Source: Octopus vulgaris
Taxonomy: Eukaryota
Length of the DNA stretch: 64,000 bases
NCBI GenBank assembly: GCA_951406725.2
Contig: OX597839.1
Span: 18,290,001 to 18,354,000, forward strand
Direction: 5' to 3'
Shown here: piece after piece, positions 1 to 64,000 of the stretch
How the letters are laid out: each line of letters opens with the position of its first letter
Numbering within the stretch: the stretch's first letter is position 1
Translations under genes and position numbers: made by a program
Notes under the pieces: model-generated
Databases searched by the model: none
Told to the model about the DNA's origin: nothing
What the model saw: only the letters and a program-made list of their open reading frames with translations

Positions 1-2445
1 CTTCTGCATAAGTACCGGATACATTTCAAGATAGTGTTTTTTTTTTTTTATGGGTGGTTAGGGGTGGGAGAAAACGGTTTCTGTTATCTTCAGAAATGTA
101 AACAAAGTCACGTGTGTACCTATACCGAAGGATCGCCGTTACAGCAATTTACCCGGGACGTCCATACAGCCCTGAGGCCAGATGTAGTTTGAAGAGATAA
201 GGAAAATAATTTTGATTGAGCTCAGTGCTGCGGGAAGAAGGGTGTTATTAGGCCTACGAATGGAAGCGTGCCTACGAATGGAACCTTCTGCCCGACTGGA
301 GAAGCCTACACTCTTTCACAAAAATAATCAAGAAGCAAAAACATTATAGATAAGGGGTAGAATAGATTTGTGTTCTAAAAACTTATTATAGAATATACCT
401 AGCTTATTTATATTAATAGGTGAGGTAAGCTGTTATAAGAAAATCTCTTATAATTTTATAATTTCTAGATTAAAATTAATATTTACTTATCATGGGGATT
501 GGCATAAATAACCAGTGTTTAATATCGAGTAAAGAAATGATCAAGCTATTGTGTTAAAGTTATATTATTAATAAGGCTTATATAAAATACTAAATTTAAA
601 TGTTTCTTATTTTAGAAACTTACATCTTTGTTACCTCCCTTGCACTATATTTTAAAGATTTTGACCTGCGTGCCAATTAATACCTTATTTACTAGGAATA
701 TCCTCATAAAAAGTTCTTCTAAATCCCCTTAATTAATATTCAAAACCTGATAAAGAATAGATAATAATATCTAAGTTACTTGGTCTCTATTTCTCTAAAA
801 CACCCCCACCCTCATGATCTTTGTATGTATTAGAAAGCTTTATAAATAAAGAAGAAGATAACATTTTATAATTACCAATTAATAAATATAAATTAATATA
901 TAAGGAATAATAATAACTTTTTCTTGAATCTATAATAGAACCCAAAATTTTACAAAAAATTCACAAAAAAGTCACTTCTATTGATTTTTTAATGGCTTTG
1001 CGGGGTGACTGGGGAAATGTAAAGATGTGCACGACCACCCTTGGACGGTTTTGAATGACCATAGAAAGTGCGAGCCCTCTAACTGAAAAATTGTGGATAT
1101 ATATATATATCTGACACCTGTGCCAGTGGCACGTAAAAAGTACTATCTGAACGTGATCGATGCCAGGGTTGCCTGACTGGCTCCTGTACTGGTGGTGCGT
1201 AAAAAGCACCCACTACTCACTACACTCTCAGAGTGGTTGGCATTAGGAACGGAATCCAGCTGTAGAAACATTGCCAGATCAGATTGGAGCTTGGTGCAAC
1301 CTTCTGGCTTTCCAGACCTCAGTTAAACCACCCAACTCATGCCAGCATTGAAAATGGACGTTATAAATGATGATGATATATATGTATTCTGGTTTTGTGT
1401 TTGTTTGGCCCCACCTCTGCTTGATAACTGATGTTGCTGCATTTACGTTCAAATAATTTGGTGGTTCAGTAAAAGGGCCCTATAAAAAACCAAATGAAGG
1501 GCAACTTTTCACTCCTGATTCCAAAAATGGTATTATATGCCTATGTAGAGCAAATATAGACTGAGATACAGGGGTCCCAGACAGACATATAGAATTTTAC
1601 TTTTATTAATATAGATTGTAGGTGCAATAGTAGCTTTGTAGGACTGAACCCGGAACCATGTGGTTCCGGGTTCAGTCCCACTGCATGGCACCTTGGGCAA
1701 GTGTCTTCTACTATAGCCTCGGGCCGACCAAAGCCTTGTGAGTGGATTTGGTAGACGGAAACTGAAAGAAGCTCGTTGTATATATGTATGTGTGTGTGTG
1801 TTTGTCCCCCCAACATCGCTTGACAACCAATGCTGGTGTGTTTGCGTCCCCATAACTTAGTGGTTCAGCAAAAGAGACCGATAGAATAAGTACTAGGCTT
1901 ACAAAGAATAAGTCCTGGGGTCGATTTGCTCGACTAAAGGCCGTGCTCCAGCATGGCCGCATTCAAATGACTAAAACAAGTAAAAAAGTTAGAGTTACTA
2001 GTATTCACTATTTTCAAAATAATGATTAATACATAAGTTTTTAATTTAGCAGGGTTATGAAGAAAAGCATCTTGTTTTGTTCATTATCCTTTAAATCAGT
2101 GTTTGTAGGGGCCCCTTAGCTTCCTGTTTTACTCAGGTGGACCCTGTAGTCGTTTAGTGTTTAAAAAATCCTATTATGTTTTTTTATAACTGACACTCCC
2201 TCACTTACAAGGGTTCCAGTTGAACCAATCAAAGGAACAGCTTGCTCATAAGATTAACATCCAAGTGGCTGAGCACTCTACAGACATGTGTACCCTTAAC
2301 ATAGTTCTCAAGGAGATTCAGCACGACACAGAGTGTGACAACACTAGCCCCTTGTTATTGATCTGAGGGACATATATCTCGGATGTAAACAGTTGTCAGT
2401 GATCAATTCACATGCATGCACTCTGGAAAAAAATTTTAATTCAAG

Positions 2446-2859
2446 CGATCTTTTCGGTTTGAACGGCAGTTTTTTCTAACGGTATCATATGAAATTGTCA
2501 CCCATAATTATGATCCTAGTATCGATCTATTGCATTTCTATCTGTTTTAGGGTTAGGGTTAGGGGTGGGGCGAAAGGGTATCTTTTTTCTTCACAAATGT
2601 AAATAAACCCAATCTGTTTCTTAAACGAGGGACATATTCATACGGCACAGAATGTTGTTTACCTCAATGGACATCAGTGATTGGTTGAAATTGCAGAAAT
2701 TGAAGAAAAAAATAACATATCTTACAAACTATAGAATTTTCTCAATAAAGCCAAGAGAAAAAGATGTTTTATAAACACATTCTACCAGTATACGAAGTTT
2801 AAAATTTTTTAGTTACCTAGAAATTATGTTAAAAACTGCCGTTCAAACTGAAAAGATAC
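2446..2859 (+). mobile_element. Merlin-like MITE copy
   Basis: Same internal sequence, decayed termini, TSD aattcaag/agtttaag. Confidence 0.85.
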
Positions 2860-3099
2860 AGTTTAAGCAATAAACCTTTGATACTAACCTGCTGGAGACC
2901 ATTCCTGGTCCTATGACACAAAATTCAGGTTTAAAATAGTCTAAATTAAAATCTTCATTCAAAGTTTCATATTAGTATAAGCTCCAAATTGGCACGCTGT
3001 CAGTTACAACAATGGTTCCAATTGATCTGATCAATGGAACAGCCTTCTCATCAAATTAACATGCAAGTGGCTGAGCACTCCACAGACGTGTACCCTTAA

Positions 3100-3321
3100 C
3101 CCTTTTGTGACCAACCTGGCTGAAACCGGCTCTGGTTCTGAGTACAAATGGCTTGTTTTCATAAGTTTTGAATTAAAATCTTCCACCAAACCTTAGTCAC
3201 AATATATGTTCCTAACACTAGCTTAATGATAACTAAGTTATTTTTTGTAAATTTTTTGTTATATTCAAAAATAATTGAAAGAAACACAGAGCATCTCAAA
3301 ATAAATACAGTTACGAAAGGG
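3100..3321. mobile_element. piggyBac-type MITE
   Basis: TTAA|CCCTTT...AAAGGG|TTAA inserted in a SINE whose empty site (acccttaacatagttctc) is visible near 2292. Confidence 0.8.
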
Positions 3322-5039
3322 TTAACATAGTTCTCAGGGAGATTCAGCATGACACAGAGTGTGACGAGGCTGGCCCCTTATTGATCTAAAGACATATGTC
3401 ACATACATGGGAGCAGGAGTGGTTGTGAGGCAAGAAGCTTGTTTCCCAACCTCATGGTTCCAGGTTCATTCCCACTGTGTCTTCTACTATAGCCTCAGGC
3501 CAACGAAAACCTTGTGAGTAGATTTGGTAGACGGAAACTGAAAGAAGCCCATTGTATATGTATATATATGCGTGTATTCATGTGTCTATATTTGTCCCCC
3601 CACCATCACTTGGCAACCAATGTCGGTGTCTTTACCACCCTGTGACTTAGCGGTTCGGCAAAAGAGACCAATAGAATAAGTACTAGGCTTACACAGAATA
3701 AGTCTTAGAGTCGATTTGTTTGACTAAAGGTGGTGCTCCAGCTTGGCCGCAGTCAAATGACTGAAACAGGTAAAAGAATAAAAGCTGTTAATGACCAATT
3801 TGTATGCAAGCCCCTTTGGAGAAAATATCGATTTAAGCAACAATCCTTTTGATATTAACCTTCCTGAGACCATCCCTGGTTCTGTGACATGAAATTCAGG
3901 TTTTAAAATAATCTGAATTAAAAGCTTCATTCAAAATTTCATATTAATTTAAGTTCTATGGTAACTAACTGGCACAGTCAGTTAGGACGACTAGGGTTCC
4001 AGTTGATCTGATCGATGGAACAGCCTGCTTGTGAAATTAACATGAAAGTGGCTGAGCACTCCACAGACACATAGTTCTCAGGGAGATTCAGCATGACACA
4101 GAGTGTGACAAAGCTGGCCCTTTGAAATACAGGTACTATTCATTTTTGCCAGCTGAGTCTACTGGAGTGATGTAAAATAAAGTGTCTTGCTCAAGGAGAC
4201 AACACGTCACTGAGGACTGAACTCTCAACCTTACAATTGTGAGCCAAATACCCTAACCATTAAACCATGTACCTTCATATTTTTCATACTTAAATATTAT
4301 TGGGAATTGTATGAAAAATGATAAAATATTTTGTGTATTACAGAGACAAGCAATTTATTGCAGATAAATTTTAATGGTAAAATCTTATATGGACTCTCAC
4401 GGTTGAGAACCACTCTGCTGGGCAGTTTGGTGTTAGGAAGGGCATCCAGCTGTAAAAACCATGCCATAACTGACCTTGCCTGTGTTGATGCCACGTAAAA
4501 AACACAAGGTAAATCTGCAAGGCAAATGAAAGTACAGGGTACTGTGGCTTTGAACTGCAGAGTGGTTGGTATTAGGAAGGGTATCCAGCTGTAAAAACCA
4601 TTCCAAAACTGACCTCACTTGAGCTGATGTTACGTAAAAATCACTAAGTCCACTCTGTGGAGTGGTTGATGTAAGGAAGGGCATCCAGTTGTAAAAACTG
4701 TGCCAAAACAGACACAAAAGTCTGGTGCAGGCTCCTGCCTGGTCAGCACCTGTCAAACCATCCCACCCATGTCAGCATGGAAGGCAGACATTAAACAATG
4801 ATGATGATTATCATTTGTAGCATATGCATTAAGGAGTTACATTCTTTCCCCAGGGACCCAAGTTCAGCCATACTTTGCTCCAAGCAGGTTGGTTCATATC
4901 CTGTAGCTCCAATAAAAAAAAATGATCTAAGATGAAACTGAAAGTGTATCTTGGGTGCTGGATTTACAGTAAAAAAAAAGTACAAAAGAAAGTACACAAA
5001 AGTAAAAACTAAAAAATTAAAATAAAATAACAACAATGT

Positions 5040-6929
5040 ATTTCTTATTTCAGAAACAAATTTATTAAACAACCTAGATTTAGGTTTTCAAACCTCATGA
5101 TTATTTGAAGAAAACAGATTTTGGAGTTTTGCTTTTGTTTTACAATTGCAAAGAGTATGATATGGAATTATAAAATCATTTTTCATATGAATAACAATGT
5201 TATTTACAGTGACTCAGTTGAAAACAGTGCTCTTGGATATAAGAATATTCTAGAAATAATACTATTGACAGCTATTTTACATTAGATATGAAAGAAGTAT
5301 TTTGATAGAAGGGGAAAAAAAAACAAGACAAACTTTTGATAAATAAACCGTGATAAAATAAATATATTTTTAAATCATAAGAGCTAAATATATGAAACGA
5401 ATTATGATATCGAGATGACTATAAAAAAATAAATCATATTTTCATAATATACATAAACATATAGACAGATAGATAGACAGACATACATCTATATCTGTTC
5501 CGGAACCTTTTATCATTTGAGGTACATGTATATTCTTTTCAAAATTCAGTGGCACACCTGAACTAAAAATGTAACTAAATGTATAGGGGAAAAAATTATA
5601 TTCAGGTTACACTCCGACACTCCTAGCATCGTCTCATGACACACCAGTGTGTGTTGCAGCACAACAGCTGCAGAGCACTGATCTATCTATCTATATATAT
5701 ATATGATATAAGCCCATGAAATTGAAGGCCATTTTTGCTGTAAAGTAATTTCTACTTTTCGCACAAGTCTAGAGATAGGGGAAGGGTGGAAGGGGCAATG
5801 AAAGGAAAATCTGATTGTATCAGTTTCCAAGGACTTGAGTATCTTATTTTATTGACCATGGACAGGATTGGAACTTAGAACATAACTGGAGACATAACTA
5901 AATACTGCAAAGCATTTGTCAAGGCCACGCTATGGATTCTACCAATCTGTCTCAAGTAACAAGAAAAAGTAAAAATAGAAACAAAAACAGTACCACTAAT
6001 GTCAAGGAATGTAAGATGAAAGGGAAACGGACTCCATCTTGAACTAAAGAGACAAATATATATATATATATATATATTGATATATGTGCATTGATATGGC
6101 TGTAGTGATATGCTAAGTTTAATTTTTTAACCTAAGTATTAAATGTAAACTTTCAATGATAGTGATTAGAGAAGGTGCAAGAGGTAAGAAGAAATAATAG
6201 AAAAGGAAAAACAAAATGAATAAATGTAAAGGAGGTTATAAAGAGGTCAAATTATATTTGCTCTTTTGTGTGAGTATGAGAAAATTTGAAATTACTCTCA
6301 TAGGATATATCTAAATTCCAGAAATTGTTGATGTCAGACGAGTTTTTGAGATTTTATCTTAATATTTTAACTACTTGACTACTTCAACTACCGAGAATGT
6401 CATGGTGGAAGTGATGGTGGTGACTGCTGAAAGGCATAGGGCTACAGTGAGAACCACTTGCACCCCCATGTATGTAAAATAAGAGACTCATCTCGTTCTA
6501 AACTATGCACCAGGATGCTGCAAGTCTTAGGAAATGAAGAGATAGGCTGATTGCATCAAAAGGCCAAGCTTCAATAATTTATGATACAGCTTTGTGAATA
6601 CGAGATAGTTTTAAACATGATTAGGTCAGTAATAACTTCACAAAGTCTTAGTACTTGGTGTAAAGTAGTATCTAAGATGATGCTTAACAACTTAACAGAG
6701 AAGTGGTTAGCAAAAGATAAGCTGACTGCCTCAGTTGGCTAAGCTATTAGTACAGCTTAATCAGCACTAGATGTGATTAAGTAATTAATATCGCTCAGTT
6801 CTGCTTCAGCTTTAGTTCTTGGAGAACACAGCTCAAAGGGGAACCGGTCAGAATAATTCAGCCACTCACAAGCAATGGCTCAATCAAAAGGAAAAGATGG
6901 AAAGAAGAGAGAGAAAGAGATATCACTGC
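5040..6929 (-). other. Putative XBP1 3' UTR (~1.9 kb) with polyadenylation signal
   Basis: Mostly non-repetitive sequence after the stop. AATAAA on minus at 5061-5066 is followed ~20 nt later by a long U/GU-rich tract (about 5035-4970). Confidence 0.5.
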
Positions 6930-7784
6930 TCAAACGAGACAAGGAAATATCTCTGGCAACAAGCAGTCATCCATGGGATCCATGTCATTAAAAGGGATTG
7001 TCATCAACTGATCCTGGTAAGGGGACCCAGGATTGCTAGGCTCACTATTTATACCAGAGTCACTGGCAGAGTCACTGAATTGATCCATATAAGTTGTTTC
7101 CATGGGAATTTTCATTTCGCTTTCTGTAGAGTCACAGGATTTCCTCAGTTTTGTATCAAGCATAAGGGAGGTGATGGGGTTGTTTTCTTCAGCGAGATCA
7201 GAAGTATCAAGATGCTCTAAATCTGCCAGTTGTAGAATATCATATGTTTCTTTGCCTTCTCGGCTGCCAACCGACTCTTGCAGGATATCTTGCAGCAAAG
7301 CCAGGGGGTCAAAATCATAACTACCATCATCGCTGTCGCTGCTGCTGTTGTCGTTATCAACACAGTTGTCAGTGATGTCATCAATGTCTTTGATATCATC
7401 ATATTCTTGTGTAGCAATGTTAGAAATGTCAGGAACAACTACAGTGGAGCTGACTGTTGGCACTATTGTTTCCTCATCTACAAACACACCTTCATCAGCA
7501 GCATCACATGGCAAGATATCACAGACTTCCATCAGGGACTTTGGTCCACTGTCAGAAGCTGGAGACAGAGACGGGGAAGGCTTGACATAGAAATGCTCGG
7601 ATTTTATAAGTTCATTGAGGGAGTCCAGTTGTGTTGTTGCGGTCCCCACCATGGAATTGGAATCCTCTTTTGCGAGAAGCTCAGCAGCTCCAAAACACGA
7701 AGAATCTGTAACTGATTGTGAAGAGATTGGGTTTTTAGATTCTGAATTGCAGACTTCATCCAGAAATTTCCACAACTTGCTAGG
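6930..7784 (-). CDS. XBP1: XBP1 last exon, spliced (XBP1s) frame: acidic transactivation tail
   Basis: Acceptor ttttccAG|CCT at 7785/7784. In frame only after removal of the 20-nt intron. Contains LNELIKSEHFYVKP (cf. XBP1s ELIRFDHIYTKP) and ends LPEIFPCLV* (cf. ELFPQLISV*). Total XBP1s length 594 aa. Confidence 0.92.
   Translation of the reverse strand, partial: PSKLWKFLDEVCNSESKNPISSQSVTDSSCFGAAELLAKEDSNSMVGTATTQLDSLNELIKSEHFYVKPSPSLSPASDSGPKSLMEVCDILPCDAADEGVFVDEETIVPTVSSTVVVPDISNIATQEYDDIKDIDDITDNCVDNDNSSSDSDDGSYDFDPLALLQDILQESVGSREGKETYDILQLADLEHLDTSDLAEENNPITSLMLDTKLRKSCDSTESEMKIPMETTYMDQFSDSASDSGINSEPSNPGSPYQDQLMTIPFNDMDPMDDCLLPEIFPCLV
7604..7784 (-). CDS. XBP1: XBP1 last exon, unspliced (XBP1u) frame overlapping the XBP1s frame
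   Basis: Exon 2 AA|C joins to read MMNLASCGNFWMKS...RIPIPWWGPQQHNWTPSMNL*, resembling human XBP1u LISCWAFW and QWGRHQPSWKPLMN*. Total XBP1u length 376 aa. Confidence 0.88.
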
Positions 7785-8329
7785 CTGGAAAAAAAAAGAA
7801 AAAAAATAACAATTAAACTTAGCCAAAAGATCATTATCAGGTTATTATAGACTGTTTTAGAAATCGAAAACTAAACAATCACATCATCAAAATCTCTAAG
7901 CATGATCAATCTAAGACAATAAAGAGACATTACATTTGACAGAGTAATCAGATTGCTAAAGGGTTAATCAAGTCTTTGGAGCCTACAAAACATATCAACC
8001 CACATCAAGTGTTTAACTCACTAAAAAACATTTTTTTGCCATCATATTGAGGTCTCTTTTCTCCATGCTGGCAGGAGTTGGACAAAAACTTATTTTCAAG
8101 TAGAGTATTTTATCTCTTTCGCATTCGGATAACTCACTCAAACGTAATGCTTATTCATTCTTTAATCACATTATTTTGAATTAATCATGCATTATCTTGT
8201 ATCTAAGAGATTTTCATTATGTCATTGCTTATATTCAGAATGACACTGCAGGATAGGTGTGAGAAGCCAGATCTGACCTCTCTGAACACAAAACTGGCAG
8301 AATATTTAGGCTGGACATGGCCAGTTTAA

Positions 8330-9455
8330 CCCTCTAGCATTTAAAATGGCCACATCCGGCCCAAATATTTTACCTGTAATATGTCCCCTACCACCACGTG
8401 GCAAACAGTGTTGGTGTGTTTATATCCCTGTAACTTAGCAGTTCAGCAAAAGAGCTTGACAGAGTAAGTACTAGGCACAAAAAAATAAATCTTGGGGTCA
8501 ATTCAAGGCGGTGCCCCAGCATGGCCACAGTCAAATGACTGAAATAAGTAAAGGATGAAAGATAAAAGAAGTACTGGAATTGATTCCTTTGACTAAAACC
8601 TTTCAAAGCAGTGCCCCAGCATGGCCACAGTCCAGTATTTAAACTTGCCATATCCAACCTGCTTTTTTGATCAAACTGGCTACATCAGGCTTCTCACACC
8701 TACCCTACAATGTCACTCTAAAAATAACGACATTGAAATCTTGAAGCTATGAGATAATGCATGGTAAATTCAGCCAAGTGAAACTCTAGTTGTGGCCGAT
8801 GATGGTATCTTGTAACTGTCACCTGTGCTGATGGCACATAAAAAACACCTTTTGAGCATTGGGCCTCACAACGACAATGTGGCCAATGCCGGTGGCACAT
8901 AAAAAGCACTTTTAGAGCGTTGGGCCTCACGGACGCACGTGGTTGATGCCGGTGGCACGTAAAAAGCACCTCTTGAGTGTGGGTCTCACGGAGGCATGTG
9001 ACTGATGCCAGTGGCACATAAAAAGCACTTTTAGAGTGTTGGGCCTCACAGACGCATGTGGTTGATCCCAGTGGCACGTAAAAAGCACCTTTCAAGTGTT
9101 GGGCCTCACAAGGGCAATGACAAATGATAAAGACCTTTGGTAATATACCGTGATGGAGAAGACCCATCAAGCCAAGTGAAATTGTAGTCATGATAGATAC
9201 TGGTGTCATGCAACTGGCCCCTCTGCCGATGGGACATAAAAGCATCAATTACACTCTCAGAGTGGTTGGTGTTAGGAAGGGCATCCAGCTGTAGAAACCC
9301 TGCCAAATCAAACTGGAGGCTGGTGGTGCAGTCCATCAGCTTACCAGCCCTGGTCAAACTGTCTAACCCATGCCAGCATGGAAAACGGACGTTAAATGAT
9401 GATGATGTGAATAAATAAGCATTACATCTGACAGAGTAATCTGAATGCTTAAGGG
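8330..9455. mobile_element. piggyBac-type element with nested SINEs filling most of XBP1 intron 2
   Basis: TTAA|CCCTCTAGCATT...AATGCTTAAGGG|TTAA. Contains a SINE fragment (about 8390-8635) and a (GAT)n-tailed element with ~60-bp tandem units (about 8800-9408). Confidence 0.65.
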
Positions 9456-9495
9456 TTAAAGATTAAAAAGACAAAAGACGAAAGATTAAACTTAC

Positions 9496-9993
9496 TTCAT
9501 CATTACTGCCAAAAAGCTGCAACGTATCATCAAGTGAAACAGCATCAAAATGTGTTTCTGCGGCAGAGAAACAATTGGTGCTGCGGACCGTAGGCATTTT
9601 GATTCTGTCTTCACTGGCGATGATAAGCTTTCACTCTTGCAGAGACTACTGTTAGCAATGCTGTTGTTGTTGTTGCTGCTGTAGTTAGATGTGCTGGATG
9701 ATAATGATGATGATGATGATAATGGTGATGATGTGGATGTTGTTCTTGACGATGTCGTCGTAGTTGTTGCTGTGGACAAGTGGTCGCATTCTCCGTTATT
9801 TAACTGGCCCAACCTCTCGCGGAGCTCAGCATTTTCGCAGATCAGTGTCTTGGTCTTTTTCTGTAGCATCTGGTTCTGCTGAAGCAATTTTTTGTTTTCA
9901 GTCTGTAGTTTATCGATGGCTATTTCCATGTCAGACATCTGTGCTTTCTTCCGATCACGGGCTGTTTGGGCTGCAACTCTGTTCTTTAATTTC
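9496..9993 (-). CDS. XBP1: XBP1 coding exon 2 (bZIP basic region and leucine zipper, Ser/Thr/Asn-rich linker, IRE1 splice site)
   Basis: Acceptor tcttttAG|G at 9994/9993 completes the Arg codon and gives KLKNRVAAQTARDRKKAQMSDMEIAIDKLQTENKKLLQQNQMLQKKTKTLICENAELRERLG, the XBP1 bZIP. Donor AA|GTAAGT at 9496/9495. Confidence 0.95.
9564..9583 (-). other. XBP1: IRE1-cleaved non-spliceosomal 20-nt intron of XBP1 mRNA
   Basis: Minus strand reads GGT-CCG|CAGC-ACC ... TGTTTCT-CTG|CCGC-AGAAACA, two 7-nt CNG|CNGC loops. Intron is CAGCACCAATTGTTTCTCTG. Its excision opens the frame through to the stop at 6930. Confidence 0.92.
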
Positions 9994-10083
9994 CTAAAAG
10001 ATAAAAATATTAATTAGAAATATTGAATTTCTAAGCGTCTCAAAGAGACATGAGCGGTGGTGGAGCGATAGAGTGGTTGTATA

Positions 10084-10362
10084 ATGTCAACATAACGTGA
10101 CAGTCCCGTAAAGGGAATTACACCACCACTGTTTAGCCCTAGGAAGCATTGACGCTTCCTGTCGGCTTTGACACATTTCCTGTATCCTTATATTTGCAAA
10201 AGGGGGCCAAGCTAGTCCTAGCTGGTGAGGGTGCTTGCATCCCCCTTTGCAAATATAAGGACACAGGAAACGTGTCAAAGCTGACAGGAAGCGTTGATGC
10301 TTCCTAGGGCTATATAGCGGTGGGGTGATTCCCTTTATGGGACTGTCACGTTAAGTTGACAG
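10084..10362. mobile_element. Foldback MITE (~120-bp arms) just inside the 3' end of XBP1 intron 1
   Basis: tgtcaacataacgtgacagtccc... pairs with ...gggactgtcacgttaagttgaca; TA-flanked, ~30-nt spacer. Confidence 0.8.
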
Positions 10363-10498
10363 TATACAAAAATATTAATATTTAAAATATAATAACAATA
10401 CTTTCATATTTTTCCACAAGGGCAGCAATTTTGGAGAACAGGATAAGTTGATTACATCAACCTCAGTGTTTCACTGATACTTGACAGATATTTAACTC

Positions 10499-10881
10499 GG
10501 ATCTTTTCGGTTTGACCGGCAGTTTTTTAAAATAATTTCCACGTAACTAAACACTTTTAAACTTCGCATACTGGCTTTATTGAGAAAACTCTATGGTTTG
10601 TAAGATATTTGTTGTTTTTTTTTCTTCAATTTCTGCAATTTCAACCACTCAGTGACGTCTATTGAGGTGAAAACATTCTGTGCCGTATGAATATGTCCGT
10701 CGTTTAAGAAACAGATTGGGTTTATTTACATTTCTGAAGAAAAAAAGATACCCTTCCCCTACCCCTAACCCTAACCCTAAAACAGATTGAAATGCAATAG
10801 ATCGACACTAGGGTCATAATTATGGGTGACAATTTCATATGATACCGTTAGAAAAAACTGCCGTTCAAACCGAAAAGATCC
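10499..10881 (-). mobile_element. Merlin-like MITE copy in XBP1 intron 1
   Basis: Same TIRs, TSD TTTAACTC. Confidence 0.9.
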
Positions 10882-12984
10882 TTTAACTCTTAAAAGTAGA
10901 TAGTTTTTATTCATTTTAATTAAAGAATTTGGAACCCACATATTCTTTTCCATGTGTATATACCTATGTATGTGTGTTTGTGTATGCTTATGTATACACA
11001 CACACATAAAAGCACTGGTGATGGTGCTATGTAAAAAGCACCCAGTACACTCTGTAAAGTAGTTGGCATTAGGAAGGACATCCAGCCATAGAAACCAAGT
11101 CAAAACGGATAATGGAACCTGATGCAGCCACCTGACCTTGCCAGTGTCTTTCAAGCCGTCCAACCCATGCCAGCACGGAAAACGGATGGTAAATGATGAT
11201 GGTAATTATTATCACAAATATTATTATCACAAGATGCCAAAGTGCATTAGTATCAAACCCTCTCAAGTTACGTATCGTAATTCTTTGAACCAACCATCAC
11301 GAAAGTTGATGCTGGTCAGGATATATATAAATATATATCGTGATCACGTGACCGACCAGACCATCAGATGTTTTACACATCTCTGGTCACAATGTGTTCG
11401 CATTGTTTTAGCTTTTGAATGACGCCACCCTGCTGGCTAAGTGAGCAGGCCAACAGAAGAGTGAGAGAAAGAGTGGTGAAAGAGTACAGCAGGGATCACC
11501 ACCTCCTGTGGAGCTTTTAGGTGTTTCCGCTCAATAAACACTCACAACGCCTGGTCTGGGAATCGAAACCGCGATCCTATGATCCTCCACATATATATAA
11601 ATATATATATATATACATATATAAACAAAACACACAGATACACACACACAAGAACACACATTACATATACAAGATGCCAAAGTGCATTAGAACCAACCAT
11701 CACAAAAGTTGACATTAGTCAGGAGACACACACACACTATACTATATATATATATATATATATATATATTGAATAAAAATAAACAGATCACTGGTAAAAG
11801 GGTGGAATAAATAGCTTGGCTGTCTTAACTGACCAAAGTATAGACCTTTGTTTATTATTTTTATCAGGTTGTAATAATATAAAGAAGATAATTGATGAAG
11901 AAGACCAATCGATAGTGGTTTTTATCCTCTGGGTGAGCTAGTTTGTTTTGAGCGAGTTAAATTTAGCAAGTTACTTGAGGTTTCTGTTTTGAATAGGAGT
12001 GAGAGAGTGTTGGAGTGAAGATGAGAGACAGGAAAACTGTGTTTGAGTGGATGTGATAAAGAGAGGGTGAAAGAGAGTGTACTGGAGTGAGGTTTAGAGG
12101 GGTGGTGGGAGAAAGTGTGTAAGAGAGGCAAACAGTGGGAGAGAGAGTTAAAAGAATGTATGTGTAATAGAAAGGATCGAGAAGAATGCGTGATAGAAAT
12201 GAAAGAAAGACAGAATGATGGATGAAACAGAGAAAGAGAGAGGAAGAAAGGAATAAGGAGAGAGAGAGAGAGAGAGAGAGAAAGGGGTGAAAAGAAAGGG
12301 CAAGTGAAGAAGAAAATGTGCAACAGAAATAGAATTTGAGCGAGGAGTAAGGGAAAGAAAGACAAAAATGAAGCATGAAAGAGAGAGGGAGATGTAGAAG
12401 GAAAGGGTAAAAGAAAATATGGGAGGAAGAGAGAGAAATCGAGAGAAAACAGATGAGAGAGAAAGAAGAAGGTTGCGTGAGAGAAAACGAGAAGAGACAG
12501 GTGGGAAGAAAAACATGAGAAAGAGAGAAAACTCAAGAGAGATGGGAAGAGACTACTCTGACCAGCTGCAAAAAACAGTATAAGCTTGATAAGTGCACAC
12601 ATTTCTGCCTCTCTTAGACAACAAAGACTTGTTCACATAGATTTTATGGCGATGACCTAGATTCAAGATCATTGACCTTTCCTTAAATAAGTTCTTTGGA
12701 CATCTTCCAATATGCATTCTGGGATAAACAAACGTTAATATAGAGAGAAAAGGGATCGTATTATAAATGGAAAGCAATAGAGACCTGTTGTAAAAAAAAA
12801 ATTATCCATCACTTAACATCTGTCTTTCATATTGATTTCAAATTTTTCAGTACAAGGCCAGCAATTTTGAAGGCAGGGATAAGTTGATTACATCAACTCT
12901 AATACTTAACTTCAAATGCCAACCTTGGCAGCATTTGAACTCAGAACGTAAAGACGGATGAAATGTTGCTAAGCATTTTGCCTG

Positions 12985-13576
12985 AAGTTCCAAGTGTTAT
13001 GCAAATAAAATTTCCTGCAACTGTCATGGTTTTAAGGGTTACTAACAATGAAGAACTTCTGATGCCTCCTTACTTCTTTCCACAGAGTTAACTCTGCCAC
13101 CTACATTGAGGTCCTGGAAACAATTGTTAAGCCCTGGATAGACAGTGTATGCAATGGAAGGCCATGTGTGTTTCAGTAAGACTCTACACTATCACACATG
13201 GCTCTAGTAACACAGGAATGAATGGCTGAAAATTTTCCTGATCACATAACCCCTAACGTTTGGCCTCCTAATTCCCCAGATCTCAATCCATTGGACTATT
13301 ACATGTGGAGCATTGTTGAGAGGTCAATGAACAAAGATTCTTTGAAAGCTGCCACAATCAGAGTAATGTCCAAAATGAACCAGGACCACTTGATTCAAGC
13401 ATGTAGTTGATTTCGATCTCATATAGAAGCAGTTGTTGAAGCTGGAGGTGGCTTTACTGAATAACATAAAAAAGGTTTATTTTTATCCTCATAGCATTTT
13501 TTGATACATAAAGTACTTATCTGTTATTATATGTTTTTTATAAAAATCATTGTCCCCAAATATCTTATGCACCCTC
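12985..13576 (+). pseudogene. Tc1/mariner (maT/DD37D-like) transposase remnant with right end
   Basis: MPPYFF...YIEVLETIVKPW...VFQ*DS...WPPNSPDLNPLDYYMW; ends atgcaccct. Confidence 0.75.
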
Positions 13577-13594
13577 TCCCTCTCTCCCTCTCTT

Positions 13595-13629
<35 letters not shown>

Positions 13630-13897
13630 CATCATCATCATCATCATCATTGTTTAACGTCTGCTTAAACGATGATGATGATGATATATATATGTATGTA
13701 TATATTCTTTTATTCCTTTACTTGTTTCAGTCATCTGACTGTGGCCATGCTGGAGCACCACTTTTAGTTGAACGAATTGACCCACAGGACTTTTCTTTGT
13801 AAGCTTAGTACTTATTCTATTGGTGTCTGTGGCCGAACTGCTAAGTTACAGGGATATAAACACACCAATATCGGTTGTCAATTGCTGGTGGGAGGAA

Positions 13898-13944
<47 letters not shown>

Positions 13945-14239
13945 GGGCATGGGAGTGGCTGTGTGGTAAGAAGCTTGCTTACCAACCACATGGTCCGGGT
14001 TCAGTCCCACTGCATGGCACCTTGGGCAAGTGTCTCCTACTATAGCCATGAGGTGATGAAAGCCTTGTGAGCGGATTACCACACTATCCCAACGTGTGGT
14101 AAGCATGTGACCGAGGACCATATGTGAACTCCGAACTTAACTACTTGTTGGTTGGAGCAATCTCAATCCACCCAGGGTAGATGCCGACGCAAGTACAAGT
14201 ATTCATATATATATATATGGCATTCTTTTGATATAAATA

Positions 14240-14690
14240 TTTTATCCGTCACCCCGTCCCAGCTGTTTTAAAGGCGTGTAATATGGCATTTTTCTTCATA
14301 TATATTACGAGCAAAACGCCCCCCACCTCCGTCCAGTGGACGGTGCTGAGTTGTCAAACATTTAAACCAAATTTTCTCAAAACAACTTGTCCGACCGTCC
14401 CATTTAGTGGCATTATTTCAAGCCAGCCGGCTTTTTTTGGTGCAAACAGCACGTGCATTTTTCTCGCGTATGCGTAGTAGCGATCGCAACAGCTGATGTA
14501 CTTGCGCGTACAAATGCACGTTCCCACGGCTTTATCGCCTGGAATCGATTTTTGTAATTTTTTCAAGACTTATACACGCCCTGATACCGTCGGCATCTAC
14601 ATATCAAATTTGAGCGCAATCGGGTGGAGGATGCCCGAGATCCTAGAAGACACACACAGAGACAGACAGAACGGATTTTATATAATGGAT
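14240..14690 (-). mobile_element. Helitron-like non-autonomous element in XBP1 intron 1
   Basis: Minus strand starts TCCATTATATAAAATCCGTTCTGTCTGTC with a CpG-rich body. A fragment recurs inverted at about 55805-55910. Confidence 0.45.
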
Positions 14691-15882
14691 ATACATTCAG
14701 ATGAGCGTAGTCAGGCAATGATTTTCACACAGTATATACTACAAACTAGCCAAGCCTACATTATGCGTGTGCATGTGTGTGTGTTGGTTTATAAAACTGG
14801 ATAAGTTGTTTACTACGCGATCTTATCAATTTCTCGAAATGCTTATCACAAACACGCATGAAGAGGCCAAAGCTGGATCGATATGAAGTAAAAACAAAAA
14901 AAAAAAAAAAGTGGTGGGTAGAAATGCCATATGGTGTACTTAAGATAAACAGAAGATACACAAGAGTACTGTGGAGTTTATCGTCATAGGCTGACATTGA
15001 AGGACTTCCCATGTCGCAGCAGTCACACAAGTAGCTGGTCGTAAGAATGAATCCTTTCAAATGCCAGGCATTTTATCCAATTTTTGCTATACTATCACAC
15101 TTTCTTTCTCTCTCCCTATATATATATATTTCTTTACTATCCACAAGGGGCTACACACAGAGGGGACAAACAAGGACAGACAAACGGATTGAGTCGATTA
15201 CATCGACCCCAGCGCGTAACTGGTACTTAATTTATCGACCCCGAAAGGATGAAAGGCAAAGTCGACCTCAGCGGAATTTGAACCCAGAACGTAACGGCAG
15301 ACGAACACACACATATACCAAGAGAGAAAAGGAGAATTATAAAGAGTTATTAGTGAGGGTTTATCAATCAGGGCAAAATACTGAATAAACTCTCTGGGAA
15401 AGATTTCCGCCCGTCCCCCATTTTCTCCCAAATTTGTTTATTTTTGTAAATTTTTTGGCCAAAAACCCCCGTTTTCGGATACGGAGGTTCGGGAAAATTG
15501 CCAAAAATCGGCATTGTGAAAATTCCCCACCACCAACTTCCTCAATTTTGACTTTTTTCCCCAACACTAACCCTAACTCTAAATCTGTTAGTACACCAGC
15601 CAAACAATTTTCTTTAGATTAGCTGAAGAACCCCACGTATTTCTGTAGCAAGGTCCGAGGTTTATAGTTCATCACCATTCTTGCGTTGTTATAACCAGAA
15701 ATGGCTCACACAAAAGTAGCATTAATTGTTCTATGTCGTTCAATTTTTTTTCTAACAGATCAATGGGTCGATTGAATAAACCTATTAACAACGAACCTAT
15801 GACTATTGGAAACAGCTGTAGCTCAAATTAAACTAGAAAAAAAAAGTATAACGACCATTATACACACACACACACAAACATG

Positions 15883-15898
15883 TAGGTAGGTAGGTAGG

Positions 15899-15933
<35 letters not shown>

Positions 15934-16000
15934 ATAGAAGGATAGATAGATAGATAGAAGGATAGATAGATAGATAGAAGGATAGATAGATAGATAGAAG

Positions 16001-16042
<42 letters not shown>

Positions 16043-16044
16043 AG

Positions 16045-16082
<38 letters not shown>

Positions 16083-16104
16083 AGGATAGATAGATAGATA
16101 GAAG

Positions 16105-16150
<46 letters not shown>

Positions 16151-16219
16151 AGATAGATAGATAGATAGATAGATAGAAGGATAGATAGATAGATAGAAGG
16201 ATAGATAGATAGATAGAAG

Positions 16220-16301
<82 letters not shown>

Positions 16302-16323
16302 AGGATAGATAGATAGATAGAAG

Positions 16324-16395
<72 letters not shown>

Positions 16396-16422
16396 TATAG
16401 ATAGATAGACAGATAGTGATAG
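15883..16422. repeat. (TAGA)n microsatellite with GAAG interruptions
   Basis: Direct reading. Confidence 0.95.
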
Positions 16423-16666
16423 ATAATTTAACGTCCGTTTTCCATTGTATAAGCACATAATTACACCAACTCTAAAAAATTCTCATAAAAAATAAATTTA
16501 ATAAAGTAATGAAAAATAGGAGACACTGTGACGGCACCTGATATATAATATAGCCATGTTATGTAATATATCACATAATAAGATGTAGAAGGTAGATCTC
16601 TTGAGCACCACCAGCAAAAATATTTTTTTCCTCTGTCTTCCCTTTTTGGGATCTTTCCTTCTCCTT

Positions 16667-16701
16667 GTTTCCGACGAAGAGCTTCGCTCGAAACGTTAAA
16701 C
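16667..16701 (+). ncRNA. Minimal hammerhead-like motif within XBP1 intron 1 (antisense to the gene)
   Basis: GTTT-CCGACGA-A-GAGC-ttc-GCTC-GAAA-CG-TT-AAAC, with a U4-to-C deviation in the core. A related decayed copy is at 33695-33725. Confidence 0.45.
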
Positions 16702-18165
16702 CCTCCTTCCCTTCTTTCCTGAGCGTCAAATAATACTTTAATTGTTCCACGTCCTCGCGTTGGTGTGTTTTTTTCTGTGTTTTCTTGTTTGGATTAACTT
16801 TATATATATATATATATATATATATAACCGTCATTTGCGAACAGGTTTTACAGAATGGAGAATATAAAACGTGTGTGTGAGAGAGAGAGGGGGGGTTGGG
16901 TGAGAAAGAGAGTGAATGACTGAGAAAGAGAGAGAGAGAGTGTGTGTGTGTGTGTTAAGAATGTTGGTTAATTGTCTCAAGGCTGCCGTCTGTTTTCCTA
17001 ATCTTTTGTAAAACTTGCAGTCCTGTCTGTCAGGTTGGCCTGGAAATTTTGCTGTCCTAAATGCTTTTAGTTTCATTTCAGACATTCCAGTCAACCCCTT
17101 TATTGTTATTCCCCCACCCCGGTATATTATTTCCAGGACAGATCCCAATTTAGCCATTTGTTATTTAAAAGACAGAAATAATGTGATTTGACGATTTGGT
17201 TACTATTTCTAGCAAGACAAGCGACCACATCAAAGTTCCCTAATTGGTTCGTTTCGTGCCTGGTACAAATGTATGAAACGGGAATATTGCCAGACTGCTA
17301 AAATTTTGTAATGGTTGTGGTGGTGGTGGTGATGGGGTAGTAGAAGTAGTAATAGCAGTCGTAGGGATAATAGAAATGGTGAGGCTGGTGATGGGGTGGG
17401 CGATAGAAGCGATGGTGGCGAGGAATAGCAGAAGTAGAGGTGGTGGTGGTGGGGGATAGTAGAAATGGTGGTGGTGCAAGGAACAGTAGTGACGGTTCTG
17501 GCGGCGATGGTGGGGAATAGTAGTCGTGACGGTGATGGTAGTGAGAGGGGGGAATAGTAATAGTCGTGATGAAGGCGGTGGTGGTTGACGGCGGCGGTAG
17601 TTGTGCTTGGTGCAAGTTTGTACTTTATCGGTGCTAATAAAGCGACATGACGAAGACACCAACACCACAGTATTTCACACCAACTAACCCAACAGCGAGC
17701 ATCATTATAGTGACACTATATGCTGTAGTAGTAGTAGTGGTGGGGGTTTAACCCGACAGGTTAGCCCTGCTCTTCCACTAGTCTGTAGTAGTAACCGAAC
17801 AGGTTAGCTCCGTAAGCATGTACCGACACACCTATACAAGTGTGTGTGTCCCGACTTTAATAACGACAAAAATTCATTTGAAGTAAGTACTGTGGCGAAT
17901 AAGTGACATAAAGGCCTTCACATATACAATTTTGTAAAGTGGGCGTTGACGGCTACGAGAGAGCATTATCGGACACAGACAGCTGGAGGAGATGTCTTCC
18001 TGGGGCTATAACCAACAATAGCATCGTCCCCTATGGGTCCGTCACATTTAGGGGGCAAATACACTTCACGATTCCGTGCTGCTACTGTTTACGTCTCGCC
18101 CAGAGATTTATTATAAATATATTTATTTATATATATATATAAATATATATATATACATGGCTATG

Positions 18166-18211
<46 letters not shown>

Positions 18212-18226
18212 ATATATATATATAGG

Positions 18227-18263
<37 letters not shown>

Positions 18264-20399
18264 ATGTGTATATATATATATAAATAGATTAAGTATGTGT
18301 ATGATATATGTATTCACAGAGAGAGACAGGGGGGGGGGGGGCTATTCTATATCCGTTTCAAACAACGGCTGAAATTCAAAACCTCAGCTTCGAGTGATCA
18401 TCAAATCCGTGATCTACATGCAAACATGTGTCGGTGCATGAACAAGTGTGTGTGTGTGTGCGTGCATGTATGTATGTGTGTGTGCATTCTCCGGATACGT
18501 GTATAATTAATATATCTATATTCCGAATAATACATACACATTTATGTATGTGCCTTATACCACCATTTAACTGGTGATTCATAATACGTATATATAATGT
18601 GAGTGTTCACACGCATACATGTAGGGGAGTGAGTGTACACATGTGTTTTGTGTGAGTAACCCATTTCCTAACATCATACAAGATCAGGAAGTCACATCTG
18701 TTCAGCTGCGTCAAAAAAGCAGTCTCCACCATTTTATAACCAAACAGCTCTGTATGAGGAAAAAGGCCACGATGTTGAACAGCTGGGGGCGTGTAGCAAC
18801 GTCAGGCAAAAGATTCTTGGCATATTTCGTGATCCACCATCATTAGTTGGTTCACTCTGGTAAAAATGTAACGATCAATGGTGATTACGCTTATTTAAAA
18901 CTATATTTGTGGACGATAGGTTAAAGTTGGAGTAAAAAAAAAAAGGCAAATCTTAATATAACAATACAGTAATAGCATCGTGAATAAAGACACAAGGAGA
19001 GACATTGGTGGTTCGTGTAGGGGGTTGACTTGGCCATGAAGAAGACTAGGGACTAAAGATTAAATGGTTCATCAATTGATTAATGAATCAATTTTAATAT
19101 TTGTGTATGTATGTATATATATTAGTTCACATTGGTAAAATGTAACGATTAATCTTATTTAAAAAATCATTTGGGGACGACAGGTTTATGATGAAATAAG
19201 AAGGTGAATTTTTCTATAATACGGTAGTAATATCATAAGTATAGACAACCAAACGGCGACACATCCGTGGTTCGTGTAGGGGGTTGACTTGGCCATGAAG
19301 AAAACTAAGGACTAAAGATTAAATGGTTCATCGAATGATTAATGAATCAATTTTAATATTTGTGTATGTATGTATCAAATTTCGATGAAATGATGTTTAT
19401 CAAACTCTACTTTTTATTCATTTTAAACATTTTACAATTTAAATTTCAGTTGCCGAGGCAATGATGGATAATTTATAATATAAATGATATTTATATCGAA
19501 AGAATATCAAAGTCCATTATTGAAACGTTCTGCTATAATAGTTATTTAAATTCTTGTGTGTGTACGTGTATTAAAGTATATTACATTATTGATCCATTAC
19601 AGGTGAATATTTATATATATATATATATATACACAAACCATAAGGGTGACACAGAATTGACAAGGGAATAAATAAAATATTTTGTTGATACAGGATTAAA
19701 GAATTTCTTAACTTATTTATCAATTTGGTTAATATTTTCTAACAACATATTGTATGATAACGAAAATGATGATGACGATGATGATGATTCCAAACATGTA
19801 ACATAGCTACACCCAAATAAATACTTTGTTGTAACTGTGGGAAGTGGACCGAGTATTTTATAAATCTAAGAGAGGTGGTCGTCCTTGAAATAGTTAATGT
19901 GGCTGTATAAGAACCATCAAGGCTTTCAACGTGTCAAAAAAATAATGTCTCTCCTTCGTCACACAAACAAGATGTTTAAAAGATGAAATATGGACAAGTC
20001 TTCCCTGCGACACACACACACAAGATCAGATGTTCCTCTTTGGAGAATGAAATAGGAACTTAAACTGCGTAAATGCCTATTCCACTAACTAGGACTTCTA
20101 GGAATATCTTTCACTCACATTTTCACCCTCATATGTGTGTGTGTGTACACACCCACACATTATTATGTGATCGGAATGGAAGGATCTCCAGAATAATTAA
20201 AGGCATTTGCTCGTCACATATGGATCCTTTTGAAATATAACAGAACATACGGAGTTATTGGTTACATGTGGTAATCAATAAACCACATATCACATAAGTT
20301 TAGTGATCGATCGATCGATGATGATAGATAGATAGATAGAGAGATTGCATCATCCCTTAAAAATTAATAAAAGCCAAGACGTAAAATATTAATTTTTAC

Positions 20400-20851
20400 C
20401 TCCGTTGTATCTTCTCTTCAGGACTCAGATGTGTTAGCCTTCGTCTTTTACGAGGTGCTCCGTCACTGCCGATCGAACTGGCGTCCTCATCGTCTGCAAC
20501 AGTGGTAGATGTTAACCGGAATACGTTCATATTTTCGCTATGTGGACCCAGGACGATTTTCTTGTCTGTCTGCTGTTGCAGTTGTGTTTGTGATTGTACT
20601 TGTTGCTGTTGTTGTTTAGGCGATAGCAGGCTTGTGGTGAATAGGCCGGTCACGTTCGACTGTATTTTACAAACGTTAGGGGCTGTTTTCAGTATGGGTT
20701 TCACAGTGATCACAGATGTTGCAGGTCTGTGTTGGGCGATACCATTCGTGGCTGATGTTGCCACTATGGCAGCACGTCGAACAGTACTGCTGCCCCCGTT
20801 GGTCGTTATAATTAACGTATCGGGTTTCTGAAACTCGGCTATAGCTGTCAT
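20400..20851 (-). CDS. XBP1: X-box binding protein 1, coding exon 1 (N-terminus to start of the bZIP basic region)
   Basis: ATG at 20851 with A at -3 (the ORF-track start at 20902 is a TTG). Reads MTAIAEFQKP...GAPRKRRRLTHLSPEEKIQR(R), matching XBP1 RKRQRLTHLSPEEKALRR. Phase-2 donor AG|GTAAAA at 20400/20399. Confidence 0.95.
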
Positions 20852-20985
20852 CTTTGTTGATATAAGACAACCAGTAAAAGATGATTTATATAAATAAATC
20901 AACTAGCATGTATATTAATCTTTAAACACTCTTTCCAGTCTAGTATGATGTTGATCTGATGTTACTTAATCTGCTTCTTGGAGTA

Positions 20986-21072
20986 AACTGAAAACTAATA
21001 AAAATAACGTAAACAAGAAGAGGAAACAGTGGTGAACAAAACGATTTGATTGGTTGCTCGGTATTGACGTCA
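20986..21072 (-). promoter_or_regulatory. Putative XBP1 core promoter: CRE palindrome, CCAAT box, Inr-like TCAGTT
   Basis: TGACGTCA at 21065-21072, CCAAT on minus at 21049-21053, TCAGTT on minus at 20986-20991, about 135 nt upstream of the ATG. The TCAG could instead be a splice acceptor. Confidence 0.5.
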
Positions 21073-21568
21073 TGTCATGAACAAAACACGGTTAACACTG
21101 TTAGGTATGGAACATGCGAAGTACAATATTATTTGGTAACCTAATTGAAAGATGATTCTCTTTCAAGTTTGAATAGTAAATAAATGTAATTTGTTGGCGT
21201 ACTCAAGCAACGTTTGTAATCGTGGTTATTGATTGCTTCAGTGTTATTATATGTAGTTTATAGAGATAAGAGAACAAAAGGACAAGATGTGAAACTAATA
21301 TATCATTGCTGACGTCCAATGATTGATCGTCTGTTGTGTCTACTGGAGGTGTGGGATCAAATCCCACGGGTAGCCTTCGACTTTTTCTATCCAAAAGTAT
21401 ATTATCTACAGCTTTATGTACTTCGAGATTAACAGTTCCAAAAAAAAAAGAAAGAAAGAAAAAGAAACAAAGAATTAATACTTCATTATTTCTGAGTAAG
21501 TATAAAGTTACAAAAATGGCTCGTGGGACCAGAGTTTCATACATGGACACTGAGACACTGAACAGAAT

Positions 21569-21679
<111 letters not shown>

Positions 21680-23974
21680 ATGTATGTATGTATGTATGTA
21701 TGTAACTTTTTAACACGAATTGTTACTGCATCAACAAGGAGATGAAAGGAAATTTGGATGAATAGATGAGAAAAATCGTTGTTTTCAACGAATCATATGA
21801 TCTTCTAACAATAATGTTAGAAGATCATACTGGACACAACTGTTCAATGAAGAACGATAGTACGACAAGTCATGTAGGGACTTGATTAGACAAGTTCTGT
21901 ATATATATTATGTGATAGAGAGAGAGAAGGAGGGAGAGAAAGGGATAAGTGAATGAAGACGAGTTTTAACTGACTCAGTGTAGTCCTTAAATAATTAGGA
22001 GTTTAAATCATCCGTGTTGCAGACACTTGGTGAGTATTTGGTGAGTCTGGTTGTCGACATCTGCTAATATCGGTTTCAAAATTTTGGCACAAGACCAACA
22101 AATCAAGGAAGAGGGGAGGTAAGTCGATTACATCGACACCAGTGCTCAACTGTAGAGGCACATGGTTTAGTGATTAGGGTGTTGGACTCATGAGTTCTAG
22201 ATTATGGTTTCGATTCCTGGACCAGGCGACGCATTGTGTTCTTGAGCAAAACACTTCCTTTCATGTTGCTCCAGTCCACTCAGCTGGCAAAAGTGAGTAA
22301 TCCTGCAACGAGTGGCGTCTTGTCCAAGTAGGGAAAATATACGCCATGAAAACTCGGCCCTTATAAATCAGCATGACTCGAGAAAGAAACTTTACCTTTA
22401 AGTGCTCAACCGGTTCTTATTTTATTGACTACAAAACGATGAAAGAGAAACCTGAGGTCGACATTGCCTTTCCTCCTTTCAGGGTCGATGAAATAATTAC
22501 CAGTTGAGCATAGGGGTCGAAGTAATCAACTTACCCCTCCCCTGAAAATTCTGGCGTTGTGCCAAAATTTGAAACCAATATCAGATAGTGGAAGCGGCTT
22601 GCTAGCAGAATCATAAGCATACCGGACATAATGATTAGCCCCATTTCTTCTGGCTTTACATTCCGAGTTCTGAAACAGGCTTTGCCTTGAAATAAATATT
22701 GCTTAAACACTAGGGTCAATGCAATCAACTAGCTCCCTCCACTTTTCAAATCCTGGCAGCAACACAGAAGCTATAAACAGGATAATAATCTAATTCTACT
22801 CTTTATCACATTCAAGAATATAAACACGTTTTTAAGCACAACACACGCAGAGTCAAAAAGAAACACTACCTTTCACCAGCACTGCGTGGACCATAGTGCT
22901 CTCTCTCCCTAGCGTGAAGCTTCCTATCTCGAACATGTGAGCATGCCAAACACCACGTCACTGAAACTGTGAAGCGCACAGTTCTATACAAAGACTTTTG
23001 TATTTTTTTTCATAAACTTGAGGATGGCTACTGACATTATGCTTAAGGATTATATAATGTACAAGTATAAAGAAAGAATTAAAGAAAAAAGGACCCATTA
23101 TGTTGAATGTTATTGATAATATCGAGTGGAAATAGGGGTGGTGTAGTTCCGCAGTGTCTATACACGAGCCGCCACTGCTGTTGCACATTGTTGAAGCTTG
23201 GAAAAGAGAACCATGAAGGAAATGGCTAGGTAGACAACACATTAATGTAGCACCCATTTTTTTCTTTTTGTGGAAGGGACGCATTCCACTGGTTAGGCAG
23301 CTCATCTGCTGCCAGTAGCTTCTATATGGCAAGTTAGGGACACCCTGGGGGCACAGGCATTAGCTAAGGATCCTTCTGTGATTTAGGGAGGATTTTTGAA
23401 AAACAAGGGGGAATTCGCAGCGGTGTTCAGTGAACAAATTAAACACACAACCCAGCAATGACAAAAACGCGAGCCGATCGAGTTTATGTATAAATATTCC
23501 TTTTATATGTTTTTTTCCTGTTACACAATATTAAAACCACGGCTAAAAATTTTTCTGAAGCAGCACCCCAACGAATTTTATCTACAAGTCGCCATTGTGC
23601 AGCAGTATTTGTATCCACATTTTTCTTTTCCAGGTAGCTCATGTTTTAAACCAACGTAGTAAATCTTTTCTTACTATTCTGATAACCAGTAAACCTGTGA
23701 TAATTTACGGACATATATGCACAGTTTTTCTATCAATAAAATTTATTTGTACGTTCACGAATTTGCTTATTTTATGTTAGACGCCACCAGCTTGATCAGA
23801 CATTCAATTGAAGGACACAGAATCATTCTTTGTAACGATCTGCCTCGCAAAGATGGTCTTCAGTTAACACACAAAAATGCAAGTTCACGACAAAGGCATG
23901 ATGGTCATATGGTAAACAATAACAGGCAATGTAGGCATTCGTTACTACCACCTGCCCTTTCAGGAACACCTTCC

Positions 23975-24413
23975 GGATCTTTTCGGTTTGAACGGCAGTT
24001 TTTTATAGCAGTGTCATATGAAATTGTCACCCATAATTATGACCCTAGTATCGATCAATTGCATTTCAATCTGTTTTAGGGTTAGGGTTAGAGTTAGGGT
24101 TAGTTAGGGTTAGGGGTAGGGGAAGGGTATCTTTTTTTCTTCAGAAATGTAAATAAACCCAATCTGTTTCTTAAACGAGGGACATATTCATACGGCACAG
24201 AATGTTTTCACCTCAATAGACGTCATTGATTGGTTGAAATTGCAGAAATTGAAGAAAAAAAACAACAAATATCTTACAAGCTATAGAATTTTCTCAAGAA
24301 AGCCAAGAGAAAAAGATGTTTTATAAACACATTCTACCAGTATACGAAGTTTAAAAGTGTTTAGTTACGTGGAAATTATTAAAAAATAACTGCCGTTCAA
24401 ACCGAAAAGATCC
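23975..24413 (+). mobile_element. Non-autonomous DNA transposon (Merlin-like MITE) with internal TTAGGG repeats
   Basis: TIR GGATCTTTTCGGTTTGAACGGCAGTT with perfect 8-bp TSD CACCTTCC. Confidence 0.9.
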
Positions 24414-24980
24414 CACCTTCCTTTTGGCTCATCTCTAGGTAAGACTGTCTACCCTGTTCCTCCCCTTGTCCCAGTTCCGGTCCATCTGCAGACCGTGAGT
24501 GAACCAGATCCAGACCAGTTTAACTTCGTCTGCCCAGCATTCCATAACCGATGACATGGACCTGTTTTTCTAGGTGCCGAGCTGCACACCCTGATTTAAA
24601 ATCTGAAAAATAAGATGGGATGGTCACCTTTGACCATTAGTTGATGCAATCTAGGTTGAACTGACACTAAACAACAACGATAACTACTATAAACACAATC
24701 TGAGTTTTTGAATTCATTTTCAAATACTTTTCTGCACTCTGAGTGTGCGTGTAAGACAAAGTGGGCGTGTCTGACATAAATATAGAAATTAGGTCAATAT
24801 ATTTCAAAATCTTGTACTATAATAATACTCTTGGGTTTTTTTTCTCCGTCATAACATATGAATGAGAAAGGAAGGGCTGACTGATGAATAAGGAAGAAAG
24901 GGGTGATGGCAAATTTATAGTTTCAACTCTGTGTGAGTATATGTGTGTGTATGTAAAAGGGAGGTATGTGCATATTTGTT

Positions 24981-25035
<55 letters not shown>

Positions 25036-25100
25036 GTATGTGCGTGCGTGCGTATCATGGAAGTGGGAGTGGTGAACATTCAACGCTGAAAAGAAAAATA

Positions 25101-25658
25101 GGATCTTTTCGGTTTGAACGGCAGTTTTTAACATAATTTCTAGGTAACTAAAAAAATTTTAAACTTCGTATACTAGTAGAATGTGTTTATAAAACATCTT
25201 TTTTTCTTGGCTTTATTGAGAAAATTCTATAGTTTGTAAGATATTTGTTGTTGTTTTTCTTCAATTTCTGCAATTTCAACCAATCAGTGAGGTCCACTGA
25301 GGTAAAACAAATATTCTGTGTCGTATGAATATGCCCCTCGTTTAAGAAACAGATTGGGTTTATTTACATTTGTGAAGAAAAAAAGATACCCTTCCCCCCA
25401 CCCCTAACCCTAAATCTAAAATAGATTGAAATGCAATAGATCGATACTAGGGTCATAATAATTAACTCAATAGACGCCAGTGATTGGTTGAAATTGCAGA
25501 AATTGAAGAAATTAAAGATCTTACAAACTATAGAATTTCCTCAAGAAAGCCAAGAGAAAAATATGTTTTATAAACACATTCTACCAGTATACGAAGTTTA
25601 ACAGTTTTTAGTTACCTAGAAATTATGTTAAAAACTGCCGTTCAAACCGAAAAGATCT
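25101..25658. mobile_element. Rearranged Merlin-like MITE carrying the same end twice
   Basis: Both arms derive from the same end of the family. TSD gaaaaata/gaaaaatc. Confidence 0.8.
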
Positions 25659-25945
25659 GAAAAATCAAACAGCCTTTCAACAATGTGTGAGTATATGTGT
25701 GTATGTGTGTGCGTGTACAAGGGAAGTATGTGAATGTTTGTATGTGTGAACCAGCATTTTTTCAGTAACAAACGATGATCGATGTCACGTCTCAAAAGAC
25801 AACCACTAGATAACATTGACGAGTGTATCAATTTGATTTACTATCCATATTAATATATAAAATACTACAACTTGGCTGTCATTTTTGACGGTACGGGGTC
25901 AGCTAGTATATAAAGAAAAGACAAATATTTAATTTTGTTTCGTCA

Positions 25946-26316
25946 TTACCTCCGACAAGGAAGGAGGTTGTTTTCATCGGCGATGGTATGTCCGTCTGTG
26001 TGCAAAATAACTCAAAAAGCCATGAACGGTATTTGATGAAACTTGCAGGAAAAGTTGGTAATGACACAAGGAACAGATGATGAAATTTTGGTAGTGATTC
26101 GGGAATTTTTATGGATTCTTGAAGGATTTTTCATTTGTTATATTTACTTTATATGAAGTATTAGTTACGTTCTTTGATTATCTCCCTTGAAAACACGTTC
26201 ATCGTTTCCACATAACTTATGGTGGCGTTGCTGTTTCCAAAGTTTATTTTCACTTCTCTACTAGTAATTTTACTCGCGTATCTATCTTAAAATGAGCTGC
26301 CTGGTGGAGGTCTGCA
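25946..26316 (+). mobile_element. Helentron-associated (HINE-like) element
   Basis: 5' TT-ACCTCCGACAAGG subterminal repeat with its inverted partner CCTGGTGGAGGT near the 3' end. Confidence 0.6.
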
Positions 26317-26523
26317 GAGGATGACATGACAAGCCTTGACTATTGGGATCGACTCAAAAAGGTTCAGGCGGTACCCCAGCATGGCCGCAGTCAAATGACT
26401 GAAACAAGCAAAAGACTAAAAGAATATATAAGATGGGTTTCTTTCAGTTTCCATTTATCAAATCCACTCACAAGGCCCTGGCCGGCCCCGGCGAGCTATA
26501 GAAGAAGACACTTCTTCAAGGTA

Positions 26524-26741
26524 CAGGGTGCGGCAGAAATACCTCCCACATATTAAACTTTCACTTATGTGTCGCTAATGAACTTATGCACATGCCAATG
26601 ATGTTTTTTTTTTTCATTTAGTTAATGAACAAAAACTGTAGCCCTTTGTTTAAACAACAGTAAAATTAATTTTTCATAAATATTGTTTCTTTTTCCTTTT
26701 ATCAACCTTTCAAATGTGGAAGGTATTTCTGCCGCACCCTG
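26524..26741. mobile_element. Tc1/mariner-type MITE nested in a SINE
   Basis: TA|CAGGGTGCGGCAGAAATACCT...AGGTATTTCTGCCGCACCCTG|TA. Confidence 0.85.
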
Positions 26742-27077
26742 TACAACTGAACCCGGAATCATGTAGATGGCGGAGAGCAAATGTCTTACAACAAAGGCAC
26801 GTTCTGAATAGCTGAATATTTTAATAACTATGAAACCGATAAATAGGTTGTATTTCTCTAAATCTCATTGCCTATTGAAATGTCTTGACCTTGCAATAAA
26901 ACACTTAGATTTAGTATTTATAATAACATCTGAAAGAATTAACTGAAGTGTCGGTATTTAACCATTCGGCAAACTAGTCAGATAAGAAACCAACAATATG
27001 GCTAACCGGATTCAGCCGCTGGAATGTTGTCGGTTCATGAGAACTTTTGTTTAACTAATCTGATTTAGCTTCTTCAG

Positions 27078-27078
27078 A

Positions 27079-27152
<74 letters not shown>

Positions 27153-27153
27153 C

Positions 27154-27232
<79 letters not shown>

Positions 27233-27304
27233 CTTGTCTGTCTATCTATCTACTTGTCTATCTATGTATTTGCATGTATGTATGTACGTGTGTGTGTGTG
27301 TGTG

Positions 27305-27345
<41 letters not shown>
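27078..27345. repeat. (TCTA)n and (TG)n microsatellites
   Basis: Direct reading. Confidence 0.95.
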
Positions 27346-27346
<1 letters not shown>

Positions 27347-27564
27347 CAAATCAAAACTTGAAAAAAAACCCCGAAAAAACAACAAAATTCAAATAAAAGT
27401 ACGCGGGTCTGAATTACAGGAAATTGAGAAAATCTAAGAATTCCGTAGTTTTCTACATGAGCAATAAAGTTTCTTCGGTTCTTTCCATGTTATTTGAATT
27501 AACATGAAAACTATTTTATCGTAGTCATTCATGAGCTTGTTTTTTGTTGTTGTTTTCTTTTGTA

Positions 27565-28131
27565 TTGGGTTGTCCGGAAAGTTTGTGCCGATTTTTAAAG
27601 GAAAGAAAAAGGTCAATAAATACTTGCCATTACATTTTTTAATCAACCAAATATGAACCATTTTGTTGCAGAATGCGTCTCCATCTTTCCATTAACTTGA
27701 AAATACCCTCTTCCCAGAATCGAGGTGGTTTCATGGCAAAGAATTCATCAAGGTATCTTTTTACGTCATCCAAGGAATTGAAATTTTTACCATTAAGACT
27801 ATTCTGCAGACACCTGAATAAGTGGAAATCCGAAAGAGCAATATCTGGTGAATATGGAAGGTGGGGTAACACATCCCAGCTGAGCTGCAGCAATTTTTGT
27901 CTGGTTCCCAAAACGTCAAGTGCCGAAAATGAACTTTCTTATCTTCCATTTTAAAGGGTTACATAATTAACACAGGTTATAGGAACAGAAACCTTCTTCC
28001 ACGAAAATATAGCTTAAACTGTATTCTAAATGGAGGTACAGTCAAATCTTATTTTATGGACTCAACCATGTTCTAAAACAAGTCGAAAGGTATGCTACTA
28101 TAAATCGGCACGAACTTTCCGGACAACCCAG
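27565..28131 (-). mobile_element. Internally deleted mariner transposon
   Basis: TA-flanked TIRs TTGGGTTGTCCGGAAAGTT(T/C)GTGCCGATTT. The N-terminal MEDKKVHFRHL is fused to the C-terminal LPHLPYSPDIALSDFHLF...FWEEGIFKLMERW. Confidence 0.9.
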
Positions 28132-28194
28132 TAGTTCTATTTTCCCTTTTGTTAATCATTTTCAAAATTTGATTAAATCTTACCTCTTTTTCAG

Positions 28195-28535
28195 ACATGT
28201 GACGATAGAATGTCAAATAGAAAAGAATGAGCAGTTTCGACACCCGCATCTCTTTGGGTTCAAATCAAGGTTCCGAAACTGCCAAAGCTGCACTGTGTAT
28301 GGAGAAGGCATCATTACTGAAAGAACTGCACAGAAATGGTTTCCACGCTTCAAGAAAGGGAAATTCGATCTCACATACTCCTTGTTCCAGACTACCTGTT
28401 CAGTCCGAGGAAGATCGACTGAACGAGCTTATTATTCATGAGGATCTGCACCAATCCACTAAAATATTGGTCCGGCAGAAGGGTTGCTTTTTGATACTGT
28501 CGCTCGTCACCTTCACCAAATGGGTAAGGTCCATA
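28195..28535 (+). pseudogene. Mariner transposase N-terminal (HTH) remnant
   Basis: EKNEQFRH...CTVYGEGIITERTAQKWFPRFKKGKFDL, frameshifted. Confidence 0.75.
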
Positions 28536-28856
28536 TGACCCTACCGGCGACACAACAATGCTTGTCGCTTATCTCAGGTGTTTGTGTGCGTGCAGGTGTG
28601 TTTGCGTATTTATATATACAGTATCAGACCCCTTGTCCGGAATGTCCACAAATCCGGAAATACTGTGCAATATACTGTCCTCTCAAAACACCCTGGTTTC
28701 TTGAGGTCGGCTAATTTGCATAGTGTGTTAAAAATACTTTGGCACGTCACTTTTTTAACTGAATAAATATTTAAACAATTGAAGCGTGGAAGGTGTTTAT
28801 AAGCCATTTAAGAAACACACAAAAACCGTTGGATTCACTTCAACATTTAAATTTAA

Positions 28857-28907
28857 TTTGTCAAAATATTTTCGTCGCTTTGAGACCGCGACCTGTTCAC
28901 TGACAAA
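28857..28907 (-). ncRNA. Minimal type I hammerhead-ribozyme-like motif, G3:C8 core variant (copy 1)
   Basis: TTTGTCA-GTGAACA-G-GTCGC-ggtctcaaa-GCGAC-GAA-AATATT-T-TGACAAA: 7-bp stem I, 5-bp stem II, palindromic stem III. Confidence 0.55.
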
Positions 28908-28923
28908 ATTCCATGTTGCATCA

Positions 28924-28961
<38 letters not shown>

Positions 28962-28964
28962 TGA

Positions 28965-29022
<58 letters not shown>

Positions 29023-29247
29023 TACTGGGCTTACAAAGAATAAGTCCCGGGGTCGATTTGCTCGACTAAAGGCGGTGCTCCAGCATGGCCGCAGTCAAAT
29101 GACTGAAACAAGTAAAAGAGTAAAAGAGTAAAGAGTATATATATATATACATATATACATATATGACAATTGAAACGTGGATGGTGTTTATAAGCCATTT
29201 AAGAAACACACAAAAACCGTTAGATTCACTTCAACATTTAAATTTAA

Positions 29248-29298
29248 TTTGTCAAAATATTTTCGTCGCTTTAAGACCGCGACCTGTTCACTGACAAA
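29248..29298 (-). ncRNA. Minimal type I hammerhead-ribozyme-like motif, G3:C8 core variant (copy 2)
   Basis: Direct repeat 391 nt from copy 1. The motif differs only at one stem II loop position. Confidence 0.55.
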
Positions 29299-30179
29299 AT
29301 TCCGTGCTGCATCTCTTTTAAATATACTTTGCTTTAGACTTGTATTCCTTTGTATCTGTATCTGTTAAATAAAACCACCTTCTCTGCTTTTTTCTTTGAA
29401 TTTTCATCCTATAAACACTATACACTGTATATATGGCAGAGTATGATATATTTGAAGAATTTTAAGTGGATTAATAAATATCAAACATACCCTACTTTAG
29501 AAGTGTATCAATTTGAATCTGTTAAATACAATTTAGTTATTTCCAGAAAACCGGAAATCCAGAAATCTGGGACACTTCCGATGCAAAGTTTGCCGAATAA
29601 TTTATCTACATAGTACTGTAGTAAGCTAATTTTTGTCACACACAAGTGTTCTTTTATTCATTTCTGGAAGTTTTACTTACTGAAATGTGTAATAGACCGA
29701 AATAAATTTAATTTGTTGTACTTTTAAAGATGTTCTCAAAGATAACGTGAAATATTGAACTTCAGATAGAATTAAGTAAAGTATAGCTACGAATAAAAGG
29801 GGCGTAGATTACGAATTTTGATTGAAGGGATGGGGCCTCGAAACAAAAAGTTGCAAGAGCCTCTAAAGGTCATGCGACTGGGCTGACGACGGACATGGAA
29901 GACTCTACGAGGAGCTTGCTCTCCGCTGGAATAGCTTTTAGAGCCATTGAGGCACACAGACCTCCATACTACAAGAAGAAGAATCGGGCTTTTTGGTTAC
30001 TGGCTTTAAATTAAACGTTATCTGTCACTGCATTGAATAAAGTAATACTAGAAGAGTGGGACAAAATGATAAGAACGTTATGTCTGGAATACTATTGATC
30101 ATAAACAAATAGGTCTGCTTATCATCCACTTCATCAACAATGATATTAAAAAAAAGTCTACCGTCACACCATTGAAAAC

Positions 30180-30675
30180 GTCATCGTCGTCGTCGTCGTG
30201 ATTAACATCATCATCATCATATTCATCATCATCATCATCATCATCAGCATCAGCAGCAGCATGGGTAACAGCAGCAGCCGCAGCAACAACAACAAAAGCA
30301 ATTATTATCACAATCGTCGTTTTATCGTTCTCGTCGTCTTCTTCATCATCGTCGTGCCGTCGTCGTCGTCGTCATCAACAACAACAAAAACAACCACTGA
30401 CATCATCATCATCATCATCATCAAAAGCAACAACAAAGGCAATCATCTACACCATCCTTATCATCACCATCATCGTCGTCATCATCATCATCATCATCAT
30501 CAACACTCAATATAATGACCATCGACAGCAACAATAGCAAAAACACTCACCACCACCACCACCACCACCATCATCATCACCACCATCACCACCACCATCA
30601 TCATCACCACCATCACCACCACCACCACCACCACCACCATCACCACCATCACCACCACTACCACCACCACCACCA
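30180..30675. repeat. Compound trinucleotide repeats (CAT/CGT/CAC/CAA)
   Basis: Direct reading. Explains the poly-His, poly-Ile and poly-Val ORFs. Confidence 0.9.
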
Positions 30676-32869
30676 GCTGTTGCAACTGCAGCTCATTCTT
30701 CTTCTTCTTGTAAACGCCAGTCTAATCTTGATGGCCCATAAGCAAATGATTTACTGTCAATTCGTCTCAATTTCTCTCTAACCGCAAACTCTTGTTAGAC
30801 AAATGGATAAAGGCATTTTCTAAAACAAAACAAAACGAATAAACAAAACAAAACAAAACAAACAACATAAATCGCTATTAAATGACAGCAATTCGCCACT
30901 TCCACCGTCACCGCCACAATTTGCTTTGCATAAGCTGACCCACGCAATCTTCTCGGCTCCGACTTCACTTCCCCCCACCTAAGTTTGGTTAACGATAAAC
31001 ATGAACATTCTGATAGTATTAACAGCGGACTGACAGGTACAAAAGCCTATATATATATGTGTGTGTATGTGTGTCTGTGTGTGTGTGTGTGTGTATTTTT
31101 GTGTGTGTGTTTTTGTGTGTGTCTGTGTTTGTCCCCTCGCCATCACTTGACAACCGATGCTAGTGTGTTTATATACCCCGTAACTTAGCAGTTCAGCAAA
31201 GAGACCGACAGAATAAGTACTAGGCTTACAAAGAATAAGTCCTGGGTGTCGATTTCTTCGACTAAAACCATGTATGTATGTCGATCACTGGGAGTGGATG
31301 GTACCTACGCAATGAAGCGGTAAGGGCCGATCTCAGGCTGTTGGGCCATGACAATGGACCAAGATGTCTGGCGATATGAGGTTCGTGAGAAGACTCGCCC
31401 AAGTCAGCAAAACTGAGTTCTAGAAGCGCTGTGTGTCCCACCCACACATAACAAGAAAACTTCTCACACACCCTACCCCAACAAACCAGTATAGATCTCT
31501 ACATCTTTTCCTCACATTTCCTCCTTCATGCACTATGCCTACCTCTCACTCCCCAATCCTGTCCTCACGACCCTGTTTTTTTAATCATTGCTATCCGGCA
31601 GCCCCCACCTCTATATATCCAGGTTTTCACCACTCACTTTCCCTCTTACTCACTAATCACGCTTCTTCAGCAATATCTTGCCACTTGCCACCATCTATAT
31701 CTCTCTCTGCCTCTACTCGACCATCCCATTTATATTCTGATCTCCTTCCTCTGTGAGTGTGCCCGGCACTATGCTTCTATCTCTGCCCTGATGTCTCCCA
31801 CTCTCTCTCTCTCCTTTCCATGCACTCCCCTCAGGTTGGTTAACCATGTATCTCCTTTGTGGCAGCACACATGTTTCTGCTCTCATTCCTGATCTCTCTC
31901 TCTCTCTCTCTCTGTCTTTCTCTGGCGGGTAACCTTGTACCTCCTCTACAGCAAGATACCTGTCTTACTATAACCTTTTCTCATCTGACACAAGATCACC
32001 TCCTCTAATGGCGCCTCCCCTCTTAAAGGATTTTTATCTTGCAAGTTACTTGGTGACCCTGCCAATGTTGGTACCACATAAAAAGCACCCAGTCCATCCA
32101 GTAAAGTGGTTGGCATTTGGAAGGGCATCCAGCTGTAAAAACCTTGCCAAAACTGATCTCGCCTGTGCTTGTGCCAAGTAAAAGTCCACTCTGTTGGATG
32201 GTTGGTATTAGGAAGGGCATCCAGCTACCAAAATCCTGTCAAAACAGTCACAAAAGTCTGGTGCAGCCTTCTGTCTGGCCAGCTTCTGTCAAACCGTCCT
32301 ACCCATGCCAGTGTGGAAGGCAGACGTTAAAAAATGATGATGATGATGATATACTGTTCCGATTCACAGGAACAACAAAATATGTATTACATCCAGTAAG
32401 AGATAAATACTATTCAGGATTCAAATGCGAGCTACTCAAAGTTTCATACCTCTGAAAATATAAATGTCAGACAAGTTTGTGAGTGTATATAACTAATATA
32501 TATACACTAGACTTACTACCCAGCCTTGCGCGGTAAAGTATTCACGGAATTGTTTGTCAGTTTGTAGAATGGGAATTCACGGTACTTATGCCTGTATATA
32601 TATACATATCTAACCTAACTTCTGGACTTATTTAATTGGAGCTGTCCAAACAATAGAAATCAATTTACATAAGTGGAAGCTTCTTAACAGTTTTTATCCT
32701 GAAAATCACCTGTTACTTTTGTTTTAAAGTGAAAGAGGGGAGAAAGCGGAAGATGTATAAATATGTATATGAAATGGACGTGTGTGACAGAGAGAGAGAG
32801 AGAGAGAGAGAGAGTGCCACTTACACATACATGAGAACACAAACATTTGCTCACACACACATACACACA

Positions 32870-32908
<39 letters not shown>

Positions 32909-33599
32909 ACACACACACATGTACACGTACATACAAAAAGGATGTACTCACATGTATGACAACACATCGCTTCACTCTCACTTTCTCTCTCACTTCCTTT
33001 CTTTCTTCCTCTCTCTCTCTTCCCCTCTTCCTCTCTCTCTCTCTCTCTTTCTCTCTTTCACACACACACACGTCCATACATTTTTCACTTTCTCCTCTCT
33101 ACCACTTCAAAACAAAAGTAAATAAATACCAAATTTTACGGAAATTTACGAACTCTGGATGATGAAATCACATTCAGTTAAAGATTTTTTTAAATGATTA
33201 AAATATTGTGTACGTCAAAAAGTCAATGGTTTCTTTTTTTCTTAGAGAGCGCGAAGACAATGTGTGTGTATATGTCACTGATAGCAAACGTGTGTTTGTG
33301 TTGATTGAGACGCCATGATATTCATTATGTGTGTGTGTGTATTCTGTATGTGTGTATGTGTGTCGACTTCATGGAAGCCATGTATTTTTTTCATCAAGAA
33401 ATAGCAAAAACTGTGCTAAATCATTTAAATAAAGGTCCAAATGTCACAAAAATTTGTACTGCACTGCCAAAAGTAAGTATGAAAATAAATCCTTTAAAAA
33501 AAGAAAAAGATAAAATATACTATTTCTGAGATATTTCAGTTACACTTAAACGTCCTGAGAGTTTAAGGATTACCAAGATATATATATATACATATATAC

Positions 33600-33660
<61 letters not shown>

Positions 33661-33835
33661 CATATGTGAATCATTGGCGATTTTTCTCTCCGTCCTGAAA
33701 AGGAGCTTTGCTCGAAACGTTAAACCATCTTTCTTTCCTTCCCTGAGCGTCTGCTAATGCTATACATGTACCACGTCCTCGCGTTGTATATTTTGTGTTT
33801 GTTCTTCCTGTTTTTTGGGGGGTGCCGGGGTGATT

Positions 33836-33900
<65 letters not shown>

Positions 33901-33904
33901 TAGG

Positions 33905-33960
<56 letters not shown>

Positions 33961-34645
33961 CGCTTGCTTGGTACATAAAAGCACATGCATAGATCATAGC
34001 AGACGAGAATTGTCTGTCATGGGCGCCTGAACTCCCACATCACTTTCATGTCACGTGATTTCATTTTATTAGAAATCATCAGGGGGGGGGGGCATTTAGT
34101 CTCTGCATTTAGACCTCCTTGCCACGATATATAAAATATCAGCATGTATATACATATATATACACAGACATCTAAAGAGTAAAGAGGCGTCACCATTTTT
34201 GAAAGATGTCTGTATAAATATGTGTGTATAAATATAACTTGTGTGTGTGTGTCTGTGTGTATGTCTATGTGTAACTTTGTGTTTGCTCGTCTCCCACTGC
34301 TTGACTAACAGTGTTGGTTTGTTTATGTCTCTGCAACTTAGCAAAACTGAGACAAGCAGAGTAAATACCTATTTCTTTACTACCCACAAGGGGATGAAAG
34401 GCAAAGTCGACCTCGGCGGAATTTGAACTCAGAACGTAGCAGCAGACGAAATACCTATTTCTTTATTACCTACAAGGGGCTAAACACAGAAGGGGCAAAC
34501 AAGGACAGACAAACGGATTATGTCGATTACATCGACTCCAGTGTGTAACTGGTACTTACTTAGTCGACCCCGAAAGGATGAAAGGCAAAGTCAACCTCAC
34601 CGGAATTTGAACTCAGAACGTAACGGCAGACGAAATACCTATTTG

Positions 34646-34902
34646 GGATCTTTTCGCTTTGACCGGCTTGTTGACAACGCTCCGGAGAAATAGTTTTCAC
34701 CTCAATATACGTCATTGATTGGTTGAAATTGCCGAAATGCAAGAAAATAAACAACAAATATCTTACAAACTACAGAATTTTCTCAAGAAAGCCAAGAGAA
34801 AAAGATGTTTTATAAACACATTCTACCAGTATACGAAGTTTAAAATTTTCTTGTTACAAAGAAATTATTAAAAAAAATCTGCCGGTCAAAGCGAAAAGAT
34901 CC
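34646..34902 (+). mobile_element. Short Merlin-like MITE variant inserted in a tandem SINE array
   Basis: Variant TIR GGATCTTTTCGCTTTGACCGGC, TSD cctatttg/cctatttc. Confidence 0.8.
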
Positions 34903-35464
34903 CCTATTTCTTTACTACCCACAAGGGGCTAAACACAGAGAGGACAAACAAGGACAGAGAAACGGATTAAGTCGATTACATCGACCCCAGTGCGTAACTG
35001 GTACTTAATTTATCGACCCCGAAAGGATGAAAGGCAAAGTCGACCTCGGCGGAATTTGAACTCAGAACGTAGCGGCAGACGAAATACGGCTATGCATTTC
35101 GCCCGGCGTGCTAACGATTCTGCCAGCTCGCCGCCTTTGCAGAGTAAATACCAGACATAAAAATAGGTCCTGGGGTCAAGTTGTTTAAGTAAACTTTTCA
35201 AAGTAGTCCTCCAGCACGGTCGCAGTCTAACATTTGAAACAAAATCAAACATAAAAGAGAAGAGTAAGAGAGAGAGAGACAGACAGGCAGGCAGGCAGAC
35301 CAACAGCAGAAATAGATCGAGCGATAGGGTTGTTGTTTATCTGACAGCTCCAACATTATAGCTCGGAGTGATGGTCACGTGACAGAAGTATTGTTGCCAG
35401 CTGAACAAGAGCAATGAGCCATTGATCTCTTAAACTGAAATTTGAGCCATAGGATCAAAAGGAG

Positions 35465-35499
<35 letters not shown>

Positions 35500-35702
35500 C
35501 GGAGGGAGTAGGGGATTATGTATGGAACACTCTAATGGTTTCTGCTGTAATATAAATACAATAGAAAACAAATAAAAAAAAAAGTACCAAGGTTACACAG
35601 AATAAGTCATGCGGTCGATTTGTTTGGCTAAAAGCTGTGCTCCAGTATGGCCACAGTCAAATGACCGAAACAATTATAAGAATAAAAAGAAAGAAAAACT
35701 TA

Positions 35703-36140
35703 GGATCTTTTCGGTTTGACCGGCAGTTTTTTAAAATAATTTCCATGTAACTAAACACTTTTAAACTTCGTATTCTGGTAGAATGTGTTTATAAAACATC
35801 TTTTTCTCTTTGGCTTTATTGAGAAAATTCTATAGTTTGTAGGATATTTGTTGTTTATTTTCTTGCATTTCTGCAATTTCAACCAATCAATGACGTCTAT
35901 TGAGGTGAAAACATTCTGTGCCGTATGAATATGTCCCTCGTTTAAGAAACAGATAGGGTTTATTTACATTTGTGAAGATAAAAAAATACCCTTCCCTCCA
36001 CCCCTAACCCTAACTAACCCTAACTCTAACCCTAACCCTAAAACAGATTGAAAAGCAATAGATCGATACTAGGGTCATAATTATGGGTGACAATTTCATG
36101 ACACCGCTATAAAAAACTGCCGTTGAAACCGAAAAGATCC
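35703..36140 (-). mobile_element. Merlin-like MITE copy
   Basis: TIRs and TSD AAAACTTA. Confidence 0.9.
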
Positions 36141-36337
36141 AAAACTTATCTTATCAGTCTCTTTTGTTGAACCGCTAAGTTATGGGGAATGCAAACATAT
36201 TATTTACTTAATAAAAAATTATTTTAGATAAAAATAAAAGATTTAAAAATTTATTGTTTTTGTCGGGAAGGTCATTTTAAAAATGTTTTCTTGCCAAATA
36301 AGCACACACACCATCCGTTTGTTCTTCACTCGTTTAT

Positions 36338-36735
36338 GGATCTTTTCGGTTTGAACGGCAGTTTTTTCTAGCGGTGTCATATGAAATTGTCACCCATAAT
36401 TATGACCCTAGTATCGATCTATTGCATTTCAATCTATTTTAGGGTTAGGGTATCTTTTTTTTCTTCACAAATGTAAATAAACCCAATCTGTTTCTTAAAC
36501 GAGGGACATATTCATACGGCACAGAATGTTTTTTACCACAATAGACGTCATTGATTGGTTGAAATTGCAGAAATTGAAGAAAAAAACAACAAATATCTAA
36601 CAAACTATAGAATTTTCTCAATAAAGCCAAGAGAAAAAGATGTTTTATAAACACATTCTACCAGTATATGAAGTTTAAAATTTTTTAGTTACCTAGAAAT
36701 TACGTTAAAAACTGCCGTTCAAACCGAAAAGATCC
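36338..36735 (+). mobile_element. Merlin-like MITE copy
   Basis: TIRs; TSD 6/8 match (tcgtttat/ccgtatat). Confidence 0.85.
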
Positions 36736-36984
36736 CCGTATATTACTGTTCTTATTCTAACTCATGTCCATTGTCGGGAATTCTTTCGTCACACATCTGT
36801 GACCTCGTCAGCGATACCGTCCGTCTTCGTGTGTGCTCTTGCTCTGCTTAGCCCTTTCAAAATTTATAAAATGCATCAAATCCGTGAATAGTTTCTGCGG
36901 GGGAGGGGGTAACAAAAATGTAAAAACAAAAGAAATAAAATGTCGACTTTTACAGTTCTATATTTAAGAGATGAGGAATTATGT

Positions 36985-37408
<424 letters not shown>

Positions 37409-38477
37409 ATAAATAGGCGTAGGAGTGGCATGTGTGGTAAGTAGCTTGCTTATGAACCACATGGTTCCGGGTTCAGTCCTACTATGTAGCACATTGGGCA
37501 AATGTCTTCTATAGCCTCAGGCCAACCAAAGCTTTGTGGATGTATTTGGTAGACGGAAACTGAAAGAAGCCCATCGTATGTATATATATATATATATATA
37601 TATGCGTGTGTGTGTGTGTGTGTGAGTGTTTATCCCCCAACATCGCTTGACAACCGATGCTGGTGTGTTTACGTTCCCGTAACTTAGCGGTTCGGCAAAA
37701 AGAGTCCGATATAATAAGTACTAGGCTTACAAAGAATAAGTCCTGGGGTCGATTTTCTCGACTAAAGGTGGTGCTCCAGCATGGCCACAGTCAAATGACT
37801 GAAACAAGTAAAACAGCTTTTATTTGTTTATTAGATTTGTTACATTTGTTTTGTCACGGTTTACCACCACCACCACCACCACCATAACAATCATCAGCAT
37901 CACCCCCACCTTCACTACCACCACTGCCACCTCCAACACCACCGTCAACTCAACTACGACCTCCTCTTCCTCCTCTATCACCACCACTACCACCACCATT
38001 ACTAACAGTTCCACCACCACTGCCATCGTCATGATAATCACTGTCGTCGTCACTGCCACCAACACCACCACCAGCAGCAGCAGCAGCAGCAGCTCTACAA
38101 GCTCCACCACCACCACCAACAACAACAACCACCACCACCATTGCCACTATTATTGTCTCTACCATTTACCTATTGCATGACGTAAGCAAAGTTCACTCCT
38201 TTTTTTCTTATTGTTATTACTGTGTTACCTTTTTTGTATGACTTAGTCAAGGAATGTGGGACTGTATACATTCAGGAGGAAGCGAGGTAGAATGTCTTCA
38301 AACTGGTTTGAATACTTTTGACACAGATGCAAGCATGGCTGTGTGGTAAGGAGCGTGCTCAGTGACCCAGCAACAAAATTTGCTAAGGAGGTGCAAACCC
38401 AGGTCCTAATTTTTTAATGAAAAATGTGGATTTTTCCAATGTTAACATTAAAAAAAATGCAGGTATAATAATAATTA

Positions 38478-38887
38478 GGATTTTTTCGGTTTGAACGGCA
38501 GTTTTTTCAAGCGGTGTCATATGAAATTGTCACCCATAATTATGACCCTAGTATCAATCTATTGCATTTCAATCTGTTTTAGGGTTAGGGGTGGGGGAAG
38601 GGTATCTTTTTTTCTTCACAAATGTAAATAAACCCAATCTGTTTCTTAAACGAGGGACATATTCATACGGCACAGAATGTTTTTTACCTCAATAGACGTC
38701 AGTGATTGGTTGAAATTGCAGAAATTGAAGAAAAACAACAACAAATATCTTACAAATTATAGAATTTTCTCAATAAAGCCAAGAGAAAAAGATGTTTTAT
38801 AAACACATTCTACCAGTATACGAAGTTTAAAATTTTTTAGTTACCTAGAAATTATGTTAGAAACTGCCGTTCAAACCGAAATGATCC
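38478..38887 (+). mobile_element. Merlin-like MITE copy
   Basis: TIRs; TSD aataatta/aataattt. Confidence 0.85.
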
Positions 38888-38909
38888 AATAATTTTTATT
38901 ATTATGAGA

Positions 38910-39275
38910 GTCGGCTGAAATGTTCATAATCTGAGCAAGACACTCTCAATGGAATGTGACCAAATGAAGTTCATTTTCTAACATAGTTTCTCTTACTGTC
39001 CACACACTTCCATAAGTAGTTGCAGTGCTGGGATCGCACTGGTGAAGAAGCTTTTCTGTTTATCAAAATGGTCATCAACAACAGATAAGATGTTCTCATC
39101 ATAGTGATACTGGTGCTCAGCTAGGTGTTTTTCTATGTTGGGAAACAGATGATAACCAGAAGGAACTAAATTACTAACATAGGGAGGATGATCAACCAGT
39201 TCAAAGCCAGTCACACTCGGCAGCCATTGAAACCAAGGACTTGTGTGCTGAAGCATTGTCCGAATGAAACAAATG
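38910..39275 (-). pseudogene. Mariner transposase C-terminal remnant
   Basis: GFELVDHPPYVSNLVPSGYHLFPNIEKHL, a degenerate HPPYSPDLAPSDYHLF motif. Confidence 0.7.
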
Positions 39276-39559
39276 ACTGTGTGTGTGTGTGTGTGTGTGT
39301 TGAGAAAAAAGTCGTCAGAATTTTGGAAAAAATCTTTTTATTTCTTCATTATTATTAGCGCCTTCGTTCCTCTCTAGAACTTGTCAAATACAAAAATTGT
39401 ATTTGACAAGTTCTAGAGAGGAATGAAAGAGCTAATAATAATGAAGAAAAGGATTTTTTCCAAAATTCTGACGACTTTTTTTCTCAATATTCAATTTTGT
39501 ACATCACACCTAACATTCTATACACACACACATACATAATCCGAAATGTATAGTATATT

Positions 39560-40136
39560 TTCTACTCGAGGCACAAGGCCCGAAATGTTGGGGGAGGGGG
39601 CCAGTCGATTAAATCGACCTCAGTACGCAACTGGTACTTAATTTATCAACCACGAATGGATGAAAGGCAGCGTCGACCTCGGCAGAATTTGAACTCAGAA
39701 CGTAAGGTCAGACGAAATACCTATTTCTTTACTACACACAAGGGGCTAGACACAGAGAGGACAAACAAGGACAGATAAACGGATTAAGTCAATTACATCG
39801 ACCCCAGTGCGTAACTGATAATTAATTTATCGACCCTGAAAGGATGAAAGGCAAAGTCCACCTTGGCGGAATTTGAACTCAGAACGTGACGGCAGACGAA
39901 ATACCTATTTCTTTACTACCCACAAGGGGCTAAACACAGAGGGGACAAACAAGGACAGACAAACGGATTAAGTCGATTACATCGACCCCAGTGCGTAATT
40001 GGTACTTATTTAATCGACCCCGAAAGGATGAAAGGCAAAGTCAACCTCGGCGGAATTTGAACTCAGAACGTAGCGGCAGACGAAATACCGCGAAGCATTT
40101 CGCCCGACGTGCTAACGATTCTGCCAGCTCGCCGCT
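39560..40136 (-). mobile_element. SINE family B, head followed by 184-nt tandem units
   Basis: Head GGCGAGCTGGCAGAATCGTTAGCACG...GAGTTCAAATTCC. Unit boundaries at 39721, 39905 and 40089. Similar arrays at about 34365-35136, 42279-42689 and 48975-49309. Confidence 0.85.
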
Positions 40137-43100
40137 TTATGAAATATTAATATCAATTTCAAATTTTGGCTCAAGACCAGCAATTTCAGATGAGTAATTC
40201 GATTATATTGACCCCAGGGCTCAAATGGTATTTATTTTAACAACCCCGAACGTATGAACGACAAAGTCGACCTCGGTGGAATTTGAACTCAGAATGTAAA
40301 GTCGGCCGCCGAAATACCAGCTCACCGTTTTAGTAAATCTTAACATTGATTTTGAACATTAATCACCTTCACCTTAAAACATCAGAAGACAAAACAAAGC
40401 AAGAAAGCTCTGTTCGGTCGTTTTCTTTCGAGAAAGTAAGATGGAAAACTGGATCATTGGCAACAGCAGAATTTTATTTCATCATCTGATCTATTTTAAG
40501 CTGGTTTTGTTTTCCCACTGACATTTCAATTCTAATAATAACAGCGAACGATTACGAAGTTGTCGACGAAGTCGTACTCTAACTGGTTGCTCGATTTGCT
40601 AGAAATAGCAGCCCACAAATCATATATCATTATCTTAACCCTTTGCCTTCCGAAAGGCAAATCAGAAAAATGGATATTTTTTGAATGAAATTTTCTACAT
40701 AGGCGCAGGAGTGGCTGTGTGGTAAGTAGCTTGCTTACCAACCACATGGTGCCGGGTTCAGTTCCGTTGCGTGGCACCTTGGGTAAGTGCCTTCTACTAT
40801 ATCCTTGGCTCGACCAAAGCCTTGTGGGTGGATTTGGTAAACGGAAACTGATGATGACAGTGGCCACATCTGGAGTGTCTTTGACCATCGACCTGTTGAA
40901 ATAGGACTGTCTTCAACATTTGCCTGTCTTAATCATTTTCATAAACTTATCTTAAACGTCCATCCTTGTTTTTCAGGCTTTTAGTTAACCCTTGTTTCAT
41001 ACATTCTAAGTAACATAAAGCTTTCCTTCCATAAGTCCCAAGTTACTTTGGTGGTTGGAAAAAAATTGAGAATCTCTATCATATAGAGAAGCATGGACTC
41101 CAGGGAAACATGTCCTGTGTATTATATGCGATACACAGAACAGGCAAAAAGGCGTGGGAGTGGCTGTGTGGTTGAGAAGATGGAAGCCTGTGGCGAGGAA
41201 GCTGGGAGTGTTTGGCACCAGGTAAATGGAAGCCAAAAACAGGAAAGAAAAAGCAAGGGGTCTACCCTGGTTGTCGGATGCCTATCCTTCAGAGAAGCCA
41301 TTTCAAATACATTTGTAATGAGCAACGCTTAAGTCAAAAGCTATAAACATATTTATTAAATTATTGTAAATTTTAAATTGTAAATATTTAATCGCTACAG
41401 CTAATTCACCCTTTTATGTTTGTCTGTTCTTGTTCGTCCCCTCTTTGTAATGCCTTCATGGCAAATATTTATGAAATAAAGTAGCTTGCTTACCAACCAC
41501 ATGGTTCCGGGTTCAGTCCCACTGCGTGGCACCTTGGGCAAGTGTCTTCTACTATAGCCCCGGGCCAACCAATGCCTTGTGAGTGGATTTGGTAGACAGA
41601 AGCTGAAAGAAGCCTGTTGTATATATGTATGTATGTGTGTGTGTGTGTATGTTTGTGTGTCTGTGTTTGCCCCCCCCCCCCAAACATTGCTTGACAACCG
41701 ATGTTGGTGTGTTTACGTCCCTGTAACTTAGCGGTTCGGCAAAGGAGACCGATAGAATAAGTACTAGGCTTACAAAGAATAAGTCCTGGGGTCGATTTGC
41801 TTGATCGACTAAAGGCGGTGCTCCAGCATGGCCACAGTCAAATGACTGAAACGAGTAAAGGAGAGTAAAATAGAGATATGACTATATTCCTGTCACATAG
41901 ATGCTCTAAATTAGTATAGGAGGTGGTGGGGCACAATGAGGAGTTATTAGTGTAAAGGGTGGCGGGGCACAACGAGGAATCATTACTGTAATTTTTGGCT
42001 TTGTGACAAAATATATTTTTTACAAATGTTCAAACTCAAGCAAATGATCTCTGAATGCATTAAAACCATTTTAACATAATCTGAACTCTATTTCAGAAAA
42101 TTATCACTGTTCTCTTTGAGCATATTGAAGACATTTTTAGCTGGGGCAAAAGCAATCAGCTAAGGACAAGGTAAATTTGCCTCTTCATTTCTCTAGAGTT
42201 AAATTTATAAAAAGACTTATACACATCAGTATCCATCGTTACGTATCAGAAAGATAACAAATGCAACAAAAATTTTAAATACCTATTTGTTTACTACCCA
42301 CAAGGGGCTAAACACAGAGTGGACAAACAAATGGATTAAGTCGATTAGATCGACCCCAGTGCGTAACTGGTACTTAATTTATCGATCCCGAAAGGATGAA
42401 AGGCAAAGTCGACCTCGGCAGAATTTGAACTCAGAACACAGCGGCAGATGAAATACCTATTTCTTTACTACCCACAAGGGGCTAAACACAGAGGGGACAA
42501 ACAAGAACAGACAAATGGATTAAGTCAATTACATCGACCCCAGTGCGTAACTGGTACTTAATTTATCGACCCCGAAAGGATGAAAGGCAAAGTCGACCTT
42601 GGTGGAATTTGAACTCAGAACACAGTGGCAGACGAAATACCGCAAAGTATTTCGCTCGGCGTGCTAATGTTTCTGCCAGCTCGCCACCTTATAAAAATTT
42701 TAAATATCTTGGTCAAATGAAAGAGAGTCGGGGGAAAATGGCACATGAAATGAAATTAATGGAACTCAACAAAATAAAAAAAAAAAATCAACATAAAATA
42801 TTCTCTATAGTAAAGTCAGCTTTTTCAGGATCTGCTCGAGTGGATCCCTTCCCAATATATTTACACATCTCGCAGTTAAAGAGATAACGTTTTGAAATTA
42901 GTTCTCATTCTATCCCTGCCCCCCACCCCACTCTCATCTGGTTACTCATTTTGCCACCTCCATACAGGCTGAAACTAAACAGGAAATTTAAAATAAACTA
43001 TTTTGCTATCTCCTTCCTAATAATCCTATCTGTCTATTTGTAGTAGCTTTAATAAATTCTGGACTCCATTAAAATATCATACATTATGCATTAACGCCAG

Positions 43101-43348
43101 TGAAATATGTCCTGCGTGTCATATATAATGTATGACACCAGGGAAATATGTTGTGTGTTATCACATGATATACAGGACAGGAAAACAGTTAAAAAAAGAG
43201 AGAATGACAAATTAGATAATGTAGTTTTAGCTACAAACTATCTCTGAGAAAAAAAATGGGAAAAAAGATGAGATGATCACAGATGGAACACTTAATCATG
43301 TTTTATCCTATCAAAGCTTACATATTTTATTAAAATACTAGCAGTATA

Positions 43349-43513
43349 GGCGCAGGAGTGGCAGTGTGGTAAGTAGCTTGCTTACCAACCACATGGTTCC
43401 GGGTTCAGTTCCACTGCGTGGCACCTTGGGTAAGTGTCTTCTACTATAGCCTCGGGCCGACCAAAGCCTTGTGAGTGGATTTGGTAGATGGAAACTGAAA
43501 GAAGCCTGTCGTA

Positions 43514-43552
<39 letters not shown>

Positions 43553-43752
43553 GCGTGTTTGTGTGTCTGTTTGTCCCCTCAACATCGCTTGACAACCGAT
43601 GCTGGTGTGTTTACGTCTCCGTAACTTGGTGGTTCGGCAAAAAGCGACCGAAAAAATAAGGCTTACAAAGAATAAGACTTCGGGTCGATTTGATCGACTA
43701 AAGGCGGTGCTCCAGCATGGCCACAGTCACATGACTGAAACAAGTAAAAGAG
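43349..43752 (+). mobile_element. tRNA-derived SINE family A (full-length representative)
   Basis: A-box-like TGGC(A/T)GTGTGG, B-box-like GGTTCAGT(T/C)CC, internal (TA)n/(TG)n, tail ...GACTGAAACAAGTAAAAGAG. Other copies at about 1621-1990, 3409-3783, 37416-37813, 41478-41870, 45050-45510(-), 47551-47953(-), 48160-48562(-), 61747-61982, plus many fragments. Confidence 0.85.
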
Positions 43753-43757
43753 TATAG

Positions 43758-44136
43758 CCTAGCGTTGCTCAAGCTTGTTTTCTTTAGAATTGGAATTTTT
43801 GAAAAGTAAAAATTTTGCATTATGTAGCTTGTTATTCTCTTTAAGTGAACATTTTTCTGGTTGAAATACACCGAAAAATGGCGACACAGCAGTAAAAAAA
43901 TCGTAAAAAATAGGGATTTTCATAGAAAAAAAAAGCACTTTTTTTATGTAAATAATTTTTGGTGTTAACATGGTCCAATTTGAATTTTTTCTTCTACGGA
44001 AGGAAGAGCAAGCCTTCTTCTATCATACTCTCAATTTTGGTCAACTTGTGCAGCAGGGTCTCGGAGGAGATAGTGTTAGTTGAAGGCTACCAAGCCTGCC
44101 ATACACAGACAACTTCAGCTTTATATGTATAGAGAT
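43758..44136 (-). mobile_element. Helitron-like non-autonomous element
   Basis: Minus strand starts TCTCTATACATATAAAGCTGAAGTTGTCTGTGT, resembling the Helitron-like 5' end near 55189. Confidence 0.5.
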
Positions 44137-44234
44137 TTAAAGGCACAAGCGTAGCTGTTTTATAAGAAGTTTGTTTCCCAATTACATGGTTCTGGTTTCA
44201 GTCCCACTGTGTGACACTGAGAACAAGTGTCTTC

Positions 44235-44631
44235 GGATCTTTTCGGTTTGAACTTGAAATTGTCACCCGTAATTATGACCCTAGTATCGATCTATTGCAT
44301 TTCAAACTGTTTTAGGGTTAGGGTTAGTTAGGGGTGGGGGAAAGGGTACCTTTTTTTCTTCACAAATGTAAATAAACCCAATCTGTTTCTTAAACGAGGG
44401 ACATATTCATACGGCACAGAATGTTTTTTACGTCAATGGACGTCATTGATTGGTTGAAATTGCAGAAATTGAAGAAAAAAAACAACAAATATCTTACAAA
44501 TTATAGAATTTCCTCAATAAAGCCAAGAGAAAAAGATGTTTTATAAACACATTCTACCAGTATATGAAGTTTAAAATTTTTTAATTACCTAGAAATTATG
44601 TTAAAAACTGCCGTTCAAACCAAAAGGATCT
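44235..44631 (+). mobile_element. Merlin-like MITE nested in a tRNA-derived SINE
   Basis: TSD GTGTCTTC duplicates a SINE motif (aagtgtcttc|cactata). Confidence 0.85.
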
Positions 44632-45248
44632 GTGTCTTCCACTATAATCTCGGGTAGACCAAACCCTTATGAGTGGATGGTTATAGTCTAATGACTAAAA
44701 ACTAGGAATAGAGAAGAGATAAAAAGGTGTATGTGTGTGTGTGTGTGTATTGCTACTATGGTATCTAAAAATAGACCAGGTAGATGATGAAATAAAATGT
44801 CTCCATGACAAAAACCTTGGCACTGTTTTCTATTTATTTCCTTGAATGATTCAGTTCACCAAATCTGTTTATAAACATTACAAGTGCTCTATGAAGGAAG
44901 TGACACGTGTAATAGAAAACAAAGCTAGTGGAGGTGGGTGGGCATATATGTGTAGATATGTCATGTGCAGTGGTAGCTCATGTATAGGTACTGCAGAATT
45001 GCAACAACCCCTATTCCCACTTGATAATATTGATAACATTCAATATAATACTCTTTTACTTGTTTCAGTCATTTGACTGCAGCCATGCTGGAGCACCGCC
45101 TTTAGTCGAGGAAATCGCCCCCCCCCCCCCCACAGGACTTATTCTTTGTAAGCCTAGTACTTATTCTATCGGTCTCTTTTGCCGAACTGCTAAGTTACGG
45201 CGACGTAAACACACCAGCATCGGTTGTCAAGCAATGCTAGGGAGACAA

Positions 45249-45297
<49 letters not shown>

Positions 45298-45305
45298 CAT
45301 ATATA

Positions 45306-45344
<39 letters not shown>

Positions 45345-46351
45345 TACGACGAGCTTCTTTCAGTTTCCGTCTACCAAATCCACTCACAAGGCTTTGGTCG
45401 GCCCGAGGCTATAGTAGAAGACACTTGCCCAAGGTGCCACGCAGTGGGACTGAACCCGGAACCATGTGGTTGGTAAGCAAGCTACTTACCACACAACCAC
45501 TCCTGCACCTATGAGTCCTTTTTTCTTTAAACTTGTAGATTATATAATCCTTAAGTAGCCATTCCCTAGTTAATGAAAAAAATTTTTAAATCATTTTATA
45601 GAACTGTACTCTTCACAGTTCCAGCGACACGGTGTTTGGCTGTTGTGTGCATGCTTACATATCCAAGATAGGAATCTGCACACTAGGGAGAGAGAGCACT
45701 GAGGTTCACAGTGCCGACCCTAGTGTGCTGGTGAAAGTTTGTGTTTATTTTTGACTCTGCTTAAAAACATGTTTGTATTCTTGAATGTGATAAAGTCTAG
45801 AATTAGATTGTTATCCTGCTTCCAGCTACAGTGTTGCTGCCAGGATCTGAAAAATAAGGCAGATCTTCCTCCTTATTTTGAGATTTAGGGGGGGATTTTT
45901 GAAAAACAATTCTTAAAAAGTGAATTGCGGGATCGATTCCTTCGACTAAACCATTCAAGGCGATGCCCCAGCATGGCCACAGTCTAATGACTGAAACAAG
46001 TAAAGTATAAAATATATGTATATGTTTTTACGTATTGAGTTCTTTCTTCCGTTAGTGAAACTATAAATGGTTTCAAATTTTAGCCCAAGACCAGCAGTTT
46101 TAGTGAAAATGGGGTTAAGATGATTACACTGACCCCGTTACCTATTTTAACTATACCGAAAGAATGAAAGGCTAAATCGAGCTCGGCGGAATTCGAGCTC
46201 GGAGCACACACATATATACACACATTTATAAATAGATTTGTAATGTGTGTGTATGGGAGAGACAACAATGTCGAGGTGTCTTCGTGCGTAAAAAGATTAT
46301 CACAATAGTGAACATCAATTCAACCTTTGCGCAATCAGATTTTAAACAAAC

Positions 46352-46416
<65 letters not shown>

Positions 46417-46876
46417 GCAAGCCCGCAGAATGTCTTTCTCACGCACACACACACACACAGTCACGAGCAACAGCACACACACACACAACCCACTTGTTAA
46501 ACTAACAAAAGCCGTCTGATGAAATCATGCTATTCGCTCACGTCATTTTTCTATGGAAGCTCGACGGTATCGTAATTAAAACAACTACTTTTTTTTTTAC
46601 CTTTCTCGTGTCAATGAGATAAGTGGCGAACCTAACCTTTTCAGTTAGTACCAGGAACAAATTTGCATATGTGCATATGCATAAAGAGCCTACAGGAGTG
46701 GGGAAGATATGTGCTAAGAAAAACAAAACAAAACAAAACAAACAAATAAATCTTTAATATTTACAAATTCATAACTGTACGGGCGTTCAAACTAACGTAA
46801 ATTGAAATGCTATGATATAAATAACCAGGTAGTTAGGTTTTAAATATCGCTAAGGAGTGTTGTTGAAGCAACTTTA

Positions 46877-47289
46877 GGATCTTTTCGGTTTGAAAGGCAG
46901 TTTTTAAAAATAATTTCTACGTAACTAAACACTTTTAAACTTCATATACTGGTAGAATGTGTTTATAAAACATCTTTTTCTCTTGGCTTTATTGAGAAAA
47001 TTCTATAGTTTGTAAGATATTTGTTGTTGTTTTTTCTTCAATTTCTGCAATTTCAACCAATCACTGACGTCTATTGAGTTAAAAAACATTCTGTGCCGTA
47101 TGAATATGTCCCTCGTTTAAGAAACAGATTGGGTTTATTTACATTTGTGAAGAAAAAAAGATACCCTTCCCCCCATCTCTAACCCTAAAACAGATTGAAA
47201 TGCAATAGATCGATACTAGGGTCATAATTATGGGTGACAATTTCATATGACATCGCTAGAAAAAACTGCTGTTCAAACTGAAAAGATCC
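46877..47289 (-). mobile_element. Merlin-like MITE copy
   Basis: TIRs and TSD CAACTTTA. Confidence 0.9.
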
Positions 47290-50067
47290 CAACTTTATGT
47301 TAAAATACTACTCTGCAACCATGTGGTTTCGGTTTTAGTTCCATTGCATGGCACCTTGGGATAAGTGTTTTTTACTATAAGCACTAGGCCAACCAAAGCA
47401 TATCAGTGGATCTGGCCGACAAAAATTGTGTTGAAGACCAGTGTATATAAATGTGTGTGTGTTTAGTGTTGCCAACATAAAAAATAACAGTTTTATGTTA
47501 AATTTCGGCTTTATACGAAACCAAAATGTTGAAGTCCAATTATGTTATTCTCTCTCTTTTTACTCTTTTACTTGTTTCAATCATTTGACTGCGGCCATGC
47601 TGGAGCACCGCCTTTAGTCGAGTAAATCGACCCCGGGACTTATTCTTTGTAAGCCCAGTACTTATTCTATCGGTCTCTTTTGCCGAACTGCTAAGTGACG
47701 GGGACGTAAACACACCAGCATCGGTTGTCAAGCAATGCTAGGGGGACAAACACAGACACAAACACATATATATATATATATATATATATATGACAGGCTT
47801 CTTTCAGTTTCCGTCTACCAAATCCACTCACAAGGCATTGGTCGGCCCGGGGCTATAGCAGAAGACACTTGCCCAAGATGCCACGCAGTGGGACTGAACC
47901 TGGAAGAATGTGGTTGGTTAGCAAGCTACTTACCACACAGCCACTCCTGCGCCTATTTAAATAATTTATTTTTAATTACATTTCTTAATTATATTCAGCT
48001 TTGAGAAATAACTTTCTTCAATTTCACTGATTTGTTCACTTTTAGCTACAGTTTCTGGAACTTGACTGTTGTATGCATGCATGCAACATCTCAATCTTGT
48101 TAAATAAAGGTTTTGGAATGTCAAAGTGTTGGCAGCTTTTGCCATTTCTCGCTCTCTTTCTCTTTTCTCTTTTACTTGTTTCAGTCATTTGACTGCGACC
48201 ATGCTGGAGCACCGCCTTTAATCGAGCAACTCGACCCCGGGACTTATTCTTTGTAAGCCCAGTACTTATTCTATCGGTCTCTTTTTTGCCGAACCGCTAA
48301 GTGACGGGGACGTAAACACACCAGCATCGGTTGTCAAGCGATGCTAGGGGGACAAACACAGACACACAAACACACACATATATATATATACATATATACG
48401 ACAGGCTTCTTTCAGTTTCCGTCTACCAAATCCACTCACAAGGCATTGGTCGGCCCGGGGCTATAGCAGAAGACACTTGCCCAAGATGCCACACAGTGGG
48501 ACTGAACCCGGAACCATGTGGTTGGTTAGCAAGCTACTTACCACACAGCCACTCCTGCGCCTATGGCTAGGCTGTATTTTACAGAAAGTATCAGTCCAAG
48601 CATATGAAGCCGCATTTTCTTTATCAGTTTTGATTTGATCCCACTCCTACAGCTGAACAACTGTTCAACTTTAGAATTTGAGTTTGGCAATATATGGAAC
48701 CAATATATGAAGAACACAAGGCAGTGAGCTGGCAGAAATGTTAGCACACCAGGTGAAATGCTTAGCAGTATTTCATATGTTTTTAGGTTCTGAGTTCAAA
48801 TTCCACCGAGGTTGACTTTGTCTTTCATCGTTTTGGGGTTGATCTAATTGGCTGGCCCCCACCCCAAAAATTTTGGGCCTTGTGCCTAGAGTAGAAAAGA
48901 ATATTTATAGGTTAATGGTAAATTTTTGCAAATTCTTTAAAAGCATTTCTTCCAGTGGCATCTTTATAATCCAAACCCCACTATGTAACTGGTACTTAAT
49001 TTATTAACCCTGAAAGGATGAAAGGCAAAGTCGACCTTGGCAGAATTTGAACCCAGAACGTAAAGACATGAAATACCTATTTCTTTACTGCCCACAAGGA
49101 GCTAAACACAGAGAGGACAAACAAGGACAGACAAACGGATTAAGTCGATTATATTGACCCCTGTGCATAACTGGTACTTATTTAATCAACCCCGAAAGGA
49201 TGAAAGGCAAAGTTGACCTCGGCAGAATTTGAACTCAGAACGTAGCGGCAGACGAAATACGGCAACGCATTTCGCCCGGCGTGCTAACGTTTCTGCCAGC
49301 TCGCCGCCTTATTAAAGAAAACAAAAGAAAATTTTAAATGCTATATTGGCAACATTATGTATGTTCATGTCAGCCCCTCCCACCCATTTGATAACTGGTG
49401 TTGATTTGTTTGCGTCCTTGTGACTTAGTAGTTCACCAAACGTCACTAAAGTACAAAACTTAAAAAAGACCCATAAGTAATGGGGTCGATTTGTCTGACT
49501 TATAAGCCTTCTAGGTGATGGTCCCAGCAGGGCTGCTGTCCAACGACTGAAGCAAGTGAAAGATAGAAAATAAAAAAAACCAACGATTACTGATGGATTA
49601 GTAATTAATACTGAAATGGATCAATATCACGAACAGCAGTGAACCTGATAGAACTTGTTCTGCTTGTTGTTGTTGTTGTTTTGTTTATTTCATCCTCCAT
49701 ATGTCATAGGTACAGTGAGAAATTCAATTAACAGTTATTGGAATTCAATAAAATGATCCACTGAAATTGCTAACATAGAAGTGAGATAGCCTGGACATGT
49801 CTATCAATTAATTGATCACTTTCATTTAAAAACTTTTGTCGACATCATCACCACCACCATCATCATCATCATTTAATATCAACTTTCCATGCTGTCATGG
49901 GTTAGGGATTCTCAACCATTTTATATGTATATACCCATTTCTTTACAACCCACAAGGGGCTAAACACAGAGGGGACAAACAAGGACAGACAAATGAATTA
50001 AGTCAATTACATCGACCCCAGTGCGTAACTGGTACTTAATTTATCGACCCCGAAAGGATGAAAAATT

Positions 50068-50103
50068 TTATATATATATATACCCACACACACACATACA
50101 TAC

Positions 50104-50135
<32 letters not shown>

Positions 50136-50354
50136 GTGTATATATATATATATATATGTATGTGTATATATATATATATATGTATGTGTATATATATATA
50201 TATATGTATGTGTATATATATATATATATGTGTGTATATATATATGTATGTATATAAATATATATATATATATATATGTGTGTGTATATATATATATATG
50301 TATGTATATATATATATATATGTATATATGTGTGTGTATATATATATATGTATG

Positions 50355-50389
<35 letters not shown>

Positions 50390-50407
50390 GTATACATATA
50401 TATGTAT

Positions 50408-50455
<48 letters not shown>

Positions 50456-50516
50456 GTATATATATATATGTATATATATATATGTATACATATATATGTA
50501 TACATATATATATATA
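50068..50516. repeat. (TA)n/(TATG)n compound microsatellite
   Basis: Direct reading. Confidence 0.95.
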
Positions 50517-50562
50517 AGAGTGTGTTGTAGTTCGCTGTATATAAGAGTGTATTGTTTGTAAA

Positions 50563-50854
50563 ATGTAATGTGTCTGGAATGGTATATCAATACAGAGTGG
50601 ACTATAATAACTGTTATAAATAATTCGATTATTCCTAGTCTAATATAATATTTCAGAATATAAAAATTCCTTCTTCAGATAGGATGTAATGGAGTCATTG
50701 TTATAGTTGATTTTCTGACTCCATTACTTCCTAGTAATATCTGAAGAAGGAATTTTTATATTCCAGAATATCATATTAGACGATGAATAATTAAATTATT
50801 TATAAGTTATTATAGCCAACCCTGCATTGTTGTGCCATTCCAGACACGTTACAT
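50563..50854. repeat. Inverted repeat (~135-nt arms) with a decayed hammerhead-like core in each arm
   Basis: atgtaatgtgtctggaatgg...ggagtca pairs with tgactcc...ccattccagacacgttacat. Cores CTGAAGA-A-GGAAT-ttttat-ATTC(C/T) at 50741 (+) and 50678 (-). Confidence 0.7.
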
Positions 50855-50880
50855 ATATATATGTATGTATGTATGTATGC

Positions 50881-50925
<45 letters not shown>

Positions 50926-52069
50926 TGTTTGTGTTATGTTCAGTTATAATCATCATCATCATCATCATTGTTGTTGTTTAACATCCACTTTCCATGCTGG
51001 CCTGTGTTGGACGGTTTGACTGAGGCCTGGCAAGCCAGAAGGCTGCACCAGACTCCAATCTGATCTGGCAAAGTTTCTACAGATGGATGCTCTTCCTAAA
51101 GCCAACCACTTCGAGAGTGTAGTGGGTGCTTTTTACGTGCAACCGACACGAGGGCCAGTCAAGCACTTGAATGGTGCTTTTTACATGCCACCGGCACGGC
51201 AGCCAGTCAGGTTGCACTGGCAATGACCACATTCAAATAGTGCTTTTTATGTGCCACCGGCATGGGACCAGTCAGCCAGCACTGGTATGAACCACGCTCG
51301 AATGATGCTTTTTACATGCTACCAGCACGGGAGCCAGTCAGGCGGAAATGGCAACGACCACACTTGAATATGCTTTTTACGTACCACCATGCTGACAACA
51401 ACCATGCTCAAATAGTGCTTTTTACATGCCACTAGCATGGGTGCCAATCAAGGCCAGAAATTTGTGGTGAGAGGGCTAATCGATTACGTCGACTCCAGAG
51501 CTTCACTGGTACTTAATTTATTGACCCCAAAAAGATAAAAGACAAAATCGACCTCGACAGAATTTGAACTCAGAACATAGCAACAGGCGAAATGCTACTA
51601 GGCATTTTACCTAGCATGCTAATGATACTGTGGCCATGCTGGAGCGCCACTTTAAAGGATTTTAGTTGAAGAAATCAACCCCACGATTTATTCTTTATAA
51701 GTCTCTCCTTTGTTGAACTGATAAGTTACGAGGGCTTAAGCACACTAACAACAGTTGTCAAGTGATAGTAGGGGGACACAAAGACACACACATGTTTGTG
51801 TGTGTATGTATGTATGTATGTATGTATGTATGTATGTGTGTGTATGTATATATATATATATGAGAAGAAAAAGACAATCTCCATTGTCTTTTTCTTCTCA
51901 TATATATATATATATACATACACACACATACATACATACATACATACACTGGAGGTGAATAATTGTTTATTATTAACTTCCCAATTTCTATTTTCTTTTT
52001 CTTCTTTTAAGGAAATTAATTCCTGCCAAATACTTACATCAACATCAAAATCAAATGGAAATTGTAGTT

Positions 52070-52394
52070 GTGAGCCCCGTGCCGGTAGCATGTAAAAAGC
52101 GCCATCTGAACGTGGTCAATACCAGTGCCACTTTGACTGGCTTCCATGCCTGTGACATGTAAAAAGTACCATCCAATTGTGGTCGATGCCGGCTCCTCTG
52201 GCCCCTGTGCCAGTGGCATGTAAAAAGCACCCACTACACTCTCGGAGTGGTTGGTGTTAGGAAGGGCATCCAGCTGTAGAAACACTGCCAGATCAGACTG
52301 GGGCCTGGTGCAGCCTCCTGGCTTCCCAGACCCTAGTCGAACTGTCCAACCCAGGCCAGCATGGAAAACGGACGTTAAACGATGATGATGATGA
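52070..52394 (+). mobile_element. (GAT)n-tailed non-LTR element 3' end (family D) with ~60-bp tandem subunits
   Basis: ...GTTAGGAAGGGCATCCAGCTGTAGAAAC...CATGGAAAACGGACGTTAAACGATGATGATG. Copies at about 1115-1378, 4410-4810, 8800-9408, 11010-11200, 32050-32350 and 50950-51450(-). Confidence 0.75.
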
Positions 52395-52473
52395 TAGAAC
52401 CAGTTTTTCTTTGGATGAAACCATCCCTTCATGATGTTAACACAATCTTTAATTGAATTTATATATATATAGT

Positions 52474-52808
52474 AAAGGCGCATGGCTCAGTGGTTAGAGT
52501 GTCAAGCTTATGATCATGAGGTTGTGAGTTCAAATCCTGGACCGGGTTACATGTTGTGTTCTTGAGCAAGACACTTTATTTAACGTTGCTCCAGTTCACT
52601 CAGCTGTAGAAATGGGTTGCGACGTCACTGGTGCCAAGCTGTATTGGCCTTTGCCTTTCCCTTGGATAACATCAGTGGTGTGGAGAGGGGAGGCCAGTAT
52701 GCATGGGCGACTACTGGTCTTCCATAAATAACCTTGCCCGGAATTGTGCCTGGGAGGGTAACTTTCTTGGTGCAATCCCATTGGTCAGTCATGACTGAAG
52801 GGGGTCTC
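52474..52808 (+). mobile_element. tRNA-derived SINE family C
   Basis: GGCGCATGGCTCAGTGGTTAGAG...GAGTTCAAATCC head, then TGTGTTCTTGAGCAAGACACTTTA core. Copies at about 63334-63667, 22155-22400, 62451-62775 and 3965-4278(-). Confidence 0.8.
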
Positions 52809-53033
52809 AGCATAACTATATATATATATAAATGATAGGTTTCTTTCAGTTTTTGCCTACGAAATTCACTCACAAGGCTTTGGTTGGCCTGAAGCTATAG
52901 TAGAAGATACTAGCCCAAAGTACCACACAATGGGACTGAACCTGGAACCATGTGGTTGGGAAGCAAGCTTCTTACCACACAGCCATTTCTACATATATTT
53001 ATATACACACACACACACACACACAAACAGACA

Positions 53034-53070
<37 letters not shown>

Positions 53071-53342
53071 AAAAATATGTGTAAACACAACGCAATGGTG
53101 TGACATGTTAATGTTTAGCTATAATTTTGCAAGCAATTTCTTGAATGGTCAGATTCCAATGATTTATTTGGGTGAAATATTGTGACATATGGGTTAATGA
53201 CATTTAGAATATGTGTATAAGTGTGTGTGTGTGTGTGTGTATACATATTTATAAACACATGTCATTCTCTTCACTGTCGTCGTTGTCATGGTTATCATTT
53301 CTACATCTATTTTTCCATGCTGGCATTGGTTGGACTGTTTTT

Positions 53343-53527
53343 ATGTATGTATGTATGTATGTATGTATGTGTGTGTATGTATGTAAGTGTATGCATATAT
53401 GTATGTATGTGTGTGTGTGTATATGTATGTATGTATGTATGTAAATGTATGTATGTATGTATGTGTGTATGTATGTATGTATGTAAGTGTATGTATGTAT
53501 GTATGTATGTATGTATGTATGTATGTA

Positions 53528-53580
<53 letters not shown>

Positions 53581-53612
53581 TTGTATGCATATATGTCTCT
53601 CTCTCTCTCTCA
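53343..53612. repeat. (TATG)n microsatellite
   Basis: Direct reading. Confidence 0.95.
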
Positions 53613-53869
53613 GTCTCACATGCACACCCATACAGAGTGTGATGGATAAATTGTTGTCATTTTATATTTTTAATTTCATGCATTTGTATTGTTTGTTTTT
53701 GATTTTGTTGACTACACAGTATAGTAGGGTCAGTTGGGCACCATCTGTGAGAAAAACAGCACCATGACACAATTCAGAAATTTGGAAACATTCATGCTAA
53801 AAGCTCCAATATGAACATTTCAGAGTGTTTAGGTGTCAGTATGAGGGCATGTACTGAGAGTGATAAAAA

Positions 53870-54383
53870 TCAAACATCCAGTTAACATGGTGTTTAAAGT
53901 TATGTTATGCATCCATTCATCTTCCCACATGGCCTCAGCCTCAACACAGAAGCCTACATCAAAGGCCTGGTGGAGGTAGTGCTGCCTTGGCTCTAGAGGG
54001 TGGCTGCTGGAAGACACTACATCTTGCAACAGGACTCTGCACCATGCCACACAAACAGGAGAACCCAGTCATGGCTGTCAGACAATTTCTGCAACCACAT
54101 CACCCCTAACATCAGGCCACCAAAGTCCCTAGATTGCAACCCCCTTGTTTATTATGTGCTGGGTGCAGTTGAGCAAGAGACCAGCAAAACTCCTTGTAAC
54201 ACTAAAGATGAACTGAAGGCAAGGATTATGGCAGCATTCACCAACTTAAACAAGAAGACCATCCAGAAGAGTTGCAGGAGATTCTGAAGTCATATGGAAG
54301 CAGTGGTTGAAGCCAATGGCGATTTTATTGAATAAATTTACTCTTTAGTATTTCAAGATATTTTTATGTAATTTTGGTAAATA
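53870..54383 (+). pseudogene. Tc1/mariner (maT-like) transposase remnant
   Basis: YILQQDSAPCH...PPKSLDCNPLVYYVLGAVE...KDELKARI. Confidence 0.75.
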
Positions 54384-55584
54384 TCTCTTATTATAAAAGG
54401 CAGATTTTATCTGCCTCCCTTTGTCAGTTATAGAAATCTACAATATAGGATTTCTTCAATTACAATTTACCTAGCATTTTTAAGAGTAGAATGCATCGGG
54501 TTTTGCCAGGTCCAGTTTTTAAAATTTAAACTCCAATTAAGCAAAATTTACAGAAAACTCACATTCTGGTGTGTATGTCAAATGCTTTTCTTAGTCTGGT
54601 TAACAGCACATGCAAACGCACACACACAGTGTGCAACGAACAAAGTGAAACTAGATGTAATATTTTTTTCTGTCTATCACGCTGATAGATACATGAGTAA
54701 AATGTATGGCAAGCTAACAGATAAGAGTGAGTGAAAATGTTCTTGGAAGAGAGTAAATAGCGACAGAGTGATTTGAGGAAGACTAAACTGAAAGTATGAA
54801 ACAGTGTTTATGTATAAACAGACGACACTTATATATAGTTATAAATGTATGCATCCGTTTAACCCTTTCGTTACCAAACCGCCCGAATTTACCTATTCAT
54901 ATTTAAATGAGAATATCAGAGTAAATCTCTTTAGTACATTCGTGAAAACACGTATTATACTTCGTAAACACTTCAAATACAGTTTTGTACAAAAATCGAA
55001 GTGTAATTTTAATTCCGTGAATTATGGGAGATTTTTTTCAGAAATTTGTTCCTATTGTGTTTTCAAAATTTGTAATTCTGACAAAAAATGGATACGAATT
55101 TCATTATATCAAGCAGCGAGTCAGAATTCAAAGGATTTTCTACTCAAGACCTTCATAAATCTAACTCTATGACTGAAAAAAAAAAGCATCTTTATATAAG
55201 AGTGAAGTTGTGTGTCTGTCTCCTACGATTTAGATTCGTAACTACTCCCACATTTTGCGGTGCAGTTTAACCAAAAGCGGGTATCTTATAGTCGTGATTC
55301 ATATCGAGCCCTTCTGGGTATTAGCGCACGTCTACGATGAGTCTACGATTTAAAAAAAATTTACCATCATATTTTTCCATTTTAATGCATTTTTTTCGCT
55401 TTTATATAAGGGAAGTAACTCTCTAAAAATATCTACGATGTGTCAACGATTTAAAAAAAAAATTTACCTTAATTTTTTTTCAATTTTTAATGCATTTTTT
55501 TGCTATTTTTTGGCTATAACTCTCTAAAAATGCTTATATAGTTATTTCCCTTACAACCCGAGCAACGCCGGGCGATACTGCTAG
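54384..55584 (+). mobile_element. Non-autonomous Helitron (composite) inserted in the 3' end of the maT-like remnant
   Basis: 5' TC start, 3' hairpin CCCG-agcaacgc-CGGG (55557-55572) then CTAG, inserted at A|T without a TSD. A second Helitron-like 5' end occurs near 55189. Confidence 0.75.
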
Positions 55585-55657
55585 TATCTGTTAAATGAGA
55601 TGTCAATGTTATTTTTATTTTTGCATAATTTAGACAACAGTTTAGTCACTGTATCCT

Positions 55658-55699
<42 letters not shown>

Positions 55700-55937
55700 T
55701 GCAATTACAGCATGTAATTTACATTTTAGGCATTCAAAAACAAGAAAAACCTATTTAACTTCACTTAACATTTTAGCATTCAGGTTACTTTGTCAAAGGG
55801 GAGGCCTATGGGACGGTTGGGCAAGTTGTTTTGAGAAAACTTGGTTTAAATGTTTGACAACTCAGCACTGTCCATTAGATGGGGGTGGTGGTGGTGGGGC
55901 GTTTTGCTTGTGTATATACATACATATATATATATAC

Positions 55938-55991
<54 letters not shown>

Positions 55992-57865
55992 GTGTGAGCA
56001 TATCTGTGTTTGTCCCTCACCACTGCTTGAAAACCAGTGTTGGTGTGGTTATGTCCCTATAACTTAGCAGCTTGGCAAAAAGAGATACTGGGGTCGATTT
56101 GTTCAACTAAAGTCCTTCAAGGCATTGCCCTAGCATGGCTGCAGTCTAATGACTGAAACAAGTAAAAAGCAAAAGATAAAGAGTCCTTTAATGCTTTTTA
56201 AATGGCTAAAATCTGTCTTCCATTAAGTAGGATTCAGATCAATAAAAAAGTTATTGTAAGCAAAATCTGGTAGAAGGTGAATGTGTGGGAGTTATTAAAT
56301 GACCTGCTCAGTTTAGTGCCATTATCTATCATTATCTATCAAGGACTTTAGAGTCCTTGCTGTTACAAACATTTTGAACAAGCATCCAGTCTGAGTATAT
56401 ATATATTTTTTGATTCTTCCCACCGGTCATGGCAGCCGTGAATAAGGCCATTGCTACTGGTCTCTCTCTTGGCTATGTCACTGAAAGAAATGACATGAAA
56501 ATGAATAAATTTATGTCGTTTATACAAGATATGTATTATCAAATAATGATTGAGAAATAAGCCAAGGATCATCGAAACAAAATTCTCATGGCCAGAAAAG
56601 TTCTCAAGATGAATAACAAATACCTTGATCCATTTACATAGACAAGTCAAGGAGAGGTGGAAAGAAAGGCAACACAAAAATAATAGCTGAGTGAGAATAA
56701 AACAATTTACTCACACATAAAACCAGGAAATAGAGAAAGAAAGAAAGGAAGGCTTTCAAAATCATAAAAGCCAAACCTAAAATGTTTTGTATAACTGAGA
56801 AAGAAAATATAGTTTTAATGCATTGCAAATTCAAGTTATTGTCTCAGGTACATTCTTTTCGTCTGTAACTTGTTTAAGCCATTTGACTGCAGCCATGCTG
56901 GAGCACCATCTAAAAGGGTCTTAGTCGAAGAAATCAACCCCAGGACTTATTCTTTGTAAGCCTAGTATTTATTCTATCAGTGTCTTTTGTCGAACCACTA
57001 AGTTATGGGAACATAAACACACTAACATTAGTTGTCAAGCGATGATAGTGAGGACAAAGACACACACACAGATATACTTGTGTGTCTGTGTTTGTCCCCC
57101 CAACATCGCTTGACAACCAAAGGTGGTGTGTTTACATCCCCATAACTTAGCAGTTCGGCAAAAAACCTCAATAGAATAAGTCCTGGGGTTGATTTGCACG
57201 ACTAAAGGTGGTGCTCCAGCATGGCCATAGTCAAATGACTGAAACAAGTAAAAGAAAATAATGATTTTGAAGACTGCAGAATAAATAAGAATCAGATGGG
57301 GCAATGTCTGGCAAGCATAAAGACAGATGTAACACTGCTAAGCATTTTGTCTTGTGCGCTAACAATTCTGCCAGCTTACCATCTGAGATTTGTGAAATAT
57401 TGATCTCAAATTTTGGCACAAGGCCACCAAATTCAGGAGATAGGATAAGTCGAAATCAACCCCAGTGTTCAACTGGTACTTATTTTATTGACCTTGGCAG
57501 AATTTGAACTCAGAACATAAAGATGGATGAAATTCTGTTAAACATTCTGCTAGCTCGTCTGTGAAATATTGAAAGAAAGTTTCAACACTGCAGCTCACTT
57601 GTATCATGTTTGTCCATCAGAAAGAAAGATGAGAGATGGAAATATTTTTGACTGGACTCAAAAATAGAAATTGTTACACTTCATGTTCATTGGTAAGAGT
57701 GATGAGGACCCTCTTGTCAACCTCAAAGAAGGCTGATGACCTGTACAGTGACTTTATGAAGAAGAGTTGCACACCATCAACTCACTCTCTAATTCATGAC
57801 CATCTTCAGTCCAGTGGCAAGATCGGGTCAAGATACATATACATACATATACACACACACACACA

Positions 57866-58085
57866 TGAACATGACATACAACGGGGAGACATCTAGCAGC
57901 ATTGCGGAAAGACTAAATGACTATTTGAGACAATATGACGACAAAAAACAGTCCTCCATACTCTACCATCATGCCAAGGACCAACATAGCGGCAACCTGG
58001 ATCAACTTGACATCCACATTTTATGCAAGCATCCAAAGAACTCAACTCTTAGATAAATGAAACATCCCCAGTAGTAAATAGGAAA
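57866..58085 (+). pseudogene. Penelope-like element GIY-YIG endonuclease remnant
   Basis: YNGETSSSIAERLNDY...SSILYHHAKDQH...IHILCKH...LR resembles the Y(I)GET..R..EH...S.L..H...H pattern of PLE GIY-YIG domains. Interrupted by a stop and a microsatellite. Confidence 0.55.
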
Positions 58086-58599
58086 TATACCTAATAGGTA
58101 ATTATACCCTCACACCCACAGTTTATATTTATATACAAGTGGGCTGTTATGTAGATGTATATATATATATATGTTTGTGTATGTGTATATATGTATATAT
58201 ATATGCATATGTATGTTGGCAAATGGATATGAATATAAACATAGATATACAGATGGATAGGGTGAGCTGAAAGAAGCTCATTGTGTAGAAGACACTTGTC
58301 CAAAGTGCCACACAGTGGGACTGAACCCAGAATCAGCTTGTATGTAGTATATGTTCTGAGGTTTCTGTGAGTGCCTCAATGATGATATTCTCTCAAGCTT
58401 TTTTGCTATTTTGTCAGTGTCAGTCAAGGCCACTTGACCCTTCATGATCAAGAAGTTCTCTGATGTTCTATGTTCTCACACTTAATCTGCATTTCTACAC
58501 TTTGTTAAGTGAAAAGTTTTTTTTTTTGTATTTCAAGCTTCAGTTAATAGTTCAAACAAATTGCACAAGAAGAGTGTTTATTCATCAAAATATATATAC

Positions 58600-59075
58600 C
58601 TTCATATTCATTGCTATTGTTGTGCCAGAAGCTCAATTCCATGATTATACCATTTGGCTGGTTTAGAAGTAAAAAGTTGCTGCTCCCATTTGAACTTCAT
58701 CAACATGGTTGAACCTTGATCTGTGCAGGAAATGAGACAAGGCTTGGGAAAGATGGTTAACTGATGGCACAAGATCTGGACTGTATATACATGTGTGTAT
58801 ATATACAGTCCAAGATCTGGACTGTAAGGCAGCACTTCCAGCCCCTCAAGTTTCTCATGATTATACCATTTGGCTGGGGTATTAGAAGTAAAAAGTTGAC
58901 CAATGCTCCCATTTGCAAGCTTTCATCAAGCATGGTTGATACTCACTTGTAATTCTGTGCAGGAAATGAGACAGATTAGAATTTACAGCATGACCATCTG
59001 GGACAAGCTCAAAGGGCAACACCCTTGATATTCCACCAAACACACAACATGTTCTTCTGTTCAAATCACCCTTGT
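58600..59075 (-). pseudogene. Mariner remnant with local tandem duplication
   Basis: FELVPDGHAVNS and LPYSPDL motifs. Block catgattataccatttggctgg... repeated near 58640 and 58856. Confidence 0.55.
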
Positions 59076-59298
59076 TTGACAGCAGATTCTTAAGCCTGGC
59101 CAGAAGAAAGCCACCGATTTCTCTTATTAGGATTACAAAAATGGATCAATTTGCCAATTTGCTAAGTTTTGGGGACATAAACACACCAGTACTGATTGTC
59201 AAGCAGTGGTGGGGGACAAACACTACTACAAAGACACATAGATGCACACATGCACACACTCACACACACAACACACACACACACACAACACACATACA

Positions 59299-59352
<54 letters not shown>

Positions 59353-59592
59353 TATACAATTGGCTTCTGTCAGTTTCTGTCTACCAAATCCACTCACAAG
59401 ACTTTAGATGGGCTTGGGGCTTTAGTAGAAAATACTTACCCAAGGTGCCACACAGTGGGACTGAACCTGGAATCATGTGGTTCAGAAGCAATCTTCTAAC
59501 CACACAACCACACACACACATACCAATAAAATTCAAGGATGTTACACTACCGTGTACAATATGCATCTTGATTCTGGGGACCTAAATTAACT

Positions 59593-59630
<38 letters not shown>

Positions 59631-60051
59631 GCAGTACTTCACACCTGTTGCACACCTGTTGTACTAAGTAGACATTCTTCTTTAAACCACTATATAAGTT
59701 TTTAATATCTTTTATCTTTAATTGTTTCAGACTGTGGCCATACTGGAGCATCACCTTCAAGTGTTTTTAGTTGACTGAATCAATCCCAATACTTTTATCA
59801 GTCTCTTTCACTGAACCACTAAGTTACAGGGGACATAAACACACCAACAGACTGGGCGATGTGACTGTTTATGAGCAAAACACCTAAGCTCCACACAGCT
59901 CCGGCAGAAGGTAATGGCAAAACTTCTGCTGATTCTTTCGCCACAACTTTCTCTCACTCTTTCCTCCTGCATCTTGCAGGTTAGCTGCAAGATGCAGGAG
60001 GAAAGAGTGAGAGAAAGTTGTGGCGAAAGAGTGAGCAAAGTTCGCCATCTT

Positions 60052-60407
<356 letters not shown>

Positions 60408-60737
60408 GATGGGCTCCCACACAGTTTCTGTCAACCAAATTTACTCATGGAGCATTGGTCAGTGAAAGAAAGATATAAGAAAGTTGTTTGTTTGCCATCC
60501 TATTGGTTATTCAGATATTGTATTTAAAACTGCATACATTATCTAATGTATTCTTTTCCTAAGATGCTGGGTGCATTTTGAGGGAAATTTGGCTGCTATT
60601 TCTAGCAGGTCGAGTGACGACATAGAGGCTCCAATGTTGGCTTGTGGATTATGGTATTGATTTATCTTGTTTTCATATCTTTTTCCTATACATACTATTG
60701 ATGATTATACTGCACATGCTACACCTTATTTCTCACC

Positions 60738-60787
<50 letters not shown>

Positions 60788-60909
60788 TGTCACCTGTCTC
60801 TTTACACACACACACCCATGCACATGTATATATTGATGCTATATTGATGTTTTTTTTGTTGAACAATTTTAATATTGTGTTGTGTGTGGGGAGAGTCATA
60901 CTGTCTTAA

Positions 60910-61385
60910 CCCTTTCTATACGAACCCGGCTGAAACCTTGTTTACATAAGTTTTGAATTAAAATCTTCCACCAAACCTTAGCTGAAACCCTAAGTTATTT
61001 TACTAAATTCTGAAAGGAACACAGAGCATCTCAACAGTAGTAACAAATGTCTTGTTTACATAAGTTTTGAATTAAAATCTTCCACCAAACCTTAGTCACA
61101 ATTTATGTTCCTAACACTAGCTTAATGATAACTAAGTTATTTTACTAAATTCTTTGTTATATTTAAAATTAATTGAAAGGAACACAGAGCATCTCAACAG
61201 AAATATGGTAACAAATGTCTTGTTTTGATAAGTTCTGTATTAAAATCTTCCACCAAACCTTAGTCACAATTAATGTTCCTAAAACTACCTTAATGATAAC
61301 TAAGTTACTTTACTAAATTCCCTGTTATATTTTTAAAAATTGAAGAAACACAGAGCATCTCAAAATAAATACATTAACAAAAGGG
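60910..61385. mobile_element. piggyBac-type MITE of the same family with internal tandem repetition
   Basis: TTAA|CCCTTT...AAGGG|TTAA. The internal block ttaaaatcttccaccaaaccttag occurs three times. Confidence 0.75.
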
Positions 61386-64000
61386 TTAATGCCTTATTGT
61401 CTGACACACTCATTGATTTGATTTACACTCATTTATTATTTACATATTTTTTCTTCCAAAACTTTTGTTGCTTTTGCATCCTTGTCAATGGATGTTGACT
61501 CTGTCCAAATGGTTTCAAATTCTGGCACAAGGGTCAGCAATTTTTAGGTGGATGTAAGTGGATTGCATCAACCCCAGTGCTTAACTGGTCCTTATTTTAT
61601 TGACCCTAACTCAGAACATAAAGACAGATGAAGTGCCGCTAAGAATTTTGCCCAGCGTGGCTACAAGCCTGTCACCTTGCTGCTCTGGAGAATAACTCAA
61701 TACTGTTTTATAAATTATATGTTTATTAATTACAATAACGAGCAATAGGTGTAGGAGTGGCTGTGTGGTAAGTAGCTTGCTTATGAACCACGTGGTTCTG
61801 GGTTCAGTCCCACTGCGTGGCACCTTGGGCAAGTGTCTTCTGCTATAGCCTTGGGCCGACCAAAGCCTTGTGAGTGGATTTGGTAGACAGAAACTGAAAG
61901 AATCCCGTCGTATATATGTATATATATATGTATGTGTGTATATATGTGTGTCTGTGTTTGTCCCCCCAACATCACTTGACAAGATATATATATATATATC
62001 TTGTATATATATATATATTTTATTGAGTGTGTATATATATATATGAACATAAACACACATATGTTTATATATATATGTGTATATATTTATGTGTGTGTGT
62101 GTGTTTCCCCCCCACACACACACTGCCATCTGACACCCAGTATTTCCTTTGAACGAAAGAGACCAATAGACTGTATACCAGTCTTTAAAAGAAACACACA
62201 AGAACTGGGGTTGATTTGTTCAGTTAAAATCCTTCAAGGTATGCTCCAGCATGGCCACAGCTCAATAAAGTAAAAGACGAAAGATAAAAAGACATAGATG
62301 ATAAATTTGTTTTTGATACAACTATATCTGATGAGAGAAGGCTGGATTGTCAAGGCTGGAACTCCTTTGATCATAGATCAAAACTGGATCAGAATTAACA
62401 CAGAGATAAACTACAACAACAATAACAAAGTTTCCATTTACTACCTTTGTGAAGGTGCATGGCTTAGAGGTTTAGGGTATATGGCTCACAACTGTAAGGT
62501 CACGAGTTCAATCCCCGGCAGCGCATGTGGTGTGTTGTGTCCTTGAGCAAGACACTTTATTTTATGTTGCTCCAATTCACTCAGCTGGTAAAATAGTAGT
62601 ACCTGTAATTCAATGGGCCAACCTTGTCGAATTCTGTGTCACGCTGAATATCTCTGAGAACTACATTGAGGGTACTCATGTCTGTGGAGCACTCAGCCAC
62701 AGGCTTATTAATTTCATGAGCAGATTGTTCCATTGATCAGATCAACTGGAACATTCGACATAATAACCAGTGGAATGCCAATTAGTTAGTTTGGAACTTA
62801 AATTAATATGAAATTTTGAACGAAGCTTTGAATTCAGATTATTTTAAAACCTGAATTTTTTGCACCCCAGAACCATGGTAGGTCTCAGGAAGGTTTGTAT
62901 CAAAAGGTTTCCTGCTTAAATTGATATTTTCTCTAAGAGTGTTTGCATGCGAATTGATCGTTAACAGCTGTTTACATATATGACATGTGTCCTTCAGATC
63001 AATAACGAGGGTCATTTTATTGTTTTATTGACATAGCAAATAATTTATTCATGAAAAGTGGAAAAAAATAAAACAAACAAACTTTGTAACCATAGTAACA
63101 TAAACAACAGTGAAATGTATTGACGGCTGAAGCATGGAACAAACTACCTGCACCAGTTGTTAGTTGCTGAGACATTGCATCCTTTAAAACCTCCATGCTT
63201 CCTGAAATTCGCCAACACTACACCTAATATCCCCTTCTCTATACGCATGTACACGTATATATCATGACTCATACACTGTTCACTTTTCTGCCTTTGGTAT
63301 ATAATTCTATATATTGTACATGCACCTTTGTGTGAAGGCGCATGGCTCAGTGGTTAGAGCGTCAAATTTATGACCATGAGGTAGGGAATTTGAATCCCGG
63401 ACCAGGTTGTGTGTTGTGTTCTTGAGCAAGACACTTTACTTCATGTTGCTTCAATTCACTCAGCTGTAGAAATGAGTTGCAACATCACAGGTGCCAAGCT
63501 GTATCAGCCTTTGCCTTTCCCTTGGATAACATCAGTGGAATGGAGAGGGGAGGCCGGTATGCATGGGTGACTGCTAGTCTTCAATAAACAACCTTGCCCG
63601 GACTTGTGCTTGGGAGGGTAACTTTCTAGGTGCGGTCCTGTGGTTAGTCATGACCGAAGAGGGTCTCAACATACACCTTTGATGAGTTGTTGTGCACCTG
63701 AGCACTATACACAATAATTTCATTATTTTTTTAATTTTAAATTTTAGCACAAGGCCAGCGATTACAGGGAAGGGAATTGAACTCATGACCTTACAATTGT
63801 GAGCCATATACCCTAACCATGCACCTTCACAATTTAAGCTGTAAACCTCTTGATACAAATCTGCTTGAGACTTACTATGGTTCTGTGACACAAAAATTCA
63901 GGTTTTAAAATAATCTGAATTAGAATCTTCATTGAAAATTTCATATTAATTAAGGTTCCAAACTAATTAACTGGCACTCCACTGGTTATGATGACAGGGG

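What the first reader, a model, noticed from the sequence alone, without database searches (positions are those of the whole stretch)
7604..9563. Dual-coding region: XBP1u HR2 and ribosome-arrest-like peptide overlap the XBP1s activation domain
Seen: 249 nt (9563-9496 plus 7784-7604) are open in two frames across a spliceosomal intron. The unspliced frame gives a hydrophobic stretch HILMLFHLMIRCSFLAVMMNLASCGNFW and ends PIPWWGPQQHNWTPSMNL*. Established: mammalian XBP1u has HR2 (ending LISCWAFW) and a C-terminal pausing peptide (QWGRHQPSWKPLMN*) that stalls the ribosome so SRP can deliver the mRNA to Sec61/IRE1. The W-G-x-x-Q-x-x-W-x-P-x-M-N register is conserved here, with one extra Leu. Inference: nascent-chain pausing and self-targeting of the mRNA is retained in this invertebrate lineage.
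Basis: partly seen in the sequence, partly recalled or inferred. Interest (0 to 1): 0.75.

Follow-up and report, generated by a model that had tools for sequence, protein, structure and literature searches.

The report
Octopus XBP1 ribosome-pause tail
The octopus XBP1 stress gene reads one 249-base stretch in two frames, and its unspliced form ends in a short peptide with the five residues shared by the fly and vertebrate pausing peptides, so it likely stalls the ribosome and brings its own message to the ER as in those animals; the same peptide ends XBP1 from sea anemones to molluscs.

Summary
The gene is Octopus vulgaris XBP1 (376 of 376 residues match the public protein). Removing a 20-nt IRE1-type intron (9583-9564) switches frames, and 249 nt are open in both. 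The unspliced frame carries a hydrophobic segment and, about 50 residues later, WWGPQQHNWTPSMNL*. This keeps all five residues (W249, G250, Q253, W256, P258 in human numbering) shared by vertebrates and Drosophila. The spliced frame does not force them: chance is about 1e-3, or 3e-5 together with an open frame. The core ends 19 of 19 non-vertebrate-type unspliced forms in a bZIP-ranked sample, and also those of Nematostella, an octocoral, Priapulus and a wasp. Pausing in octopus is likely but untested, and 10 of its 14 differences from the human peptide weaken arrest as single changes in the human assay. Pausing in an invertebrate is already in print: a fly ribosome-profiling peak and a fly reporter. 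What I did not find in print is the reach to molluscs and cnidarians, the near-invariant extra Trp (97 of 99), and the loss of the vertebrate N-terminal half. Verdict: new member of a known kind, modest interest.

The parts
20400..20851 (-). XBP1 coding exon 1 (ATG at 20851; ends in the basic region)
9496..9993 (-). XBP1 exon 2: rest of the bZIP, Ser/Thr/Asn-rich linker, IRE1 site, first part of the dual-coding region
   Evidence: (PF00170 35.9 bits, cut-off 27.6)
9540..9607 (-). IRE1-type twin stem-loop with flanking stem; loops CCGCAGC (9586-9580) and CUGCCGC (9566-9560)
   Evidence: (Rfam RF04247, 30.1 bits, below the gathering score of 41)
9564..9583 (-). Predicted 20-nt unconventional (IRE1) intron; removal gives a 594-aa spliced protein with junction RSAAET
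   Evidence: same junction residues in the Argonauta spliced-form record P0003; removal not seen in contigs
9496..9563 (-). Dual-coding region, part 1 (68 nt); HR2-like hydrophobic segment begins at 9554
   Evidence: (Kyte-Doolittle 19-residue mean 1.80, human HR2 1.62)
7785..9495 (-). Spliceosomal GT-AG intron (1711 nt) inside the HR2-like segment
   Evidence: joint in 4 of 4 runs
7604..7784 (-). Dual-coding region, part 2 (181 nt): end of HR2-like segment (to 7760), linker, arrest-like core, U-frame stop TAA at 7606-7604
7610..7651 (-). Arrest-peptide core WWGPQQHNWTPSMN (human 248-261); predicted P-site Met codon 7615-7613, A-site Asn codon 7612-7610; overlaps spliced-frame MVGTATTQLDSLNEL
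6930..7603 (-). Spliced-frame-only acidic C-terminal coding sequence, stop TGA at 6932-6930
   Evidence: spliced-frame tail identical to Argonauta at 167 of 318 columns

Best explanation
This is the octopus XBP1 switch: the unspliced message encodes a hydrophobic segment followed about 50 residues later by a conserved terminal peptide that likely pauses the ribosome at the Met codon 7615-7613, which would let SRP carry the message to Sec61 and IRE1 for removal of a predicted 20-nt intron. Shown here: gene structure, two open frames, the spliceosomal joint, the five-residue core, its persistence against the other frame's synonymous freedom, and the spacing. Inferred from mammals and flies: the pause, SRP and Sec61 delivery, and IRE1 cleavage. 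After cleavage and ligation the same nucleotides are read in the other frame, HR2 and the pause are lost, and the 594-aa transcription factor is made.
For: The five residues shared by fly and vertebrates at a common ribosome-profiling peak (Trp -11, Gly -10, -7, Trp -4, Pro -2; PMC8152447 passages, where -7 is printed 'Glu' but is Gln253 in the human sequence) are all present. A 91-base fly xbp1 fragment about doubles the ribosome load on a reporter in nc14 embryos, with no pausing seen at nc12 (bioRxiv 2025.02.09.637317 passages). Each core residue fixes a third (synonymous) base of the spliced frame; joint chance 0.9-1.7e-3, and 3-4e-5 with the open frame. The third base of U-frame Gly250 is set by A, P, L, T or S in 11 spliced forms, so it varies while the residue stays, as expected for protein-level selection. 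The core ends 46 of 49 non-spliced forms among the 120 listed of 1,311 hits of a bZIP-only search, including 19 of 19 non-vertebrate-type ones. It lies 13-14 residues from the end in 92 of 102 cases. The hydrophobic peak ends at least 40 residues before the Met260-equivalent in 97 of 100 core-bearing proteins against 48% of shuffles, median 51, human 52; peak hydropathy median 1.59 against 0.91. Contigs of 4 of 4 runs carry the intron-retaining form across the IRE1 site, so the U frame has a template.
Against: No stalling measurement exists for octopus. Only 4 of the 8 residues found optimal in human (Y241, P244, W249-H252, W256, P258; PMC6624018 section 11) are kept. Of 14 differences from the human peptide over 241-261, 10 give full release (fFL 1.0 against 0.89) as single changes in the first human screen, 2 strengthen (L246I, F245P), 1 is neutral (K257T) and 1 is uninformative (255); H252Q gives 1.0 in both screens (source data). 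His at 254 is rare among relatives (4 of 99). In flies, deleting HR2 and the tail lowers splicing only from 15 of 37 to 9 of 38 clones (PMC4138184 passages), so the route is not the only one. The core is absent from 16 of 20 long non-spliced-type hits (two of them look like misclassified spliced forms), among them the Eurytemora, Helobdella and Hydra records (Hydra keeps WWG only), and from 34 of 134, several of them fragments. The Rfam match is below its gathering score.
Confidence: 0.75

Rival explanations
1. The tail is under selection as protein but for another XBP1u job, such as a degradation or nuclear-export signal that restrains spliced XBP1, and pausing is weak or absent in octopus.
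For: Ten of 14 octopus differences weaken arrest in the human single-change assay. XBP1u is described as an unstable antagonist of the spliced form (PMC4138184 introduction). That its degradation signal lies in the C-terminal region is recalled, not from a call.
Against: The conserved positions are those tied to stalling. The last two or three residues, which a C-terminal degron would read, vary. The conserved spacing to the hydrophobic segment fits tunnel geometry. Gln at 252 occurs in 44 of 99 non-vertebrate tails, and the divergent fly tail still pauses, so single changes in the human context predict natural variants poorly.
Confidence: 0.15
2. The motif is a by-product of the conserved spliced-frame stretch V-G-x-x-x-x-x-L-[DE]-x-x-N-E-L-I, with no selection on the unspliced frame.
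For: The two motifs share the same nucleotides and the spliced-frame stretch is conserved; random recoding gives on average 2.3-2.5 of 7 matches. The FW at the end of HR2 is plausibly of this kind.
Against: Chance of the five residues given the spliced-frame amino acids is 6e-4 to 1.7e-3 in each of the 11 spliced forms with an anchor out of 25 examined and in octopus, yet they are invariant in 23 of 23 rows of alignment A2 and recur from cnidarians to vertebrates.
Confidence: 0.03
3. The conserved thing is an RNA element (structure or protein-binding site) over 7651-7610, not the peptide.
For: The fixed positions amount to a G-rich nucleotide pattern.
Against: Bases that are silent in the U frame vary freely; Rfam gave no match over 7604-7651 at E up to 1.
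Confidence: 0.05

Closest known systems
Human XBP1u HR2 plus C-terminal arrest peptide (PMC6624018; PDB 6R5Q named there)
   Same: Dual coding after an IRE1 intron; moderately hydrophobic segment; about 50 residues to the predicted stall; W249, G250, Q253, W256, P258, M260, N261 identical.
   Different: Intron of 20 nt instead of 26; N-terminal half (Y241, P244, L246) not kept; Trp at 248; Q252, H254, N255, S259; one extra Leu before the stop.
Drosophila Xbp1 unspliced HR2 and C-terminal region (PMC4138184, PMC8152447, bioRxiv 2025.02.09.637317)
   Same: Invertebrate XBP1u with HR2 and the five-residue core; ribosome-profiling peak and reporter pausing reported.
   Different: The papers describe the fly tail as divergent, with different P- and A-site codons and Ala at 255; octopus keeps Met-Asn and has Asn at 255. 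I did not have the fly sequence itself.
Plant bZIP60u ribosome stalling (PMC11077094, passages)
   Same: IRE1-spliced bZIP whose unspliced form has a hydrophobic segment followed by stalling.
   Different: The paper says the XBP1u arrest peptide is not conserved in AtbZIP60u; its activation domain is N-terminal.

Membership tests
XBP1 (IRE1-spliced bZIP factor) | bZIP domain of XBP1 type | tested here: met
   PF00170 35.9 bits over cut-off 27.6; 376 of 376 residues equal to a record named X-box-binding protein 1-like of O. vulgaris
XBP1 (IRE1-spliced bZIP factor) | Two 7-nt CNGNNGN loops on stems inside a flanking stem | tested here: met
   CCGCAGC and CUGCCGC, closing pairs 0.71 and 0.75; consensus as stated in PMC9217131 passage
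XBP1 (IRE1-spliced bZIP factor) | Rfam RF04247 at its gathering score | tested here: inconclusive
   Full-length match, 30.1 bits, E 0.0003 on a 151-base stretch, gathering score 41
XBP1 (IRE1-spliced bZIP factor) | Intron removal shifts the frame into a long conserved acidic C-terminus | tested here: met
   594-aa open frame; tail identical to the Argonauta spliced form at 167 of 318 columns
XBP1 (IRE1-spliced bZIP factor) | Spliced message observed | tested here: inconclusive
   4 of 4 runs show only the intron-retaining contig; contigs drop rare forms
XBP1 (IRE1-spliced bZIP factor) | Cleavage depends on IRE1 | not testable with these tools
   Needs RT-PCR under ER stress with an IRE1 inhibitor
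XBP1u HR2-arrest peptide module | Moderately hydrophobic segment in the unspliced-only frame | tested here: met
   19-residue mean 1.80 against human 1.62; reached by 0.5-0.9% of recodings
XBP1u HR2-arrest peptide module | About 50 residues from HR2 to the stall codon | tested here: met
   58 from the hydropathy window, 49 from the Trp aligned with human W208; human 52
XBP1u HR2-arrest peptide module | Five residues shared by fly and vertebrate pause sites (W249, G250, Q253, W256, P258) | tested here: met
   5 of 5
XBP1u HR2-arrest peptide module | The eight residues optimal in the human peptide | tested here: not met
   4 of 8; Y241, P244, R251, H252 differ. This defines the vertebrate form: R251P is a natural vertebrate variant, and positions 241-247 are unconserved in 99 non-vertebrate tails
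XBP1u HR2-arrest peptide module | Ribosome stalls with Met in the P-site | not testable with these tools
   No ribosome profiling or raw reads were available (one search listed contigs only)
XBP1u HR2-arrest peptide module | SRP and Sec61 engage the nascent chain | not tested
   Inferred from mammalian work (passages)

The most novel reading that the evidence does not exclude
The XBP1u arrest peptide arose before cnidarians and bilaterians split, as a 14-residue terminal module W-W-G-x-[HQ]-Q-x-[SN]-W-[NT]-P-x-[MK]-N*. Vertebrates traded its first Trp for an N-terminal Y-x-P-P-x-L extension, so molluscs, priapulids, insects and anthozoans carry a compact arrest peptide that stalls through a double-Trp contact not seen in the human structure, and some lineages (hydrozoans, a copepod) lost it and target the message another way.
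Probability: 0.5. Interest if true: 0.55.

Novelty: new member of a known kind. Interest (0 to 1): 0.38.

Why it matters
It extends a well-studied cotranslational trick from vertebrates and flies to molluscs, a priapulid and anthozoan cnidarians, which would make self-targeting of XBP1 mRNA as old as the cnidarian-bilaterian ancestor. About a hundred natural variants reduce the arrest peptide to a 14-residue core with a Trp that vertebrates lack. That gives a ready test of which tunnel contacts cause the pause, and natural losses to compare. For octopus alone the finding is an expected case.

Tried and rejected
A 23-nt intron (cut at CCG^CAG) was my first reading; the fold, the Rfam alignment and the Argonauta junction favour 20 nt. 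A PDB sequence search with the 59-aa tail found nothing at E up to 10, and Pfam had no match for the tail or for the spliced-frame exon 3. A word-indexed search with the tail region returned only two octopus proteins among 32 candidates, too insensitive for a short motif. No run was on record as RNA (no RNA holder listed); 16 were guessed RNA. No 20-nt skip was seen in contigs of 4 runs, which is no evidence of absence. Between-species variation in the overlap could not be read from runs: no other letter was listed inside 7604-7784 or 9496-9563 among the rows shown. A search of the genome for the IRE1 RNase family PF06479 found nothing and its control rang nowhere, so it is uninformative. Two papers were not held. 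Earlier findings of the scan: none by sequence or by the full word set, and the 8 shown of 33 for 'XBP1' concern protist and diatom introns. The LISCWAFW likeness was considered and set aside as weak.

Full report
Gene and observation. The minus strand holds a three-exon XBP1 gene: 20851-20400, 9993-9496, 7784 onward. The joined unspliced (U) frame gives 376 residues, identical to a public Octopus vulgaris XBP1 record and one residue off O. sinensis. The GT-AG joint 9496/7784 stands in contigs of 4 of 4 runs from 4 studies.

IRE1 site. Two 7-nt loops, CCGCAGC (9586-9580) and CUGCCGC (9566-9560), sit on stems inside a longer stem. Rfam RF04247 aligns over its whole length at 30.1 bits, below its gathering score of 41. 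Cutting after the third loop base removes 20 nt (9583-9564) and gives a 594-aa spliced (S) protein whose junction RSAAET matches the Argonauta spliced-form record; the S tails are identical at 167 of 318 columns. Contigs of 4 of 4 runs span the site unspliced; the spliced form was not seen, and contigs drop rare forms.

Is the U tail more than a shadow of the S frame? The motif overlaps the conserved S stretch MVGTATTQLDSLNELI, and every U codon is made of bases 2-3 of one S codon and base 1 of the next. Each core residue therefore fixes a synonymous base of S. Holding the S amino acids and resampling codons (gene usage or uniform), the five residues named beforehand in the literature appear with P = 1.7e-3 or 8.7e-4, the frame stays open with P = 1.2e-2 or 1.8e-2, and both with P = 3.7e-5 or 3.2e-5. 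The hydrophobic segment (19-residue mean 1.80) is reached in 0.9% and 0.5% of recodings open over the first 45 codons. The same five-residue chance is 6e-4 to 1.7e-3 in the 11 of 25 other S forms where my anchor pattern was found. Bases silent in U vary: the S residue that sets the third base of Gly250 is A, P, L, T or S in those 11. This points to selection on the U peptide, not on RNA sequence or on S alone.

How far it reaches. A search ranked on the bZIP only, blind to the tail, listed 120 of 1,311 hits; 49 are non-spliced forms and 46 end in W-G-x-x-Q-x-x-W-x-P. The three exceptions are vertebrate models with cut or different ends. All 19 non-vertebrate-type forms carry it, 13 or 14 residues from the end; four are named (two Octopus species, Patella caerulea, Pinctada fucata) and 15 are not. 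A profile search of 1.84 billion representatives, which favours the motif because the profile contains it, listed its best 150; 134 are non-spliced and 100 carry the core. Of 20 clusters looked up, four gave species names: Nematostella vectensis, Paramuricea clavata, Priapulus caudatus and Aphidius gifuensis, each with the core. Among 99 tails anchored on a terminal WG, after 8 vertebrate-like rows and 43 without the anchor were set aside: Trp248 97, Gln253 97, Trp256 96, Pro258 94; His or Gln at 252 46 and 44; Met or Lys at 260 41 and 36; a stop right after 261 in 61, Leu in 9; positions 241-247 are unconserved, 3.2-3.7 bits of entropy. So the octopus tail, extra Leu included, is an ordinary member of a broad non-vertebrate type. 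In 100 core-bearing proteins the hydrophobic peak ends at least 40 residues before the Met260-equivalent in 97 (48% of shuffles), median 51 against 52 in human. The core is not universal: 16 of 20 long non-spliced-type hits lack it (two look like misclassified spliced forms), including the Eurytemora and Helobdella records and Hydra, which keeps only WWG. Some of these may be faulty gene models.

Will it stall? For: the fly, zebrafish, mouse and human peaks fall at one aligned position, and the residues common to all four are exactly the five kept here (PMC8152447, passages); a fly fragment raises ribosome load about two-fold on a reporter (bioRxiv 2025.02.09.637317, passages). Against: only 4 of the 8 residues optimal in human are kept (PMC6624018, sections 10-11). 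In its source data, 10 of the 14 octopus differences give full release as single changes (Y241Q, Q242K, P243R, P244I, C247P, Q248W, R251P, H252Q, P254H, L259S), L246I and F245P strengthen arrest, K257T is neutral, and position 255 is uninformative. That assay starts near its ceiling (0.89), applies a pulling force and tests one change at a time in a mammalian ribosome. R251P is a natural vertebrate variant, and Gln252 is common in nature. I put real pausing in octopus at about 0.75.

Mechanism. Shown: structure, both frames, constraint on the U peptide, spacing. Inferred from mammals (PMC9217131 passages): the ribosome pauses with Met (7615-7613) in the P-site when HR2 has just left the tunnel, SRP delivers the complex to Sec61, IRE1 cuts the two loops, and ligation switches to the S frame. 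In flies the route helps but is not essential (15 of 37 against 9 of 38 spliced clones; PMC4138184).

What is known. XBP1 dual coding is described as conserved from worms to mammals (PMC1868773, passages). Coelho 2014 states that HR2 and the pausing residues are shared by vertebrates and invertebrates and suggests conservation across metazoans, on Drosophila evidence (first quarter of the text and passages). Ten searches of the open-access library gave no paper describing the motif in molluscs, priapulids or cnidarians or the invariant Trp248; I saw most hits as listings only and read passages of one candidate, which did not treat it (PMC6213907). The library lacks most subscription papers, among them the original Yanagitani, Kanda, Nekrutenko and Hooks papers (known to me from citations or recall only); bioRxiv supplements are closed; and figures with alignments (Coelho Fig. 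2, Chyzynska Fig. 1D, the 90-hit logo of the eLife paper) could not be seen. Any of these may include more taxa.

Verdict. A real, well-supported new member of a known kind. The added value lies in the breadth and the compact consensus, not in octopus itself. Interest 0.38.

Noticed in passing
window 10077-10369 (intron 1, 84 bases upstream of exon 2): A long inverted repeat, 129-nt arms 89% complementary, folding at -212.9 kcal/mol (z -29.8). Probably a miniature transposon; as a near-perfect duplex in the pre-mRNA of a cephalopod it is a candidate A-to-I editing substrate.
   Followed up: partly
window 7785-9495: The spliceosomal intron falls inside HR2 in phase 2 of the U frame. Several short database proteins end in Arg at the matching point (P0218, P0279, P0359), as read-through into the intron would give, suggesting a shared intron position. 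A retained-intron form would keep most of HR2 and lose the pause core.
   Followed up: no
window 8832-9119 and 8200-9460: Intron 2 holds five copies of a 60-nt-period repeat and several dispersed repeats that attract thousands of contigs from elsewhere in the genome.
   Followed up: partly
window about 9640-9790: A Thr/Ser/Asn-rich low-complexity insertion between the zipper and the IRE1 site, present in Octopus and Argonauta and absent from the other rows of alignment A2.
   Followed up: no
window about 21073-21045, minus strand: A TGACGTCA palindrome followed by a CCAAT box about 200 bases upstream of the start codon; a possible CRE/UPRE-like element for autoregulation.
   Followed up: no
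proteins P0108 (Hydra vulgaris) and P0103 (unnamed): Their unspliced forms end in WWG followed by a short tail without the second Trp-x-Pro, a possible shortened or decayed core.
   Followed up: partly
proteins P0096, P0097, P0101, P0110, P0357 (unnamed): A separate group of XBP1-like proteins ends in a P/A-L-D-L-R/T motif instead of the core, resembling a CtBP-binding PLDLS motif (resemblance recalled, not tested).
   Followed up: no

Follow-up and report, generated by a model that had tools for sequence, protein, structure and literature searches.

Origin of the question

The splicing of XBP1 mRNA by IRE1 is textbook knowledge, as the first-pass annotation of this DNA rightly took it to be, and the question raised by the present locus is whether a short stretch of coding exon in Octopus vulgaris is such a site and, if so, which bases would be removed and what protein would result. 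According to Peschek et al. 2015 (PMC4687415), IRE1 cuts after the G at position 3 of seven-nucleotide loops, the exons come together in an extended stem and RtcB joins them in metazoans; the loop consensus is given elsewhere as CNG/CAGN (PMC8674358), where a slash, here and below, marks the cut. The survey of bifurcated XBP1 stem-loops in the former paper covers 34 metazoan species which, as far as its account of the sampling goes, are vertebrates, insects and nematodes, with no molluscs.

The element considered here lies on the minus strand of the window, i.e. of the whole stretch of 64,000 nucleotides that was analysed, and its features are collected in Table 1. It represents, in the octopus, the twin RNA hairpin of XBP1, and IRE1 very likely excises 20 nt of it. 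That the locus forms an IRE1 splice switch, in which this removal exchanges a product of 376 residues for a predicted one of 594, is held with high confidence.

Table 1. Features of the octopus XBP1 locus, in window positions
Feature	Positions	Strand	Basis and details
XBP1 coding exon 1, start codon to basic region	20400..20851	-	Donor at 20399; joined translation equals P0087
XBP1 exon 2: remaining bZIP, Ser/Thr-rich linker, IRE1 site	9496..9993	-	Pfam bZIP_1; RNA-type contig coverage
Exon 3, coding part: spliced-frame acidic tail, 284 codons and stop	6930..7784	-	Translation; conservation
Extended bulged exon-exon stem S1 enclosing both hairpins (predicted)	9506..9642	-	Folding
Proximal basal stem S1, 5' arm	9595..9603	-	Exact complementarity; pair probabilities 0.66-1.0; covariation
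Proximal basal stem S1, 3' arm	9544..9552	-	Exact complementarity; pair probabilities; covariation
5' hairpin S2	9577..9589	-	3-bp stem 9589-9587/9579-9577, loop 9586-9580 CCG/CAGC, predicted cut 9584/9583; folding, pair probabilities, covariation, covariance-model match
3' hairpin S3	9553..9573	-	7-bp stem 9573-9567/9559-9553, loop 9566-9560 CTG/CCGC, predicted cut 9564/9563; folding, pair probabilities, covariation, covariance-model match
Predicted 20-nt unconventional intron	9564..9583	-	Cut sites; frame outcome; lengths in relatives; Argonauta junction
Hydrophobic stretch, unspliced frame, HR2-like, residues 298-316	9498..9554	-	Kyte-Doolittle 19-residue maximum 1.8
Arrest-peptide-like tail, last 15 unspliced codons, W-G-x-x-Q-x-x-W-x-P-x-M	7607..7651	-	Stop 7606-7604

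Structure of the element

The first-pass annotation had described a nine-base-pair basal stem that carries two hairpins with CNG/CNG loops, and the letters agree with it at each point: the two arms of the basal stem are exact reverse complements, both seven-nucleotide loops are present base for base, and cuts after loop position 3 take out exactly the 20 nt claimed. The excised stretch begins with CA and ends with TG, and is thus no GT-AG intron. The 5' loop fits the narrower consensus C(C/U)G CAGC, while the 3' loop has C in place of A, a substitution common to 22 of the 76 sites called in related loci (the best 80 of 319, described below). Folding, which had been proposed as a check, returns the bifurcated structure as the centroid, and the minimum-energy fold is the same structure with one extra C-G pair within the 3' loop. 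As to the basal stem, its nine exact pairs stand as described; its extent had been drawn too short, however, with bulged pairing reaching to about 9642/9506. Folded at 151 nt, the extended stem has an energy of -45.3 kcal/mol (z -2.70, with 4 of 200 shuffles equally good).

A deflationary reading is that two hairpins have fallen together by chance in a coding exon. The 60-mer folded alone gives some colour to this, being weak (z only -1.47, 20 of 200 shuffles equally good), as does an Rfam score under the cut-off (see below). Against it, a loop pair of any kind arises in only 1 of 5000 shuffles of exon 2 (and in 4 of 200 shuffles of the window), and the position, the phase and the covarying structure are the same in XBP1 relatives; coincidence is, on this evidence, vanishingly unlikely. 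A scan for paired loops on both strands of the 64-kb window finds a single site, the XBP1 one, and the 80-nt site occurs in one copy in the genome.

The 5' hairpin is the slighter of the two, consisting by itself of three pairs worth -1.1 kcal/mol. The hairpin pairs with a probability of 0.74 in place, of 0.64-0.88 when the basal arms are held single-stranded and of 0.53 when the arms are removed, at which point the core prefers another fold; the median is 0 when the arms are shuffled and free to compete (13 of 300 shuffles reach as high a value). From these four figures it appears that the basal stem probably helps the 5' hairpin by excluding competing pairings in the modelled RNA. The suggestion, made at first pass, that so short a 5' stem may depend on the basal stem therefore receives partial support in silico; set against it, 43 of the 76 sites called among the best 80 of 319 related loci lie below the octopus value of 0.74, their median being 0.67.

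Conservation and length of the predicted intron in relatives

Relatives were obtained by a metagenome-contig scan, from which the best 80 of 319 XBP1-like stretches were taken; these are mostly transcript-like and are biased to octopus-like sequences. The rule by which sites were called is blind to frame, asking for two CHG/CHG loops on stems of at least 2 pairs and 12-45 nt apart. It calls a loop pair in 76 of these best 80 of 319 loci, and in all 76 the predicted length is 2 mod 3 and the cut phase is that of the octopus. The four loci without a called pair comprise one that is already joined (L055) and three variant sites found by the covariance model described below (L065, L077 and L081). 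The former, an unrelated XBP1 contig (L055:492-563), was assembled in the spliced state with a CTG/CCGC junction.

Among the 76 sites called in the best 80 of 319 loci, the length is 20 nt in 42, 23 nt in 19, 17 nt in nine (L015, L050, L057, L058, L064 and L066-L069) and 26 nt in four, with 29 nt (L045) and a doubtful 44 nt (L062) once each; one site called at 23 nt (L026) is read as 20 nt by the covariance model. With duplicates removed, 20 nt is found in 31 of 57 distinct sites. In fly and worm the XBP1 intron is 23 nt. Since 20 nt is the commonest length in this sample, and since removal of 17 nt is reported by RT-PCR in a tapeworm (PMC12162102), the description of the octopus intron as a specially compact version fails. 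These lengths suggest, at the level of sequence, that 20 nt is the usual intron length in many invertebrates.

What does set the octopus site apart from these related contigs (L002-L081), with which it has loops and phase in common, is its 5' stem: three pairs lie at the short end, with three or fewer contiguous pairs in five of the 76 sites called among the best 80 of 319 loci and the longer 4-5 bp in 59.

Conservation of loops and stems in relatives, on which the first-pass annotation had staked its reading, was examined in an alignment of the 31 distinct 20-nt sites and the octopus window site. In these 32 sequences the loop bases C, G, C and G are invariant in both loops (eight bases), 85% of cells pair, both partners vary in 19 of 20 pairs and all three stems covary. 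None of 500 shuffles, a control that ignores kinship, scores as high, and slid controls are 34-48% paired. A covariance model, likewise among the checks proposed, was built from 50 of the 57 distinct sites with the window excluded, and it recovers the octopus site at 52.9 bits (E 4e-17; next match 8.7). The Rfam model RF04247 matches end to end at the same loops with 30.1 bits (E 4e-4), below its gathering cut-off of 41, such that the site is not a member at the Rfam threshold; this shortfall reflects the cut-off of the model, not a biological feature, and suggests that RF04247 may under-score 20-nt sites.

Proteins of molluscs point the same way. In Gigantopelta, Saccostrea, O. bimaculoides and two cephalopod-like sequences the residues around the site are spaced in keeping with 20 nt, as judged from protein only. 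Moreover, an Argonauta protein of 588 aa (P0003) passes from the bZIP through RSAAET into the same tail, which is the junction predicted by the 20-nt cut; this protein model may not rest on reads. The junction bears also on a variant of the reading in which the cut points slip between two CCGCAG repeats, removing 23 nt in the same frame to give 593 aa. The repeat is indeed present and the deletion keeps the frame. Such a slip, however, takes no account of the cleavage after loop position 3 described in PMC4687415 and would leave one alanine at the junction where the Argonauta protein has two, and it is accordingly regarded as extremely improbable.

The gene and its two reading frames

The three coding exons joined without the unconventional step encode 376 aa, identical to Octopus vulgaris CAI9741296.1 (P0087) and one residue apart from O. 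sinensis XBP1 isoform X1; the named protein matches of this product are nearly all X-box-binding protein 1. The bZIP_1 match in exon 2 is over the Pfam cut-off (E 8e-9), and the predicted intron lies 3' of the bZIP. When the 20 nt are removed the frame passes into exon 3 in phase 0 at 7784 and gives 594 aa with a conserved XBP1s tail, as the first-pass annotation had worked out, apart from exon 3 supplying 284 residues and the stop. Open over 306 codons, the spliced frame is conserved across octopods and beyond; the unspliced frame also takes in the first 178 bases of exon 3. The third frame meets a stop after 5 codons. A spliced-frame motif is common with dog XBP1s (11 of 23 residues identical, E 1e-5 pairwise), and the C-terminal end is also conserved.

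The unspliced product has features of its own. Its tail has W, G, Q, W, P and M in the spacing of human W249, G250, Q253, W256, P258 and M260, as numbered in PMC6624018, and the motif recurs in 61 of the best 80 of 319 related loci; a PDB sequence search with this tail gave 0 matches. According to PMC4138184, the hydrophobic stretch and the pausing tail bring the mRNA to IRE1 in mammals, and in fly their deletion lowers splicing. In the octopus, the hydrophobic region 2 and the C-terminal pausing motif of metazoan XBP1u are both present, with a putative function.

The 5' arm of the basal stem also contains an AUG, at 9597-9595 (minus strand), from which unspliced mRNA could be read in the spliced frame to yield the 318-aa RefSeq X2 protein. 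This AUG is found also in O. bimaculoides and one further relative, and in only 2 of the 76 other loci called among the best 80 of 319, for which reason it is treated as incidental.

Transcripts and gene models

Transcript evidence comes from 24 listed runs, none of them recorded as RNA and all consisting of assembled contigs, of which seven were examined (X1, X4, X7, X12, X14, X17 and X19). The GT-AG intron 7785-9495 is removed and 9496 is joined to 7784 in four of four runs, from which it follows that the XBP1 gene is transcribed and canonically spliced. A joint lacking the 20 nt is found in none of the seven runs examined of the 24. Assembled contigs drop rare forms and keep the major one, hence all that this absence indicates is a predominance of the unspliced mRNA, which is what unstressed material should show. 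Run X1 had a small excess of depth that was not reproduced on a second look. Positions 9496-9655 show no base differences in four runs, hence nothing here suggests that the stem is edited A-to-I in the majority of transcripts; contigs are blind to minor editing.

Because the 5' hairpin is weak, it might be supposed that cutting at the site is inefficient, or is confined to the 3' loop, and that the site serves mainly for decay of a RIDD-like kind over splicing. The 3-bp 5' stem, shorter than in 71 of the 76 relatives (best 80 of 319), the preference of the armless core for another fold and the lack of a spliced contig in the runs examined are all in keeping with this. Nevertheless, the 5' hairpin probability in context exceeds the median of the relatives, the spliced frame has been kept open and conserved, and the Argonauta protein has the junction that the 20-nt cut predicts; a site used chiefly for decay is thus judged very unlikely.

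The records of octopus XBP1 bear out the guess made at first pass that the gene might be mis-annotated, for those found represent the unspliced form (376 or 379 aa), a model of 534 aa or a tail without its head. These tails are the RefSeq X2 proteins, 318 and 312 aa long, which carry the spliced-frame tail from the basal-stem AUG without the bZIP. Among the octopus records found none is of 594 aa, the searches showing cluster representatives only, and P0003 alone of 4039 candidates is a longer protein with the spliced tail. The 534-aa O. vulgaris model (P0105, CAI9741295.1) was missed by this longer-protein search, being hidden in a cluster, and other full-length records may therefore exist.

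P0105 furnishes a competitor to IRE1 splicing, namely that the spliced-frame tail is reached, alongside or instead of IRE1, through a normal 200-nt GT-AG intron at 9813-9614 (minus strand). Removal of this stretch reproduces the 534-aa protein exactly, 200 being, like 20, equal to 2 mod 3. Yet no contig ends or is joined at 9613/9614 in four of four runs, and an X12 contig spans the entire exon 2 in register. The signals are weak besides, with a donor GTTGGG and an acceptor tract of 8 pyrimidines in 15 vs 11 and 15 in the two real introns; the conserved loops would be left unexplained; and a similar error by an automatic model is described for tapeworm XBP1 (PMC12162102). The 200-nt intron is for these reasons judged very unlikely as a source of the tail. 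Little credence is likewise given to an extension of it, in which a second, spliceosomal route would produce a 534-aa bZIP activator without IRE1. The mRNA for such a protein keeps the hairpins, so IRE1 cutting would move translation to the third frame, which is dead, and act as an inverted off-switch; no such inverted IRE1 switch was found in the literature searched.

Proposed mechanism

The preferred reading, IRE1 splicing at the twin hairpin, takes its start from a structure-forming sequence in a gene that is transcribed and canonically spliced, from two open and conserved frames and from an RtcB gene, of which five exon matches over the cut-off lie on G000:C6. Studies in human, fly and flatworm suggest by analogy that the unspliced protein, through its hydrophobic stretch and ribosome-pausing tail, would direct its mRNA to the ER membrane, where under ER stress IRE1 would cut after G3 of both seven-nucleotide loops. 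The exon ends would then re-pair into a short extended stem and eject the intron, as in other systems; in the fold of the joined octopus RNA such a stem (ES1) is predicted, with five pairs and with its tip at the junction. Ligation of the exons by RtcB would leave out 9564-9583, translation would shift from the 376-residue product to the predicted 594-residue transcription factor, and this spliced protein, again by analogy with human, fly and flatworm, would activate ER protein-folding genes.

An IRE1 gene is presumably present in the octopus. Searched over the genome at E 0.001, Pfam PF06479 has no match, nor has a seven-residue motif, both searches being insensitive to split exons, such that absence is not implied. 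With E allowed up to 10, PF06479 finds two weak places. An open stretch at L084:1492-1629 (G000:C1) is weakly like the C-terminal part of the KEN/RNase L nuclease domain (E 0.047).

Comparison with known systems

The octopus site is a real, conserved and ordinary XBP1 splice site. Molluscan 20-nt introns may, reportedly, already be listed by Hooks and Griffiths-Jones in 2011. Among the openly accessible papers searched, none on cephalopod XBP1 splicing was found. With metazoan XBP1, as described in PMC4687415 and RF04247, the octopus has in common the S1 stem, the two hairpins with seven-nucleotide loops and the G at loop position 3, together with the predicted extended stem, the frameshift into an acidic tail, and the hydrophobic stretch and pausing-type tail of the unspliced form. 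It differs from XBP1 as described there in the 3-bp 5' stem, in CCGC after the 3' cut and in its longer proteins (376 and 594 aa), and its 20-nt intron compares with 26 nt in human as given in PMC4084626. A close case is that of the flatworm Mesocestoides corti, also a lophotrochozoan, whose XBP1 has a double stem-loop and an automatic model with a wrong canonical intron; its intron is shorter, at 17 nt, and DTT-induced removal is shown there by RT-PCR (PMC12162102). Unconventional introns of 20 nt are published for fungi: that of Trichophyton rubrum hacA also lies between two small hairpins (PMC7044415), whereas hacA is the fungal HAC1 ortholog and its ligase would be of the Trl1 type, not RtcB, to go by the yeast case in PMC4687415.

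The practical value of these assignments is modest. They supply exact coordinates for an ER-stress assay in cephalopods, read as a 20-nt RT-PCR shift, and they correct the octopus XBP1 gene models, the predicted 594-aa form being missing from the records found. Mollusc sites are useful in that a 2026 scallop paper did not directly examine XBP1 splicing and relied on a mammalian antibody (PMC13362341).

Surroundings of the gene

Three further observations concern the non-coding parts of the locus. Intron 1 contains, shortly before exon 2, a long inverted repeat at 10077-10369, with arms of 129 nt, 89% complementary and 35 nt apart; it is MITE-like and a possible substrate for A-to-I editing in the pre-mRNA. 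Rfam microRNA matches nearby are below the cut-off and correspond to long inverted repeats, this one accounting for them, and were set aside. Upstream of the XBP1 start codon, at a distance of about 200 bases, 21049-21072 (minus strand) contains TGACGTCA and CCAAT, a CRE-type and a CCAAT element respectively, which could be stress-responsive promoter sites. Among the dispersed repeats of intron 2 are several imperfect direct ones, each about 60 bases long, at 8840-9110 (minus strand).
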